From Podarcis melisellensis (taxonomy: Eukaryota): 64,000 bases of DNA. Below are positions 1 through 64,000 of this stretch, piece after piece. Under the pieces are notes generated by a model that was given only the letters and a program-made list of their open reading frames with translations, made no database searches and was not told the DNA's origin. The stretch is taken from NCBI GenBank assembly GCA_964234715.1, contig OZ174286.1. One strand, written 5' to 3'. How positions within the stretch are numbered: position 1 is the first letter of the stretch; every line of letters begins with the position of its first letter. The position numbers were made by a program, and so were the translations under genes.

Positions 1-680
1 CAACAACATTGAGGGACTGGATCCAGTGACACCAGCTTTTCAAAGTCTGATAATAATTTATATCTCTTCTAGGTAATCCCACTGTCCCCCAGAGGGAGGC
101 ACTGCCCATTTTGGGAAGCACTGAATTAGACGAAGGAAACAAGACAGGGAAAGCCCTGCATGAAACTGAGGTCCCGAACCATTTAGCAGTTTATGAAACT
201 GAGCCTGCACACAATTGAGCAGGACACTCAAAGCATCCATTCTTTAAAAGGGTTGCAGGCTAGCGTTACCAAAAGTTATCGAACCCCAGCATGTCTTTCC
301 ATAAGCAAAAACAGTCTGGTATTCGAAGATATGCCACCATTTTAATGGCAGGAAGAAATGTGCTACAAACTGCCAAATGAACACCCCAATTTGAACTTGG
401 AAAATCCTTTTGAACATACGCTGATCAAGGTTGTTTGATGACACCCCCCACCTCGAAAAGTCAAGGAATTCAAACCCAGTCATTGAAATTAGCAAAAATA
501 ATCACAACTCATGGAAAATTAAAAAAAAACAAGGTCATGTTAGAAAAAACGACAGAAGATAAACATAACTTAATAAAAGTGCATGTGCTATGTACAGGTA
601 TTCTTTCTATATTTGAGTGTTAGAACAACCTGATTTTATGCAATTTAAGACACGGACAGGTCAAGCCTGAAGCTCTTTTG

Positions 681-920
681 CTGCTTCTATTCCTTTCTAT
701 GGGTTTGTATTCTGCACCCTAACCAAGCTGCCTCAATTTCAACTCAATGCCACAAAATCATTGAGTACAGTTGCTTAAACACAACCACCCCTGAATTCAT
801 TTCAACTGCGAAACACAGGTTTTGGGTTGTTGTTTTTTCATAGGATAAAAATGAACCTAAGTTTCCCTTTAAGTAGGCATCAGTTGATAATTTTCACTTA
901 ATTCCCTGAAATTCAGGATA
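681..920. repeat. Flank sequence duplicated in inverted orientation at 62353-62592
   Basis: Hand alignment with the reverse complement of 62353-62592: 240 bp, no indels, 5 mismatches. Confidence 0.95.
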
Positions 921-1276
921 AAGGTAAAGGTAAAGGGACCCCTGACCATTAGGTCCAGTCGTGGCCAACTCTGGGGTTGCGGCGCTCATCTCGCTTTACT
1001 GGCCAAGGGAGCCAGCATACAGCTTCCGGGTCATGTGGCCAGCATGATTAAGCTGCTTCTGGCGAACTAGAGCAGCGCATGGAAAAGCCGTTTACCTTCC
1101 CGTTGGAGCGGTACCTATTTATCTACTTGCACTTTGACGTGCTTTTGAACTGCTAGGTGGGCAGGAGCAGGGACTGAGCAACGGGAGCTCACTCCATCGC
1201 TGGGATTCGAACCGCCGACCTTCTGATCGGCAAGTCCTAGGCTCTGTGGTTTAACCCACAGCGCCACCCGCGTCCC
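921..1276 (-). mobile_element. Sauria SINE, full length
   Basis: tRNA-like head GGGACGCGGGTGGCGCTGTGG...GGTTCGAATCC and (ACCTTT)n tail; 14-bp TSD TGAAATTCAGGATA at 907-920 and 1280-1293. Confidence 0.93.
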
Positions 1277-2561
1277 TTTTGAAATTCAGGATACTTTCCC
1301 CAAATATTCTGCTTTAAATTCTGAACCCTTAAAATCCATGCAGCATGTGGGGAGCAGCCATTGTACGAAGCGATCTGTCTGCCCTCACAAGTAAAGCATC
1401 ATGGGAAATGTGGTTTCAATCATGTGAAAATATTGCTCATCGTCATATCAAATGGCTAGAAGCAATATTTAAATACACGAACATTGTAAACATAAGCTTC
1501 TTCTCACAGTAATACAAAGCTAGCAAAACACTTGGACCATATATAAACTAACCTGCATCTTACTATGGATAGAAATGTGTTTGGGCTGCAGGTCAACAGC
1601 CTCAGGTGTGGCATACAAAAGGTACAAACCAATCATAAAGATAGTGGGAAATCAGAATGGGCAGTAAACAGTTCAAATGGGCAGTAAACAGTTCAAATTT
1701 GCAAGTTGGCACAATGATTTGGGTTCATCATGGAGGTCTTAAGATCTCAAAGTCATCCACCACTAAAGGATGCAAGGCTGTTGCATTCAGCTGACCATTC
1801 CAAACATGTTTAATGGCTCTGCTGCTTAATTAGTGTAACGAAGAAACAAAGCATCTCACAGTAAGTGCCTGAAATACAGCACCAAGAATTGAAAAAAATT
1901 CCACCTCCTTTTACTGAATAAAGGCACAGTCCCACAAAGATCATGATTGCAAAATAATCACCAGATAAAATAGCATCCAAGTATGGCTCTAAAACCAAGG
2001 AGCTGGGCTCTGGGCCAGTGAAATCTCATGCTACACTAAGCTAGACATTAATTTGCCAAAGCGCCTTTTACCGCTGAGTCAAAATGGGGCTTGGAGATGT
2101 CCCATGAGCACTTTTGTCCCCCAAAACTTTTTGGCATGCCTTTGCAAAAAAATGTGAGGAAGAGGGAACATGTCCTTGTTGCCAGTTCTCCTTCATCCCA
2201 ATCTAGTCAAGTAAAGAGCAGACAAGCCAGGCAAAATGCGATAGGGGTTGCACATCTGGAAGGAAGCATTGCTGAAAGTAATATAGTACAAATGGACAAC
2301 ATCATAACCAGATGTGCATCTTAAGTTGCAAATTTTGTAGAATGAAAGCCCCAAATACCTGGAAGACTTTCTCCATCCCTACAGAACCTCTCAGGTGTTG
2401 AGATCAGCAGAGGGGCCCTCTTGGTAGTGCCTCCACCCTTAAAGGCTTGCAGGGAGCGGTGGCCCGGAAGAGGGCCTCCTCTGCGGTGGCCCCTAAGCTA
2501 TGGAACTCCACACTCACATAACAGCAGCTGGCACCTTCATTGTACAGCTTCCAATGATTGC

Positions 2562-2681
2562 CGAAGCTACCAGCATGAGTTTGACCAAACTGCGGGAGGC
2601 AATGGAAGACAGGAGTGCCTGGCGTGCTCTGGTCCAGGGGGTCACCAAGAGTTGGACATGACTAAACGACTAAACAAACAA
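2562..2681 (+). mobile_element. BovB (RTE) LINE 3' end fragment
   Basis: Matches the 3' ends of the copies ending at 48019 and 53970 (CAGCATGAGTTTGACCAAACTG...GACTAAACGACTAAAC). Confidence 0.85.
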
Positions 2682-2772
2682 GAGCAAGACAGGGAGCATT
2701 AGCCCAGCAAACTAGTCAAGTGTCCAATATGTGATCCTTCATTGCCTGTGTAGTCACTCATGATCCACAATA

Positions 2773-2953
2773 TCATAGAAATGTAGAATTGGAAGGGACC
2801 CTGAGGGTCATCTGGCTCAATGCCTTCCAATGCAGGAATCATACCTGTTTCAGAGTCATGAGTTTGGGCCCCTTGTTAGGCATAATATTCCTGCAAGCGG
2901 TGGGTTGGCCTAGATGACCCTGTAGCCCCTTCCAGCTCTAAAATTCTATCATT
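2773..2953. mobile_element. Two short CR1-tail-type repeats in opposite orientation
   Basis: CATAGAA...TTGGAAGGGACC...TCATCT on one side and its reverse complement (CTAGATGACC...CCTTCCAGCTCT...ATTCTAT) on the other. Relatives at 19963-20060, 27745-27810 and 43302-43420. Confidence 0.6.
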
Positions 2954-4044
2954 CTGGTGTGGTTGTTTGGTTTTGTAAAGTGTGTGTGTTGAAGCAGGGT
3001 AACAACACCTGCAAAAAAAAATAAGTTCTAAATATTGGGAATAGTGGATAGGATTTTTCAAAGATTCCACTCACTCCCCACCCCCACCCCATGCACTGGA
3101 AAAGGAACCTCACCTAAATTTGGCACAGCATTACTTTTTTTTCAAACTAATTTGCTCTAAAAGTGCAATTAGCAGGCAATATACATGTGAGTAATATTAA
3201 AGTACACCTAAAACACATTTTTGTCTGTAGACGTTCAGAGAACCTAATGGGTCTTCTGGCTGAAATGCAAAAACTGCCCCTGAATTCAAATTCAGGTGCT
3301 GGAGAAAACACTTAATCTGACACTTAATTCACAAATGTTACTTCTGGATCGCAAGTTTCTCACGGAGTCCAGTAATTCCAAAGCAAATAATGATAAATCG
3401 GCAAATTCAACTTTTAGAACTAGCTTTGATGTAAGACACATGGTTATGCCGAGGTAAATTTAGAATGGCACTGAACTACTGTGTTCAACACCAGAAAAAC
3501 CAAAGGTAAGGAGGACTGGATTCTTCCTATAAACTATTACATCACATCTAAAACTTGTTTTATGAAGTAATTCTTGGTACTAAATCAATCATATTCAGCT
3601 AAATAGACTGTATAATCATAGGAACAATGAAATTCAAACATTGCGGCTGTTTCTTTTTTCAGTTATATTAAATATGTACAGTGTATCACAGGCATCTAAA
3701 ACTGGCTTTTCAAAGAGAGGTGCCTCACGCTTTTCCTCTTAAGTATCTGTTTAGAAAAGACAGTAGAAATAGAAGATGATTTCACTTCCAGGTCACTGGC
3801 ACAAACTGACAGTGATTCCAATTAAGTCAATAGGTGATTGCCACTAGTTTAGATGGCCTGAAAAAGAGATTAGGCAAACTGATGCATTTTTAGTCCGGTT
3901 ATTAGCCACAATAGTCCAATGGCACCTCTACGTTCAGAAGCAGTAGTATATCTCAAAAATGCAAAGTTGCTGGAAACAGAAAAGAGCTGCTGCATCTGGG
4001 TCACTGCTGGAAGAAACAGAAAACTGGAAAATATGGATACACCA

Positions 4045-4272
4045 GTGCAGTGTAGTGGTTAAGAGTGCTGGAGCATGACCCAGGAGACCAGGGTTCGAAT
4101 TCGTGCTCAGCCATGAAGCTCACTGGGTGACCTTGGGCCAGTCTCGGCCTAAGCTCGCAGGGCTGTTGTAAGGATGAAACAGGGAGAAAGAGAGCATATA
4201 TGCTGCCCTGAGCTCCTTGAATGAAAGGCAGGGAAAAAATGTGAGCTAAATAAATAAATAAATTAATAAATA
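4045..4272 (+). mobile_element. tRNA-derived CORE/MIR-like SINE
   Basis: A box-like TGTAGTGGTTAAGAGTG, B box GGTTCGAATTC, core GGGTGACCTTGGGCCAGTC and (AAAT)n tail. Relatives near 11350-11455 and 59660-59985. Confidence 0.7.
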
Positions 4273-4785
4273 TTGGCCCCAATCCAGCAGGTATAGTGAT
4301 TCACTGATCGTATGCTGCCAAGGCAAGTCAGTTCCCTTATGGCTGAATAAACACAGCAACTAAAGGTGCTATTCTAAATTTTCAATTATTGTTAGTCATA
4401 AAATGCATCATTTGCAAATCATGCTTTGCCTACATTACCATGAGTGGACTTCAGGATTCTCCCCAGCACACTGCTGTATTCTATTCATTCCCTTGAAGCA
4501 CAGTGCAGTTTTCTTTCAAAAAGTCAGTGAGCATGCAAGGGAGTATTCTCAAATCTGCCACAAATCAGGATACTGCCCGATTCCAGCAGTAGAGATTAAG
4601 CTCCTCACACTTTAGCAGAACTTCACTGCAATTTAGAAGGGGCTTATCAAAATCACCCCCATTGCTCAGCATTTGCTTCTTCCAGTCCTAAGCCCTTTCG
4701 GGAATTCAGTCAGCTAGCACAAACATTGGAGATCTTATGGCTTGAGCTCCAAGCTGCAATCTCTGCAACCAGCTTCTCGGGGGCG

Positions 4786-4932
4786 CTACGTCAGTTTCTT
4801 CATTCTGCGGTTTTGTTTGTCAATATTCATGGTGGCTCGATCCACAGAAGAGGTGATGCCATCAAGGGCTTCGTCCTGCCTTTCCAGTTCTGTCTCCGTT
4901 TCCAAGGCCAGGCTCTTGAGTTTCCGGAGAAT
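4786..4932 (-). CDS. SNAP47: SNAP47 last coding exon (C-terminal SNARE motif, stop)
   Basis: Manual translation ILRKLKSLALETETELERQDEALDGITSSVDRATMNIDKQNRRMKKLT*. Acceptor tttctgaacag, TAG at 4788-4786. Spliced CDS totals 1266 nt (421 aa). Confidence 0.95.
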   Translation of the reverse strand: MLRKLKSLALETETELERQDEALDGITSSVDRATMNIDKQNRRMKKLT

Positions 4933-7767
4933 CTGTTCAGAAAAGACACCAAGATTAATTTATCAGCAACACTTGGTTAAAAGCTTTGCCAGAAATTAGC
5001 AGAGTCCCCACAAATACCCTGCAAAATCTTTCAGATTCTTTACTGCGGGGTGAGGAGAATAGAAAAAATACACTGTTAGAAGAGACCTAGAACTTATCTA
5101 AAATCCCAAATAATGTATTCCTCTGATTAATGGGTAAGAGGGCTGTCTTCCACCATGGAGCGAGTGGATGTATGCATGTGAAACCAATCTGCTGATTAAT
5201 TTTTTTGGGCTGGATGAGGCAGCATAGATAGGGAAATTCTGTCGATAAAGGATCAATATCAGAAGACTGACAAGACAAGGGTCTTCTAGTCCCAAACCCC
5301 TATTATTTCAATGTATGACACATACAAGATACGGTGCTAAATTTCAATTATTTGTGATAGGCACTGATCTTCACAACATTGCTTTCCAGAAAAAATGGCT
5401 CGTTTTTGAACATGTGTGCAGGTATGCAGGGACTCTCTCACATAAACACACACACGGTTTTATTGTTGCTTGTACCCAGGCATCATTAACACACATTTCA
5501 ACCTTAACAGACAGTATTAAAAATTATTAGTATGTGAATTTCCTATGTATGCCAAAGTAACTACAACTATGTAACCAAAGTAACTACAACTGTGTACAGT
5601 GAGGTTTGCTTCCAGTCAAGTGTGCCTATGATTTCCTAAAACATCAATTCTATTTGTTCTGCCTTAATAACATTTCCATCTGCAATGTAATGACCAACTG
5701 AGGCATAGGCAACATCAGTAAAATAAAAAGGGAGTAAAATAAAAATCCATTCTTTTTTCCAGCAGCTGACAACAGCTGGATTAAATCCTCCTCTTTCAGC
5801 AGCTTTGCAGCTAGGGCTGCTTTGTGTGAGAATGAGGTTTGACTCTGAGGTTGGGCCAAGTTGGGGGAGAGAGAAAGAGATGGCTATTTTGGTGGAGTAA
5901 AATGATGACAAGATGTCTGGTCATTGAAGCCTGGGCTCAACCGGTTTCCTAAAAGATTCAATGCCCTTTTAAAAAAATCAAACTCTAATTTGGACAGAGG
6001 GATTACAAATCAAAACTGAAAACCTCATTTTACTGTACAACATGATAGCATGTATTGGGTAATCAGCTCCCCAAAATCTGATAATCTGTCATTAACCAAG
6101 GAAACTCTGTTATGCAAACCAGCTAATTATAGACATTCAACAAGTGTCCCCATTTAGCCCCAAAGCAGCATGATCCAATTAAAAAGCCTTTCAGGGAAAA
6201 CATTGCTGAGCAGCTTCCTTCTCCGTGGCACTGAACTGCATGCATCTATTTCTTAGCACAACACTTTGTGCACTTGTCCAAAGGCAATTCATTCCCACTT
6301 TCTCAGTATCCATCTATACGGTCATGGAGTAAACCATGGTATGGTCTGGGTTGTCAACATGTGAATTGCTCTATCAACAGCTGCACACATGGGCACCAGA
6401 ATGAGTTTCTACATTCTAGCAGGAGAGGACAGTACCTATCAACACTCATCATATGTTCTGTGCATCCCATTCTCTCATTTCTTGGAATTTCATTGCCTCT
6501 GATAAAGGAAAAACTCTCAGCAGGAAGACGCCTAATGGGTTTTAAGTTGCTAATTTGCAGTGATCCACCTCTAACTGGATTAAAATTGAGATGTGCCCTT
6601 TCTCAGCTACTCATACCTGTTCATCGGCCCTTCCTCCAACGACAGACCAAGGTAACATTCTCTATAAAGATTATAGGACTTCTCTGCTAAGACAACTAGA
6701 GCCCACTGTTGGAAGTTTGGGTGCAACTCAGCTTGGAAAAAGGGGGTTTAGAAATAGAGTGGAAGGCTAACCTTTTCTCTGACATCATTTCCCCATTGGC
6801 ATCTGGTTGGCCATTGTAAAAACAGGATGCTGGAATAGACGGGCCATTGGCCTGATCCAGTAAGCTCTTCTCATGAGCCCAGGAAAGTCTTAGTCAAGCC
6901 CTTGATAGCCACATTCTCTGGAAACTTGCATTCTTTCAACAAACCCCAATCCTCCTCCTGTATCTCATGAGCCTGAGCCAAAATTGGACTTAATTATTGT
7001 AAGATTAGGGTAGATTGGTCAACCAAGTATGTGGCACTGACTCAAAGTACTACCACCATTTCTGCTCTAGCGGAATACAGCTGGAGTTCAAAATCTAACA
7101 AGCTTTTACTGTCATAAGTAAAGGCTGCATTCTGCATGCAGGTCCAGCACGTGAAGAAGCAACAAAATTCCTCAAGCTAAACGTCCTACCTCACAGGGGA
7201 TTCTGCTTGTTTTGTGCCAGAATTCTTCCTTGAGGCTGGGGGGGGGGGGGGGAGGAAACCTTCACATGGGTTCTAAGGAGAGGGAGGCTCTGTTTTGTTG
7301 GCAGGAAGGGAGGGAATGTGTAACCAGAGTACAGGAGGCTGGACAATTATGAGCCAGGAGGTCAAGAAGCAGGAATGTCGGGCAGATAAGAGGCAGAGGC
7401 AGTGTATGTGGTAGCTGTGAGCTGGAGGCCACATTAGTTTGAATGAACTATGGTTTTTTGTTTTTTTTTAATAGAGCTTGCATTCCATTTTGGTATGCAT
7501 TTTTATGCTGAGTAATTCTGATTTGAAATAAGCAAGTATTTACACTTTCCTTCCCTCCTGCTCCTATGTTAGAACTAGCCAGACCCTGGCTGGGCAATAC
7601 AAACAAGTTAACCCATCTCCCTTCTAGACATTTACTCCATGCTCCACAAACCACACAGCAAGAAAGGAGGGAGTCCCTAGTTGAAAAATGGGAGCATGGT
7701 AAGTCTGCGGCGGACCAAGAAGCTGGGCTGCCCACCCTGCTATCAGCCTGAACTGATGCTGACGTAC

Positions 7768-7904
7768 CTGTTTGAGTTCCTGAGTTTCAGACTCTGAAAC
7801 CACCTGCTGTTGCTTCTGTAGCTGAGCCTGCTGGCTTCCTCCTGCTCCTCGCGAGGAGGAGGGTGTTGGTCCAGCTTGCACTATGTTTCCTATCAGTCCT
7901 GTTG
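7768..7904 (-). CDS. SNAP47: SNAP47 coding exon 3
   Basis: ATGLIGNIVQAGPTPSSSRGAGGSQQAQLQKQQQVVSESETQELKQ. Acceptor cttcttcttgcag, donor CAG|gtacgt; 137 nt, phase consistent. Confidence 0.9.
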
Positions 7905-8083
7905 CTGCAAGAAGAAGACGGCAGGTTGGAATCCAGAAAAACAAGAGCACTTGACATATTTTATTTGGAAAAATCCAAAGCTTTCTATTCATTAGGGTAA
8001 CCATTTCACATACCATGGATACAACTGTACATTGATAAAAATGTAGGCTACCCAAAGCAGCAACCCTATATTGAGCCCATACC

Positions 8084-8173
8084 CATAGCTGTCAACGTTT
8101 CCCTATTTTAAAGGGAAATTCCCTTATTCCGAATATGATTCCTCGCAATAAAAGGGAAAAGTTGACAGCTATG
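8084..8173. mobile_element. 90-bp hAT-type MITE
   Basis: 13-bp perfect TIR CATAGCTGTCAAC...GTTGACAGCTATG; perfect 8-bp TSD CCCATACC at 8076-8083 and 8174-8181. Confidence 0.85.
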
Positions 8174-11100
8174 CCCATACCCCACACCCCCTCCATAATG
8201 TGAAGGACTTTTCACCCGGGGGGGGGGGCGTTGATGGACACCTCTTTGCCCAGGCTCCATGTCACCAGCTGATGCCGTTGTGGCAGCAAAATTCTCAGAA
8301 CCATGATGTCAAAGTCAGCTGTTCCTCGGAGTGGGAGATCTTGACACGGGGATTACATTAACACATTTGTGTGCTAAAGAACAGGCAGTTCTACAGACTT
8401 GCAAAGGGCTGTGCGGCTTTCAACCAGCGTATTCTTGCTTAAAGAGGTGGGGAGGAAGATAGCAACACAGTGACATCTGCAGGATTAAACATGCTATTAA
8501 CTGCAAACAAGACTTCATGTAGCAGATGGAACTGGGTTTGGCGAGGGTGGGGAGGAATCAAGACTTGCTAAGCATGGGGGTTACTCCCTCCATGCAAGAG
8601 CTTCCCATAAGGTGTCAGAGTTCACCACTGTTGAAAAGGGAATACTGGATGAGAGACCTTCCGTCTGCTGCAGAAATATAGTTTTCATATCCTGAGGTGG
8701 CAATGGCCTGCAATTGCTTGCTTAGGAAAAACTTATTCATGGCCTTTCCTGTAGGGCAGCGTGCACTAAAGGAAAATCTACAAGGCTTCCTGCAAAGGCA
8801 GAGGTCACCTTCTGATTTACCACTCGTTGTGCATTATTAGGCAAGCGCACTGGGTGGCTTGCATTCTAAAAAGTGGGTTGTGACTGGGCTGGTGGGAAGA
8901 GGCCAGGGGTGAACAACTAGCAGGGATGGATCTGAATAACTAGATGAAGGTTTAATAGGCAACATGCATAAGTAATACATGTGGACGACACCACAGTGCT
9001 CACTTATAACTTCCAAGCTAATGTCCACATGCTATCTGCCTTTGCCATAGGTGGATAGGACTTGGAGTACATGAACAAGCCCAGAGTACAAGATCCTGTA
9101 GGAGAGATGGGCGCTCCCATTTCTGGAGAAAGGGAAACAGGAAAGGGGGGGCGCAACTTCCATCCTGGCGCAAATCCCACAAAACAGCCCCTTCCCCTCT
9201 CATGCCCAAGACTCATCTTCCTCTTGGCATTTGGTAAAGGAGGCCCAAGTTGTCTGTAGCCTATTGCAACTCTGAACTTCCCTCGCTTTATTATTTGGAA
9301 AGCTGCATTAACTTTTCTCTTAACGTCAGTGCTGATGCCCTTTTACTCCTCTCCCTCAGTGCTGATTAACCAGCAGGGTGCAGATCCTCTGAAAACCACT
9401 TGCAAAGGCAGTCAGCTAGCCAACCTCAAAACAAAAATGTAAGCCAGATGATATTGGGGCTCCCGGAGTGAATCCACATGGTAGCACGCAGGTGGCCACT
9501 CCTGAAACAGCAAGCCACCTGTGGTTTATTTAAAGCGCTGGCTCCTATCATGGCATCTGATACCAGCTAAATGTGGCAATTAAAGGGCATTATTTGCAAT
9601 ACAGATAGTTGCAGGTGCTTAGCACCAGAAGTATCTCATTCTTGAAATGCTCTGACTAACCCCCCCCCCCAACCTGTGGTCCTTGCTGGAAGGGAGGAGG
9701 ACAACAACACATTTTAGAGGAAGCTGCCACTGCCATATAGCATCCTCCACCACCCCGACAGCTGTGGGGCAACAGGCCAGAAAGTGCGTCGGAAGCTGAA
9801 GCTCGCTCTTGGTTTCGAAGGACCCATGCCAAAACGTCTGGCCCTGTGACAGAGCCTGCTCCACTGCTCTGGATTGTGTTACTTAATGTAAAAGGCAGAC
9901 ACAAAAGCTACAGCTAAAAATAAAAGCTTCTAAATCCCCACGGGAGTAATTACTGCAAACTCTTAATCCCCTGGAATTATTTGGTTATCGCAGCATTAGC
10001 TCCTGAGCTGGGACCCAGGCAGATCTGCTACAAGAGAACCATTCATACCGGTATAAATTTAAACTTTGTCTGAAATCATCAGCTTGTGCCCAGTGAATCA
10101 AACTCCTGGTACAGGTGTAACACTGTAATTTCCACAGTAACACACTGGCTGAAACTTGTTTCTGTGTGTGCTAGGGATGTTCTGCAACTTCCCCTTTCAG
10201 GTGCCTCTCCCAAAACTTTAGCTGCTTGGTATACACTGCTTTATAAGAATAAGTTCAGGATGGGAAGCAGGCACACAGACGATGACTCAAGTGCGGGGAA
10301 ATATGGCAAGTGCAGGGCAGCACCATACTGGGACAACTGTGAATTCTGCTGGAGCTCTGGTTAAGTTAGGGTAGATGGTGATCTCACATTCTGAGTTGCT
10401 GAGCTGAGAATCAACACAGATCCATCACAGTCGCTGCTCTCCGCATAAAATTCATTCATGCCATCAAATTTGTTATACCTTCCTAAAAAGAGGTGGCAAG
10501 TTTTGTCTAAGGCAGACAGTGGACCCAAATTGGAAGAAGACATATACTCAAATTTTGTTCAGTGTGGCTTCTACAAGGTTGAGGAGTAAGAAGATATCAC
10601 AATATATGCAAACTTGCTAATACTGTTGGTAGGCATTTCACACCTTTTTTTTTAAAAAAAGGATACACAAACATTTGAGATGTACATGTGAACTTGCAAT
10701 GTGCACATGCTGCAAACTTGTTTCTGACAATGTACATTTTCTAGGGAAGTGGAAGTGCTGTGGCTCCCTACCATGTGTACAGACAATATGTATATGCTTT
10801 TCCCAGTGTGTACAGAAGCACCAAGTTAAGGAAGATGCTGTATCTGACGAATGATTGGTAGCCTCAAATGTTAAGAATACCGAAGAACCTCAAAACTTTT
10901 ATTTGAGGCTAAATTCTATCAGAATCATAACAATACAATGGTTTTTAATTCCTTCCACTTGCCTCGTTTCCTCAAGCTCTGCACCTATCATCAATAGTTT
11001 TGATTTATTTTCACAAATATGAGAGCAACAAGGGGAGGCTCAGGTTCATTCCCCAACATCTCCAGAAATCTCAGGGAGCAGGGCTGGGAAGAACCTCTGG

Positions 11101-13911
11101 GCAGGACTATGGGAGGCGCTGCAGGTAGCAGGAGCAGACAACCATCAGCTGAACGAAGCGGCAGCCTGATTCAATACACGGTGCCTTCATATGAAAAGTA
11201 TGAAAAGTGGCGTGCGCAGCAAAATTAACTACCCTGAGCAATATGGGGCACACCTTCCTCCAGAGTCTCTAGGTTAGTGTCTCTCAATAATTATTCAGTT
11301 CTAGGGAATTCTACCTTGGAATAAAGGCTGACCAGATGTCCCAGGAAGCCACAGTGTGGTGCAGTGGGAAGGAGGGGTTTGAGTCTCAAAGAGTCAAGGT
11401 CAACTCATCCTTGATCATGAAGCTCACTGGGTGGCATTTGGCAAGTCATTCTCTCTAGTTTGGTGTTCGTGTACGCATATTGTCCTATTGGTATCTGGCA
11501 AATCTAATTTGTGCTTACACTGTGGCAACAGGGAGAAGGGCCACAGAACACGTGTTTGCATAAAAAGGTCCCCGCTTCAACCTACAGCATCTTCAGGAAG
11601 AGCTGGGAAAGACTGGCGTCTGAGCTAGCTGGATCAATAAGCTGACTTTGGTATAAGCCCAGACCCCAGCGTCCCCCCCCCCCCCGGCTGCAAAAGCAAG
11701 CAGACACCTGGATTCTGGAAGGGAGGAAGCAAGACAATGAACCGGAGCACCCAAGCATCCTCATCAAATCAAGTTTTGACAATGCCAATGCATTTCAGCT
11801 CAGGTGCAATGCTCCTTTCTGGGAACTGTTCCATGAAAGTGTCTGCCACTTCCAACAAGAAACCTATGGCTCAAATGCCCTGGGATATTCCCAGACACAA
11901 GGCTTTTTACAAAGCCGAAAATACTTTTGAGATATTTCCTTGACGATTTTGCTCACTGCAGTTTAAAGCAGGTTGCAACAAACAGGTTGTGCCATTGGCC
12001 CGAGGAAGACAGGACCTGAAGCAGAACCATCCGTGACTTTTTTATATTAGACAGTCGAAGGATAGACATACATGGCTCTTACTATTAATAATAGCAATAA
12101 CGACAACCTGTGTAGCAGGTTAAGGCAAAAAGAAGGACCTCAGCTTCCAGAGGTTTAAGATTACTGGTTTAAAATGCCAGAGAAGATTGAATGATAGCAA
12201 TTTGCACCTAAAATTGTGGGCCTCTTGATTCTGACAGCTGAACAAGTCACTTTGGTAAAACGAAGTGCTCTCTCAGAGATTATGTTCAGCTAAGAGGCAA
12301 GTGCACACAATTCATGCTATTCAGTTTGATCTCAGCCCACCATTCAACAGACAATAGCTAGTTACAAGGCAGCAATAGTATGCCCATGCGTCACTTCATA
12401 CAGGGACTCTACAAGAAGTCTCTGAATTGCCTTGATCTGTGAATAAAACAGACAGATCTACTTGCTTCCTCCCTGCTCTACCACTTTAGGAAAATTAATT
12501 TTTTGTTTATGTAAAAAGAGATGGAGAAGAGAAAACACTGGCGGGTAAGATGTGGTGGTAGACTACCATCTAGTGGCGGTGCAACGTCAATGGCAAAATA
12601 ATATAGAGAATGAAAGAACAAGCAAGATGACTAGAGCAGCTTTTGGGGGAATTGCAAAAAGTCAAAATTTCCACCACCTCTTGCTTTCTGTTATTGATGT
12701 TTCCTACTTAACAGTAAAAACACTTTTTGGTTGGTGTGTAAAAAATAAAACTGACTGAAATATAGAAGTAGGAAAGAGGAGAGAGTTAAGATCCGGACCA
12801 CAAAAGAAGTTCTTTATGTAACTGCAGTTGTCACATCAGGAACTAAACACCAATTTGCCAGGATGTAGCTCAGTGCTTAAAAAACCAGCAGGTTGTTTTT
12901 CCTCTGAGTTGTTAACGCTGACATTTTACCGCCAGGTGCCTGGGAGTTATTTCCTTTAAAATTAATAAGCTTTTCCAAGCACTGGACCTCAGCGACTGGT
13001 CAACAAGAGAACGTTTTAATCCCTGCAGAAATCTAATTTTAGCATGGGGCACAACAGAGCACAGCTTCTTAACAGATTGGCTTGAGATTGCATTGTATGT
13101 TTTTGAGTGCTGGAAAATTCTCTTAAAACAAAGTGTTTGCAAAAGGAAGAAACACACAACCAAAGACTAAGATGCACAGGGTCTTCTGTAATATAACCCA
13201 AATGCTGTGCTTAATTGTTCAAAACAGCCTACCCACAGTTCCAAAATTTGGAATTTCCATAGAATACTGTAATTAAGACAGGAAATGATGGAAATGATAA
13301 AAAGAACACACAGGAATTTCACGGAAAGATGTGTTGCATTATGGTAATAGAAGCCTGGAGATGTAGATTCCATCTGGTCTTGTGTGTGCTGTGGAATGGG
13401 TTTTCATCACCCATATTTGGAGGTACTAGTTAAAATGGGTCTATATGTAAGGCTATCTGTAAGGTTTAGCAATCTCCAGTTTAAGCAAACTATGAAAGGA
13501 GGACATTCATTCAATGAGATTCCTCCAAGATTATTTCAGTAATGTCCCAGTGGTCCTCTCTTGCATCTAAAACTGTACTGCAGAACTACCAGAAGAATAT
13601 TATTTGCATGGGCTAAGGAGGAGAAAACATTTGAGAACTATCAATCAGCAAATTCCTAGTCCAAATTCTACTGCAGCCATAAACTCATCAGCAATTGCTG
13701 ATTTTATGCAAACCTGCCTTAATGCATTGTTGTAAGAATTACTGAGATGATGTATTTGAGGTGCTCTGAATACTCTTAAAATCCTCTTAAAATGCCATGT
13801 ATTATTATTGCTAATACGTGTTCTCAATAAATGCACTAAATTTATTTAACAGATGGTTAGTTCTGTTGATTAATATGCAGGATTAGTGATCATCTTCCTT
13901 CTGCCCTTTAC

Positions 13912-14396
13912 CTGCTTGCCAAATGGAAGCGCCAACATCTTCCTGATGAGTCTTCCTTGCCCCAGCAAATGCCAAAGCATCTTCCATGAACTGTATTTTC
14001 TTGCTGAACTGCATCTCTAAGATGGGGATGGCTTCCGGCATCTTTGCTGACAGCAGCCGATAGCTGATGTCTGGTTTCCCAATGAACCTCTGGCGGACGC
14101 TTATTTCATATGGTGTATGAACTTTGACATCGTCTACATCCTTCTTGTCAAACCAGTGAAGGAGCTGAGAGTTGGAATCGCTGATCTCCAGGCCAGAAGC
14201 CAGGAGGGCGAGTTTGCCTGGCTTGACGTTGGAATCTGTCCTTTCAGTGATAATAACTGGGATTCGCAATATTACTCCATCTTTGTTTCCAGAATCAGAA
14301 ACGGCAGGGATTTCCTTTGGCTTTACATTTAATGGCCCCTTCAAGAGTTTGCTACCAAATGGCCACCAAGCAGGAGATTCCAGTTCTGACAATAGC
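13912..14396 (-). CDS. SNAP47: SNAP47 coding exon 2
   Basis: LLSELESPAWWPFGSK...VHTPYEISVRQRFIGKPDISYRLLSAKMPEAIPILEMQFSKK...SIWQA. Acceptor tttcttcctgttag, donor G|gtaaag; 485 nt, phase fits both neighbours. Confidence 0.95.
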
Positions 14397-14627
14397 CTAA
14401 CAGGAAGAAACATACAGCATGATCAGAAACAGAAAGCTATATGGGCATCTCACACACTTTTCCTTGAAAAAGTGTGTTTCAGCAAAAGAAACAGAAACTG
14501 CCTAGCTGGATCTGACTAAGGTCCAGCTACTCTAGGTCCAGCATCAACCTGCAAGATTCTCCTAGAATACCCCACATGCAGGGCATGAAGGTGATGGCCA
14601 CTCGCTTTTTTGTCCACAGCACTTCTA

Positions 14628-14947
14628 CAGTGGTGCCCCGCAAGACGAACGCCTCGCAAGACGGAAAACCCGCTAGACGAAAGGGTTTTCCGTTTTGGAG
14701 GCGCTTTGCAAAACGAATTTCCCTATGGGCTTGCTTCGCAAGACGAAAATGTCTTTCGAGTTCCTGCGGGTTTTTTCCCCTTCCCCCCCCTTTTCCTAAG
14801 CCGCTAAGCCGCTTATCAGCTGATCCGCTGATAAGCCGCTTAACAGCTGATCGCTAAAAGCCGCTAAACCGCTAGTAGCGCTAATCCGCTAAGCTGTCAA
14901 TGGGCTTGCTTCGCAAGATGAAAAAAACACTATACGAGGCACCACTG
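14628..14947. mobile_element. Tc1/mariner-type MITE (family A)
   Basis: TA|CAGTGGTGCC...GGCACCACTG|TA; same ends as 26514-27278; internal (AAGCCGCT)-like repeats. Confidence 0.85.
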
Positions 14948-15864
14948 TATCATAGAGCTAATAGTTGCCCTCCTTCATTAGCATTTCTATTCCTTTTTTT
15001 AAAGACATTTAAGCTGCCATCCATCATCACATCTTTTGGTGGAGGATCTGTAAGATAAAGTAAGCTGAGAGAGCAACTTGCTCAAGGCCGCCCCGCCCCC
15101 CAATCCAACAAGCTTCACTGATGAACTAGGAGCCAAATCTCTATGAAGTCCAGCATTGGTTCTTAAAACAAAACCTTATTCTTCCAAGCACCTGTCCTTA
15201 AAACATACTTCCATCACAAAGAGCAGGCACAGGAAATTCAAGCACGTAGTGAAGAGAGAGCAATACTTGTGTATACACCTGGGCTTGCAGGCTACTAAGT
15301 CTACATCTACCACTGACTGAGACTGCAAACAGTTGCCTGGAAAAAGCTCTGGAATTGAAAATCAATCTGGAAGCAGGTTGTGCTTTAGGGCTGCAAACAT
15401 TAAGAGGCTGCATCTGTAACTATGCATTCCTAGTTGCACAACTCAAGAGAATCTCTCTTGGTTTGGCACTGTAAACCTAGTCATACAAAATACTGCCTTG
15501 GTTTTGGAATCTATCCTTACCATTTATTTTGGTAAGCATTTGTTAAGCATTACTGGAATATTCAAGTCCAGTCTAATGCGCCATTTCCCCTATGAGGTTG
15601 TTAATCATCATGTATATTGGAGGCCTGAAATCAAAGATCAGTATGTGAAATTCAGTTGGCAATCTTCCCCCTCTAATGCCCTGCCTAAATCAAAGAGCAC
15701 CAAACATTTTTGCCTGCCTGTTCTGTATAGTGGGGGTGGGGGGAATGCTATAGGGCCATGAGAAGGCTGCATCTCCTTTCGAGCTCTGAAAACTGCAGTT
15801 TGTTTTTAGTTAGCTTTTAGTCTATAGTCATTAGCCAGATTAAGCTTTTATATATTTAATCTTA

Positions 15865-16110
15865 CAGTGGTACCTTGGTACTTGAACGGCTTGGCTCCCG
15901 AACAAATCAGCTCCTGAACGCCGCTAACCCAGAAGTGTTCTGGTTTGAGAATGTTTTTCAGAAGCTGAATGTCTGACACAGCTTCTGCGGCTTCCAACTG
16001 AGTGCAGGAAGCTCCTGCAGCTAATTGGAAGCCGTGCCTTGGTTTTTGAACAGTTTAGGGGTCCAACAGACTCCCAAAATGGATTAAGTTTGAGAAGCAA
16101 GGTACCATTG
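15865..16110. mobile_element. Tc1/mariner-type MITE (family B)
   Basis: TA|CAGTGGTACCTTG...CAAGGTACCATTG|TA; related to 50239-50589 and the partial copy at about 49342-49492. Confidence 0.8.
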
Positions 16111-18178
16111 TATTATAATATTTCTTGGGAGGTTTTGAAGCTTTCAAGGATGACTGGTAAAATCGAACAGCTCTGTGAGCAAGTGAAGATATCCTCCTCT
16201 GACTTGGAGAGGCGAGCAACACCAATCAGTAACAACACCTAATTTTCTGAGTTGCTTTAACATTCGTATCTGAGTTCTGTATGGTTTCCCAGGATTCTTT
16301 GTGAGGTTTTCCCTTTTCCCACATCTAATCTCTCACCCTTCCTTTCGTCTTTCCCTCAACTCTCCTTGTTCTGGGCCTTCTTCCTATCCAGTTTTTCAGC
16401 TCTGTTTCCCTACCTCTCTCCCTGCCAAACAGCAACTGTTGTCCTTAGGCCTCGGGACAAGTTTTCTCCCAAGCTAACTTTTATGACACATGCCTCTTGG
16501 GAATACCTTTACTGTGAGAAGTTGGAATGTTTATGAATGCTCCATGACATCACAGGTACTCAGCCAACTGGGGATGGGAGGGTCTATTCACAACAACCCT
16601 TGAATGTTCTTGTTATTCTCATTTTACACATGGTGAACCACAGCTAAGAATTATTTGTCAAAAGCCCAAGTTACATCATATTCTAGCAAATGTTCCTGTT
16701 TGGAAACTGGTGAGTCAGGCAGCAATTCTGAAGAAGGAAGCTAGCCAAGAAGGTTGAAACCGAGAATTTCTTTAATCTTGAATAATCCAAATTAAACCTG
16801 TAGAACCACAGTTAACCTCAAATCAAAATTAAATTAATTAATTTGGAGATTGGAGATTGCTCAAGAACACAAGGAAATAAAGGTGCAATCACTGTAAAAC
16901 ATATTCAGCTTCCACTTGACGGAAAATGCCAGTTGTTTCCGATTTCAAAAGCCAATTAAAAATCTCACCAGGGGGAGAACTTTTTTTAAAAACCCAGAAA
17001 GGTAGGAAGTCAATTCAGTGGGTAGATCTTCTGTGTCTAACAAAATAGTTCTCAAACTACTACCAAAGAAATGCATCAACAGAATTCTGCTTTTGTTATA
17101 GATATGTCTGCAAGTATTAGTTTCTCGGACTCAGAAAACCTTTCCTTGCGTCCTCCCAGTCTGGCAACAGACTCAGAATGGCCCCTTGTGGTATGATTGT
17201 GGAATTACTCCTGAAAGGTTACTCAGCTTCCACTTCACTGAGGTAACACACAAACTATTTTCCGATTGGCCCCTTTGCACGACATCATCCAGGTGAGACT
17301 CTGGCCTGTTACGAATACCTATCCTTCCTCTGGGAGCTAACATCATCCAGTGAAAGCATTTTGAATCTGGCCAGTCCTTTGGTTCGTCTGCCAACCCAGC
17401 CACCGACTCCTGAAATGGGCAAGTAACTTCTTTCTTCACTGTTAAGATTTTATTCCTTTAAATTAAAAACAGAATGCCTAGTTCCACAGGCACAATGGAG
17501 CTGTGAGCTTGTTTCTCCAATAATACCTTACCTACACCATGTGGCAAATTGCTTTTGAAACCAAGAGGGGGTGGGGGACACAATGAGAAACAAAAGCAAA
17601 AAAAATCAAAGTGTTTGTATAAGATCTAAAAAAGTGAGCCTAAAATAGTTTTCATTACGGGCCAAGCTGATAAGTTGGCTCTCTCTTGTCTGGTTATGTA
17701 CATATTCAGCTATGTTTTCCAAAACTTTGCAACCAACCAAACCAGGAATTTGTATTTTTTTTATTTTTTTAAAAGTTTAACTGTGGGCCTGCTGGATCAC
17801 ACAAAGGGATAGTACAGACTACCATATCTTAACCTAACAAGCAGAGATACGAATTAAACTTTGCCTGTGCACAAAACCCATTCACATGAGCCATGATTTA
17901 ATAAGGAAGTCTCTAATAAACCATAGTTTCCTACTTTGTTAAAATAAAGAAATTGTGGTTATCAGCTTTGGAACAAGCCAGGATATTCAGTCACATTCAA
18001 TCCACGGTTTACTATTCTGACTTTTTCTGAAGCTGTTAACCACTGTTTCCTGTTCTGGACAAACAGAGAACTATGGCTAATTGAAGACTTTCTGGTTTGT
18101 TTCCTCACAAAAGGAAGGCAAAGGACTTGAGTGTGCAAGTAAAAGAATCATTCCCGTGTCAGTTGTGTGTTACCATAC

Positions 18179-18675
18179 CTGTCTGCTACATCCATCTCTG
18201 ACTCAATCTTGTCCAGCCCCTTCATGATGTTATCAAACTGTTCCCCCTGGTGCTCAAGCACCTTTGCAGTGTCTTCTAGCCGTTTCTGAGATCCCGCCAG
18301 CAAGCCAGTCAGCTCTTGTCCCTTGGATGTTTGGGAGCAAATGGCCCCGGCTGCAGCCCCCTCGGAGGAGAGCAGCTGTTCCCTCCAAAAGTGCTCAAGG
18401 ATATTGAAAACAACATTTCGGTTGGGCTGAAGGGAACTGAACCAGTGCTTGGTGCTCTTTTCCAAAATAGTGAGGGAACTGAAAATGAAGTTGGAAGATT
18501 CCTTCTTGATCTCACTGATGCCAGAGAGATGGAAGTCAGCCAGGAGCTCTCCAGATTTGTCAGCTGTAAATCTGACCGAAATGGGTGTCAGGCAGAGTTT
18601 GCCAGAAATCCATCGTTTCTCAGAGTTGATGTAATAGGAGCAGGGCCACGTGTGGATACGAATGACCTCATTCAT
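18179..18675 (-). CDS. SNAP47: SNAP47 coding exon 1 (start codon; N-terminal PH-like region and first SNARE motif)
   Basis: Translates MNEVIRIHTWPCSYY...KHWFSSLQPNRNVVFNILEHFW...LEHQGEQFDNIMKGLDKIESEMDVADR, which I recognise as SNAP47. Acceptor ttgtttag with exon start at 18725 (5'UTR part 18725-18676); donor AG|gtatgg at 18178. Confidence 0.95.
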
Positions 18676-21629
18676 CACCTTTTTGCTTGTGTCTTCTTCC
18701 TCAAGGCAAATGGAACAATCAATTTCTAAACAAGGAGCAAACAAATGATGTAATTCACGATTCACAACAAAATGACATTTTGACCATTCTATCATCTGTT
18801 TTACTGTAAAAAAACTTGCTGTGAAATTATTCCCCTGCTTCCCTAATTTTTGGGTTTGGACTGAAACATACAATCCAAGACTGGATTGAAATTTCAACCG
18901 ACTAATCCCAATTCTGAACCCATTAATACCAAATCTGAACAAGGACCAATTGCAATATGCAGTCTCTCAGATGAACTCAGAAACTAGCATTTCTCAATTA
19001 TGAACTGTAATAGGTTGATATTTTGGTATGTAAGCATGGTGTTATTTATATGAGAAGATGCCTTATTTGAAGTAAAACTATTGGTCTACATAGCCCAATG
19101 ACTGGCAGTAGCTCTTCAAAGCCCCAGTGAGACATTAATTTCCCAGAACTACTACCAGAGAACTTTTTAACAACTGATGCCAGAGAGTAAGCCTGAGACC
19201 TTTTGTAAAATGCTCTATTGATAAAAAAGAGAAAGATGGTATTTTTGAGAGACGAGAGTTGTGATTATAATAGAACCTATAAATATCTTGGCACAGCTAC
19301 CAAGTGACATTTACCTTTTCCATGCTGCGTAGTAGGAAGCAATTAGGGAGGCACCCATATAGACAAAGGCTACTGGTTTTCTTCCCAAGCTATGTGGTAA
19401 TAACTGTAGTAATTATGTCACACCTGAGTTGATTACATGCACAGACATCCATTCTATTACTCAGTGACCGTATCTGATAAAGGGTGTCAGTTCTGCATTT
19501 ATCTACTTAGCATGTGAAAAGCAAAGCAAAGCAAAGTGTGTTCACTGCTGTACTTGGTTGTCAAAATTTGGACAGCCCCAATTCTTAATATAAATTTGAT
19601 GTGCTGATAAAGCACACCAGTAATCAGAACTGCAACACTCCCCTCTGCTATCTGAGTCATAGAATGAAATCCAAACCAGAAAATAACTCTGTGCTCCCAG
19701 ACACTAACCCAAGGTCTTTTATTCCCCCTCTCTTGCACCTGAAAAAACCCTGCTAGGGCTATATCACAGGTAACAAGGATGCTGTTGTATCAGTGACTCC
19801 AGGGGCCAGGGAAGAAAGGAGAGAGGTGCTTAGAGAGAATAAGATATAATCTGAAACCTCCATACTGCTGAAGCATCAGCAACTGAAGCATCTGGAATTT
19901 GGGGTGCTCATAGGGGAGTTGGAGGTTCTGAATCCTGGAGATGCAGAGAGGGATTTCACATAATCATAGAATTGTAGAGTTGGAAGGGTCCACCGGGGTC
20001 AACTAGTCCAACTCCCTGCAAAGCAGGAATCTGAGTCTCATGCTCTACTGACTGAGCTAGTGCCTCGGTGAAAGAGATTCAGACTCCTTTGCACATCAAC
20101 TGTTGCCATTTGGAATACAATGGGGCTCAATTTAGCCCAAGAATTAACCAATCTAGTAATCTTATTTTTGAGGATAGTAGTTCAGTTTGCTGAGCCCGGT
20201 TCTTAACTGAACCAAAGAGACCTTGCTCATCACTACACTTATGGTGTCTATTAACATTAAAAATAAATAAATAATTTAGTGATTTATTTCTGATGCTTAT
20301 AATCACAAACAGCCCCACATGGATGCACAAATAATTCTGACCACAAACTGTAATGAAGCCTAATATGAACACACACACCAAAATTTTCTCTAAAAACATA
20401 AATAATTCTCCCACATCTGTAGTGCGTCAAGAGGACCTGATGTAAAGTCCTTCTAAGTACAGGCAACACAATGCTTTGCGTTAAACCCAAAAACATGACA
20501 AAAAGGGGCAGAATTGGGTGCTTGCAGACTTTTTCAATGGTGTTTCAAATATATGTGATTTCACTTAAACACACGGTGCCTTGGAACATAATAAAAATAT
20601 TAACGAAACCTACGTAAATGGGGCGTTGCCTGTAAATAGATGATTTAGTCTAAACAGCCATATCAATAGGCATCAGACAATATAAGCAAGACCCAGAGAA
20701 GGGAATGAGTAGTGCTACAACCTTCTTTCTGCTATAGATACAGGAGGATGGCAGACCATTATATGGCATTGCCTGGTGGGTTATATTATAACCCACAAAG
20801 AGATCAAAACCTAACATTAGTTGCAGGATGCCATCTCCTGAGAAAATCAAGAGAGAACTGCTAAAAAAACAACTCAGAAAGACAAAAATTGGCAGAGAAC
20901 AGAATGAGATCCTATAGGATCAAGGCAACAGAACGATGCCATGTGGCACACTCTTTTAAGACAAAATATATTTTCCACAATATTTCTTTTCCAGTAAAGC
21001 ATGTCTGGCACTAACTACTACCATTTCAGCACTAGATAAGAATGTTTTTATCCTCCTAGGCATACAGGCAGCTTTAATAGTAGTGTTGTAATCTTGGCTT
21101 TAGGGTGTGTTTTGAGTAATACTGATATTGTGAATTGTTTAATGTTTTATTGTATTAAATGCACTGTACTGTAAATCACTTTGTGACTTTTAGTATGAAG
21201 CAATATACAAATCTAATAAATCAAAACAATATTTTATTGTGTGTTCGCTTCTCTTGCTTTTACTTGCCTTGTTCTGGTGCCAACACTCATTATTAAGCAG
21301 AATGTAGGCTAGTACGATGTACACAAGTTTTAGAGGGTTAGCTGAGTTAGTGTGTTGCATAAATACAAGTGTTGTGGCACCATAAAGACTAATAGTTTAA
21401 TTATGGGATAGGCTTTCGCAGACTAGTCTGCTTCATCAGATGAAGCACTATCCTGACCTTTAGTAGAATGGAGTAAAACACTGGAGATAAATTAAAAGCA
21501 AATCTCATGTCTCAAATGAATGCTAAATGGTGGGCCTTAGGTCTAGAAAAGCTGGCAGCAGTTGCTTTATACCTTAAGTAACATACAAGGGTAGTTGAAA
21601 AATATTTTAACTGACATGAAATAGATCAG

Positions 21630-21990
21630 ATCAAGCCTGTGTAGCTTAGCATTCTGTTGACAACACTGGCCAGCCAAATGCCTTTGGGAGGCTAAAACCT
21701 ACAAAACATGCCATGAAGGCAACAACCCTCTCCCCCGCCCCATATTTTGTGTTCAACAGTAATGTGCCTCCACATGTGAAGGTTCCTTTTAGCCAGCGTG
21801 GCTAACAGGCACTGAGAAATCTCTTCTTTGTGAATTTGTTGAATCGCCATCTAAATCTAAGCCAGTGGCCATCTCCTCTTATGGAAGCAAGTTCTATAAA
21901 TTGACTATGTGCCGTGTTACATGAAAAAGTATTTCCTTTCATCTGTCCTGAATCGCCTGCCAATTTCAGTAGATCATTCCAAGCTCTAGT
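21630..21990 (-). mobile_element. Old degenerate CR1-like LINE fragment
   Basis: Decayed CR1 3' motifs (AAGTTCTATAAATTGACTATGTGCCGTG...AAGTATTTCCTTTCATCTGTCCTGAATC). Edges approximate. Confidence 0.45.
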
Positions 21991-24360
21991 ATTATGAGAC
22001 ATAGGGGTAAAAAGTGCCTGTCCATTATGGAAAGTCCACTGTATTCTTTCTCCCACATGAAGATTCACAGTAAGTCAAGGCTAATAACTGGGGCTCTTCA
22101 GGCAATTATGTTATTATATCTGCAATTTGTTAGCCACTGCCTAGCCTAATAAACAATTTCAAGGCCTTGCTTGTTGCCAGACACTGAATAATTATGTCAT
22201 GAATAATAGTCTATTATAAGCTTTTGATTGATCATTATGAAAGGCTACATGTCACTGCAATTTACATGCTGTGCTCAATGAAGATCTAAAATGACATTTA
22301 TGTTTCATATGGTGCCCATTAATTTAATCTACACAAGTTTGCACAGTGCAAGCTATTATCTGAGTTGCCAATATGAAAAAGAAAATCTTCCTGTTGTATT
22401 CTTTTATTGCAGTTCGATGCCACTGATCCAACTATGGCTTACAATGTTAAATCCCCTTGGTGTATTACAGTTAAAACCAAACCAAACCAAACTGTGGACT
22501 TGCACACAACTGAGTGTAAAATAGTCTCTTTTTCTATTTTGTATATCAATTAATATTTTCGGCTGGGACTAACGGGTGGGACAGTATGGTCAAGGGCATT
22601 TTGACATTATATGTAATATAAAAATGTCTTAAGTGTTGTTGCTATCATTTGATAAGAAAGGCTATTGCCATTGTTAACCTCCATTAGAGGCAGGTCCACC
22701 CTCTGGTAACCTTTAAGTACTTTGTGACCTACAGGGGTGTTGGTCTTTGCAAATGAATCAAAGTTGTTCAGAAGAAGGAAAAACATTTTGATGATGTATG
22801 CACATCTCAGAAGAGGCAACATTTCAGAAGAGACATTCCTTGGAGGAGGTATGGGAGAGCAGAGGAAAGCTTATTTTAAGATGCTTTGATTTAAAAAGAA
22901 GTAAATAGAACATAAACTATTCAAAACAATGCAAAAGTCACAACAGCATTTTGCGGAATAGACAGCAAGCTATTTCTTCAAGGATCATCAGCTTCATGGC
23001 ATGTTCCATGATATCTGATCGCCTATTATTTGACCATCATGCCGATTCTAGAGGCAAGGTTTTCAGGGGGTTTAATGAACTATTTTAACCGGAAGCACCT
23101 AAACATAATCCATTAACAAAACCCTGATGCCCTAGTCACAAAACAATCCTGAGAACCCCAAGCAGAAAATAATACTTAAGTAAATGAAAAGGTATAATGA
23201 CTGCCTGTAATTATTACATAAAACATAGCACAAAATTCTGGAAGAGAAATCTAGTCTTCAATAAACAAGACTATATAATTCTTACACAGAGAACCTGTTC
23301 AAATAATGTCAGTCCTGGAGACATCGAAACATACACAGGAGACTAGTTCACGTACGTATTATTCTTTCCCAGAATGAACACAAAAAAGAATGAATGGTCC
23401 ATCACACATAATTGCCAACAGAGGTTCCAGCAAATGTAGTCTTTTTCAATAGCCAATTCATATTTGGTTTACAGTTGTCATTAGAGAAATCAAGTGCTCA
23501 AAAAACAATATACATGTGTCTCCAGCCCAACAATCATAGCCATTTTGCCTTCTATAAACAGTGTTTCATGCTGTTATGGTTTACAAGCGCACACACAAAT
23601 TACTTTGCAAGATATGTTTCCATACATATGTTACTATGTTGTTCCTAACGTTACCTTCTCTGGATGTTGATTCAGACAACCATTTTAAGGCTGTCATCCC
23701 TGAAATTTTCACGTCCCTGAGTTTTCTTTTGATTTCAGAGTCAAACAAAAATTGAACAATCTCTTAGAAGCAGATACTTGCTAGCCTTCCAGTAACACAA
23801 GGAAATTAAGAGTCTCTGGAGAATACTGGATATTATATACTCTTGGCTCTCATGAGTCACTGTTCATCTGTGAGCCAGTTACCATTTGACTAGTCATGTT
23901 TTCATATTGCAGAACCTAGTATACTATTACTATCCCAGGTATCACATGCAGACCGCACTACAGCTGATCACTCATGCAAAGTGATCTTAAAGGTGTCAGG
24001 TGAGCCATGCCAGATGAGAAATCCTAAATGCCATTACTCTATGTCTCAGAGGAGGACATTGGGACTACCCTAAGCAGATGGCTTAAACAGGAAAGTTACA
24101 CCAAAAGAAACAAAAAATGCATTGCATTCAAACTGAGACACTGCTAACAGAGATTCTCTGGAGGTTCCATGGAAACATCCCTGAGCAGAACAGGGTTTTT
24201 AAAGAATGCCAGACGTGAAGCTCTATTTTTCATGTTTTCACCCAATTAACTGCAAGAGGTGCTCACAAAGGAAGTAGCCATAGAATCTCTTGTCATCAGT
24301 ATCTCAGCATTAATGAGTTACAAGTTTGTTTTACAAAACTAAAGCCTGCCTTATATATTA

Positions 24361-24602
24361 CAGTGGTACCTCGGGTTAAGTACTTAATTCGTTCCGGTGG
24401 TCTGTGATTAACCTGAAACTGTTCTTAACCTGAAGCACCACTTTAGCTAATGGGGCCTCCTGCGGCCGCCGTGCCGCTGGAGCACGATTTCTGTTCTCGT
24501 CCTGAAGCAAAGTTCTTAACCCGAGGTACTATTTCTGGGATAGCGGAGTCTGTAACCTGAAGCGTCTGTAACCTGAAGTGTATGTAACCCGAGGTACCAC
24601 TG
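24361..24602. mobile_element. Tc1/mariner-type MITE (family C)
   Basis: TA|CAGTGGTACCTCGGGTT...AACCCGAGGTACCACTG|TA with internal (AACCTGAAG) repeats. Same family at 40250-40719, 50646-50869 and 61341-61547. Confidence 0.88.
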
Positions 24603-25294
24603 TATACACAAAGATACGTAACAGCAGCCCAACAACCCATTTAATTCCAGGAATGCTGCTTCCAATGGGAACTGGGAAGCAGTAATAGCTATGTGGGCTA
24701 TCAATCTACTATTATATGCATCGGCATATAGGTAAGGACCATTTTGCATGTGTTAAAAGCACATAAGCATCACTGCAAACCAGGAAGTGGCAGTAAAAGG
24801 GGGCATGGTTATATGCACTCCACTACCACGGGTGATGACCCAGAATGCAACCCCTGTGCAAATCGTGGATTGCCTGTATAATGTATAGCTTGGTCATAAT
24901 TATTACCCACCCAACTCCTGGTTTTCTAAGAATCGGTGCCTTTCAATTTAGAATAAAAGAATGCCAGAGGAGCAGCCCTGCTAGGCCTGCTGTGGAAAAA
25001 CAAGAGGCCGGGACCCAACTGAAGGTTTAGACGTTTGTTGTAACATGTGTTTCTATACCTGCATCATATTGTGTGTCATCATTTTGTGTGTCTACAAAAA
25101 TCATGTTGCAATAAATTTGAGATAACAGAGAACTGTTCGTCATGTAGGCCTAAATGGATAGTTCCAAATCATTCAGTTCCATAGTAGTCAGGCGGCCATA
25201 TCTTTTCAATGAACAATTACTGAAAAGCCCCTGCCACTTTAGAGCTCACATATTCCTGGGGTATTATTTGTTTGTTTGTTTGTTTGTTTGTCAG

Positions 25295-25735
25295 GTCACA
25301 GAACAGATCCAGGCACTCTTGGAGGAAACAGAAATTCTAGATCCATTTCAAACAGGGGTTAGGCCGTTTTGGCACAGAAACTGCATTGCTGGCCTCGCAT
25401 GATGACCTATGTTGGAGGAGAGACAGGGGAAATGTGTCCGTGTTAATTCTCATTGACCCTTAGTGGTTTTTTTATACCATTGACCATGGTATTCTTCTGG
25501 AGTGACTGTCCAAGTAGGGGTGAGTGGCACCGCTTTGCAGTGGTTCCAGTCCTACATGGATGGTTGTTTCCAGAGGGTGATACTTGGGGAGTGCCAATAA
25601 TAATAATAATAATAATTTATACCCCACCCATCTAGTTGAGTTTCCCCAGCCACTCTGGACAGCTTCCAGCAGAATATTAAAATACAATGATACCCTTCAA
25701 CGCAGGGTTCCTCAGGGTTCAATTTTATTTCTGCT
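25295..25735 (+). mobile_element. Degenerate L2 RT fragment, interrupted by an antisense L2 3' end (about 25597-25690)
   Basis: Decayed LDPFQ.G.RP, TIDHGILL and VPQGSIL motifs. The inserted (AAT)n...CCCCAGCCACTCTGG segment matches the L2 tails elsewhere in the window. Confidence 0.65.
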
Positions 25736-26513
25736 TCAGCACGTTAGCAGTTCTGACCTACCTTAGAAGTTTGATACAAACACGCAATAATAAATGTGAT
25801 TCACTTTTTTCTAAGAAATAATGTTATTATTAGATTCAAAGCACTAGACAATGTTTACCAGGTACAGTGTTATCCATACTCCGTTGTTTACTGTTAAGCA
25901 GTCTTCACCAACCTGATGCCCTCCAGATGTTTTAGACTATAACTTCGATCAGCTGTTCTGGCTAGGGCTTATGGGAGTTGCAGTGAAAACACCTGCAGGT
26001 TCTCCAGTTGGTGAAAGCTGCTATAAAGCAGTAATGCTTCACCCTCAAGAAATGGGGAAGAAAACAGGGAAATAAACATTCCCCTCCAGGGAAGTAAACA
26101 CTTAATCATCACAATCCACACATTCATTTCTTCTTATATGCATAAAAATGTAAGACTGTCATCATACAGCCCCCATTGGATGATTTGTCATGCCGAATCA
26201 CAAACCTGGATTTGCATGAAGAAAAACCCATAAGGTCAAGAAAAGTAAGTTGAGTGGTTGCACAGGGTGGGAAGGGGAAGCTCAAGGGAATTAATGTGAG
26301 GGGAAATAGCAGGGGATTGGCAAGTGGAGTGAGCAGGGGCACATTTCTAACCAACCTTCATTATTACCAATCCTAGGGTGAGTGACAGCATAAAAAGATC
26401 ACATGAAAATACCGCTAAGCCACAGTGGATAAAACACATCACTAAAACACCATATTAAAACAATTATTACTAAATATGCTGTTGTATAGTGGAAATGCCT
26501 GGGCAAATAAGTA

Positions 26514-27278
26514 CAGTGGTGCCCCGCAAGACGAATGCCTCGCAAGATGAAAAACCCGCAAGACGAAAGGGTTTTTCGGTTTTTGCGACGCTTCGCTAGA
26601 CGATTTTCCCTATGGGCTTGCATCGCAAGACGAAAGCCCATAGGGAAATCTCGGGGACCTTTTTTTAAATGCTGGCGGTGGGGAGCAAAGCCTTTTCCCC
26701 CCCTCCGGACTTCAGAAGAGGTCCAGGAAGGCCGGCGGGGGCGAAAGGCTTTGCTCCCCACCGCCAGCATTTAAAAAGCGGTCCGGGATAGCAGGGAAGC
26801 GCTTCCCGCTATCCCGGACGGCTTTTGAAGGCAGGCGGGGGGAGCAAAGACTGGGGCAGGCGGAAGACTGGGGCTTTTAAAATGCTGGCGGGCGGCAGCG
26901 AAGCCTTCGCTGCCGCCCGCCAGCATTTTAAGATCGCCCCGACAGCGGAAAAGTCTTCTGCTGTCCGTGGGCAATCTTAAAATGCTGGCGGGCGGCAGCG
27001 AAAGCTTCGCTGCCGCCCGCCAGCATTTTAAAAGCCCCTGGGACTGTCCCGGGAAGGCAGGCGGGGGGGAAGCAAAGACTTTCGCCCCCGCCAGCCTTCA
27101 GAAGAGGTCGGGGGACAGACTGTCACCAGACCTGGTCTGAAGGCGGTTCGGTTTCCATAGGAACGCATTAATTGATTTTTAATGCATTCCTATGGGAAAC
27201 CGTGCTTCGCAAGACGAAAAACTCGCAAGACGAAAAGACTTGCGGAACGAATTAATTTCGTCTTGCGAGGCACCACTG
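26514..27278. mobile_element. Tc1/mariner-type MITE (family A, long form with internal hairpins)
   Basis: TA|CAGTGGTGCCCCGCAAGACGAA...TTCGTCTTGCGAGGCACCACTG|TA. Confidence 0.9.
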
Positions 27279-28206
27279 TATGTGTTAAATTGGCACTGAA
27301 GAGAAAAGACAGGTATCAGTTGTACTCGAGATCACAGGTCCCAAAAGACACATAAATGTGTGTGTGAATGGATAGCACATTTTCCACATGGAATTGCTTT
27401 CACTAATACAAAACAAAAACAAAACATGAAGCGTACATTAACTAGCATTGACAATGAGTGGCACCTCTATAACCCTAACAAGTGTATGTTTTAATTTTAT
27501 TAATTTAAGGGGGGGGAATTACAGCAAGCCTACAGCTTCCACTCATTTACCTTGTGCCCATTCAAAAAATTAAAAAGGTTGCAGGGCTACAGGAAAAATG
27601 ACTTGTGCAAATCCACTCACCATTGAGCCCACTGTGTTTTGACTATATGCAATTTTGGCTTTAGACATGATCCCTGAAATGTAACTCCCACGTATTTGCA
27701 AAACTAAGCAGGGCACGGTGTGGTTTCAAATTGGATTGGGGGCCGAGTGTTGAGATTTCTGCATTGCAGGAATGGCCCTTGGGGTCCCTTCCAACTCTAT
27801 GATTCTATGAATATCACTTTGTTAATTCTGGTCCAGTTCTCCATTCTGTGCGTCATTATCATTAAACTTATTTACATCTTTAGAGCTACGCTATGTCTCT
27901 TACCCACTTTTGATGGTGCCATTGCTGACCTTACTTCTCAACAATTAATTCTGCATCTGCTCTTCTGTGTATAGATTTCTTACATTTTTATCTTCCAAGG
28001 ATCACTGGGTAGTGTACACGGTCTCTTAGGGGTGGAAGGACGCATCTTGTTATTCTATGGATCTATTATTATTATTATTATTACTACTATTATCAGGACC
28101 GGATTTAGGTTTGATGAGGCCCTAAGCTCCTGAAGGTAATGGAGCCCTTTATATGTTCTGCTGTCCTTTGTCAACAACAAATTGTCACTGTTTTTTGTGT
28201 CAAATA

Positions 28207-28428
28207 CAGTGGTACCTCTGGTTGTGATCAGCCTCTGTTCTGGAGGCCTGTTCGCAACATGAAAAGAGCGCAACCTGCAGCGGCGTGTCTGCACATGCGC
28301 GAGTTGCAATTTGCCGCTTCTGTGCATGTGGCAAAAACCGGAAGTAACCCTTTCCGGTACTTCCGAGTCGCTGTGGGATGTAACCTGAAAGAAGGTAACA
28401 TGAAGTAAACTAACGTGAGGTATAACTG
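28207..28428. mobile_element. Tc1/mariner-type MITE (family D)
   Basis: TA|CAGTGGTACCTC...GAGGTATAACTG; same family as 44363-44614 and 55415-55623. Confidence 0.8.
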
Positions 28429-28539
28429 TTTATGATATATGGTAATTTATGCATCTAATGGGTATCTAAAGCCATTTGCACAAAACAATATATGTATTTT
28501 ATCAAAGTAATTGTTGAACTGAAATACAATTAAGAAGTA

Positions 28540-29033
28540 CATAGAATCATAGAGTTGGAAGAGACCACAAGGGCCATGGAGTCCAACCCCCTGCCAAGCA
28601 GGAAACACCATCAGAGCACTCCTGACATATGGTGGTCAAGCCTCTGCTTAAAGACCTCCAAAGAAGGAGACTCCACCACACTCCTTGGCAGCAAATTCCA
28701 CTGTCGAACAGCTCTTACTGTCAGGAAGTTCTTCCTAATGTTTAGGTGGAATCTTCTTTCTTGTAGTTTGGATCCATTGCTCCGTGTCCGCTTCTCTGGA
28801 GCAGCAGAAAACAACCTTTCTCCCTCCTCTATGTGACATCCTTTTATATATTTGAACATGGCTATCATATCACCCCTTAATCTCCTCTTCTCCAGGCTAA
28901 ACATGCCCAGCTCCCTTAGCCGCTCCTCATAAGGCATCGTTTCCAGGCCTTTGACCATTTTGGTTGCCCTCCTCTGGACACGTTCCAGTTTGTCAGTGTC
29001 CTTCTTGAACTGTGGTGCCCAGAACTGGACATA
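28540..29033 (-). mobile_element. CR1 LINE, 5'-truncated
   Basis: ORF2 C-terminus [23 protein letters not shown]...[17 protein letters not shown]...FKQRLD and (ATTCTATG)-type tail. Confidence 0.93.
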
Positions 29034-29549
29034 GTGAAATTTATGGGGGTGGGGGGGGAGTGGGGCCCTAAGCTATAGCTTGTTTAGCTTATACGTAAAT
29101 CCAGCACTATTACAGTATATTAATAAGTTTGCGTACCGCCTTTCACTCATAGATCTCAGGGCGGTTCACAGCATAAACTCAACCATTCTGTAATATACAG
29201 TATATAATGAAGGTTCCCACACACGACTTTGCCAGTGTTGAATAAATAAATAAAAATACGAAGGGGCCAAGCTTCCCTGGCCCGTGTGAGGGGGGGGGGA
29301 TTTCCAGAGGGCCTTGCTGGGCCCTCCCCACAGCCAGGGGTCGGCGGGGGCTCACCCGCTTCAGGCAACAGGGGGGCGTTTTCCCTTCCCCACACCTCCT
29401 CCGCCCGCCCCCCCGGTCCCCGAGAAGGCCTGCGAGAGGGAAGGAGGGATGGAGGCAACCTCAGCGGCAGGTGCGGGGAAGGCCGGGTTGGGGGGGTGGC
29501 GCCCCGAAATCACCTCAGAACCCGGGCGAGGCCTCGCGGAGGCGTTTAC

Positions 29550-29660
29550 CTTCTACCCTCAGCCCACTTTCTCGCTTCCAAAGCCCCCGGCGGCTGAGGA
29601 GAAGGATCTGAGGCGAAGGAGGAAGACGAGGAGGAGGCGGGGCTTACAAAAGGGGCGGGG
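29550..29660 (-). other. SNAP47: Probable non-coding first exon of SNAP47
   Basis: Minus-strand donor AAG|gtaaac at 29549 inside the CpG island; no ATG. The start position is a guess. Confidence 0.5.
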
Positions 29661-29959
29661 CTGCGCCGGCTTCCCCCCCCCCGGAAAGTTCGTTGGGCGC
29701 GCCTGCGCGGAAGCGGAGGGCACGCGCCGAAGTATTTGAAACGAACAACAAGAAAAAAACCGACGGGACGCTTCCTCGCGCCGGCTCGAGGGCGCACGCG
29801 CGGAAACCGCCGCAGCCGCCGTCGCTTCTTCTTCCTCCTCCTCTTTTCTGGGTTGCGTACGGCTAGCTCCGCCCACTTTCCGTTGTTGTTTTTTTTTATG
29901 TGCGCTGTGCAGTCAGTGAATAAGGGGGCGCGCGCGCGCCGGAGCGGTTACGGCGCATG

Positions 29960-30041
29960 CGCTTCGCTTTGGGCGCTCCCTCTGAGGGAAGAAGCGGCGG
30001 CGGCGGCAGCAGCAGTAACCTCGAGCCGGCTCTGGAGGGGG
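29960..30041 (+). other. JMJD4: Possible non-coding first exon of JMJD4
   Basis: Candidate donor GG|gtcagt at 30042, followed by G-run-rich intron-like DNA. The first coding exon has an acceptor (agttag, 32672) 25 nt before its ATG. Confidence 0.4.
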
Positions 30042-32697
30042 GTCAGTAATGGGGACAAGGGCGGGGGAGGAGAAGGAGGGCGAGATGGGGGAATAATAGA
30101 GGGGGGGGAGAGAAAACGTGTCCTCTGTGTTTTGGGGGGTAGAGAAGGTATGGGGGGAGGGGCTCAGGTTTCAAAACGGGGGGGGGCGGGCTGTGCTAAT
30201 GGGGGCAGCATAGCCCCCCCCACACGGTGGGGTTTATTTTGAGGTGGGTGAATGAAAGGGGGGGAACAACGAGGGGGGAGGCTGGTTATGACAGGCCTTG
30301 AGAAATTGTGGGGGTGGCATGGCTGGAATTGGGGGTGGGGGAGGGAGGCGGGGGTCCTGAGGGGATCTGGGGATCTTTGAGGGGATCTTTGAAGGCAGGG
30401 ATTGGGATTTCAGGGCGGGAGGGGGGTGGGGCCGCCAATGGGTGAGATTCTGGGTTGATTTTTGTGGGTGCTAACCTTTACCCCCCCCCCAAAAAGGTGG
30501 CCACCTTACGTTGATCTGCGGCAGTTATTTATATCCTGCCTTTCGCAATACTGATCATTTCAAGGTGCTTTGCGAAATAATATCTCTGCCCTCTAAATAA
30601 GCACCAAAAAAAGGCATAATAAGCCTGCATCAGCATATAGGAAACATTATAAGGCAGATGGTGTTACATAGCCCTGGCAGGGGAGGCAGGTTGTCTGGTT
30701 GGTTAGGTGAAACTGGCCCCTGGTGTCTTAGGTCATTTGCCCCCCTTGCAAATGAACTGGAATTTCTTGCAATTTCTGAACTGGAATGCAAAGGATTGTT
30801 GTGCTAAGAAACCTGTTGTGCCAAGAGTGGAGCCAGGGGCCAGATCCATGCCTCCAGGCCCTTGGGAATCTCCACAGGCACAACACGTGCTTTTGCGTGT
30901 TTTTACCTGGCTGCAAAATACACTCGGACCCTGATGATGCTTCCAGATGGAGGATAGAGAATTGTGTGTAGAAACTAGCCTGCTGTGCAAAGGTAATGTT
31001 TACATTTAGTGCTCCACCCACTTGTCCATCCGGCACCACCCAAGGCTGGCGTGTGGCCCCCGGAAAGTTGCCCAGGGCAAACTGTGGCCCTCTGGCTGAA
31101 AAAAAGGTTCTCCATCGCCATCCTATTGTGCAGACCTGTTGAGATAATTGTGTCTAAACCTCATGAGGTTTTGCCTTTGGAGAAAGGTTATAAACAAGGA
31201 AAGTGCAAGGGTAGACTTGGCAAGGTTTGTGTGTGTGTGTTGTAAAATAGTTGCAGTGCTTTTCAGCCAAATCAGGTTTACTTAGAGGTAAGTCATGCTG
31301 AGCTCAGTGGGGGTTAATCCCAAGTAGTTGTGCATTTTGGTACAGTGTTATACATAATATAGGATAGTGCTTTTTGTCTCATGGCCCAGTTCTGTGTATA
31401 TTTCGTAAGAAGCAAACCTCTGAGAATTGTGCATAGGGTCAGGTTTCTGGTGCATTTCACTGATTATTTTAGCAGTAACTGTAGGCCACTATTACTGTCG
31501 GCCTGCCAGAGAGATTGCTGAAGGCCACATGGTGTTGTGGCTTTGCTGAGATTTAAATCCAAGACTTCCAGCTCCTAACTCATCAGCTTAACTGCTGCGC
31601 TGCAGTTGCTGGAATTGGAAGAAAATGAAAATGTAAGGTTGTTAGAAGAGCCAGAGGATTTGGACAGTGGGGATAGAGCAGCCAATTTGCAATCTCATTT
31701 ATCCCTCCCTTATTTGCTCTTCATTTCAAAACAAGTGTACGCTGCATGGGAGTTTATAAAGCGCCATCTCCTGTGATTGATAGTTTGAGGCCACAGTTAG
31801 CAAAGTGTGAGATATAGGCAATTGCCAAGGGACAAGTGAGTTTCTTGGCTAGACTTAGGGACAAACCAGACATAGATTTGCAACCATGATCTGTTGTGGT
31901 TCCCGTGATGGGTAAAAGCAGCTGGAGTTGGGAGCAGATCAGGACCATAGTACTCAGAGAGGGAAGTTCTGTTCTCTCTCCCCCCCGCCCCGCCCAATAA
32001 AAATAAAACCCTGCTACTTGCCCCATGGGGGGAAGCAAACAGATGCCATATATCCCTATATGTTTCTCTCATGAGCAGCACTGTGTTCTCTACTTGTGTT
32101 TTAATTAGTGCAGAACCATAAATTCTTTTGACTTTTCTGCTGCAATGAGTTGTATGGATTTCTGACTTTGCGCTATTTGGCCTAATCTCATTTATATTAA
32201 TAAGAATAAAATATTTATGACTTTTGTGGGGTGTTATGTGAAGGAGGGAGCCACTTCAAAGATTCAGGAATTTGCGAGGCTTTTTAAAAAAATGAATATA
32301 TTATTGTTTGCTTATAGAATTCAGGAGGAAGTTGCCCTTGGTTGCTGCTCTCTATAAAATGCCAAAGAGGAGTGTGGAAGTTGTGCCAGTGCAGATGTTC
32401 CAAGGTTGAAGTGAAACTGCTCTGTTAGTTACTGCTGCTCAGTACAGCCTTTCAGGCATCCTTCTCCTAAAGAACCAAGAACATAAGGAGCCATATATGA
32501 TACAAGCCAAATGGGAAGATTTTCCAGCAAGATTTGGAACTGGACTTGCTTATTCTATACCCTCCATCTTTCCTGAGTCTTCAGTGACACTTCCTTTTAT
32601 TTTTAATTTACTGGTCTTCTAGCCCAGCTATTTATTTTATAATTTAATTCTGTCTGTCACCTGACAAGTTAGGTGTCAGACGCTTTCTATCGCCTGA

Positions 32698-32962
32698 ATG
32701 GACAGGGACACTTTTGCTTACTCCACCAAGTTTTTTCGCGATTACAGCGGCCCAACTCGGGGCGCAAGCTGCCAATCCCACGAACATGTTGACTACATCG
32801 AGAAGCCAGAAATATTCACTTATGCAGACTTTTTCAAGGATTACTTGATCCCCAATGACCCCTGTGTTTTCTCTGCCAAGTTCACTGAGGGCTGGGGCAG
32901 CAGGAGGAAGTGGGTGACTCCTGATGGGAAACCTAACTTTGAGTATCTTCTGCGGACTTTTG
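32698..32962 (+). CDS. JMJD4: JMJD4 coding exon 1
   Basis: MDRDTFAYSTKFFRDY...FTYADFFKDYLIPNDPCVFSAKFTEGWGSRRKWVTPDGKPNFEYLLRTFG; donor G|gtaagc. Confidence 0.95.
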
Positions 32963-33703
32963 GTAAGCCAGCTTTAAACTAAAATTGATAGCTGTGATTT
33001 TGCTCCTCTTAGAATTTTCAGTCTGCCTTCTGCCTGGCCCAAAACCTGTGATCGCTGGTGACCTTGCCTAGCCCCTTTCATTTGCTTCTAGAAATATTTG
33101 ATTCTGCCCTTATGCTTTCTTCACTGTTAATGTGGTATGTTTGTATTCATGCCTGAGTATGGAGTAGAAAGAAAAGTATATTGCAAGAGGTGGCTTAATT
33201 GACACATTTAATTGCAGCTGCACCTCTCATAGGTAGAGCTGTATCAGAAATAGGGTTGTATACAAATGTGACTTTCCACTAGTGAAAGCAGTGCTTTTAG
33301 ATGAGGCACCCCAATTTCAGCCTGCTATGCCTTGTCCCATTCTGTTCCCTCAACCCTCCAGAGAAATTCCTGGGTCCCATTGAATGCAACCCTTAGCATT
33401 TAAATGGCACTTTTGTGTGCTCAAAGCACTGTAAAGACATAATTCTGTTGGAATCCTTACCGTAGGATGGGACAGCATTCGATGTGGGCATTCTGCTGGT
33501 TAATGTATCTATGATTCAGGTATTGCAGCAATTGGAGGAATTTCCTTTTGTTTCCATTGTCGCTCTGCATAGCACCTAACCGTGCCACATAGGTGGAATG
33601 TTCAAACTGGCAGGATCAAGGCCCTTACACTTTCTTTTTTATTGGTAACCCCAACAGGGCATCAGTTATTTTCCCATATGGGCTCAAAGGGTTTATATTG
33701 CAG

Positions 33704-33869
33704 GGGAAGCTGTAGTACCCGTTGCCAACTGTGATGTCAAGGAATACAATTCTAACCCAAAGGAACATCTTAAACTCAAGGAATACATAAGTTATTGGAG
33801 AGAACACATTAAAAAAAGCTACCGGTCGCCCCGGGGGTGCCTTTACCTCAAGGACTGGCACCTGCACAG
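33704..33869 (+). CDS. JMJD4: JMJD4 coding exon 2
   Basis: EAVVPVANCDVKEYNSNPKEHLKLKEYISYWREHIKKSYRSPRGCLYLKDWHLHR; acceptor ttgcag, donor AG|gtaagc. Confidence 0.95.
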
Positions 33870-35178
33870 GTAAGCACAACCTTTGAACTCCTCGGCATGC
33901 TCTTACGAATCCCTGGCATGCTGCTGAATTGTACCTCTGATGTTCCCTTACCAGATGATTCAGCTTTTGGGAGCATCCTTAGATAGTAGCCGCCTGTTTC
34001 AAAACTGCATCCTAAGAATCTACGACTGTGACTGCATGGTAGGACACCCCAGTGATGTATAGCGCTGTTTGGCTTACCTTTCTTACGGTGCATGTACCTG
34101 GCACTGTCTGCTCTTTCCAATGTGAATGCACATTTTTTCTTTTTCCTGTGTTTGCACATGTTTTGATTATGCCAAAGTTGGTCTGCATGAGAGAAGTTTC
34201 CTTCTCTGACCCTGTTCCTTATATTAATTATCATTGTATGTTTGCATAGTTGCAATGGAACCAAACAGAAGAGAAGGCAGGGGAACCTGCTGAGGAGAAC
34301 ACAAATGCACTGTAGGCATCACCCACGCTCAGCCGTTGCACTAATACAGTCGATTGAATTTATACTCTTCCCACGTTTTGGTTGCACAGCAAGTTGAAGC
34401 AGGAAAATTGATCAGTCTTTAAGCAATGTTCAGCTTAATTAGTTATATACCGCCTACACCAAGTCTCAGTTTAAAAGAACTTAATAGGTGCTTGAAAGCA
34501 ACACTGATGTGAGGAAACACCTAATACAAGCAGGGCCATAGTGTGCCACACAAGTGGTATGCCAAGGCAACTTCTTAAATGCCTTTTTGTATTCTTGGCA
34601 CTCTACCGTGATCCTTTACTTGGTGTATATTGGCTATTTTTTTATGGTTATGGGGCATTCAAAAGATAACTTGCAAGTTGAGAAATTGAGAATGTTTGCA
34701 TGTTCAGAGGTACTGTACTTCTTGGCTGGAACCTTTGTATATGCAGAGCCTAAACGCTACCTCCCTGCATAAGTCTTGTGTGTCCCAACCCAAAGCCTTT
34801 TACCACTAGTGGAAAGGGAAGGTTGGAAAGACATTTGGATTAAAGTGATACCCCTTCCATATCCATTGTTTCAGGCATAGGCTTAGAGTCCATGGACTGA
34901 TTCAGATGTTACTTTGGGTGGCTTCTTCCTTTTGAGATCAAATATGATGTTTTTGTATTTACATAAAAACCAGTGAAAATTATTGGTGGGAGTAGTCACT
35001 GCACTCTCAAAGCATTGAGTAAACTTCTAAGCGTGTAATACTTGTTATATCCCCAAGACTTGGGAAAGGTGGCTGGTGCAGAAGTGAAATAAAGTACCAA
35101 TTGCCATGCTGTTATGCAACTTTTGAATGCGTCTTGAGTGGATTTTTCTTTCTGAGATACCATTTTCAATATTTTAAG

Positions 35179-35304
35179 GGCTTTCCCGGAGCAAGATGTT
35201 TACACCACTCCCATCTATTTCTCATCTGACTGGCTGAATGAATACTGGGATGCCATATCAGTGGATGACTACCGCTTTGTCTACATGGGACCTAAAGGCT
35301 CATG
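35179..35304 (+). CDS. JMJD4: JMJD4 coding exon 3
   Basis: AFPEQDVYTTPIYFSSDWLNEYWDAISVDDYRFVYMGPKGSW; acceptor attttaag, donor TG|gtacag. Confidence 0.95.
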
Positions 35305-36082
35305 GTACAGCCGTTTGGATACTTTCATAGGTTCTCTTTGGAAAAGTTAGTCGTATTAGAAGTATGAGGTAGGACATGCAGCTTGATTCAGTGGGACTTC
35401 CTAGTAACTGTTCACGAGAGCAGCCTGTGAGATGTCTTTTCGAGGAAGAGGAAGACAGCACACCTGCTCAGAGCTTTAAACATTGTGCACCTTTTTCACA
35501 TCAAGCAATGGGATCCCTACCCCTCCCAGATTGCAGGGCCAGACAGTATTCAGCCCTTTGGATATTATGCGTTGTATAGTCCCTGCATATGAAGATGCTT
35601 CTTTGTTTTGAGACTTTGCATCTTTTTAGCTGTCAAGATATTGGTGAAGTTCTAGACTTCCCACAACACAAGCCAGTTTCAGTTTGCAGTAAGAGGTTAG
35701 CAGAAAGTTGTTAGGTATGCACACATTACTGTCTCACGTGCAGGGTATGCACCTGCATATTTTCAGATGAGAGACCCTTGTAAATCACTGGGTGTTTCAG
35801 AGTACTTGGAGAGTGGAGAAATAGACGTTGATGCACAAATAGCTTTCTGTGAAAGCCTGATTAATGTCTGTGCTGGAAAATAGGTCTAGGTTTGGGTGTG
35901 TATGACTTCAGAGTGCAAAAGTAATTTTCTGAATGACTGTGATACTAATGTTTTGGGGCTCCTGAGATGGTAGGAGAGGGGGGCCCACTCCTTTACAAAT
36001 AGGCTTCTCCTACATAACTACTGTTCCTGCAGCTATTCAGCTGCCTACTTCTAACTTCCTGGTTTCCCCTCCCTCCCTGTAG

Positions 36083-36350
36083 GACTCCATTTCACGCAGA
36101 TGTCTTCCGCTCCTACAGCTGGTCGGCCAACATTTGTGGGAAAAAGAAATGGCTAGTCTTCCCCCCAGGGCAGGAGGAGTTCCTCCGCGATCGCCATGGT
36201 CACTTGCCATTTGACATCACTGCACCTGACTTGAAGAAGAGTAACCTTTACCCTCGCTTTGCCCAAAGCAGCCCTCCTGTTGAAATCATACAGGAAGCTG
36301 GAGAGATTGTCTTCATCCCGAGCGGATGGCACCATCAGGTTTACAATTTG
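36083..36350 (+). CDS. JMJD4: JMJD4 coding exon 4 (JmjC catalytic core)
   Basis: TPFHADVFRSYSWSANICGKKKWLVFPPGQEE...QEAGEIVFIPSGWHHQVYNL contains the HxD...H Fe(II) ligands; acceptor ccctgtag, donor gtaaga. Confidence 0.97.
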
Positions 36351-36769
36351 GTAAGATGTTTCAGACAGCCACAGCCTTGGGGTAATGCACCATTAAGTGG
36401 ATCTGGGCGATGCTCATCGGGGACTGATAGGGCTTAAGGCCAGAAGCCGAACAGTAGATGGAGCCACAGCCAGTGACAGGCGGATCCGATTCTAGTGTGT
36501 CTGCATCCTCTGCCCTGCTGAGCTCTAGAACGGCAACACAGATAGAGGAGGGAGCTGATAAGCGGTGCTACCTGATGGACTAGGTAGGCAGAGGCTTTGA
36601 AGCAGGTCTCTACTGGCGACTGGATAAGCTGAGTTTGTATGCTGCATGATGTCTTATGTTCACTATGGGAATCCAGCTGAATAGGCCAGCAGGCAAAAAA
36701 CTGTGACTCCCTTCAACCCCTTGCTTAAACATGTGGGATAGCCATTTGGACTGTCCTTGTTTTTTCCAG

Positions 36770-36916
36770 GAGGATACAATCTCCATCAACCACAACTGGG
36801 TGAATGGATGCAATGTAGCCATCATGTGGAGCTTCCTCCAAGACGAACTAGCTGCTGTCCAGCGGGAGATCAGAGAATGGAGAGACAGCATGGAGGACTG
36901 GCACCTGCAATGCCAG
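36770..36916 (+). CDS. JMJD4: JMJD4 coding exon 5
   Basis: EDTISINHNWVNGCNVAIMWSFLQDELAAVQREIREWRDSMEDWHLQCQ; acceptor tttttccag, donor gtagag. Confidence 0.95.
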
Positions 36917-37546
36917 GTAGAGCAGCCGTCTGAGAATGTTTGACATGGTCATAGATGCCCATTAGCAATCGAGTGTCTGAAATGGTGAAACACATGAATT
37001 AAAAGGCTATTCGTGGATGAACTGTAGTAGCAGCTCAATATTGTTTTCAAGATTTGGATCCAGCTCATCGGTCTTAATTGTTCGGAAAGAAATTCCCCTG
37101 CACATCAGCTGGCTAGCTATAGCAATCACTACTGAGGACTGAGCAGGAGAAATGGAAAGGAGATGTGTAGGTACATGGGAGGCTCTTGTGAAGCTAGTTC
37201 ACATAAAATAGGAGCAACTTTTCTATACGGTGTCTGGAAAGGGCCCAAAGAGAGTGTGTTATCTTCTATTGTCAGCTTTGAGAAGTATGATCTAGCACAA
37301 CCTGTGTCCTCACTCTCAGGGCCATTCTCGTGCTTTGTAATGGGAAAGAATTCAGACTCCCTAGTAACTCAAGAATTAAGCATTCCTATCCTTAGCTCCC
37401 ATGGCCAGTTTTTTGCCTTGTGCTTTGTCGAAAATTGACATGAAGTTAAAGCATTTCCTTTTCATTCAACGTTTTCAACTGAACACCAGTTCCCATTTAA
37501 TGGTTGGCACAGCTGTGACCTTTGACTTGTTCTCTCACTTTTGCAG

Positions 37547-37858
37547 GTGTTGATGAAGTCTTACACAGGAATCGACTACAAGGAATTTTACAACTTCCTC
37601 AAAATCATTGCAGAAAACCGGATTTATGTCCTTGAAAACCACCATACTGAAGAAGATGCCTCCAAGCATTCGTACAGAGCTGCCATCTCCGGCCTGGGAA
37701 TGCTGCATGCAGTCTTTGACTTGAAAAGGACTGCGAAGGTCTTGACCTCTTTGAATGCCAATGAGGAATTCAAGAAACTGAACCCAGAGACCCTTTCCCC
37801 TCCTCCTCAGGCGCTGCTGCACCGCCTGAAAGCAGCGATAGATACAGCCCTCCTCTAG
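37547..37858 (+). CDS. JMJD4: JMJD4 last coding exon
   Basis: VLMKSYTGIDYKEFYNFLKIIAENR...LGMLHAVFDLKR...AIDTALL*; acceptor ttttgcag. Spliced CDS totals 1284 nt (427 aa). Confidence 0.95.
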   Translation: MLMKSYTGIDYKEFYNFLKIIAENRIYVLENHHTEEDASKHSYRAAISGLGMLHAVFDLKRTAKVLTSLNANEEFKKLNPETLSPPPQALLHRLKAAIDTALL

Positions 37859-38563
37859 TTCCCCATTTGATTTTGACCACTTGCAGAAATGCTTCTTTTG
37901 CAAGCTGGGTGCATGCTGATAGGTTATGTCGGTTGCCCCATTTAGAAGTCGTAAGCACAGTGGATTTTAGTGACCGAGTAGAGAATACAGAACCAGAGGC
38001 AGAATGTTAGGGAATTTAAGCATCTAGGAAACTGGCAGTAATTGGAAAAGGAGAGCATCCCTCGGTGAGATGTTCTACTTCCTCAGTGACTAATATGACC
38101 ACTTATTTCTACCAGTATTTCTAAGCCTTTGGGCTGCAACCCTATATGGCAGAGATTGGAGCACCTGCGTCCCTCCAGATAATGTTGTACTACAACTGAT
38201 CATTCCTGTTTACCTTGCTAGCTGCAACTGATGAGACTTGGGAGTCCAGCATCATCTCGAGGGCCACCGACTCCTCATCCTCTGCTGTACATTCTCACCT
38301 GGGAGTATGACTTATTGAATACAGTGGAACTTAACTTTTGAGTAAACATGTAGGATTGCACTGTTGGTTTCGGGAGCTTTGGTCCCACCAAAATACATGT
38401 GAAAAGCATTTCACACTAGACTGTACAGGTGAGTCTTCTTGTTTACCCACAGTGTTAGTGGAAGAATTTGATCCTATTTACATGATCAATAACTGTCCCC
38501 TTTCCCTCCCACCAACTCACCTCCCTGCCCTGAGCACTTCCCAGAGACATGTGTTTTGAGTAA

Positions 38564-38659
38564 AATAAATATGGGGGTGGGAGGGAAGGAAAAGTAAAAA
38601 AATTCAGCTCATAAGTTGAAATGGCTTAACTCCTTGAGGTAGGTAAGTATGGGAATAAA
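38564..38659 (+). terminator. Candidate JMJD4 polyadenylation signals
   Basis: AATAAA at 38564-38569 and 38654-38659, the second followed by GT-rich sequence; about 0.7-0.8 kb after the stop codon. Confidence 0.4.
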
Positions 38660-40249
38660 AGGTGTGTGTACCACCTTATTAGTTGGTGTGCAATACTCGC
38701 CTGTTCATAGCCCCTGCTTCCATCACTCTCTGCTGTATGTGTGTGTGAGAGAAATCAGGAATATACTCACCTCAGGATTGGCACCACACTTTCAGGGACT
38801 CTGAGCCATCAAACTCAGTGGGCCTAAACAGCCCAAGCATGGCAGCTGAACTCTGTGCCCTCCCCTCCAGTATGATAAGCTGGGGCAATTGTGTACTGCA
38901 AGCACTCTCTTCTCTCAAGCTACCTTTTTGGTTATTTCCCAAATAAGGTGGTCTAAGAGCTGTAGTTGAATGGTCTTGTTTCTTTTTTCGATTCCAAAAT
39001 GGTGATGCCTTTTTCACTGCCTGAACAGTTGTAGCACGACCATCCCCAGAGACGTTGAGCCAAAAAATAGATATATTTTTAAAAATCACCCTTCAGGGCT
39101 TGTTGCATGGCAGCCTACCCATAATCCAGTTGACTGTACAGGATTACAGTCTTAACGGCGATCCTCCTTTGTTTCTCCAGTTGCCTTGTGGGAAATGTGT
39201 CCCTCTCTGAAAAGCTATCACATGGTACACAACTAAGCAGGTACACATCTTGGTAGTGATCCCCTTGGGTGGATAAGAGGTTAAAATGGGGGCCAGCTTG
39301 CATTTTTACCTTGGGTGGCTACTGTCTTTTGGAATAGAGCGTGTCACTTTTGGGACCAGTGGTTTTTAACATACCAGCGCCAACATTTCTTGTTACTGAG
39401 CACAATTAGTCATAGCACTGTATGTGAGTAAGGGCTGGAAACGGTTTGTACAAGAAGCACTTCCCTTGCTGCTGGCAGCAGCGGCAGAACTAAAATTGCA
39501 GGGGCTTTCTTCTGAATGGGGACCGGCTGAGTTTGTTCCCGTTTGCTATCTAGCCTGTTTGTTAGACTTTCACTTGAACCCTTTGTAGGGAACGTTTAAG
39601 CACTGAGCTGAAGTTTACTCAACCCTCGACTGTTCTGCCAAGTTGCCCCGAGACCTTTCTGAAACTGCACATTAAAAATATTTAAGTGTCCGTGGTTTCT
39701 GTCTTTCTTGCAGATGGCCAGTTTGATGCTGAACATATTTCAGGACAAAGAGGAGGATAACTGTAAATGAGGTTTACCTGAATCCCCGTCCGCTTGAGGG
39801 GGGGGGGTGTTTCTTAAATCCTGTGTTCTGTGCTGTGCCGTCCTAGGCTTCCAAAGGGAACACACATTTTTAATTCACTCTAGTTTGCCCACTCTAGTTT
39901 GCCCACAGATGCAAAGTTTTTCTAGAGAATGGCTAGTATTACTGTGACTCTGCAAGTGGTGTTTGACTGCAGTGCTCAGCTAGCCTGCCCCAATGATCAG
40001 GGATTATGAGAGTGAAGCACTGCTGTATCTATGTTACAAAAGGCTCTATTTGCCACAATTGTGGAGCACCTATATGAAACCATGAGAAGTGATCTGATGC
40101 TTTGGCAGGCAAATTCCTGATTCTACTTGGTAGCAGCAGCTACTGAGGCTCAGATGGGAGAAATAAAAAGTTCTATACACTTTACAGAGCACCTTCAGGG
40201 AATTCCTTCCTACACACATGGATGTTACCCTGTGAAATTATATGATGTA

Positions 40250-40719
40250 CAGTGGTACCTCGGGTTACAGACGCTTCAGGTTACAGGCTCCACTAACCCA
40301 GAAATACTGCTTCAGGTTAAGAACTTTGCTTCAGGATGAGAAGAGAAATCGTGCTCCGGCGGTGCGGTGGCAGCAGGAGGCCCCATTAGCTAAAGTGGTG
40401 CTTCAGGTTAAGAACGGACCTCTGGAACGAATTACCGTATTTTTTGCTCTATAAGACTCACCTTTTCCCTCCTGAAAAGTAAGGGGAAATGTGTGTGCGT
40501 CTTCTGGAGCGAATGTAGGCTGTGCAGCTATCCCAGAAGCCAGAACAGCAAGAGGGATTGCTGCTTTCACTGCGCAGCAATCCCTCTTGCTGTTCTGGCT
40601 TCTGAGACTCAGAATTTTTTTTTTCTTGTTTTCCTCCTCCAAAAACTAGGTGTGTCTTGTGGTCTGGTGCGTCTTATAGAGCGGAAAATACGGTAAGTAC
40701 TTAACCTGAGGTACCACTG
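40250..40719. mobile_element. Family C MITE containing a nested MITE
   Basis: TA|CAGTGGTACCTC...GAGGTACCACTG|TA, interrupted at an internal TA. Confidence 0.88.
40435..40693. mobile_element. pogo/Tigger-like MITE (family E)
   Basis: TA|CCGTATTTTT(T)GCTCTATAAGAC...GTCTTATAGAGCGGAAAATACGG|TA; relative at 52539-52707. Confidence 0.85.
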
Positions 40720-43056
40720 TACTCAGATATGCAATATAGATCATACATTCTCGGGCTGGGGGGGCAGGTTCAGCTTTGAAGCTGCGCTTTAAAACATCAC
40801 AGCAACAGCTAGTCCAAATTGGGGATGGACAGATTTCCAGTCCCATCTCCCTTTCACACGTTTTTACCCATAATTCTGTTCCTACCTTAATCCAGTAAAT
40901 TTTGTTTCTAAACATTAAGGCCCCAAATAATGCATTTAAATGTGTTTTCTCCCCAACTATGCATTAAATCTGTATTTTTATACACTGCTGAAAAGTGCAT
41001 CCCAACAACTGGACAGATGTAAAATCAGTTGGGTAGGTTTGTTTCAAGTTGCAGATTAGCCAGAGGCACCTGTATTCCAAAGACAGACAATATTAGAATT
41101 GAGAGAACAGTGATCTGACTCAGTTAAGGCAACTTCATTTATTCATTTCATATAAATAGCTACATGTCTCCAAAACAACGCAATAAAAAAAATTCCATAC
41201 AAAATCATTTATAATGAAGTTAGCATATTAAATATTTTATCCAGTGTAATACAGTGAGGCAGTAATGTAGTTTTATGCAGCATATTAAAGCATTAAAAAG
41301 TTGTTTAGTTAAAAATGTACACACGTTTTAGCTCTTGCACCATTCAGATAAGAACAGTGTTTTCACTTCCAATTAATTTCAAAGCAACAACTCTTTTATG
41401 CCTTCAGTAGTAAAAAATGAGCCAATATTAACCTAGCTTACACCCAGAAGACAGACTGAAGAATAAACCAGGCTTTTGCCAGAACTCTTCATTTTGCTAA
41501 ATTTGACCTAAGAAAATGGGGCTCTGCATTTTTATATTAAACTTGTCAGTTACCTTAGAAAATGTTTGCAACACCAACCCTTTTGCAGAAAAAAAGCTCT
41601 GAGGCAAGGATGCAGGGTTCATTAATCAAAGGAAGGGCAACTATGAGATTTCCAGTCTGTTCAAGCGCAATGGAACAGTTTGAAAGACCCAGACAACTGA
41701 TGCTTAGAAAAACCTCCAAAATCCTGTACTATGACTGCCAACACCTTGTTGTCCCATCCAAGGATTAGGTCAAGAGTTTAACCTGCCTCCGTAGAGGTCG
41801 GGACTGGTGAATCTGCGGCCCTCCAGATCCCTCCAACAACACTGAGGGCCATAGATTTGCCAGTCCAGGTGTAGATTCCGGAAGTCCTGTTCTATTTGTG
41901 TGTCTGAGCGCAAAAACCCAAATGAAAGAAGCAGTGATGTCACTGGAAAAATTGGGTGTATGTTCACTCTCCCTTGCATGAGAAATACAGGCAGTGTGTA
42001 TGTGTGTAACTACAGCTCTCGGTTGTTGTAACTTGCCAACGCTACACTTTGAGCTGCATTTTCCAGTGGATATCTGGGTGCGGAAATCCACGAAATGATC
42101 TTCCCTTTACACTGGAAAAGCGGTAGTCGGGTAAAAGGTAAGTTAGCAGCTTTGAATAAATGGAATGTGTGGTGGAACATTTTCTGCCCTGCTTTTAGTG
42201 GGAGAAAGGCAGAGAGGAGAGTCATTGCAAATTCAAGGGCATCATCGTCACAGTCCAAATGGTATGGTAGGAGCTGGACTAACCAGCTGGGTTGCATTGC
42301 TCATCTGAACTCCTGGTTGAGTGAGCTTGAATTGCCATTATTGTGCTAATGGTGATCCAGAGATCACTGCCTGCTCACCAGAATGTTTGGATTATCAGCA
42401 GACCGTTGCTGAAACAAGTAAGACTTTGACCTTCCTTCAAATATTTCAATTTCAGCGTGGCTGCCAAAATTTTGCAAAGCCCAAATAAAGTGATTGCACC
42501 ACAAGCAATGCATTAACTAAAATAACCTCCAGTATGTTTTAGCAGTACACAAGACTGTCTTTTGCAAGATGCTCCATGAATCGTAAACAAACAAGGAAAT
42601 AATAAACGGTGGTAATTTGACATGAAAGGTTAAAGCGCTTGGTTAAAAAATTGCACTGGCCCAAACAAGATTGGTTCTGGCAAATTCCTGGTTTTGGTGA
42701 CCTTCAAAACACCTTTGTTTCTGGCCCCAGCAGGACCAGAATTAACCTCTTGCCTCCAAAATGGTAAGCCCTCTTGTCCAGGAATAGAAAGTTGCATTTT
42801 GCATGAGGATGAGACACAAGGAACGGGAGTATTGCACCTGGAATCAAGTTGACTTCCTTCTGTCTGCAGCCTTCTCTTCAATGTCAAAGAACCATTCTTT
42901 TTCAAATGTCAATTTCAAAGAAATTGTGTCTTAAAAACCAAACATCCTTCCCATAGGAAAGACATGCCAAAAAATGGAAAACCCAGCAGCGACAATTTCA
43001 AGTTCCTTCTCTTTTCAGCATTCTTTGTTAGGACAATGAATGCTGCTGTGCAACTC

Positions 43057-43125
43057 TCAGGAATTGTGTAGGACCTGCCAACTTGGACGGAGTCTTATTT
43101 CCTTCTGGATGAATTTATAACACGA
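43057..43125 (-). CDS. ALS2CL: ALS2CL last coding exon
   Basis: SCYKFIQKEIRLRPSWQVLHNS*; long polypyrimidine acceptor ending ctccag; TGA at 43059-43057. Confidence 0.9.
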   Translation of the reverse strand, partial: SCYKFIQKEIRLRPSWQVLHNS

Positions 43126-43568
43126 CTGGAGATGGGAAAAAGAAGAGAAACCTTGAGATGGAGACTGGCACTCATTTGTAAGATTAAGATCATCCTAGAT
43201 ACACCAGAAATCTTTTGTGGCACCCATGGCAGAGACTCTCGGTGCTATGAAACCTCTCTTGGTTCTGTGGTATACTTCTCTGAACTCCTGCCTGCTCTCT
43301 GGGGTACCTCAGTTGGCAGAACAAGGGACTTAATCTGAAGGTCATGGGTTTGAGCCCCAGAATCAGCAAAAGATTGGACTAGATGACACTTGTGCTCCCT
43401 TCCAACTATTCTATGATTCTAGCAATTATAGGAGTGGACCATTGCATTCATGTTTCGCTAGTGGAAGCCCCTGGGTGGCCAGTTTAGGAAATAATGTTAT
43501 TGATTTTCCATCAATCTGATTCGACTGTTTTATCCACTGTCGCAGGCTACTCTCATTTTTGTCCTTAC

Positions 43569-43665
43569 CTCGAGTGCTGTCAGCAGGAAGTCGTACATGC
43601 CTCCTTCATTTGTCGGGTCCATCAGATCTCTGATCAGGTGGATTTCTGCTCCTAAATGTTGTATA
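43569..43665 (-). CDS. ALS2CL: ALS2CL exon (VPS9 domain)
   Basis: IQHLGAEIHLIRDLMDPTNEGGMYDFLLTALE; acceptor aaaccag, donor gtaagg. Confidence 0.95.
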
Positions 43666-43952
43666 CTGGTTTGTGGAGGGGAAGGCGAGATTATTCTGTT
43701 AGAACAGCAAAGTCTTATGACATTTTAAAGACATCCTAAAGCTTTCATGGGCCAGTGTCCATTTTGTCAGATGTAAAAAGGCATTATCCTCATTTGTACA
43801 TACAGTGGTATAGATGCGGGCAAAAAGTATTAGTTAGTGAGGTCAAAGCCAACCTCGCCCCCTAAAAACAACAACAAAAAGCAGACTGGTAATTAGGTTA
43901 AATGTGCCAAGGATAAAACATCCCAGCATTGTTAACCTAATTAATACCTGTA

Positions 43953-44293
43953 AAAAAGGGTAAAGGGCCCCCTGACCATTAGGTCCAGTTGTGACTGACT
44001 CGGGTTGCGGCGCTCATCTCGCTTTATTGGCCGAGGGAGCCGGCGTACAGCTTCCGGGTCATGTGGCCAGCATGACTAAGCCGCTTCTGGCGAACCAGAG
44101 CAGTGCACGGAAACACCGTTTACCTTCCCATTAGAGCGGTACCTATTTATCTACTTGCACTTTGATGTGCTTTCTATCTGCTAGGTTGGCAGGAGCAGGG
44201 ACCGAGCAACGGGAGCTCGCCCCATCGCAGGCATTCAAACTGCTGACCTTCTGATCGGCAAGTCCTAGGCTCTATGGTTTAACCCACAGCGCC
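43953..44293 (-). mobile_element. Sauria SINE
   Basis: Same body as 921-1276; TSD ATACCTGTA at 43944-43952 and 44294-44302. Confidence 0.92.
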
Positions 44294-44362
44294 ATACCTG
44301 TAGTGGAGTTCAAACCCATTATCTTGGTTTAGGCCAGGATTAAACGTCTTGACAAGTTACTA

Positions 44363-44614
44363 CAGTGGATGCTCGGGTTGCAAACGTGATCTGTGCGGGT
44401 TGCACATTCGCAACCTGCAGCATTCGTGACACGCGTCTGCGCATGCACGGGTTGCGATTCAGTGCTTCTGCGCATGCGCAAAGCGCAATTTAGTGCTTCT
44501 GCATATGCGCGACCACCGAAACCCAGAAGTAACCCGTTCCAGTACTTCTGAGTTTCAGTGGTCCGCAACCCAAAAAAACGCAACCTGAAGCGGCTGTAAC
44601 CTGAGGTGTGACTG
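44363..44614. mobile_element. Tc1/mariner-type MITE (family D)
   Basis: TA|CAGTGG...GACTG|TA with repeated TGCGCATGCG units. Confidence 0.8.
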
Positions 44615-45570
44615 TATTTGGTTAGGGTGACCAAAAGCACGAGGAATCCTGCGTCTTTAATAGTTGCACAGAAGCCATAATTCTAGCAAGTATATATAGC
44701 TTGCATTAACAGCCTCTCTTGGTTGCGTATAGTCACCATAAATTCAGGGGTATAACACTGATGCCAGAGAAAACAGCTGCGTTGAAGGGCTTCTTGGTAG
44801 AGGTCTTTGTTTGTGTATGTATACAGACTCCAGTCAGCAGGCCAAATCCTGAGCAACAGCAGTACTTGTGCGCCACATGGATAGGCAGATGGGGCCACAT
44901 ACCTGTCAATCACCTGGTGTCACCATGACATCAGGTGACCCAAGTTCAAAAGAAACTTGAGCGCAGCCTACGTTAGCTCTGAAGTTGTTGTTTTTTCTTT
45001 CTCTCGTTCTTCCTATGAATGTGCAGCTTCAAAATGTGTCAGCGCGCTTTGTAGCCTGACTTGAACTCAGTTCTCTGCACTTTAAGCACATCTTGAAATC
45101 TGATCAACTGAAAGCCCACTTTCAGCAGGGATTGACTGCGCAGATCTCAGCGGGACTAGCTGTCAGCACTGGTTAGTGCTGAGACAGGGAGCCCCACTGT
45201 TAAGCAAGAACCAGCTCCACTTGGCAGCTCTTGTAACCAATCCCAGAAGGGCTTGCATTTGCTGCCAAATTTAAAAGGTACCACATGCAAGCCCCACTTG
45301 CCAAGAAACAAATCAGGAAAATGCTTTGCGGGTACAAACCATACTTTTAAAGGACCCTGCCCCCAAATAATAATAATAATAATAACAATAATAATAATAA
45401 TGGAAACTGTACTTTGTTAATAGTGTCAGATTAGTAGCTCTGAATGATAAGTTACAGTTCCCAGAGTTCTTGAGGGGAGGGGTGTGTTTTAACCCTGATT
45501 ATTGATTATTGTAGCTCGCTCTACGCAGGGCTGCCCTTGAAGCTGAACCAGAAACTCCAGCGGGTACAGA

Positions 45571-46414
45571 ATAATAATAATGATGATGATTTATTATTTA
45601 TACCCCGCCCATCCGGCTGGGTTTCCCCAGCCACTCTGGGCGGCTTCCAACAAAATATTAAAATACAGTAATGCATCAAACATTAAAATCTTCCCTAAAC
45701 AGGGCTGCCTTCAGATGCCTTCTAAAAGTCTGGTAGTTGTTGTTCTCATTGACATCTGGTGGGAGGGCGTTCCACAGGGCAGGTGCCACCACCGAGAAGG
45801 CCCTCTGCCTGGTTCCCTGTAACCTCATTTCTTGCAAGGAAGGAACCGCCAGAAGGCCCTCAGCACTGAACGATTGGGGTGGAGACGCTCCTTCAGGTAT
45901 ACAGGACTGAGGCCGTTTAGGGCTTTAAAGGTCAGCACCAACACTTTGAATTGTGCTCGGAAACGTACTGGGAGCCTATGTAGGTCTTTCAAGACCAGTG
46001 TTATGTGGTCTTGGCGGCCGCTCCCAGTCACCAGTCTGGCTGCCGTATTCTGGATTAGTTGTAGTTTCTGGGTCACCTTCAAAGGTAGCCCAGCATGGAG
46101 TGCATTGCAGTAGTCCAAGCGGGAAATAACTAGAGCATGCACCACTCTGGCGAGACAGTCTGTGGGCAGGTAGGGTCTCATCCTGCGTACCAGATGGAGC
46201 TGGTAAACAGCTGCCCTGGACACAGAACTGACCTGCGCCTCCATGGACAGCTGTGAGTCCAAAATGACTCCCAGGCTGCATACCTGGTCCTTCAGAGGCA
46301 CAGTGACCCCATTCAGGACCAGGGAGTCCCCCACACCTTCCCCCCTGTCTCCCCAAAAACAGTACTTCTGTCTTGTCTGGATTCAATCTCAATCTGTTAG
46401 CCGCCATCCATCCT
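45571..46414 (-). mobile_element. L2-clade LINE, 5'-truncated and frameshifted
   Basis: WMAANRLRLNPDKTEVL, LGVILDSQLSM, LVISRLDYCNAL and LQLIQNTAARLVTG motifs; (ATT)n-type tail. Confidence 0.9.
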
Positions 46415-46864
46415 CTTGAGCTACAGGGGAGGCAATTTCAAAAGAGCTTGCACACCAATGTTCTGGATCCCTTCCTCCTGCCTTAGGGGCGGGGGGGGGG
46501 TGAGCACCCTATTGCAACAGATTAATAAATATCAGGCTTACTAGCTGCTTTGCTTCTCAATATTCTCTGGTTGGCCTCTGTTATTTTTCTCTTACCAATA
46601 GAGAACCCACATAAGGACTCTATATGGGCTCTTGGGCACCCCATAAGGGAAAAGGAGCAGGTTTTTTTTCTTATAACACCCCCACCCCCAGCTGGGAAAA
46701 ACCAGAAGAAACTTATGATGCTAAGCTCCAAAACAAACCAGCAACAACGGAACAGTTCCAGAGCTATTTATACTCCAATCTGCAGACACGGAAATGGACC
46801 CTCCTGAGGACCTGATCCAGCCACATTGGAAAGGATGAGCAAGAAGGAGACCAGCTTTCCTTAC

Positions 46865-47014
46865 CTTGCCCGTGTCACAACATACATCAGCAGCGGCAAG
46901 AGGTCGTCCATTGGCAGGCTATATTCCTTTTCCAGCACCCGGTTCACTGTCTTCTCAATTTCCTCATATGTCTTTTGCAGGATGTCCAGTTTTTCCCGCG
47001 GGTCAACAGTAGTG
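46865..47014 (-). CDS. ALS2CL: ALS2CL exon (VPS9 domain)
   Basis: TTVDPREKLDILQKTYEEIEKTVNRVLEKEYSLPMDDLLPLLMYVVTRA contains the VPS9 DDLLP motif; acceptor ttttgcag, donor gtaagg. Confidence 0.96.
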
Positions 47015-47473
47015 CTGCAAAAAGGTGAAGATCTGGTGAGTATCAACGTAAGCCCTAAAACACTCAAACCAGAAAGCATATGAAAATCCTTGGGGAGGAG
47101 AGCATGGGCTTAGACCTCGATTTGGATAGGGCCTATGATCCAGTGCCTTGGGAATCTCTGCTTTCCTTTTGGTGAATGAGCAAGTTGCTAGTCCCTATGG
47201 AGGAAGGGGGAACTTTTGTCAACCTGCAGTCATGCTGGGCAGGCTGGAGGGCAATAGGGTTGGGGGCGGCTGAGTTAAGAGAGTCAGACCAAAGCTCATG
47301 GCCCAACTCAGCTCATAGGAAGTTACTATTTTTCAACCGAACCCACCTCACAGGGTTGTTGTGAGAATAAGGAGGTGCAGAACCATGCAAGCTGCCTCCA
47401 ACACCATAGAAGGAGGAAAAATAAAAATAAAATTGGTTAAAGCTGACCAAAAGTCCAGAGGTACCATTATTAT

Positions 47474-48019
47474 TACTGCAGTCACGAAATTAAAAGGCCT
47501 GCTTCTTGGGAGAAAAGCAATGACAAACCTAGACAGCATCTTAAAAAGCAGAGACATCACCTTGCCAACAAAGGTCCGTATAGTTCAAGCTATGGTTTTC
47601 CCAGTAGTGATGTATGGAAGTGAGAGCTGGACCATAAAGAAGGCTGATCGCCAAAGAATCGATGCTTTTGAATGATGGTGCTGGAGGAGACTCTTGAGAG
47701 TCCCATGGACTGCAAGAAGATCAAACCTCTCCATTCTGAAGGAAATCAGCCCTGAGTGCTCACTGGAAGGACAGATCCTGAAGCTGAGGCTCCAATACTT
47801 TGGCCACCTCATGAGAAGAGAAGACTCCCTGGAAAAGACCCTGATGTTGGGAAAGATGGAGGGCACAGGGAGAAGGGGACGACAGAGGACGAGATGGTGG
47901 GACAGTGTTCTCGAAGCTACCAGCATGAGTTTGACCAAACTGCAGGAGGCAGTGCCTGGCCTGCTCTGGTCCATGGGGTCATGAAGAGTCGGACATGACT
48001 AAACAACTAAACAACCACC
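47474..48019 (+). mobile_element. BovB LINE, 5'-truncated
   Basis: LKSRDITLPTKVRIV..MVFPVVMYGSESWTIKKAD and LKLRLQYFGHLMRR motifs; TSD ACCATTATTAT at 47463-47473 and 48020-48030. Confidence 0.93.
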
Positions 48020-48518
48020 ACCATTATTATCAATTTATGATGATGGGGTGGAAGGTTCGCAGGCTATGAAGGACTTGCTCACAAATTTATTGACAGCTGC
48101 ACAAATTATGATAGCTAGGAAGTGGAAGGGGCAAGCAGAATATAAAATGGAAGAATGGTATAAAGAGGTGTGAGATGTCGCTCTTAATGTTAAATTAACA
48201 TGTGCCATTACAGTAAGATGGGGAATATGCAGGAGAAATGATTTTGAAGCGATACGGAAGGTGTTTGCAGAATGTGTGCTGTTAAAACGGAAAGGGGTCA
48301 AACCATCGCAAGAGGTTCTGAAATTTTGGGAGGTTGGATAGTTAGAATAAAATGGTCTCGGTGATGGGGCACACATTTTTATTCCTATTCATTTATGATT
48401 ATTACTTTGTCAGAGAATGGAAGAAAGAAAATGTCAAGGGGAAAAAAGAGGAAAAAAGAAAACAAATTTATGCTGTTAACTGTTTCTCCACTTAAAAAAT
48501 AAATGGGTGGCAACTTAC

Positions 48519-48580
48519 ATCAGCTTCTGTAGACATTCAGTAGCAGAAAGAAAGCAGCGGTCTTTGACCAGGGATCGTCT
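48519..48580 (-). CDS. ALS2CL: ALS2CL exon (start of VPS9 region)
   Basis: RRSLVKDRCFLSATECLQKLI; acceptor tattttag, donor gtaagt. Confidence 0.92.
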
Positions 48581-48837
48581 CTAAAATATACACACACACA
48601 TATATAGAATGATTGTTGTTCCTATTTATTTATTATCCACTTGCACTTGAGACCTTGTGCTTGAAAAGCAGATGTTCTGCTCTACAGCTGTGGTCCCTTC
48701 CCACGCTTGGAAGTAAGGAAGCTTCGTTATGCTGAGTCCAGAACATTAGTCCATCTAGCTCAGTATTGCTTCAGACAGAATGTCTCCCTGCCCCACCCAG
48801 AGATGCCATTGAGGACTGAGCTTGGGACCTTCTACGT

Positions 48838-48973
48838 CAGGCATAGGCAAACTCGGCCCTCCAGATGTTTTTGGACTACAACTCCCATCATACCTAGCTA
48901 ACAGGACCAGTGGCCAGGGATGATGGGAGTTGTAGTCTCAAAACATCTGGAGGGCCGAGTTTGCCTGTCCCTG
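48838..48973. mobile_element. Palindromic hAT-type MITE (URR1-like)
   Basis: CAGGCATAGGCAAACTCGGCCCTCCAGATGTT...AACATCTGGAGGGCCGAGTTTGCCTGTCCCTG; degenerate 8-bp TSD TTCTACGT/TACTATGT. Older relatives near 25900-26020, 38150-38280 and 59680-59800. Confidence 0.8.
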
Positions 48974-49130
48974 TACTATGTGCAAAAGATGTGTATTACT
49001 AGGAAATTGAAAAGCTCCTTTGTACCACCAGACCCTCTAAGTTATCTATATTAACTGGCTGCAGCTCAAGAAACCACAGAATTGAATTCCAAATATCACT
49101 GAATTTGTCAATAACAACAGCAGCAGCAGC

Positions 49131-49277
49131 CAGAGTTTTTTTCTAAAAAAATGTTTAGGGGTACTCTCATTTTCCTACACATATCGAAAAACTGCCCCTC
49201 AATGAAGCCAAACGTAGATTCACAAAATGCTTAGGGGTATGCGCCCCCCCCCGGTGTCCCCCCAGAAAAAAGCACTG
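49131..49277. mobile_element. Short TIR element, probably hAT-type
   Basis: CAGAGTTTTTTTCT...AGAAAAAAGCACTG imperfect terminal inverted repeats. Confidence 0.5.
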
Positions 49278-49710
49278 ATGATGATGATAATAACAACAAT
49301 AATAATTGATTTATTATTTGTACCCCGTCCATCTGGTTGGGTTTGCTGTTTTAGGGGTTGTTTTTAAAAGTCTGGAATGGATTAATCCATTTTGCATTAC
49401 ATTCTATGGGAAAGCTCGCCTTGGTTTTGGAACACTTTGGTTTCGGAACAGACTTCCGGAATGGATTAAGTTTGAGAACCATGGTACCACTGTGTGTGTG
49501 TGTGTGTGTGTGACCACAGAATTGACCCTGGTTCCTTCTCCCTTCAAGGCAGCTCCTTCTCCATTGAGCCACGCCTGTGCTACTCAAATGAGTTTTACAC
49601 GAGGGATCTGTTTCTATATTTTTTCAAGGCATCCTCTCGCTGTCTCCTGCAGCGGTCCAATCCCACCTTACTGCGTACGCGAACCAGAAGAGAACCGAGG
49701 GTGGGCTTAC

Positions 49711-49753
49711 CTGGTTACTTGTGAGTGTCAGATCTTTGAGGGGCCACAAATAT
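49711..49753 (-). CDS. ALS2CL: ALS2CL small exon (43 nt)
   Basis: YLWPLKDLTLTSNQ; acceptor ttgtttcag, donor gtaagc. Confidence 0.92.
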
Positions 49754-50019
49754 CTGAAACAAGAAGAGGTCGGGGTCAAAGGGCGGAAGAGGGATTTGTG
49801 TCTGGAGCAGCAAGGCTTGCTTGTGGGCTTCCCAAAGGCATTGTGGGAAACAGGATAAGAACAAAACACAAGCCTTTTGGTATGAGCCAATAGCCCATCT
49901 AGTCCAGAATCCTGTTTTCACAGTGGCCAGCTAGATGCCTTATGGGTAACCCTGAGCATAAGAACTCCTCTCTCGCAGTTTCCAACAACTGGGACTCAAA
50001 AAAGCAATGCTGCTTCCAG

Positions 50020-50228
50020 CCGCAGATGCGCATTCTTCAACAACAACTTCGTTGGACTGGTCATGTTGTGCAGATGCCTGATAATCGTCTTCCAAAGCAA
50101 CTACTCTATTCCCAACTTAAAAATGGAAAGTGTAATGCTGGTGGTCAACAAAAGAGGTTTAAAGACTGTCTCAAGGCAAATTTAAACACCAACAATTGGG
50201 AAACACTGGCCTGCGAGCGCTCCAATTG
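50020..50228 (+). mobile_element. RTE-clade LINE 3' fragment (distinct from BovB)
   Basis: QLRWTGHVVQMPDNRLPKQLLYSQL...GGQQKRFKDCLKANL, a typical RTE ORF C-terminus. Confidence 0.8.
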
Positions 50229-50238
50229 AATAACAATA

Positions 50239-50589
50239 CAGTGATACCTTGGTTCTCAAACGCCTTGTTACTCAAACAACATGGAACCCAAACACTGCAA
50301 ACCCAGAAGTATGTGTTCCGGTTCAGCTACTGGAACCCAGTTCAGCTACTGATGGATTGATTGTGTGACTGCAGCACATTGTTTATTAATTTCATTTTAT
50401 GGATACGTGGTCTCGTTAGATAGTAGAATTCATGTTAAATTGCTGTTTTAGGGTTTGCTTTTAAAAGTCTGGAACGGATTAATCCCTTTTGCATTACTTT
50501 CTATGGGAAAGCACACCTTGGTTTTGGAACGCTTTGGTTTTGGAACAGACTTCCGGAACGGATTAAGTTTGAGAACCAAGGTACCACTG
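50239..50589. mobile_element. Tc1/mariner-type MITE (family B)
   Basis: TA|CAGTGATACCTTGGTTCTCAAAC...GTTTGAGAACCAAGGTACCACTG|TA. Confidence 0.85.
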
Positions 50590-50645
50590 TAGTGTTATCA
50601 GAAAGGGAGAAAAATAGCTGTAATAATAATAATAATAATAATAAT

Positions 50646-50869
50646 GTGGTACCTCAGGTTACATGCGCTTCAGGTTACATACGCCTCAGGTTACAGACTC
50701 CGCTAACCCAGAAATAGTGCTTCAGGTTAAGAACTTTGCTTCAGGATGAGAAAAGAAATCGTGCTCCAGCAGCAGCTGGAGGCCCCATTAGCTAAAGTGC
50801 TTCAGGTTAAGAACAGTTTTCAGAACGGACCTCCGGAACGAATTAAGTACTTAACCTAAGTTACCAATG
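50646..50869. mobile_element. Tc1/mariner-type MITE (family C)
   Basis: Reverse-orientation relative of 24361-24602; left TIR eroded by an (AAT)n run. Confidence 0.8.
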
Positions 50870-51023
50870 TAATAATATTTTCAGTGTGTGGACAATACTG
50901 AGCTAGACTGACTGAGCAAAGATATGACGGGAAAGGGCTTTAGCTCAATGGTAGAACATCTGCTTTGCATGCAGGAGATAGAAAGGGAGGGAGAGAATTT
51001 CTACAGCATCCACAACCACTCAC

Positions 51024-51197
51024 TTTTGGACCTCCAGGAATTCAAGCAGCTGAACATCAGGAAACAGGCTCAGATCCACAATCCCTTGGCAATACAGGTC
51101 ATCCTCTTTCTGGTGGTAAAGCATGTAGAGCATCGAGAGTTCTGGGTAGAAACACGGAAGGATGAGGGGCAGCACGAGGGCCGGTCCGTTGAGGTCA
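51024..51197 (-). CDS. ALS2CL: ALS2CL exon
   Basis: DLNGPALVLPLILPCFYPELSMLYMLYHQKEDDLYCQGIVDLSLFPDVQLLEFLEVQK; acceptor ctgcctcag, donor gtgagt. Confidence 0.93.
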
Positions 51198-51242
51198 CTG
51201 AGGCAGAGAAAGTGGAAAGGGAAGTTTGTACAAAGGGCTGCA

Positions 51243-51723
51243 ATCCAGAATGCGGCAGCCAGACTGGTGACTGGGAGCGGCTGCTGAGACCACATAACAC
51301 CGGTCTTGAAAGACCTATATTTGCTCCCAGTACATTTCTGAGCACAATTCAAAGTGTTGGTGCTGACCTTTCAAGCCCTAAACGGCCTCGGCCCAGTATA
51401 CCTGAAGGAGCGTCTCCACCCCCATCGTTTGGCCCGGACACTGAGGTCCAGCTCTGAGGGCCTTCTGGCGGTTCCCTCCCTGCGAGAAGCCAAGTTACAG
51501 GGAACCAGGCAGAGGGCCTTCTCGGTGGTGGCCCCCGCCCTGTGGAACACCCTCCCACCAGATGTCAAAGAGAAGAACAACTACCAGACTTTTAGAAGAC
51601 ATCTGAAGGCAGCCCTCATTAGGGAAGCTTTTAATGTTTAACAGACTACTGTATTTTAACACTCTTTTGAAAGCCGCCCAGAGTGGCTGGGGAAACCCAG
51701 CCAGATGGGTGGGGTATAAGTAA

Positions 51724-51771
<48 letters not shown>
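51243..51771 (+). mobile_element. L2-clade LINE 3' fragment
   Basis: IQNAAARLVTG...FKVLVLTFQALNGLGPVYLKERL...RAFSVVAPALWNTLP...FRRHLK and a long (ATT)n tail. Confidence 0.9.
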
Positions 51772-52094
51772 TGCAAAGGACCTTGTGCTCAGCGCTTGCT
51801 TTTCACAAACCGGCCTTGGGAAACAGAGCAGCGTGAAAAGGATTTTTTTAAAAAAAAAATGCAGAGTGTCTATTTGGTAAAATTTAGACACCGCTTGAAA
51901 CCTCAAATTGGATTAATGCATTCTAATCAAGTAGCTGGGTCAGAATGGAGCCAACCGTTGAGGGTAGGTTAGTGGGAGAGGGTCTTTTCCTGTAGGATCA
52001 TAGGGGCAGGGACCTGTTTTTGATCAGAATCCCCTGTTGCTAAGCACACCGTGGCTTTGATGGAGCTCTAGAAGGAAAATAAAGTAGAATCTAA

Positions 52095-52452
52095 AAAGGT
52101 AAAGAACCCCTGACAGTTAATTCCAGTCGCAAACGACTCTGGGGTTGCGGCGCTCATCTCGCTTTACTGGCCAAGGGAGCTAGCGTTTGTCAGAGTTTTT
52201 CTGAGTCATGTGGCCAGCATGACTAAGCCGCTTCTGGCGAATCAGAGCAGCGCACGGAAATGCCGTTTACCTTCCCGCCAGAGCAGTACCTATTTATCTA
52301 CTTGCACTGGCGTGCTTTCGAACTGCTAGGTTGGCAGGAGCTGGGACCGAGCAACGGGAGCTCACCCCATTGCGGGGATTTGAATCGCCGATCTTCTGAT
52401 CGGCAAGCCCGAGAGGCTCAGTGGTTTAGACCACAGCGCCACCCAGCTCCCC
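52095..52452 (-). mobile_element. Sauria SINE (different subfamily)
   Basis: SINE body with variant tail region; TSD AAAGTAGAATCTAA at 52081-52094 and 52453-52466. Confidence 0.9.
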
Positions 52453-52538
52453 AAAGTAGAATCTAATTGCAAATAAATAAATAGATTGCAATGCACTTTA
52501 AAATAGGACTCGGATGTCACTCATAATGGTGATAATTA

Positions 52539-52707
52539 CCGTATTTTTTGCACCATAACACTCACTTTTTTCCTCCTAGAAAGTAAGGGGAAATGTCTGT
52601 GCGTGTTATGGAGGAAATGCCTACGGGTGGCATGCCTACGGATTTTCCTCCTCTAAAAACTATGTGCGTGTTATGGTCGGGTGCGTGTTATAGAGCGAAA
52701 AATACGA
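52539..52707. mobile_element. pogo/Tigger-like MITE (family E)
   Basis: TA|CCGTATTTTTTGC...GCGAAAAATACGA|TA; shares CCTCCT...AAAGTAAGGGGAAATGT with 40435-40693. Confidence 0.78.
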
Positions 52708-52927
52708 TAATTGGGAGGGCAGGGGCTATGCCCATATTATAAGGGTTGTGGGTCAATGGTAGGGCATGCTCAAGGGTATCCTCAAGGGCATCCAAGTAGG
52801 GCTGAAAAACCTGGCGAGCTGCTGCCAGCCAGTGTCGACAATACTGAACTAGCTGGACCAAGGATCTGACTCAGTTCGAAGCAGCTTCCTGCATTCAAGA
52901 AGCAAGAAAACCATCTCGTGCCACTAC

Positions 52928-52990
52928 CTCTCCTCCATGCCTCCAGCAGACGGTTCACCTTTGACCTCCAACGCAAGACGCAGCAAGCCC
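52928..52990 (-). CDS. ALS2CL: ALS2CL exon
   Basis: GLLRLALEVKGEPSAGGMEES; acceptor gccattcag, donor gtagtg (weaker, chosen because it keeps phase). Confidence 0.8.
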
Positions 52991-53143
52991 CTGAATGGCA
53001 AAAACAGCAAATAAAATTAGGGCCACTTAAAATCAGTGGGTGCTCACAAGCCAGACAGGATTGCTGAACTCAAATGGTTCTAACAAATCTATCAACTAGC
53101 TTCGTGCTATGTACAAGGGAATGTGCTTTGCTACTAGCTTACT

Positions 53144-53970
53144 TCCCTAGCTGGAATTAAGATTGCTGGAAAAAATATCAACAACCTCAGATATGCAGAT
53201 GACACAACCTTGATGGCAGAAAGTGAGGAGGAATTAAAGAACCTTTTATTGAGGGTGAAAGAGGAGAGCGCAAAATATGGTCTGAAGCTCAACATCAAAA
53301 AAACGAAGATCATGGCCACTGGTCCCATCACCTCCTGGCAAATAGAAGGGGAAGAAATGGAGGCAGTGAGAGATTTTACTTTCTTGGGCTCCATGATCAC
53401 TGCAGGTGGTGACAGCAGCCACGAAATTAAGAGATGCCTGTTTCTTGGGAGAAAAGCAATGGCAAACCTAGACAGCATCTTAAAAAGCAGAGACATCACC
53501 TTGCCAACAAAGGTCCGTATAGTTAAAGCTATGGTTTTCCCAGTAGTGATGTATGGAAGTGAGAGCTGGACCATAAAGAAGGCTGATCGCCAAAGAATGG
53601 ATGCTTTTGAGTTATGGGGCTGGAGGAGACTCTTGAGAGTCCCATGGACTGCAAGAAGATCAAACCTCTCCATTCTGAAGGAAATCAGCCCTGAGTGCTC
53701 ACTGGAAGGACAGATCCTGAAGCTGAGGCTCCAATACTTTGGCCACCTCAGGAGAAGAGAAGACTCCCTGGAAAAGACCCTGATGTTGGGAAAGATGGAG
53801 AGCACAAGGAGAAGGGGACGACAGAGGACGAGATGGTTGGATAGTGTTCTCTAATCTACCAGCATGAGTTTGACCAAACTGTGGGAGGCAGTGGAAGACA
53901 GGAGTGCCTGGCGTGCTCTGGTCCAGGGGGTCACGAAGAGTCGGACACGACTAAACGACTAAACAACAAC
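53144..53970 (+). mobile_element. BovB LINE, 5'-truncated, retains RT YADD motif
   Basis: GIKIAGKNINNLRYADDTTLMAESEEELKNLL... with a 214-aa ORF; (CAA)n tail; near-TSD ACTAGCTTACT/ACTAGCTCACT at 53133-53143 and 53971-53981. Confidence 0.95.
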
Positions 53971-54396
53971 ACTAGCTCACTAGCGTGAGCGAGGAAGGAT
54001 AATATTTAATCAATATAGCCTCTCCTACTATCCTCAACATTCCCACCATTAGCTACCTGCGAAAAACTTTAAAGACTGGTCTGGTTTGCACCCAAGAATA
54101 CTGGGTATTGCAGTTCACCAGCCAGGCTCTCCCAAGGGTGCCCCATTTCATACTCTCTCCCTCTGCCACCCAAGACTCAGCACCTATTGGCTACTGAGGA
54201 CGCTCATTGGATTTGCTTCCTGTGAATTATTCTATTAAAGATTTCTTGTGCTTCTGCGAAACCCCAGGATTCCAATACTTCCTGGACCCTGTTTCTATCT
54301 TCACTAAACTCCTGCATTGGCTGTGACAGGAACCATTATCATTCCCTCAAAACGGCAACCATGTTCCAGGGCCCAATTATTACTTATCTGCATATT

Positions 54397-55012
54397 GAAA
54401 CTGAAATACTTTATTGTCACTTGTACAACTTGTATGCAGGGAGATTAGACGAGCACCCCCCACTCAGCTCTCTTAGTCTTAATTCCCCTCGTTTACTGAC
54501 ACACACACACCAAACCCGAAAGCCAGTTGCCCTGTTGTTATCTTTTCATTCAGCAGCCTAACAGCCCATGGATAGAAGCTTTTCTTTACCCTGTTGGTGC
54601 GACTAATCCTGCTTCTATATCTTCTGCCCGAGGGCAGGAGATCAAGAAAGTGCCAGCCAGGGTGTGACTCATCCCTGAGAATTTTCCTCATTCTCCTGGG
54701 GCAACGTTCTTCCGCTATTTCATTCAGCGGATTCATGGGACAGCCCATAATATCTTGTGCTGTATTCACCACCCTCTGTAGGCACTTCCTATCAGATGAT
54801 GTCAAACCAGCGTCCCACACCGTGATGCAGTAGGAAAGGACATTTTCTATTGTGGACCAGTAGAAGGAGATCATCAAATGTTGTTTGACATCGTTCTTCC
54901 ACAATGGAGTCTCTGTTGGGCTTTCTTAACCACCTGGGTTGTATTTATTTTCCAAGTAAGGTCTTCACTGAGATAAACTCCCAGGAATTTAAAGGAAGAG
55001 ATTCTCTCCACA
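54397..55012 (-). mobile_element. Rex1/Babar-clade LINE 3' fragment
   Basis: FYWSTIENVLSYCITVW...DRKCLQRVVNTAQDIMG...ILRDESHPG...LLPSGRRYRS...TNRVKKSFYPWAVRLLN is the characteristic Rex1 C-terminus; ends in GACAATAAAG plus a short repeat tail. Confidence 0.85.
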
Positions 55013-55186
55013 TATACAGAAGCCCTGAGGGTTTGGATTTACTAGCGCATCCTTGAAAAGAATCTCCTGGCAAAATTTGCCACAAGGTAAGCTATGCAAG
55101 AGGTCACCTACAAGGTGGATCCTCTTTCAGTTTCTCGGAGCAAAAACGACCATCCCAGAGGGGCGCCCCAGCGTGCAGATACGTAC

Positions 55187-55344
55187 TGGTAGAATTCCCA
55201 AATCTTCTTTGCGTAATGCTTGACCTCCTCTTGCGCCATGCTGAGAAGATGCTTGTTTGCTCCGATCCCAGAGTAGCTGGCCTGGAATGCCAACGTCAGA
55301 GCCTTCAGGAATTTCCCCAGCGGGTGCAGAGAAGATTGCAGAGC
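55187..55344 (-). CDS. ALS2CL: ALS2CL exon
   Basis: ALQSSLHPLGKFLKALTLAFQASYSGIGANKHLLSMAQEEVKHYAKKIWEFYQ; acceptor ttttgcag, donor gtacgt. Confidence 0.93.
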
Positions 55345-55386
55345 CTGCAAAAGCAACGGGAAAACACAGCCTCTTCAGATTCAAGG

Positions 55387-56243
55387 CAAGACTCAGCTAT
55401 TGGGAATTGATTTACAGTGGTACCTCTGGTTGCGAATGGGATCCGTTCCGCATTTGTGGGTTGCGATTCGCTGCTTCTGCGCATGCGCGTGACATCATGT
55501 TGAGCGTCTGCGCATGCGCGAGTGGCGAAACCCGGAAGTAACCCTTTCTGGTACTTCCGGGTTGCCGCGGGATGCAACCTGAAAAGATGTAACCTGAACC
55601 GAACGTAACAAGAGGTATGACTGTACAATGAAATGAAAAACATGTTTAGGACGTTTGTTTTTAAAAAAACAGAAACCTTTTTGTTAGGTATTACAGGACA
55701 GGACTTGCCAAAAGACTGGAAGAAGTTTTTCATGCATGCTACAACAGCGGCTAAGATCTTGCTAGCCCAAAAATAGAAAGATGAAAAGACAGAAAGAGTG
55801 GCAAGCAAAACTTATGGAATATGCCGAAATGGAGAAGCTTATGGATAAACTTACAGATAAGGAAAATGGAGACTTTAAGAAAGATTGGGAACCGTTTATG
55901 TTGTACAAATATATTTTAAAGAAGTGGACTCACTAGGAGGGTTTGAGGAAACACAATTAAGAAAACAAGTGTGAAAGTTAAGGAGCGATAACTGGGAAAA
56001 TAAAGTGTAAGAGGTAATTTGGAAAGAATTGGTACAAAAATGATAAGAATATAAGAAGATTTAGTTAAAAGATTTCAGAATTAAGGTAAAATAAAATAAG
56101 CAGAAGAAGCAAATATTTAAAGAACCAGAAGAGGAATTTGAGAGAAGTCGGGCGGGTGGGGGGATATTAGGATTAATATATATCTTCTTGTGTTGATGAT
56201 GATTATGCTGAATATAAAATCGTAAAACCAATTAAAAAAAAAA
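55387..56243 (+). mobile_element. L1/Tx1-like LINE, 5'-truncated, with nested MITE
   Basis: Decayed ORF2 end YWELIY|NEMKNMF...FLLGI...ATTAAKILLAQK, A-rich 3'UTR and poly(A); TSD AGATTCAAGG at 55377-55386 and 56244-56253. Confidence 0.78.
55415..55623. mobile_element. Tc1/mariner-type MITE (family D) inside the L1
   Basis: TA|CAGTGGTACCTC...GAGGTATGACTG|TA. Confidence 0.85.
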
Positions 56244-56254
56244 AGATTCAAGGG

Positions 56255-56614
56255 TAGGTTGGCAGGAGCAGGGACCGAACAACGGGAGCTCACCCTGTCA
56301 CGGGGATTTGAACCGCCGACCTTCCAATCGGTTTAGACCACAGCGCCACCCACATCCCCAATATTGACATAAAGGTAAAGGTACCCCTGCCCCTACGGGC
56401 CAGTCTTGACAGACTCTGGGGTTGTGCGCCCATCTCACTTAAGAGGCCAGGGGCCAGCGCTGTCCGAAGACACTTCCGGGTCACGTGGCCAGCGTGACAT
56501 CGCTGCTCTGGTGAGCCAGAGCCGCACACGGAAACGCCGTTTACCTTCCCGCTGGTAAGCGGTCCCTATTTATCTACTTGCACCCAGAGGTGCTTTCGAA
56601 CTGCTAGGTTGGCA
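56255..56614 (-). mobile_element. Sauria SINE in permuted order
   Basis: Head part 56255-56358, 12-bp spacer, then tail/body part 56371-56614; TAGGTTGGCA at both outer ends. Confidence 0.85.
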
Positions 56615-56777
56615 TAAGGCATAATAAAAGTTAATTTGGGGGCTAAACTAAATTTGGAGGTGCTGGGCAGATCTTTGCACCCCGGGGGCGCATGTGCTAA
56701 AGATGGCCCTGCTTGGGGTTATCATCATCAGACTCTCACCAACCGAGCTATTATGCAAACAGCGTGCAACAAGTTAC

Positions 56778-56868
56778 CTGGCGCAGGTAATCTTGCAGGT
56801 CATCCTTCTCCTGGTGTTCAATGAGTTCTTCAAGGTAGTCAACTTTCCTGGGAGCCTCTTCAGTCCCT
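56778..56868 (-). CDS. ALS2CL: ALS2CL exon
   Basis: GTEEAPRKVDYLEELIEHQEKDDLQDYLRQ; acceptor cctctcag, donor gtaact; phase fits. Confidence 0.88.
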
Positions 56869-57605
56869 CTGAGAGGACAAAGATTAACAGAGCACAGTAG
56901 TCCATCACCACTCAAAACGTCTCCTAATATGATTTGCCTCCCATTTTTTATTCTTATTATTTATTTGGTTTTTCAGATTAAAATTTTACAGCCACATATC
57001 CAACCTAAAAAACAAGATTCCAAGCAATCTCCTGGACTTCCCGCCTTAGCAGAAGTTTTAAAATTAAGTTAGCTTGCTAGTTTATCTTTAACCAATCGAT
57101 TATCGGGAAGGGTTTTTTATTTTCTCATTTTTGTGCAATGCACTGCTTTGCTGCTGTTAACAATCAGCAGTAAATCGGCATTTGTGACTTCAGAATCGAG
57201 TAGCCCAGAGTATGCAGAAATGGCAAAAGTTACCGGAAGAATAAGAAATCAAGAAGAGAGATTTTTTAAAAATTCAGAATAGGGAAGATTTAAGGCCTGT
57301 TTGAAGAACCATTGCAAACAGCTTATAACACTGGCAGGATTGAATTAAAAATGAGCCTGGAAACAATTTAAATTGAGTATACAGGATAAACAACAAATGG
57401 ATTTAAATTGGATATGCAGTGATAAAAGTTATAACATAAGCAACCACAAAAAAGGGGGGGGGTGTCATTATTATTGTTTGGTAATTTAAATTGAAAGAGT
57501 AAATTTGTAGTGTTTGTAAACGAAAAAATGAGAAATAAAATAAAACAAATAAATAAATATGAATCTAGCAGCCTAAGGAGGGATTTGCTGGAAAGGCAAA
57601 GTAGG

Positions 57606-57651
<46 letters not shown>

Positions 57652-57975
57652 GTAATAATAATGTATACCCCTCCCATTTATACTGACTGCCACTCTGGGC
57701 AGCTTCAAACTGAATATTAAAAACAATACAGCATCAGACATTAAAAACTTCCCTAAGCAGGGCCGCCTTCAGCTGTCCTTTAAAAGTAAAATAGTTGTTT
57801 ATTGCCTTGACATCTGGTCGGAGGGTATTCCACAGGGTGGGTGCCACTACCGAGAAGGCCCACTGCCTGGTTCCCTGTAACTTGGCTTCTCGCAGGGAGG
57901 GAACCGCCAGAAAGCCCTCAGAGCTGGACCTCAGCGTCCGGGCAGAACGATGCGGGTGGAGACACTCCTTCAGGT

Positions 57976-58661
57976 TCTGCCTGGACACTGAGGTCCAGCT
58001 CCGAGGGCCTTCTGGCGGTTCCCTACCTGCGAGAAGCCAAGTTACAGGGAACCAGACAGAGGGCCTTCTCAGTGGTGGCACCTGCCCTGTGGAACGCCCT
58101 CCCAGCAGATGTCAAAGAGAAGAACAACTACCAGACGTTTAGAAGACATCTGAAGGCAGACCTGTTTAGGGAAGCTTTTAATGTTTAACAGACTAACGGT
58201 AAAGGGACCCTTGACCATTAGGTCCAGTCGTGGCCAACTCTGGGGTTGCGACGCTCATCTCGCTTTATTAGCCAAGGGAGCCGGCGTACAGCTTCCAGAT
58301 CATGTGGCCAGCATGACTAAGCCGCTTCTGGCGAACCAGAGCAACGCACAGAAAAGCCGTTTACCTTCCCGCCAGAGCGGTACCTATTTATCTACTTGCA
58401 CTCTGTGCTTTTGAACTGCTAGGTTGGCAGGAGCAGGGACCGAGCAACGGGAGCTCACCCCCTCGCGGGGATTCGAACCGCTGACCTTCCGATCGGCAAG
58501 TCCTAGGCTCTGTGGTTTAACCCACAGCGCCACCCGCGTCCCTGTGTTTAACAGACTACTGCATTTTAATACTTTGTTGGAAGCCGCCCAGAGTGGCTGG
58601 GGAGACCCAGCCAGATGGGTGGGGTATAAATAAATAAATTATTCTTATTATTTATTATTAT
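57976..58661 (+). mobile_element. L2 LINE 3' fragment nested in the antisense L2, itself split by a SINE
   Basis: TLRSSSEGLLAVP..REAKLQGTRQRAFSVVAPALWNALP; nearly the same as 51430-51770. Confidence 0.85.
58196..58542 (-). mobile_element. Sauria SINE, full length
   Basis: TSD TGTTTAACAGACTA at 58182-58195 and 58545-58558. Confidence 0.93.
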
Positions 58662-58826
58662 TCTGGGCTGAGGCCATTTAGGGCTTGAAAGGTCAGCACT
58701 AACACTTTGAATTGTGCTCGGAAACGAACTGGGAGCCAATGTAGGTCTGGACCGGGGTTATATGGTCCCGGCTCCCTTTTCAAATGTGACCTGAGTTCAG
58801 GTTTCGCTCCCACCCCTTCTCCTCAC

Positions 58827-59000
58827 CTGTGGCAGAAGAGATATTCCTGGGACTTCCTCAGCTCTTTGCTCGTCTGAACGTGGAAGCCCATGAAACCCTC
58901 CTCCGTTTCCCCTTGACCGCCTGAGCGGATGAACTCCAGGAAGGGGCTGCAGAGACCGTCCCATCTTTTCTCAACCGGGAATACTTCCTGACCCAGCTGG
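58827..59000 (-). CDS. ALS2CL: ALS2CL exon
   Basis: QLGQEVFPVEKRWDGLCSPFLEFIRSGGQGETEEGFMGFHVQTSKELRKSQEYLFCHR; acceptor ttgttcag, donor gtgagg. Confidence 0.92.
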
Positions 59001-60293
59001 CTGAACAAGGAGAGAAAGGTTTCTCAGACAAGGTCTCCAAGAATCAGAGTCGGAAGGGACACCCAGGGTCATCTAGTCCAACCCCCCGTTGCCAGGTTAA
59101 AAACAAAAGAGGAATGCAAATGGGTAAAACTGATGGTAATTGCAGCCAGACAGGTTATAGCGAGTAATCAGGAAAATGCAGAAGAGCTAGGGGTGAACCA
59201 ATGGAGGGAAAAACTGAATAATATTATAATTTTGGAATAACTAACTGTGCAAATACATAAAATGAAAGGGTTTAAGGTCAGTGAGAAAGAGGAGGATTAG
59301 TTTGAGAAGATATTGAGTTATTTGAAGAATTTGGGGCAATTAAAATGTTAAAAGTTAAATAAACCTTGTGGAAGGAGGAGTGTAAAGGTATATAATTGTA
59401 CATATGGTTGATTTGAATATGTTATTATTGAATAATATTGAATATGTATATTATTGAATATTGTATACCCAATTTATCAGCTGCCGGGAGGGGGGTTTCA
59501 CTGTGTCTTGGTGGTTGGTAAAAGATAATTTATTGATTTTTAAAAAATCTAGTCCAACCCCCTGCTATGCATTCAAATTCACACAAACCCCTACATTCCC
59601 ATCCATTGACAGCTGCAGAGTAACGGAGGCAGCATCCCTGTGTGAATGAGCCAAGAGAGGAAGCGTGGTGCAGTGGTTAGAGCAGCCTCTCTCAGATGTT
59701 CTTGAGCTACAAGACCCATCATCCCTGACCACCGGCCAAGCTGACTGGTGTGTGTGTGATAGGAGTTGTAGTCCAACAGCATCGAAGGTTGAGAAAGGCT
59801 GGATTAGGGACCTGGGAGACCTGGGTTCGAGTCTCCACCTTGGGCCTGTCGCCGCTTTCTCCCTGTCTCCCTCTCAGGGTTGCTGTTGTCGTGGGGACTG
59901 AATGAGGAGGGAAAGGGCCGTGTGTGCCAGTTTAAGCTCCTCTTTGGGGAGGAGAAAGGTGTGGTGTAAATGCAAGAAATAAATTAAGATCAAATCGCCA
60001 CAAACGATCCTTCACCCCAGACAAGGCTTCTCCAGTCCCACGTTCGTTGCCTTCTTTTAATTATATTTATTCCTCGCCTTTCCTCCGAAGAGCTCAAGGG
60101 GGCAGCAAAAGCACAGACTCTAAACGTGTTTGCGTCGTGGTAAAACAATAACGAAATAATTGTAATAACCGCGGTTCCCACTCGCCTCCGTTTTCACCCC
60201 CACAAAAACAACCTTGTGAGGGAGGGTTAGGCTAAGAGGGAACAGCTGGCCCAAGATCTGCTGCAATTCTTGTGTGGAAGGGGGTTGGACTGG

Positions 60294-60338
<45 letters not shown>
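60294..60338. repeat. (ATA)n microsatellite
   Basis: Directly visible. Similar runs at about 45366-45401, 50621-50645, 51724-51770 and 57608-57662, several of them L2 tails. Confidence 0.9.
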
Positions 60339-60343
<5 letters not shown>

Positions 60344-60524
60344 TTTATTTATATCCTGCCCTCCCCAGCCGAAGCCGGGCTCAGAGCTGCTAACAACAGT
60401 AACAGGTTCCCTCCTGACTCGCCAAGCCTATGAAATGGAGGCAGAAAGTTGCCCCCGCTTTAGGCCAAAACACTGGTACTTAAGAGGTTAACCAGCTTCT
60501 CTTTTTATTAATCGATCTGTCTAT

Positions 60525-61625
60525 ATAATTTTTATTAAATTTTCTGTCTGCGATTCAAAGTCTGGGGCTGCTCTAGCAAAATAATCAAAATATATTTTTT
60601 ATTACATTTTCTGTTTTACCATTTAGAATATTCATTTATACCACCTTAAAATATCAATGACTCCCCTTCTTCCCATTCCGTGGTTCATTTTACATATATC
60701 ATAAATCCCTGCAGATTTTACATAAACGAAACCATTCCCTATTACATTATTACTTCCACCGAAGCTTATTTACACCGTTGAATTTATCTGAAGGCTGCCA
60801 ACGTTTTCAAGTGTACACAATTCCCCCCATATAGTCAATAAACATTGTCCAATCTTCTCCAAACATGTTCTTCTTGTCCTCTTATTCTATATGTTATGTC
60901 CACAAGCTGTGCATATTCTGTCAGCTTAAGTTGTCATTCTTCTTTGGTTGGGACCTCACTTGTTTTCCATTTTTGGCCTCTGGCCGCCGTAGTGGCATAC
61001 ATAAATAACCCTTTTTGACACCTGGGAATTTCCATCTGAATTATCCCCCCCCCCCCCGGACTATGGCTTTTTGGGAAAAGGTGCTTTTAAACATTATTTT
61101 CACTTCATTATAAATTATTTTCTGGCCCACGTAGGACCAGTCTGGATAGCTAGCCTTGGTGAAGACTTGACATTTTCATCCCGCAAAAAGTTTTTTGAGT
61201 TTCTGCTGAAATGAAGCTGCATTTGAATGTTGTATTTTAATCTTGCTTTTTAAATTGTATTTTGATTGTTTTATATCTTGTGTTAGCCGCCCTGAGCCCG
61301 GTCTTGGCTGGGGAGGGCGGGGTATAAATAAAATTATTTACAGTGGTACTTCAGGTTAAGTAATTAATTCGTTCCTGAAGCACCACTTTAGCTAATGGGG
61401 CCTCCTGCTGCCGCTGCACCGCTGGAGCACGATTTCTGTTCTCATCCTGAAGCAAAGTTCTTAACCTGAAGCACTATTTCTGGGTTAGCGGAGTCTGTAA
61501 CCTGAAGTGTATGTAACCTGAAGCGTATGTAACCTGAGGTAATACTGTAGTATTATTATTATTCTTATTTCCCAATACTCCTTTACCCTTTTACAAGTCG
61601 ACCACATATGAAAGAACGTTCTTTC
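60525..61625 (-). mobile_element. L1/Tx1-like LINE fragment interrupted by younger repeats
   Basis: ERTFFHMWSTCKRVKEYWEI (ORF2 zinc-knuckle region) at about 61565-61625, YATTAA-like motif near 60980-61000, and an A-rich 3'UTR on the minus strand. Other L1-like debris at about 48090-48450, 57200-57560 and 59100-59540. Confidence 0.6.
61341..61547. mobile_element. Tc1/mariner-type MITE (family C)
   Basis: TA|CAGTGGTAC...GAGGTAATACTG|TA; collinear with 24361-24602. Confidence 0.85.
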
Positions 61626-61657
61626 AGAGGTAAACCACGCTCTCGATTCCCACTTAC

Positions 61658-61782
61658 AGTTTCTCTGCGGTGTCATCCTGTTCACCGGAAGTGTCCAGGA
61701 TTCCTTGAGTTTGCAGCCCGTGGGTCGATTTGCTGCTGAACGTGCCCTCCAGGGTGAATCCATTTGGGAAGGTCAGTTTGCC
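61658..61782 (-). CDS. ALS2CL: ALS2CL exon
   Basis: GKLTFPNGFTLEGTFSSKSTHGLQTQGILDTSGEQDDTAEKL; acceptor gttttcag, donor gtaagt. Confidence 0.9.
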
Positions 61783-61996
61783 CTGAAAACCATCCCCAAA
61801 AGCCAGAGTTAATTTTTCATTCATTCATTCAAAACCATTCATACCCTGGATTGTATAGCAGCAACAGAATTTCGGGGAGCCCGGCATCATTGGCAAGGAT
61901 GGCATTTCCTGTGGCAAATTGAGATTCCTGCTTTGCGGGGGGAATGGGAAAGCCTTATCTAAATCATCCCTATTGGGCCATGGTACACACAACTCT

Positions 61997-62352
61997 GGGA
62001 CGCGGGTGGCACTGTGGGTTAAACCCCAGAGCCTAGGACTTGCCGATCAGAAGGTCGGCGGTTTGAATCCCCTCGACGGGGTGAGCTCCCGTTGCTCGGT
62101 CCCTGTTCCTGCCAACCTAGCAGATAGAAAGCACGTCAAAGTGCAAGTAGATAAATGGGTACCGCTCCGGCGGGAAAGTAAACGGCGTTTCCATGCGCTG
62201 CTCTGGTTCGCCAGAAGCGGCTTAGTCATGCTGGCCACATGACCCGGAAGCTGTACGCCGGATCGCTCAGCAAATAAAGCGAGATGAGCGCTGCAACCCC
62301 AGCGTCGGTCACAACTGGACCTAATGGTCAGGGGTCCCTTTACCTTTACCTT
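61997..62352 (+). mobile_element. Sauria SINE, full length, no matching TSD
   Basis: GGGACGCGGGTGGC head to CCTTTACCTTTACCTT tail; its 3' flank is the copied segment of 681-920. Confidence 0.93.
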
Positions 62353-62592
62353 TATCCTGAATTTCAGGGAATTAAGTGAAAATTATCAACTTATGCCTAC
62401 TTAAAGGCAAACTTAAGTTCATTTTTATCCTATGAAAAAACAACAACCCAAAACCTGTGTTTCACAGTTGAAATGAATTCAGGGGTGGTTGTGTTTAAGC
62501 AACTGTACTCAATGATTTTGTGGCATTGAGTTGAAATTGAGGCAGCTTGGTTAGGGTGCAGAATACAAACCCATAGAAAGGAATTGAAGCAG
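62353..62592. repeat. Inverted copy of 681-920
   Basis: Same alignment; begins with the reverse complement of the TSD of the SINE at 921-1276. Confidence 0.95.
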
Positions 62593-62594
62593 AG

Positions 62595-63295
62595 CAGGGG
62601 TTGTCAAGAGCTCGTCCTACACTCGAGTAGGACCCTGGCAGAGACACATGCCCAACTGGCATGTTCTCTCCCTCCTGGTAAATCGTTCGGGAGCTTCAAA
62701 AGCTTTCTTCTGCCCAAACATCACAGTGACCGATGCCAACAGACACAGGCACACTTAGGGATCTGCAGAGTCTTCGCATCATGCGTACCAGACCTCAGTA
62801 ACTCAGCATTTTGGCTAATCTACTTTATTTACATATAAACACACATGGAGCACTGCAACATGGCTCCCTCTCTCTCTAGCATCAGACAGCAAAGAGAAAG
62901 AACAAAGGACAATAGTCCCACTTCACGGAACACAGCAACACAAACATCCTGTCTCCGTCACTTCCCACTCTGTGGAATGAAAACATACACCATCATGTGA
63001 TAGACAACAATCCCATGACTGCAATCATGGAGCAGGAATTCTAACAGGGCTCAGCAATTTTTTTCAGCAGGGGGCCGGTCCACTGTCCCTCAGACCTTGT
63101 GGGGGGCCGGACTATATTTTGTTTTGGTGGGGGGGGGGAATGAACGAATTCCTATGCCTCACAAATAACCCAGAGATGCATTTTAAATAAAAGGACACAT
63201 TCTACTCATGTAAAAACATGCTGACCATGTGTGGGCCGGATTGAGAAGGCGATTGGGCCGGATCTGGCCCTCGGGCCTTAGTTTGCCTACCCATG
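62595..63295. mobile_element. hAT-type MITE interrupted by the LTR
   Basis: Rejoined left end CAGGGGTCAGCAA..., right end ...GTTTGCCTACCCATG, with internal GGGCCG repeats. Confidence 0.72.
62602..63046 (-). mobile_element. Probable solo LTR (445 bp)
   Basis: TGT...ACA termini; 5-bp near-TSD GGGGT/GGGCT; minus-strand AATAAA at 62824-62829; splits the TIR of a hAT MITE. Confidence 0.6.
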
Positions 63296-63442
63296 TCCAA
63301 GAGCAAAACAGGTCCTCCTGTGAAGCTTAAATACCCCAAGGAAGTGACACAGCAGCAAAGGGGAAAAGGTTGAGGAGGGAAAAGGAAAAAGAAGCAAACA
63401 TGAAGTTCTTCATGTTACGAGGTTCTCATGATGACCAGAGAG

Positions 63443-63733
63443 CAGTGTCGGATTTATGTATAAGCTAAACAAGCTATAGCTCAGGGCCCCCACTCTCTTG
63501 GGGGCCCCCAAAAAAATTAAAGAAAAAAACTACTGGATGTACATTTCAAAAATATAAGATAAAAAACAAAAAAAAATGGCTCTAGAAACCTATTAGGTCC
63601 ATAAATTAGCATATAGCATATATTCAACACAAAAAACAGTGACAATTTGTTGTTGACAAAGGACAGCTGGACATATAAAGGGCCCCATTACCTTCAGTAG
63701 CTTAGGGCCTCATCAAATCTAAATCCGGCCCTT
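63443..63733. mobile_element. Non-autonomous DNA element (same family as 28094-29109)
   Basis: CAGTGTCGGATTTA...TAAATCCGGCCCT ends; shared internal sequence. Confidence 0.75.
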
Positions 63734-63866
63734 CCAGCATCTTAAAAGCATGGCTTTAGGAATATATTCCAAACAGCACACTCTTTCCCGACCCAAATGT
63801 GGTCAGTCAAGCCCAGTTTGCAGCTTTTAAACCCAGAGCAATCGAAAAGCCAAGCCCACAACTCAC

Positions 63867-63944
63867 TTTGCCGACAAAAGTCAAGTCTCTGGTGAAGTTT
63901 CCCACAAAGATTGAGTCGTCTTCCAGGAGGAGTGTCCCAGGTCC
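63867..63944 (-). CDS. ALS2CL: ALS2CL internal exon (MORN-repeat region); gene continues beyond window end
   Basis: GPGTLLLEDDSIFVGNFTRDLTFVGK; acceptor ctgcag, donor gtgagt. Confidence 0.9.
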
Positions 63945-64000
63945 CTGCAGATCGTAGGAGAGAAGGGGAGGTAAATTAGCAAAATATGCCTCCTAACCAT

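Follow-up and report, generated by a model that had tools for sequence, protein, structure and literature searches.

The 64-kb window (the whole stretch of DNA analysed here) holds a 240-bp segment twice, each time next to the 3' tail of a SINE, and the two sites are 61 kb apart. The question raised by this locus is how the SINE at one site (the recipient, R) came to carry the flank of the SINE at the other (the donor, D).

Structure of the donor and recipient sites

A self-comparison of the window gave an ungapped inverted match of 681-1276 to 62592-61997 with 39 mismatches; the 240-bp flank accounts for 5 of these and the 356-bp SINE body for the other 34. The donor flank (681-920, minus strand) is unique DNA located 3' of D and starts with the 3' TSD copy of D (907-920); the captured copy lies at 62353-62592 (plus strand). 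The preliminary description of this DNA had reported an inverted copy with 5 mismatches and no indels, two segments that directly follow a SINE 3' tail, and a T5 run at 62422-62426. The alignment bore out all of these: a SINE tail adjoins both 681-920 and 62353-62592, and TTTTT begins at flank position 70 (62422). Two genome matches had been predicted for 681-920, and in the 1.57-Gb genome 2 of 2 candidates matched, so the segment is not part of a many-copy extended SINE subfamily. At four of the five flank mismatches (62392-62464 versus 809-881), G is on the SINE-sense strand of the donor; these differences are unpolarised and the sample is too small for a test, and strand-biased damage or copying errors are possibly behind them.

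The SINE family is presumably Sauria (Squam1). The ACCTTT tail seen here agrees with the (AC2T3)n tail named in the accessible text of PMC10702118. D (921-1276, minus strand; full length, haplotype 278G/313C) is bordered by a perfect 14-bp TSD (907-920 and, as the 5' copy, 1280-1293), and three additional bases are present at 1277-1279. Its insertion site includes a near-perfect 13-bp palindrome (905-917) that overlaps the TSD. R (61997-62352, plus strand; full length, haplotype 278A/313T) is without a TSD of its own (score 0), and the TSD sequence of D is present on its 3' side only; the distribution of TSD copies was thus as first described. Since D has both TSD copies and R only the 3' copy of D, the flank of D is native and that of R is the copy. 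A missing TSD is in itself common (82 of 189 young SINE copies score below the TSD threshold). When 61970-61996 was compared with the sequence from 62593 onward, no new TSD around R and its flank was found, and the captured flank has no tail at its far end, where the copy ends in unique sequence.

The far junction (62591-62594, plus strand) consists of an AG common to donor and target followed by another AG, and these are the last four of the eight bases of the left TSD of an older MITE (62595-63295, plus strand; right TSD 63296-63303) whose family makes 8-bp TSDs. The captured copy accordingly stops 2 bp short of the MITE. The MITE has short terminal inverted repeats. In five other two-ended copies the duplications are 8 bp long, with 0-2 mismatches, and only the MITE at R keeps just the last four of eight on its left side. 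The AG microhomology at 62591-62592 and the partial MITE TSD, both noted earlier, are therefore sound. We assume that the MITE belongs to the hAT superfamily. From these four of eight bases only, we infer a deletion at the recipient; both outer flanks of the site are single-copy, so no repeat is available from which the size of the lost DNA could be read. A solo LTR (62602-63046, minus strand; 445 bp, TG...CA, 5-bp TSD with one mismatch) is inserted in the left end of the MITE and splits it. Three more full-length copies of this LTR at 89-91% identity, each with a 5-bp duplication, were seen in 464 kb of this genome.

The intron in which R lies belongs to a gene on the minus strand. The exon upstream of this intron (63867-63944, minus strand; 78 bp, AG/GT, phase 0), the next exon (61658-61782, minus strand; in frame, collinear) and that at about 58830-59000 are on one strand, ordered and in frame on both sides of R, and a VPS9 exon follows further on (46864-47109). 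We take the gene to be ALS2CL, a name that fits. A Pfam search of 130 of the 187 candidate frames gave VPS9 and JmjC only. The open frame at 36018-36434 (plus strand) matches JmjC/Cupin_8 (E 1e-14) and marks a second gene, facing the VPS9 gene. Rfam gave 0 matches at 61900-62700. The locus is intronic and probably neutral.

Probable separate origin of the SINE bodies and age of the event

Divergence was modelled with 148 young full-length SINE copies from 1.86 Mb of neighbouring DNA, in which the per-site divergence from the consensus was 0.187 at CpG sites, 0.028 at other C/G sites and 0.014 at A/T sites. A copy of the same age as the SINEs should have 9.7 flank mismatches, and 5 were seen (P=0.08); with CpG and base class modelled, the same-age test of flank against body was not significant (P=0.17). 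The earlier hand count of about 30-35 differences in 356 body positions was accurate (34 were counted), but the statement that the bodies differ far more than the flanks did not survive this correction. The relative age of the event was estimated as 0.45 of the SINE age (interval, 0.12-1.14). Because flank and body do not differ significantly in age, the event may date from the active period of the SINE, when reverse transcriptase was abundant.

Relationships among the SINE copies were judged from the variants they share and from the distances between pairs. Positions 278 and 313, both polymorphic among the young copies, separate R from D. Two independent changes at these sites have a probability of about 6e-4, versus 0.22 for an unrelated body, and the likelihood ratio against descent from D is about 390. 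The body of R would thus have an origin separate from that of D; it is sites 278 and 313 that argue for this, the raw divergence by itself being inconclusive. Of the 18+18 derived states of R and D, one is common to both, a CpG decay; the two differ at 16 of 267 non-CpG positions, close to the median of all pairs. Sister bodies after the removal of CpG sites had been named beforehand as evidence against flank capture; on these numbers R and D are not sisters.

The private variant cluster of R was unique genome-wide at 1 mismatch. No sister copy or young source element for the R body was found among the 40 of 4729 candidates scored, the best match being 94%. The run of 39 bp identical between R and D (62314-62352, plus strand; consensus 318-356) is the interval that holds the homology junction, and it has no informative site; consensus positions 1-67 and 318-356 do not discriminate between D and a resident copy. 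As for the changes in R itself, 8 of 16 are transversions, and at least 8 transversions were reached by 4 of the 148 copies. Repair-induced hypermutation of R is not claimed; the cluster of 3 changes in 11 bp was matched in 19 of the 148 copies.

A third SINE copy and the shared tract

The preliminary description had noted variants common to R and the SINE at 43953-44293. This third SINE (M; 43953-44294, minus strand) is truncated by 10 nt at its 5' end, has the haplotype 278A/313T and its own 8-bp TSD (43945-43952 and 44295-44302), and sits 18 kb from R in inverted orientation. Its tract at 44167-44194 (minus strand) is identical to a 28-bp run of R (62107-62134, plus strand; consensus 111-138) and contains the private double variant T128A+C130A (TTTCTATCTG variant), which occurs at exactly 2 places in 1.57 Gb, R and M. 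The sharing is thus real, but it does not mark a subfamily or lineage. With 32,745 genomic counts of the consensus word and single-site carriers numbering 93 (128A) and 208 (130A), 0.44 double carriers are expected genome-wide; among the 17 neighbours within 70 kb the expectation is about 2e-4, in a test of R and M that was post hoc and prompted by the earlier observation. Among 185 young copies, R and M are the sole pair sharing two doubleton variants. They share five derived states in all, of which those besides the doublet (68, 313 and 317) are common variants, and 13 of the 18 derived states of R and 17 of the 22 of M are unshared.

The 28-bp run is a conversion tract, copied in one direction or the other, and R is a mosaic of three SINE copies, with a private tract in common with M, and a tail and flank in common with D. 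Since the M tract sits in the one copy that has a captured flank, a single multi-template repair is favoured, but the two tracts do not separate by age and two events are possible. A general excess of conversion between neighbours was not seen at 5-70 kb, where variant sharing was at background (11 pairs versus 9.8 expected); below 5 kb there was a weak excess (3 versus 0.64 expected, P=0.03). The sharing of 174A by D and M, and of 191T by D and the SINE at 58542, concerns single variants and is compatible with chance. Elsewhere, the rare 128A is also carried by three SINE copies within 28 kb (C15:16,243,335-16,271,008), which suggests local tandem duplication or conversion there.

Recurrence in the neighbouring DNA

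In C12:54,676,001-56,540,000 (1.86 Mb), all 325 SINE copies, 283 of which have a 3' end, were screened for flanks in common. The 3' filter was passed by 29 pairs, and 6 had at least 95% identity; of these six, 3 (R included) belong to the class in which a SINE carries its neighbour's TSD and flank, 2 belong to a local segmental duplication and 1 is a shared repeat. One of the other 23 pairs was inspected and is a shared repeat. The class frequency is therefore 3 of 283 SINE copies (about 1%), with two cases besides R.

In case 2, the recipient (C12:56,269,447, minus strand; L110:8100-9900) and the donor (C12:56,096,094, plus strand; L093:6094-7180) are 173 kb apart and inverted. The recipient carries the TSD of its neighbour together with a flank of about 290 bp (16 mismatches), which is two-copy genome-wide, and the private variant 304G is common to donor and recipient in the SINE 3' part. 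The far junction runs by microhomology into a third SINE fragment, so that three SINE copies are involved here too, and the host MITE of the recipient is without its 3' part. The donor flank is interrupted by a LINE-like piece of about 430 bp that is absent from the copy and was probably inserted after copying. The case is bracketed by an old direct duplication of about 370 bp that includes the MITE 5' part (L110:8250-8640 and 9448-9830; 34 mismatches in 346 aligned positions). In case 3 (L021:2845-4232), the donor is a young SINE (C12:55,922,845), and the recipient, 818 bp downstream in the same orientation, has an older-type body (83% to the consensus) with the donor's TSD and 203-bp flank (5 mismatches); on the donor itself, 5 bp of the 3' TSD copy are missing.

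Each of the three donors shares its recipient's chromosome and lies no more than 173 kb away, in a screen that could show local donors only (1.86 Mb). With random donors, at most 0.1 in-region case would be expected even if all 82 TSD-less copies were chimeric. The flanks of TSD-less control copies were single-copy in 2 of 2. Genome-wide extrapolation by means of the consensus word gave 680-1,020 events (intervals, 80-3,000), the number of SINE copies with a 3' end being put at about 97,000.

Probable break repair and alternative explanations

We consider it probable that R acquired the TSD and 240-bp flank of D by break repair, in which a broken end invaded nearby SINE copies, was copied past the tail and was rejoined by microhomology. 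A germ-line break 3' of the resident R would have been resected into R, exposing a single strand that would then have paired with inverted SINE copies nearby. The short converted tract would stem from pairing with M (at 44 kb), in the same or a separate event. The end would then be extended on D, from within the 39 bp common to the tails, for 240 bp into unique DNA; the extended end would be released and joined via the 2-bp microhomology inside the MITE TSD, with the loss of R's own 3' flank. SINE-primed copying with a microhomology-mediated far end, as first proposed for this locus, is still the best reading, although the private tract shared with a third SINE makes the event look more complex than one invasion. 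Rather bolder, and tentative, is the proposal that a single break in the germ line drew on two different inverted SINE neighbours, at 18 and 61 kb, to give a three-way mosaic, and that about 1% of SINE copies bear the TSD and flank of a neighbour as a scar, several hundred to a few thousand genome-wide, as a fossil record of ectopic homology search.

The strongest competitor, which we regard as unlikely, is that a read-through RNA of D served as template for reverse transcription from a nick beside the MITE and that the cDNA recombined with the resident SINE, the intervening DNA being deleted. The age of the event overlaps SINE activity, but the far end is tailless, and 70 nt after the start of the flank there is a T5; T runs terminate Pol III transcription. 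This route leaves the tract shared with M unexplained, and the nearness of all three donors (same chromosome, at most 173 kb) is unlike random retrotransposition, although only 1.86 Mb was screened. The identical anatomy is known from Alu, for which the accessible text of Wagstaff et al. (2012, PMC3415434) gives 6 of 226 new insertions as chimeras whose 5' part was genomic; these lacked direct repeats and had lost local DNA.

Another possibility, which is less probable again, is that an empty site first received the whole of D with its 240 bp, by transduction or duplication, and that gene conversion from M subsequently replaced the body. R begins exactly at SINE base one, R and M share 278A/313T and five derived states, and positions 1-67 and 318-356 cannot separate D from a resident copy, all of which suit this explanation. 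It requires two events, however, and leaves most derived states of both R (13 of 18) and M (17 of 22) unshared; there is no TSD and no tail, and the case 3 recipient (0.8 kb from its donor) is clearly an older resident copy. For 3' transduction in general, a new TSD around element and flank, a tail at the far end and descent of the body from the source were all sought, and none was found (TSD score 0, no far-end tail, and the ratio of about 390 against body descent), in keeping with the initial judgement that it fits less well.

An assembly artefact joining two SINE copies is very improbable: the junction does lie within a high-copy repeat, but the two copies of the flank differ at 5 of 240 positions, the outer flanks are single-copy, the far junction is inside a TSD remnant, and the host exons keep their frame through the locus. 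An inversion with staggered breaks, a mechanism known from Drosophila, likewise leaves inverted duplicates at two sites, but a 61-kb inversion would split the host exons, whose continuity on both sides of R largely refutes it and leaves it with hardly any probability.

Relation to known repair systems

Break repair of the kind favoured above is closest to repair-mediated duplication (Pace et al. 2009, PMC2671141), which, as far as the accessible text describes it, likewise produces two-copy segments of 50-600 bp on the same chromosome, with microhomology and deletion at the acceptor and no poly(A) or TSD. The segment at R (240 bp, where at least 50 bp is asked for) is found at exactly one other place and has breakpoint microhomology and a deletion without tail or TSD, but the donor, at 61 kb and not within 5 kb, puts it in the 'distant' class, outside the strict set. 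In that text, the confident set has donors within 5 kb and priming by 2-9 nt, whereas one junction here has at least 39 bp of SINE homology. The same text gives 20 acceptors as chimeras of two donors; no reptile is among its genomes ('lizard', 0 occurrences in the accessible text).

Homologous recombination that ends by microhomology, with homologous template switching, has been shown in mammalian cells (Hartlerode et al. 2016, PMC5104497, accessible text). [quoted passage not shown] In multi-invasion-induced rearrangement (Reitz et al. 2023, PMC10499017), one resected end meets two donors, and the accessible part of that paper proposes chimeric repeats as its signature; R has this two-donor chimerism (tract with M, tail and flank with D). 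The cited system is yeast with long homologies, however, and no translocation or matched reciprocal chimera was seen here; its steep drop with short homology in yeast, reported in the same part, counts against multi-invasion at this locus.

Alu insertion via recombination with a resident Alu (PMC3415434) is alike in its resident 5' body, incoming 3' part, absence of direct repeats and local loss, but the cases set out in the accessible text mostly have the source tail at the far end and no captured neighbour flank, unlike R. Retrotransposon-anchored segmental duplications (Alu breakpoints; SVA-lcr16a, Damert 2022, PMC9132208) are similar in that recombination between elements gives the breakpoint that duplicates a flank; the duplicons in the text available are of kilobase scale, against 240 bp here. 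PMC7980453 and PMC12350158, in their accessible parts, are background on the topic only. A description of such SINE-flank capture in squamates was not found in the literature searched, the scope of which excluded most subscription journals and supplements; this is not proof that none has been published.

The observation is probably explained by known repair biology, namely repair-mediated duplication. What is new beyond the first reading of the locus is the three-copy mosaic and the recurrence at about 1% of SINE copies. From a swapped TSD, donor, recipient and direction can be read with no need of an outgroup; the class can thus be counted genome-wide, and the locus is of value as a clear specimen of it. 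Repair can produce look-alikes of SINE 3' transduction, and among the TSD-less SINE copies there are some mosaics, with consequences for the dating of subfamilies and for phylogenies built on insertion markers. If the bolder proposal is true, a single assembly would hold, in these scars, a record of how far ectopic homology search reaches in a reptile germ line, which orientation it favours and how it behaves with several templates.

Other local duplications

At about C12:54,735,000-54,749,000 (L203-L205) there is a young local segmental duplication, whose direct and inverted blocks have 95-99.7% identity. In the repeat-masked 1.86 Mb, 38 of 65 matches were locally two-copy, with lengths of 50-620 bp and at least 92% identity; some of these 38 may be further repair duplications and others low-copy transposons.
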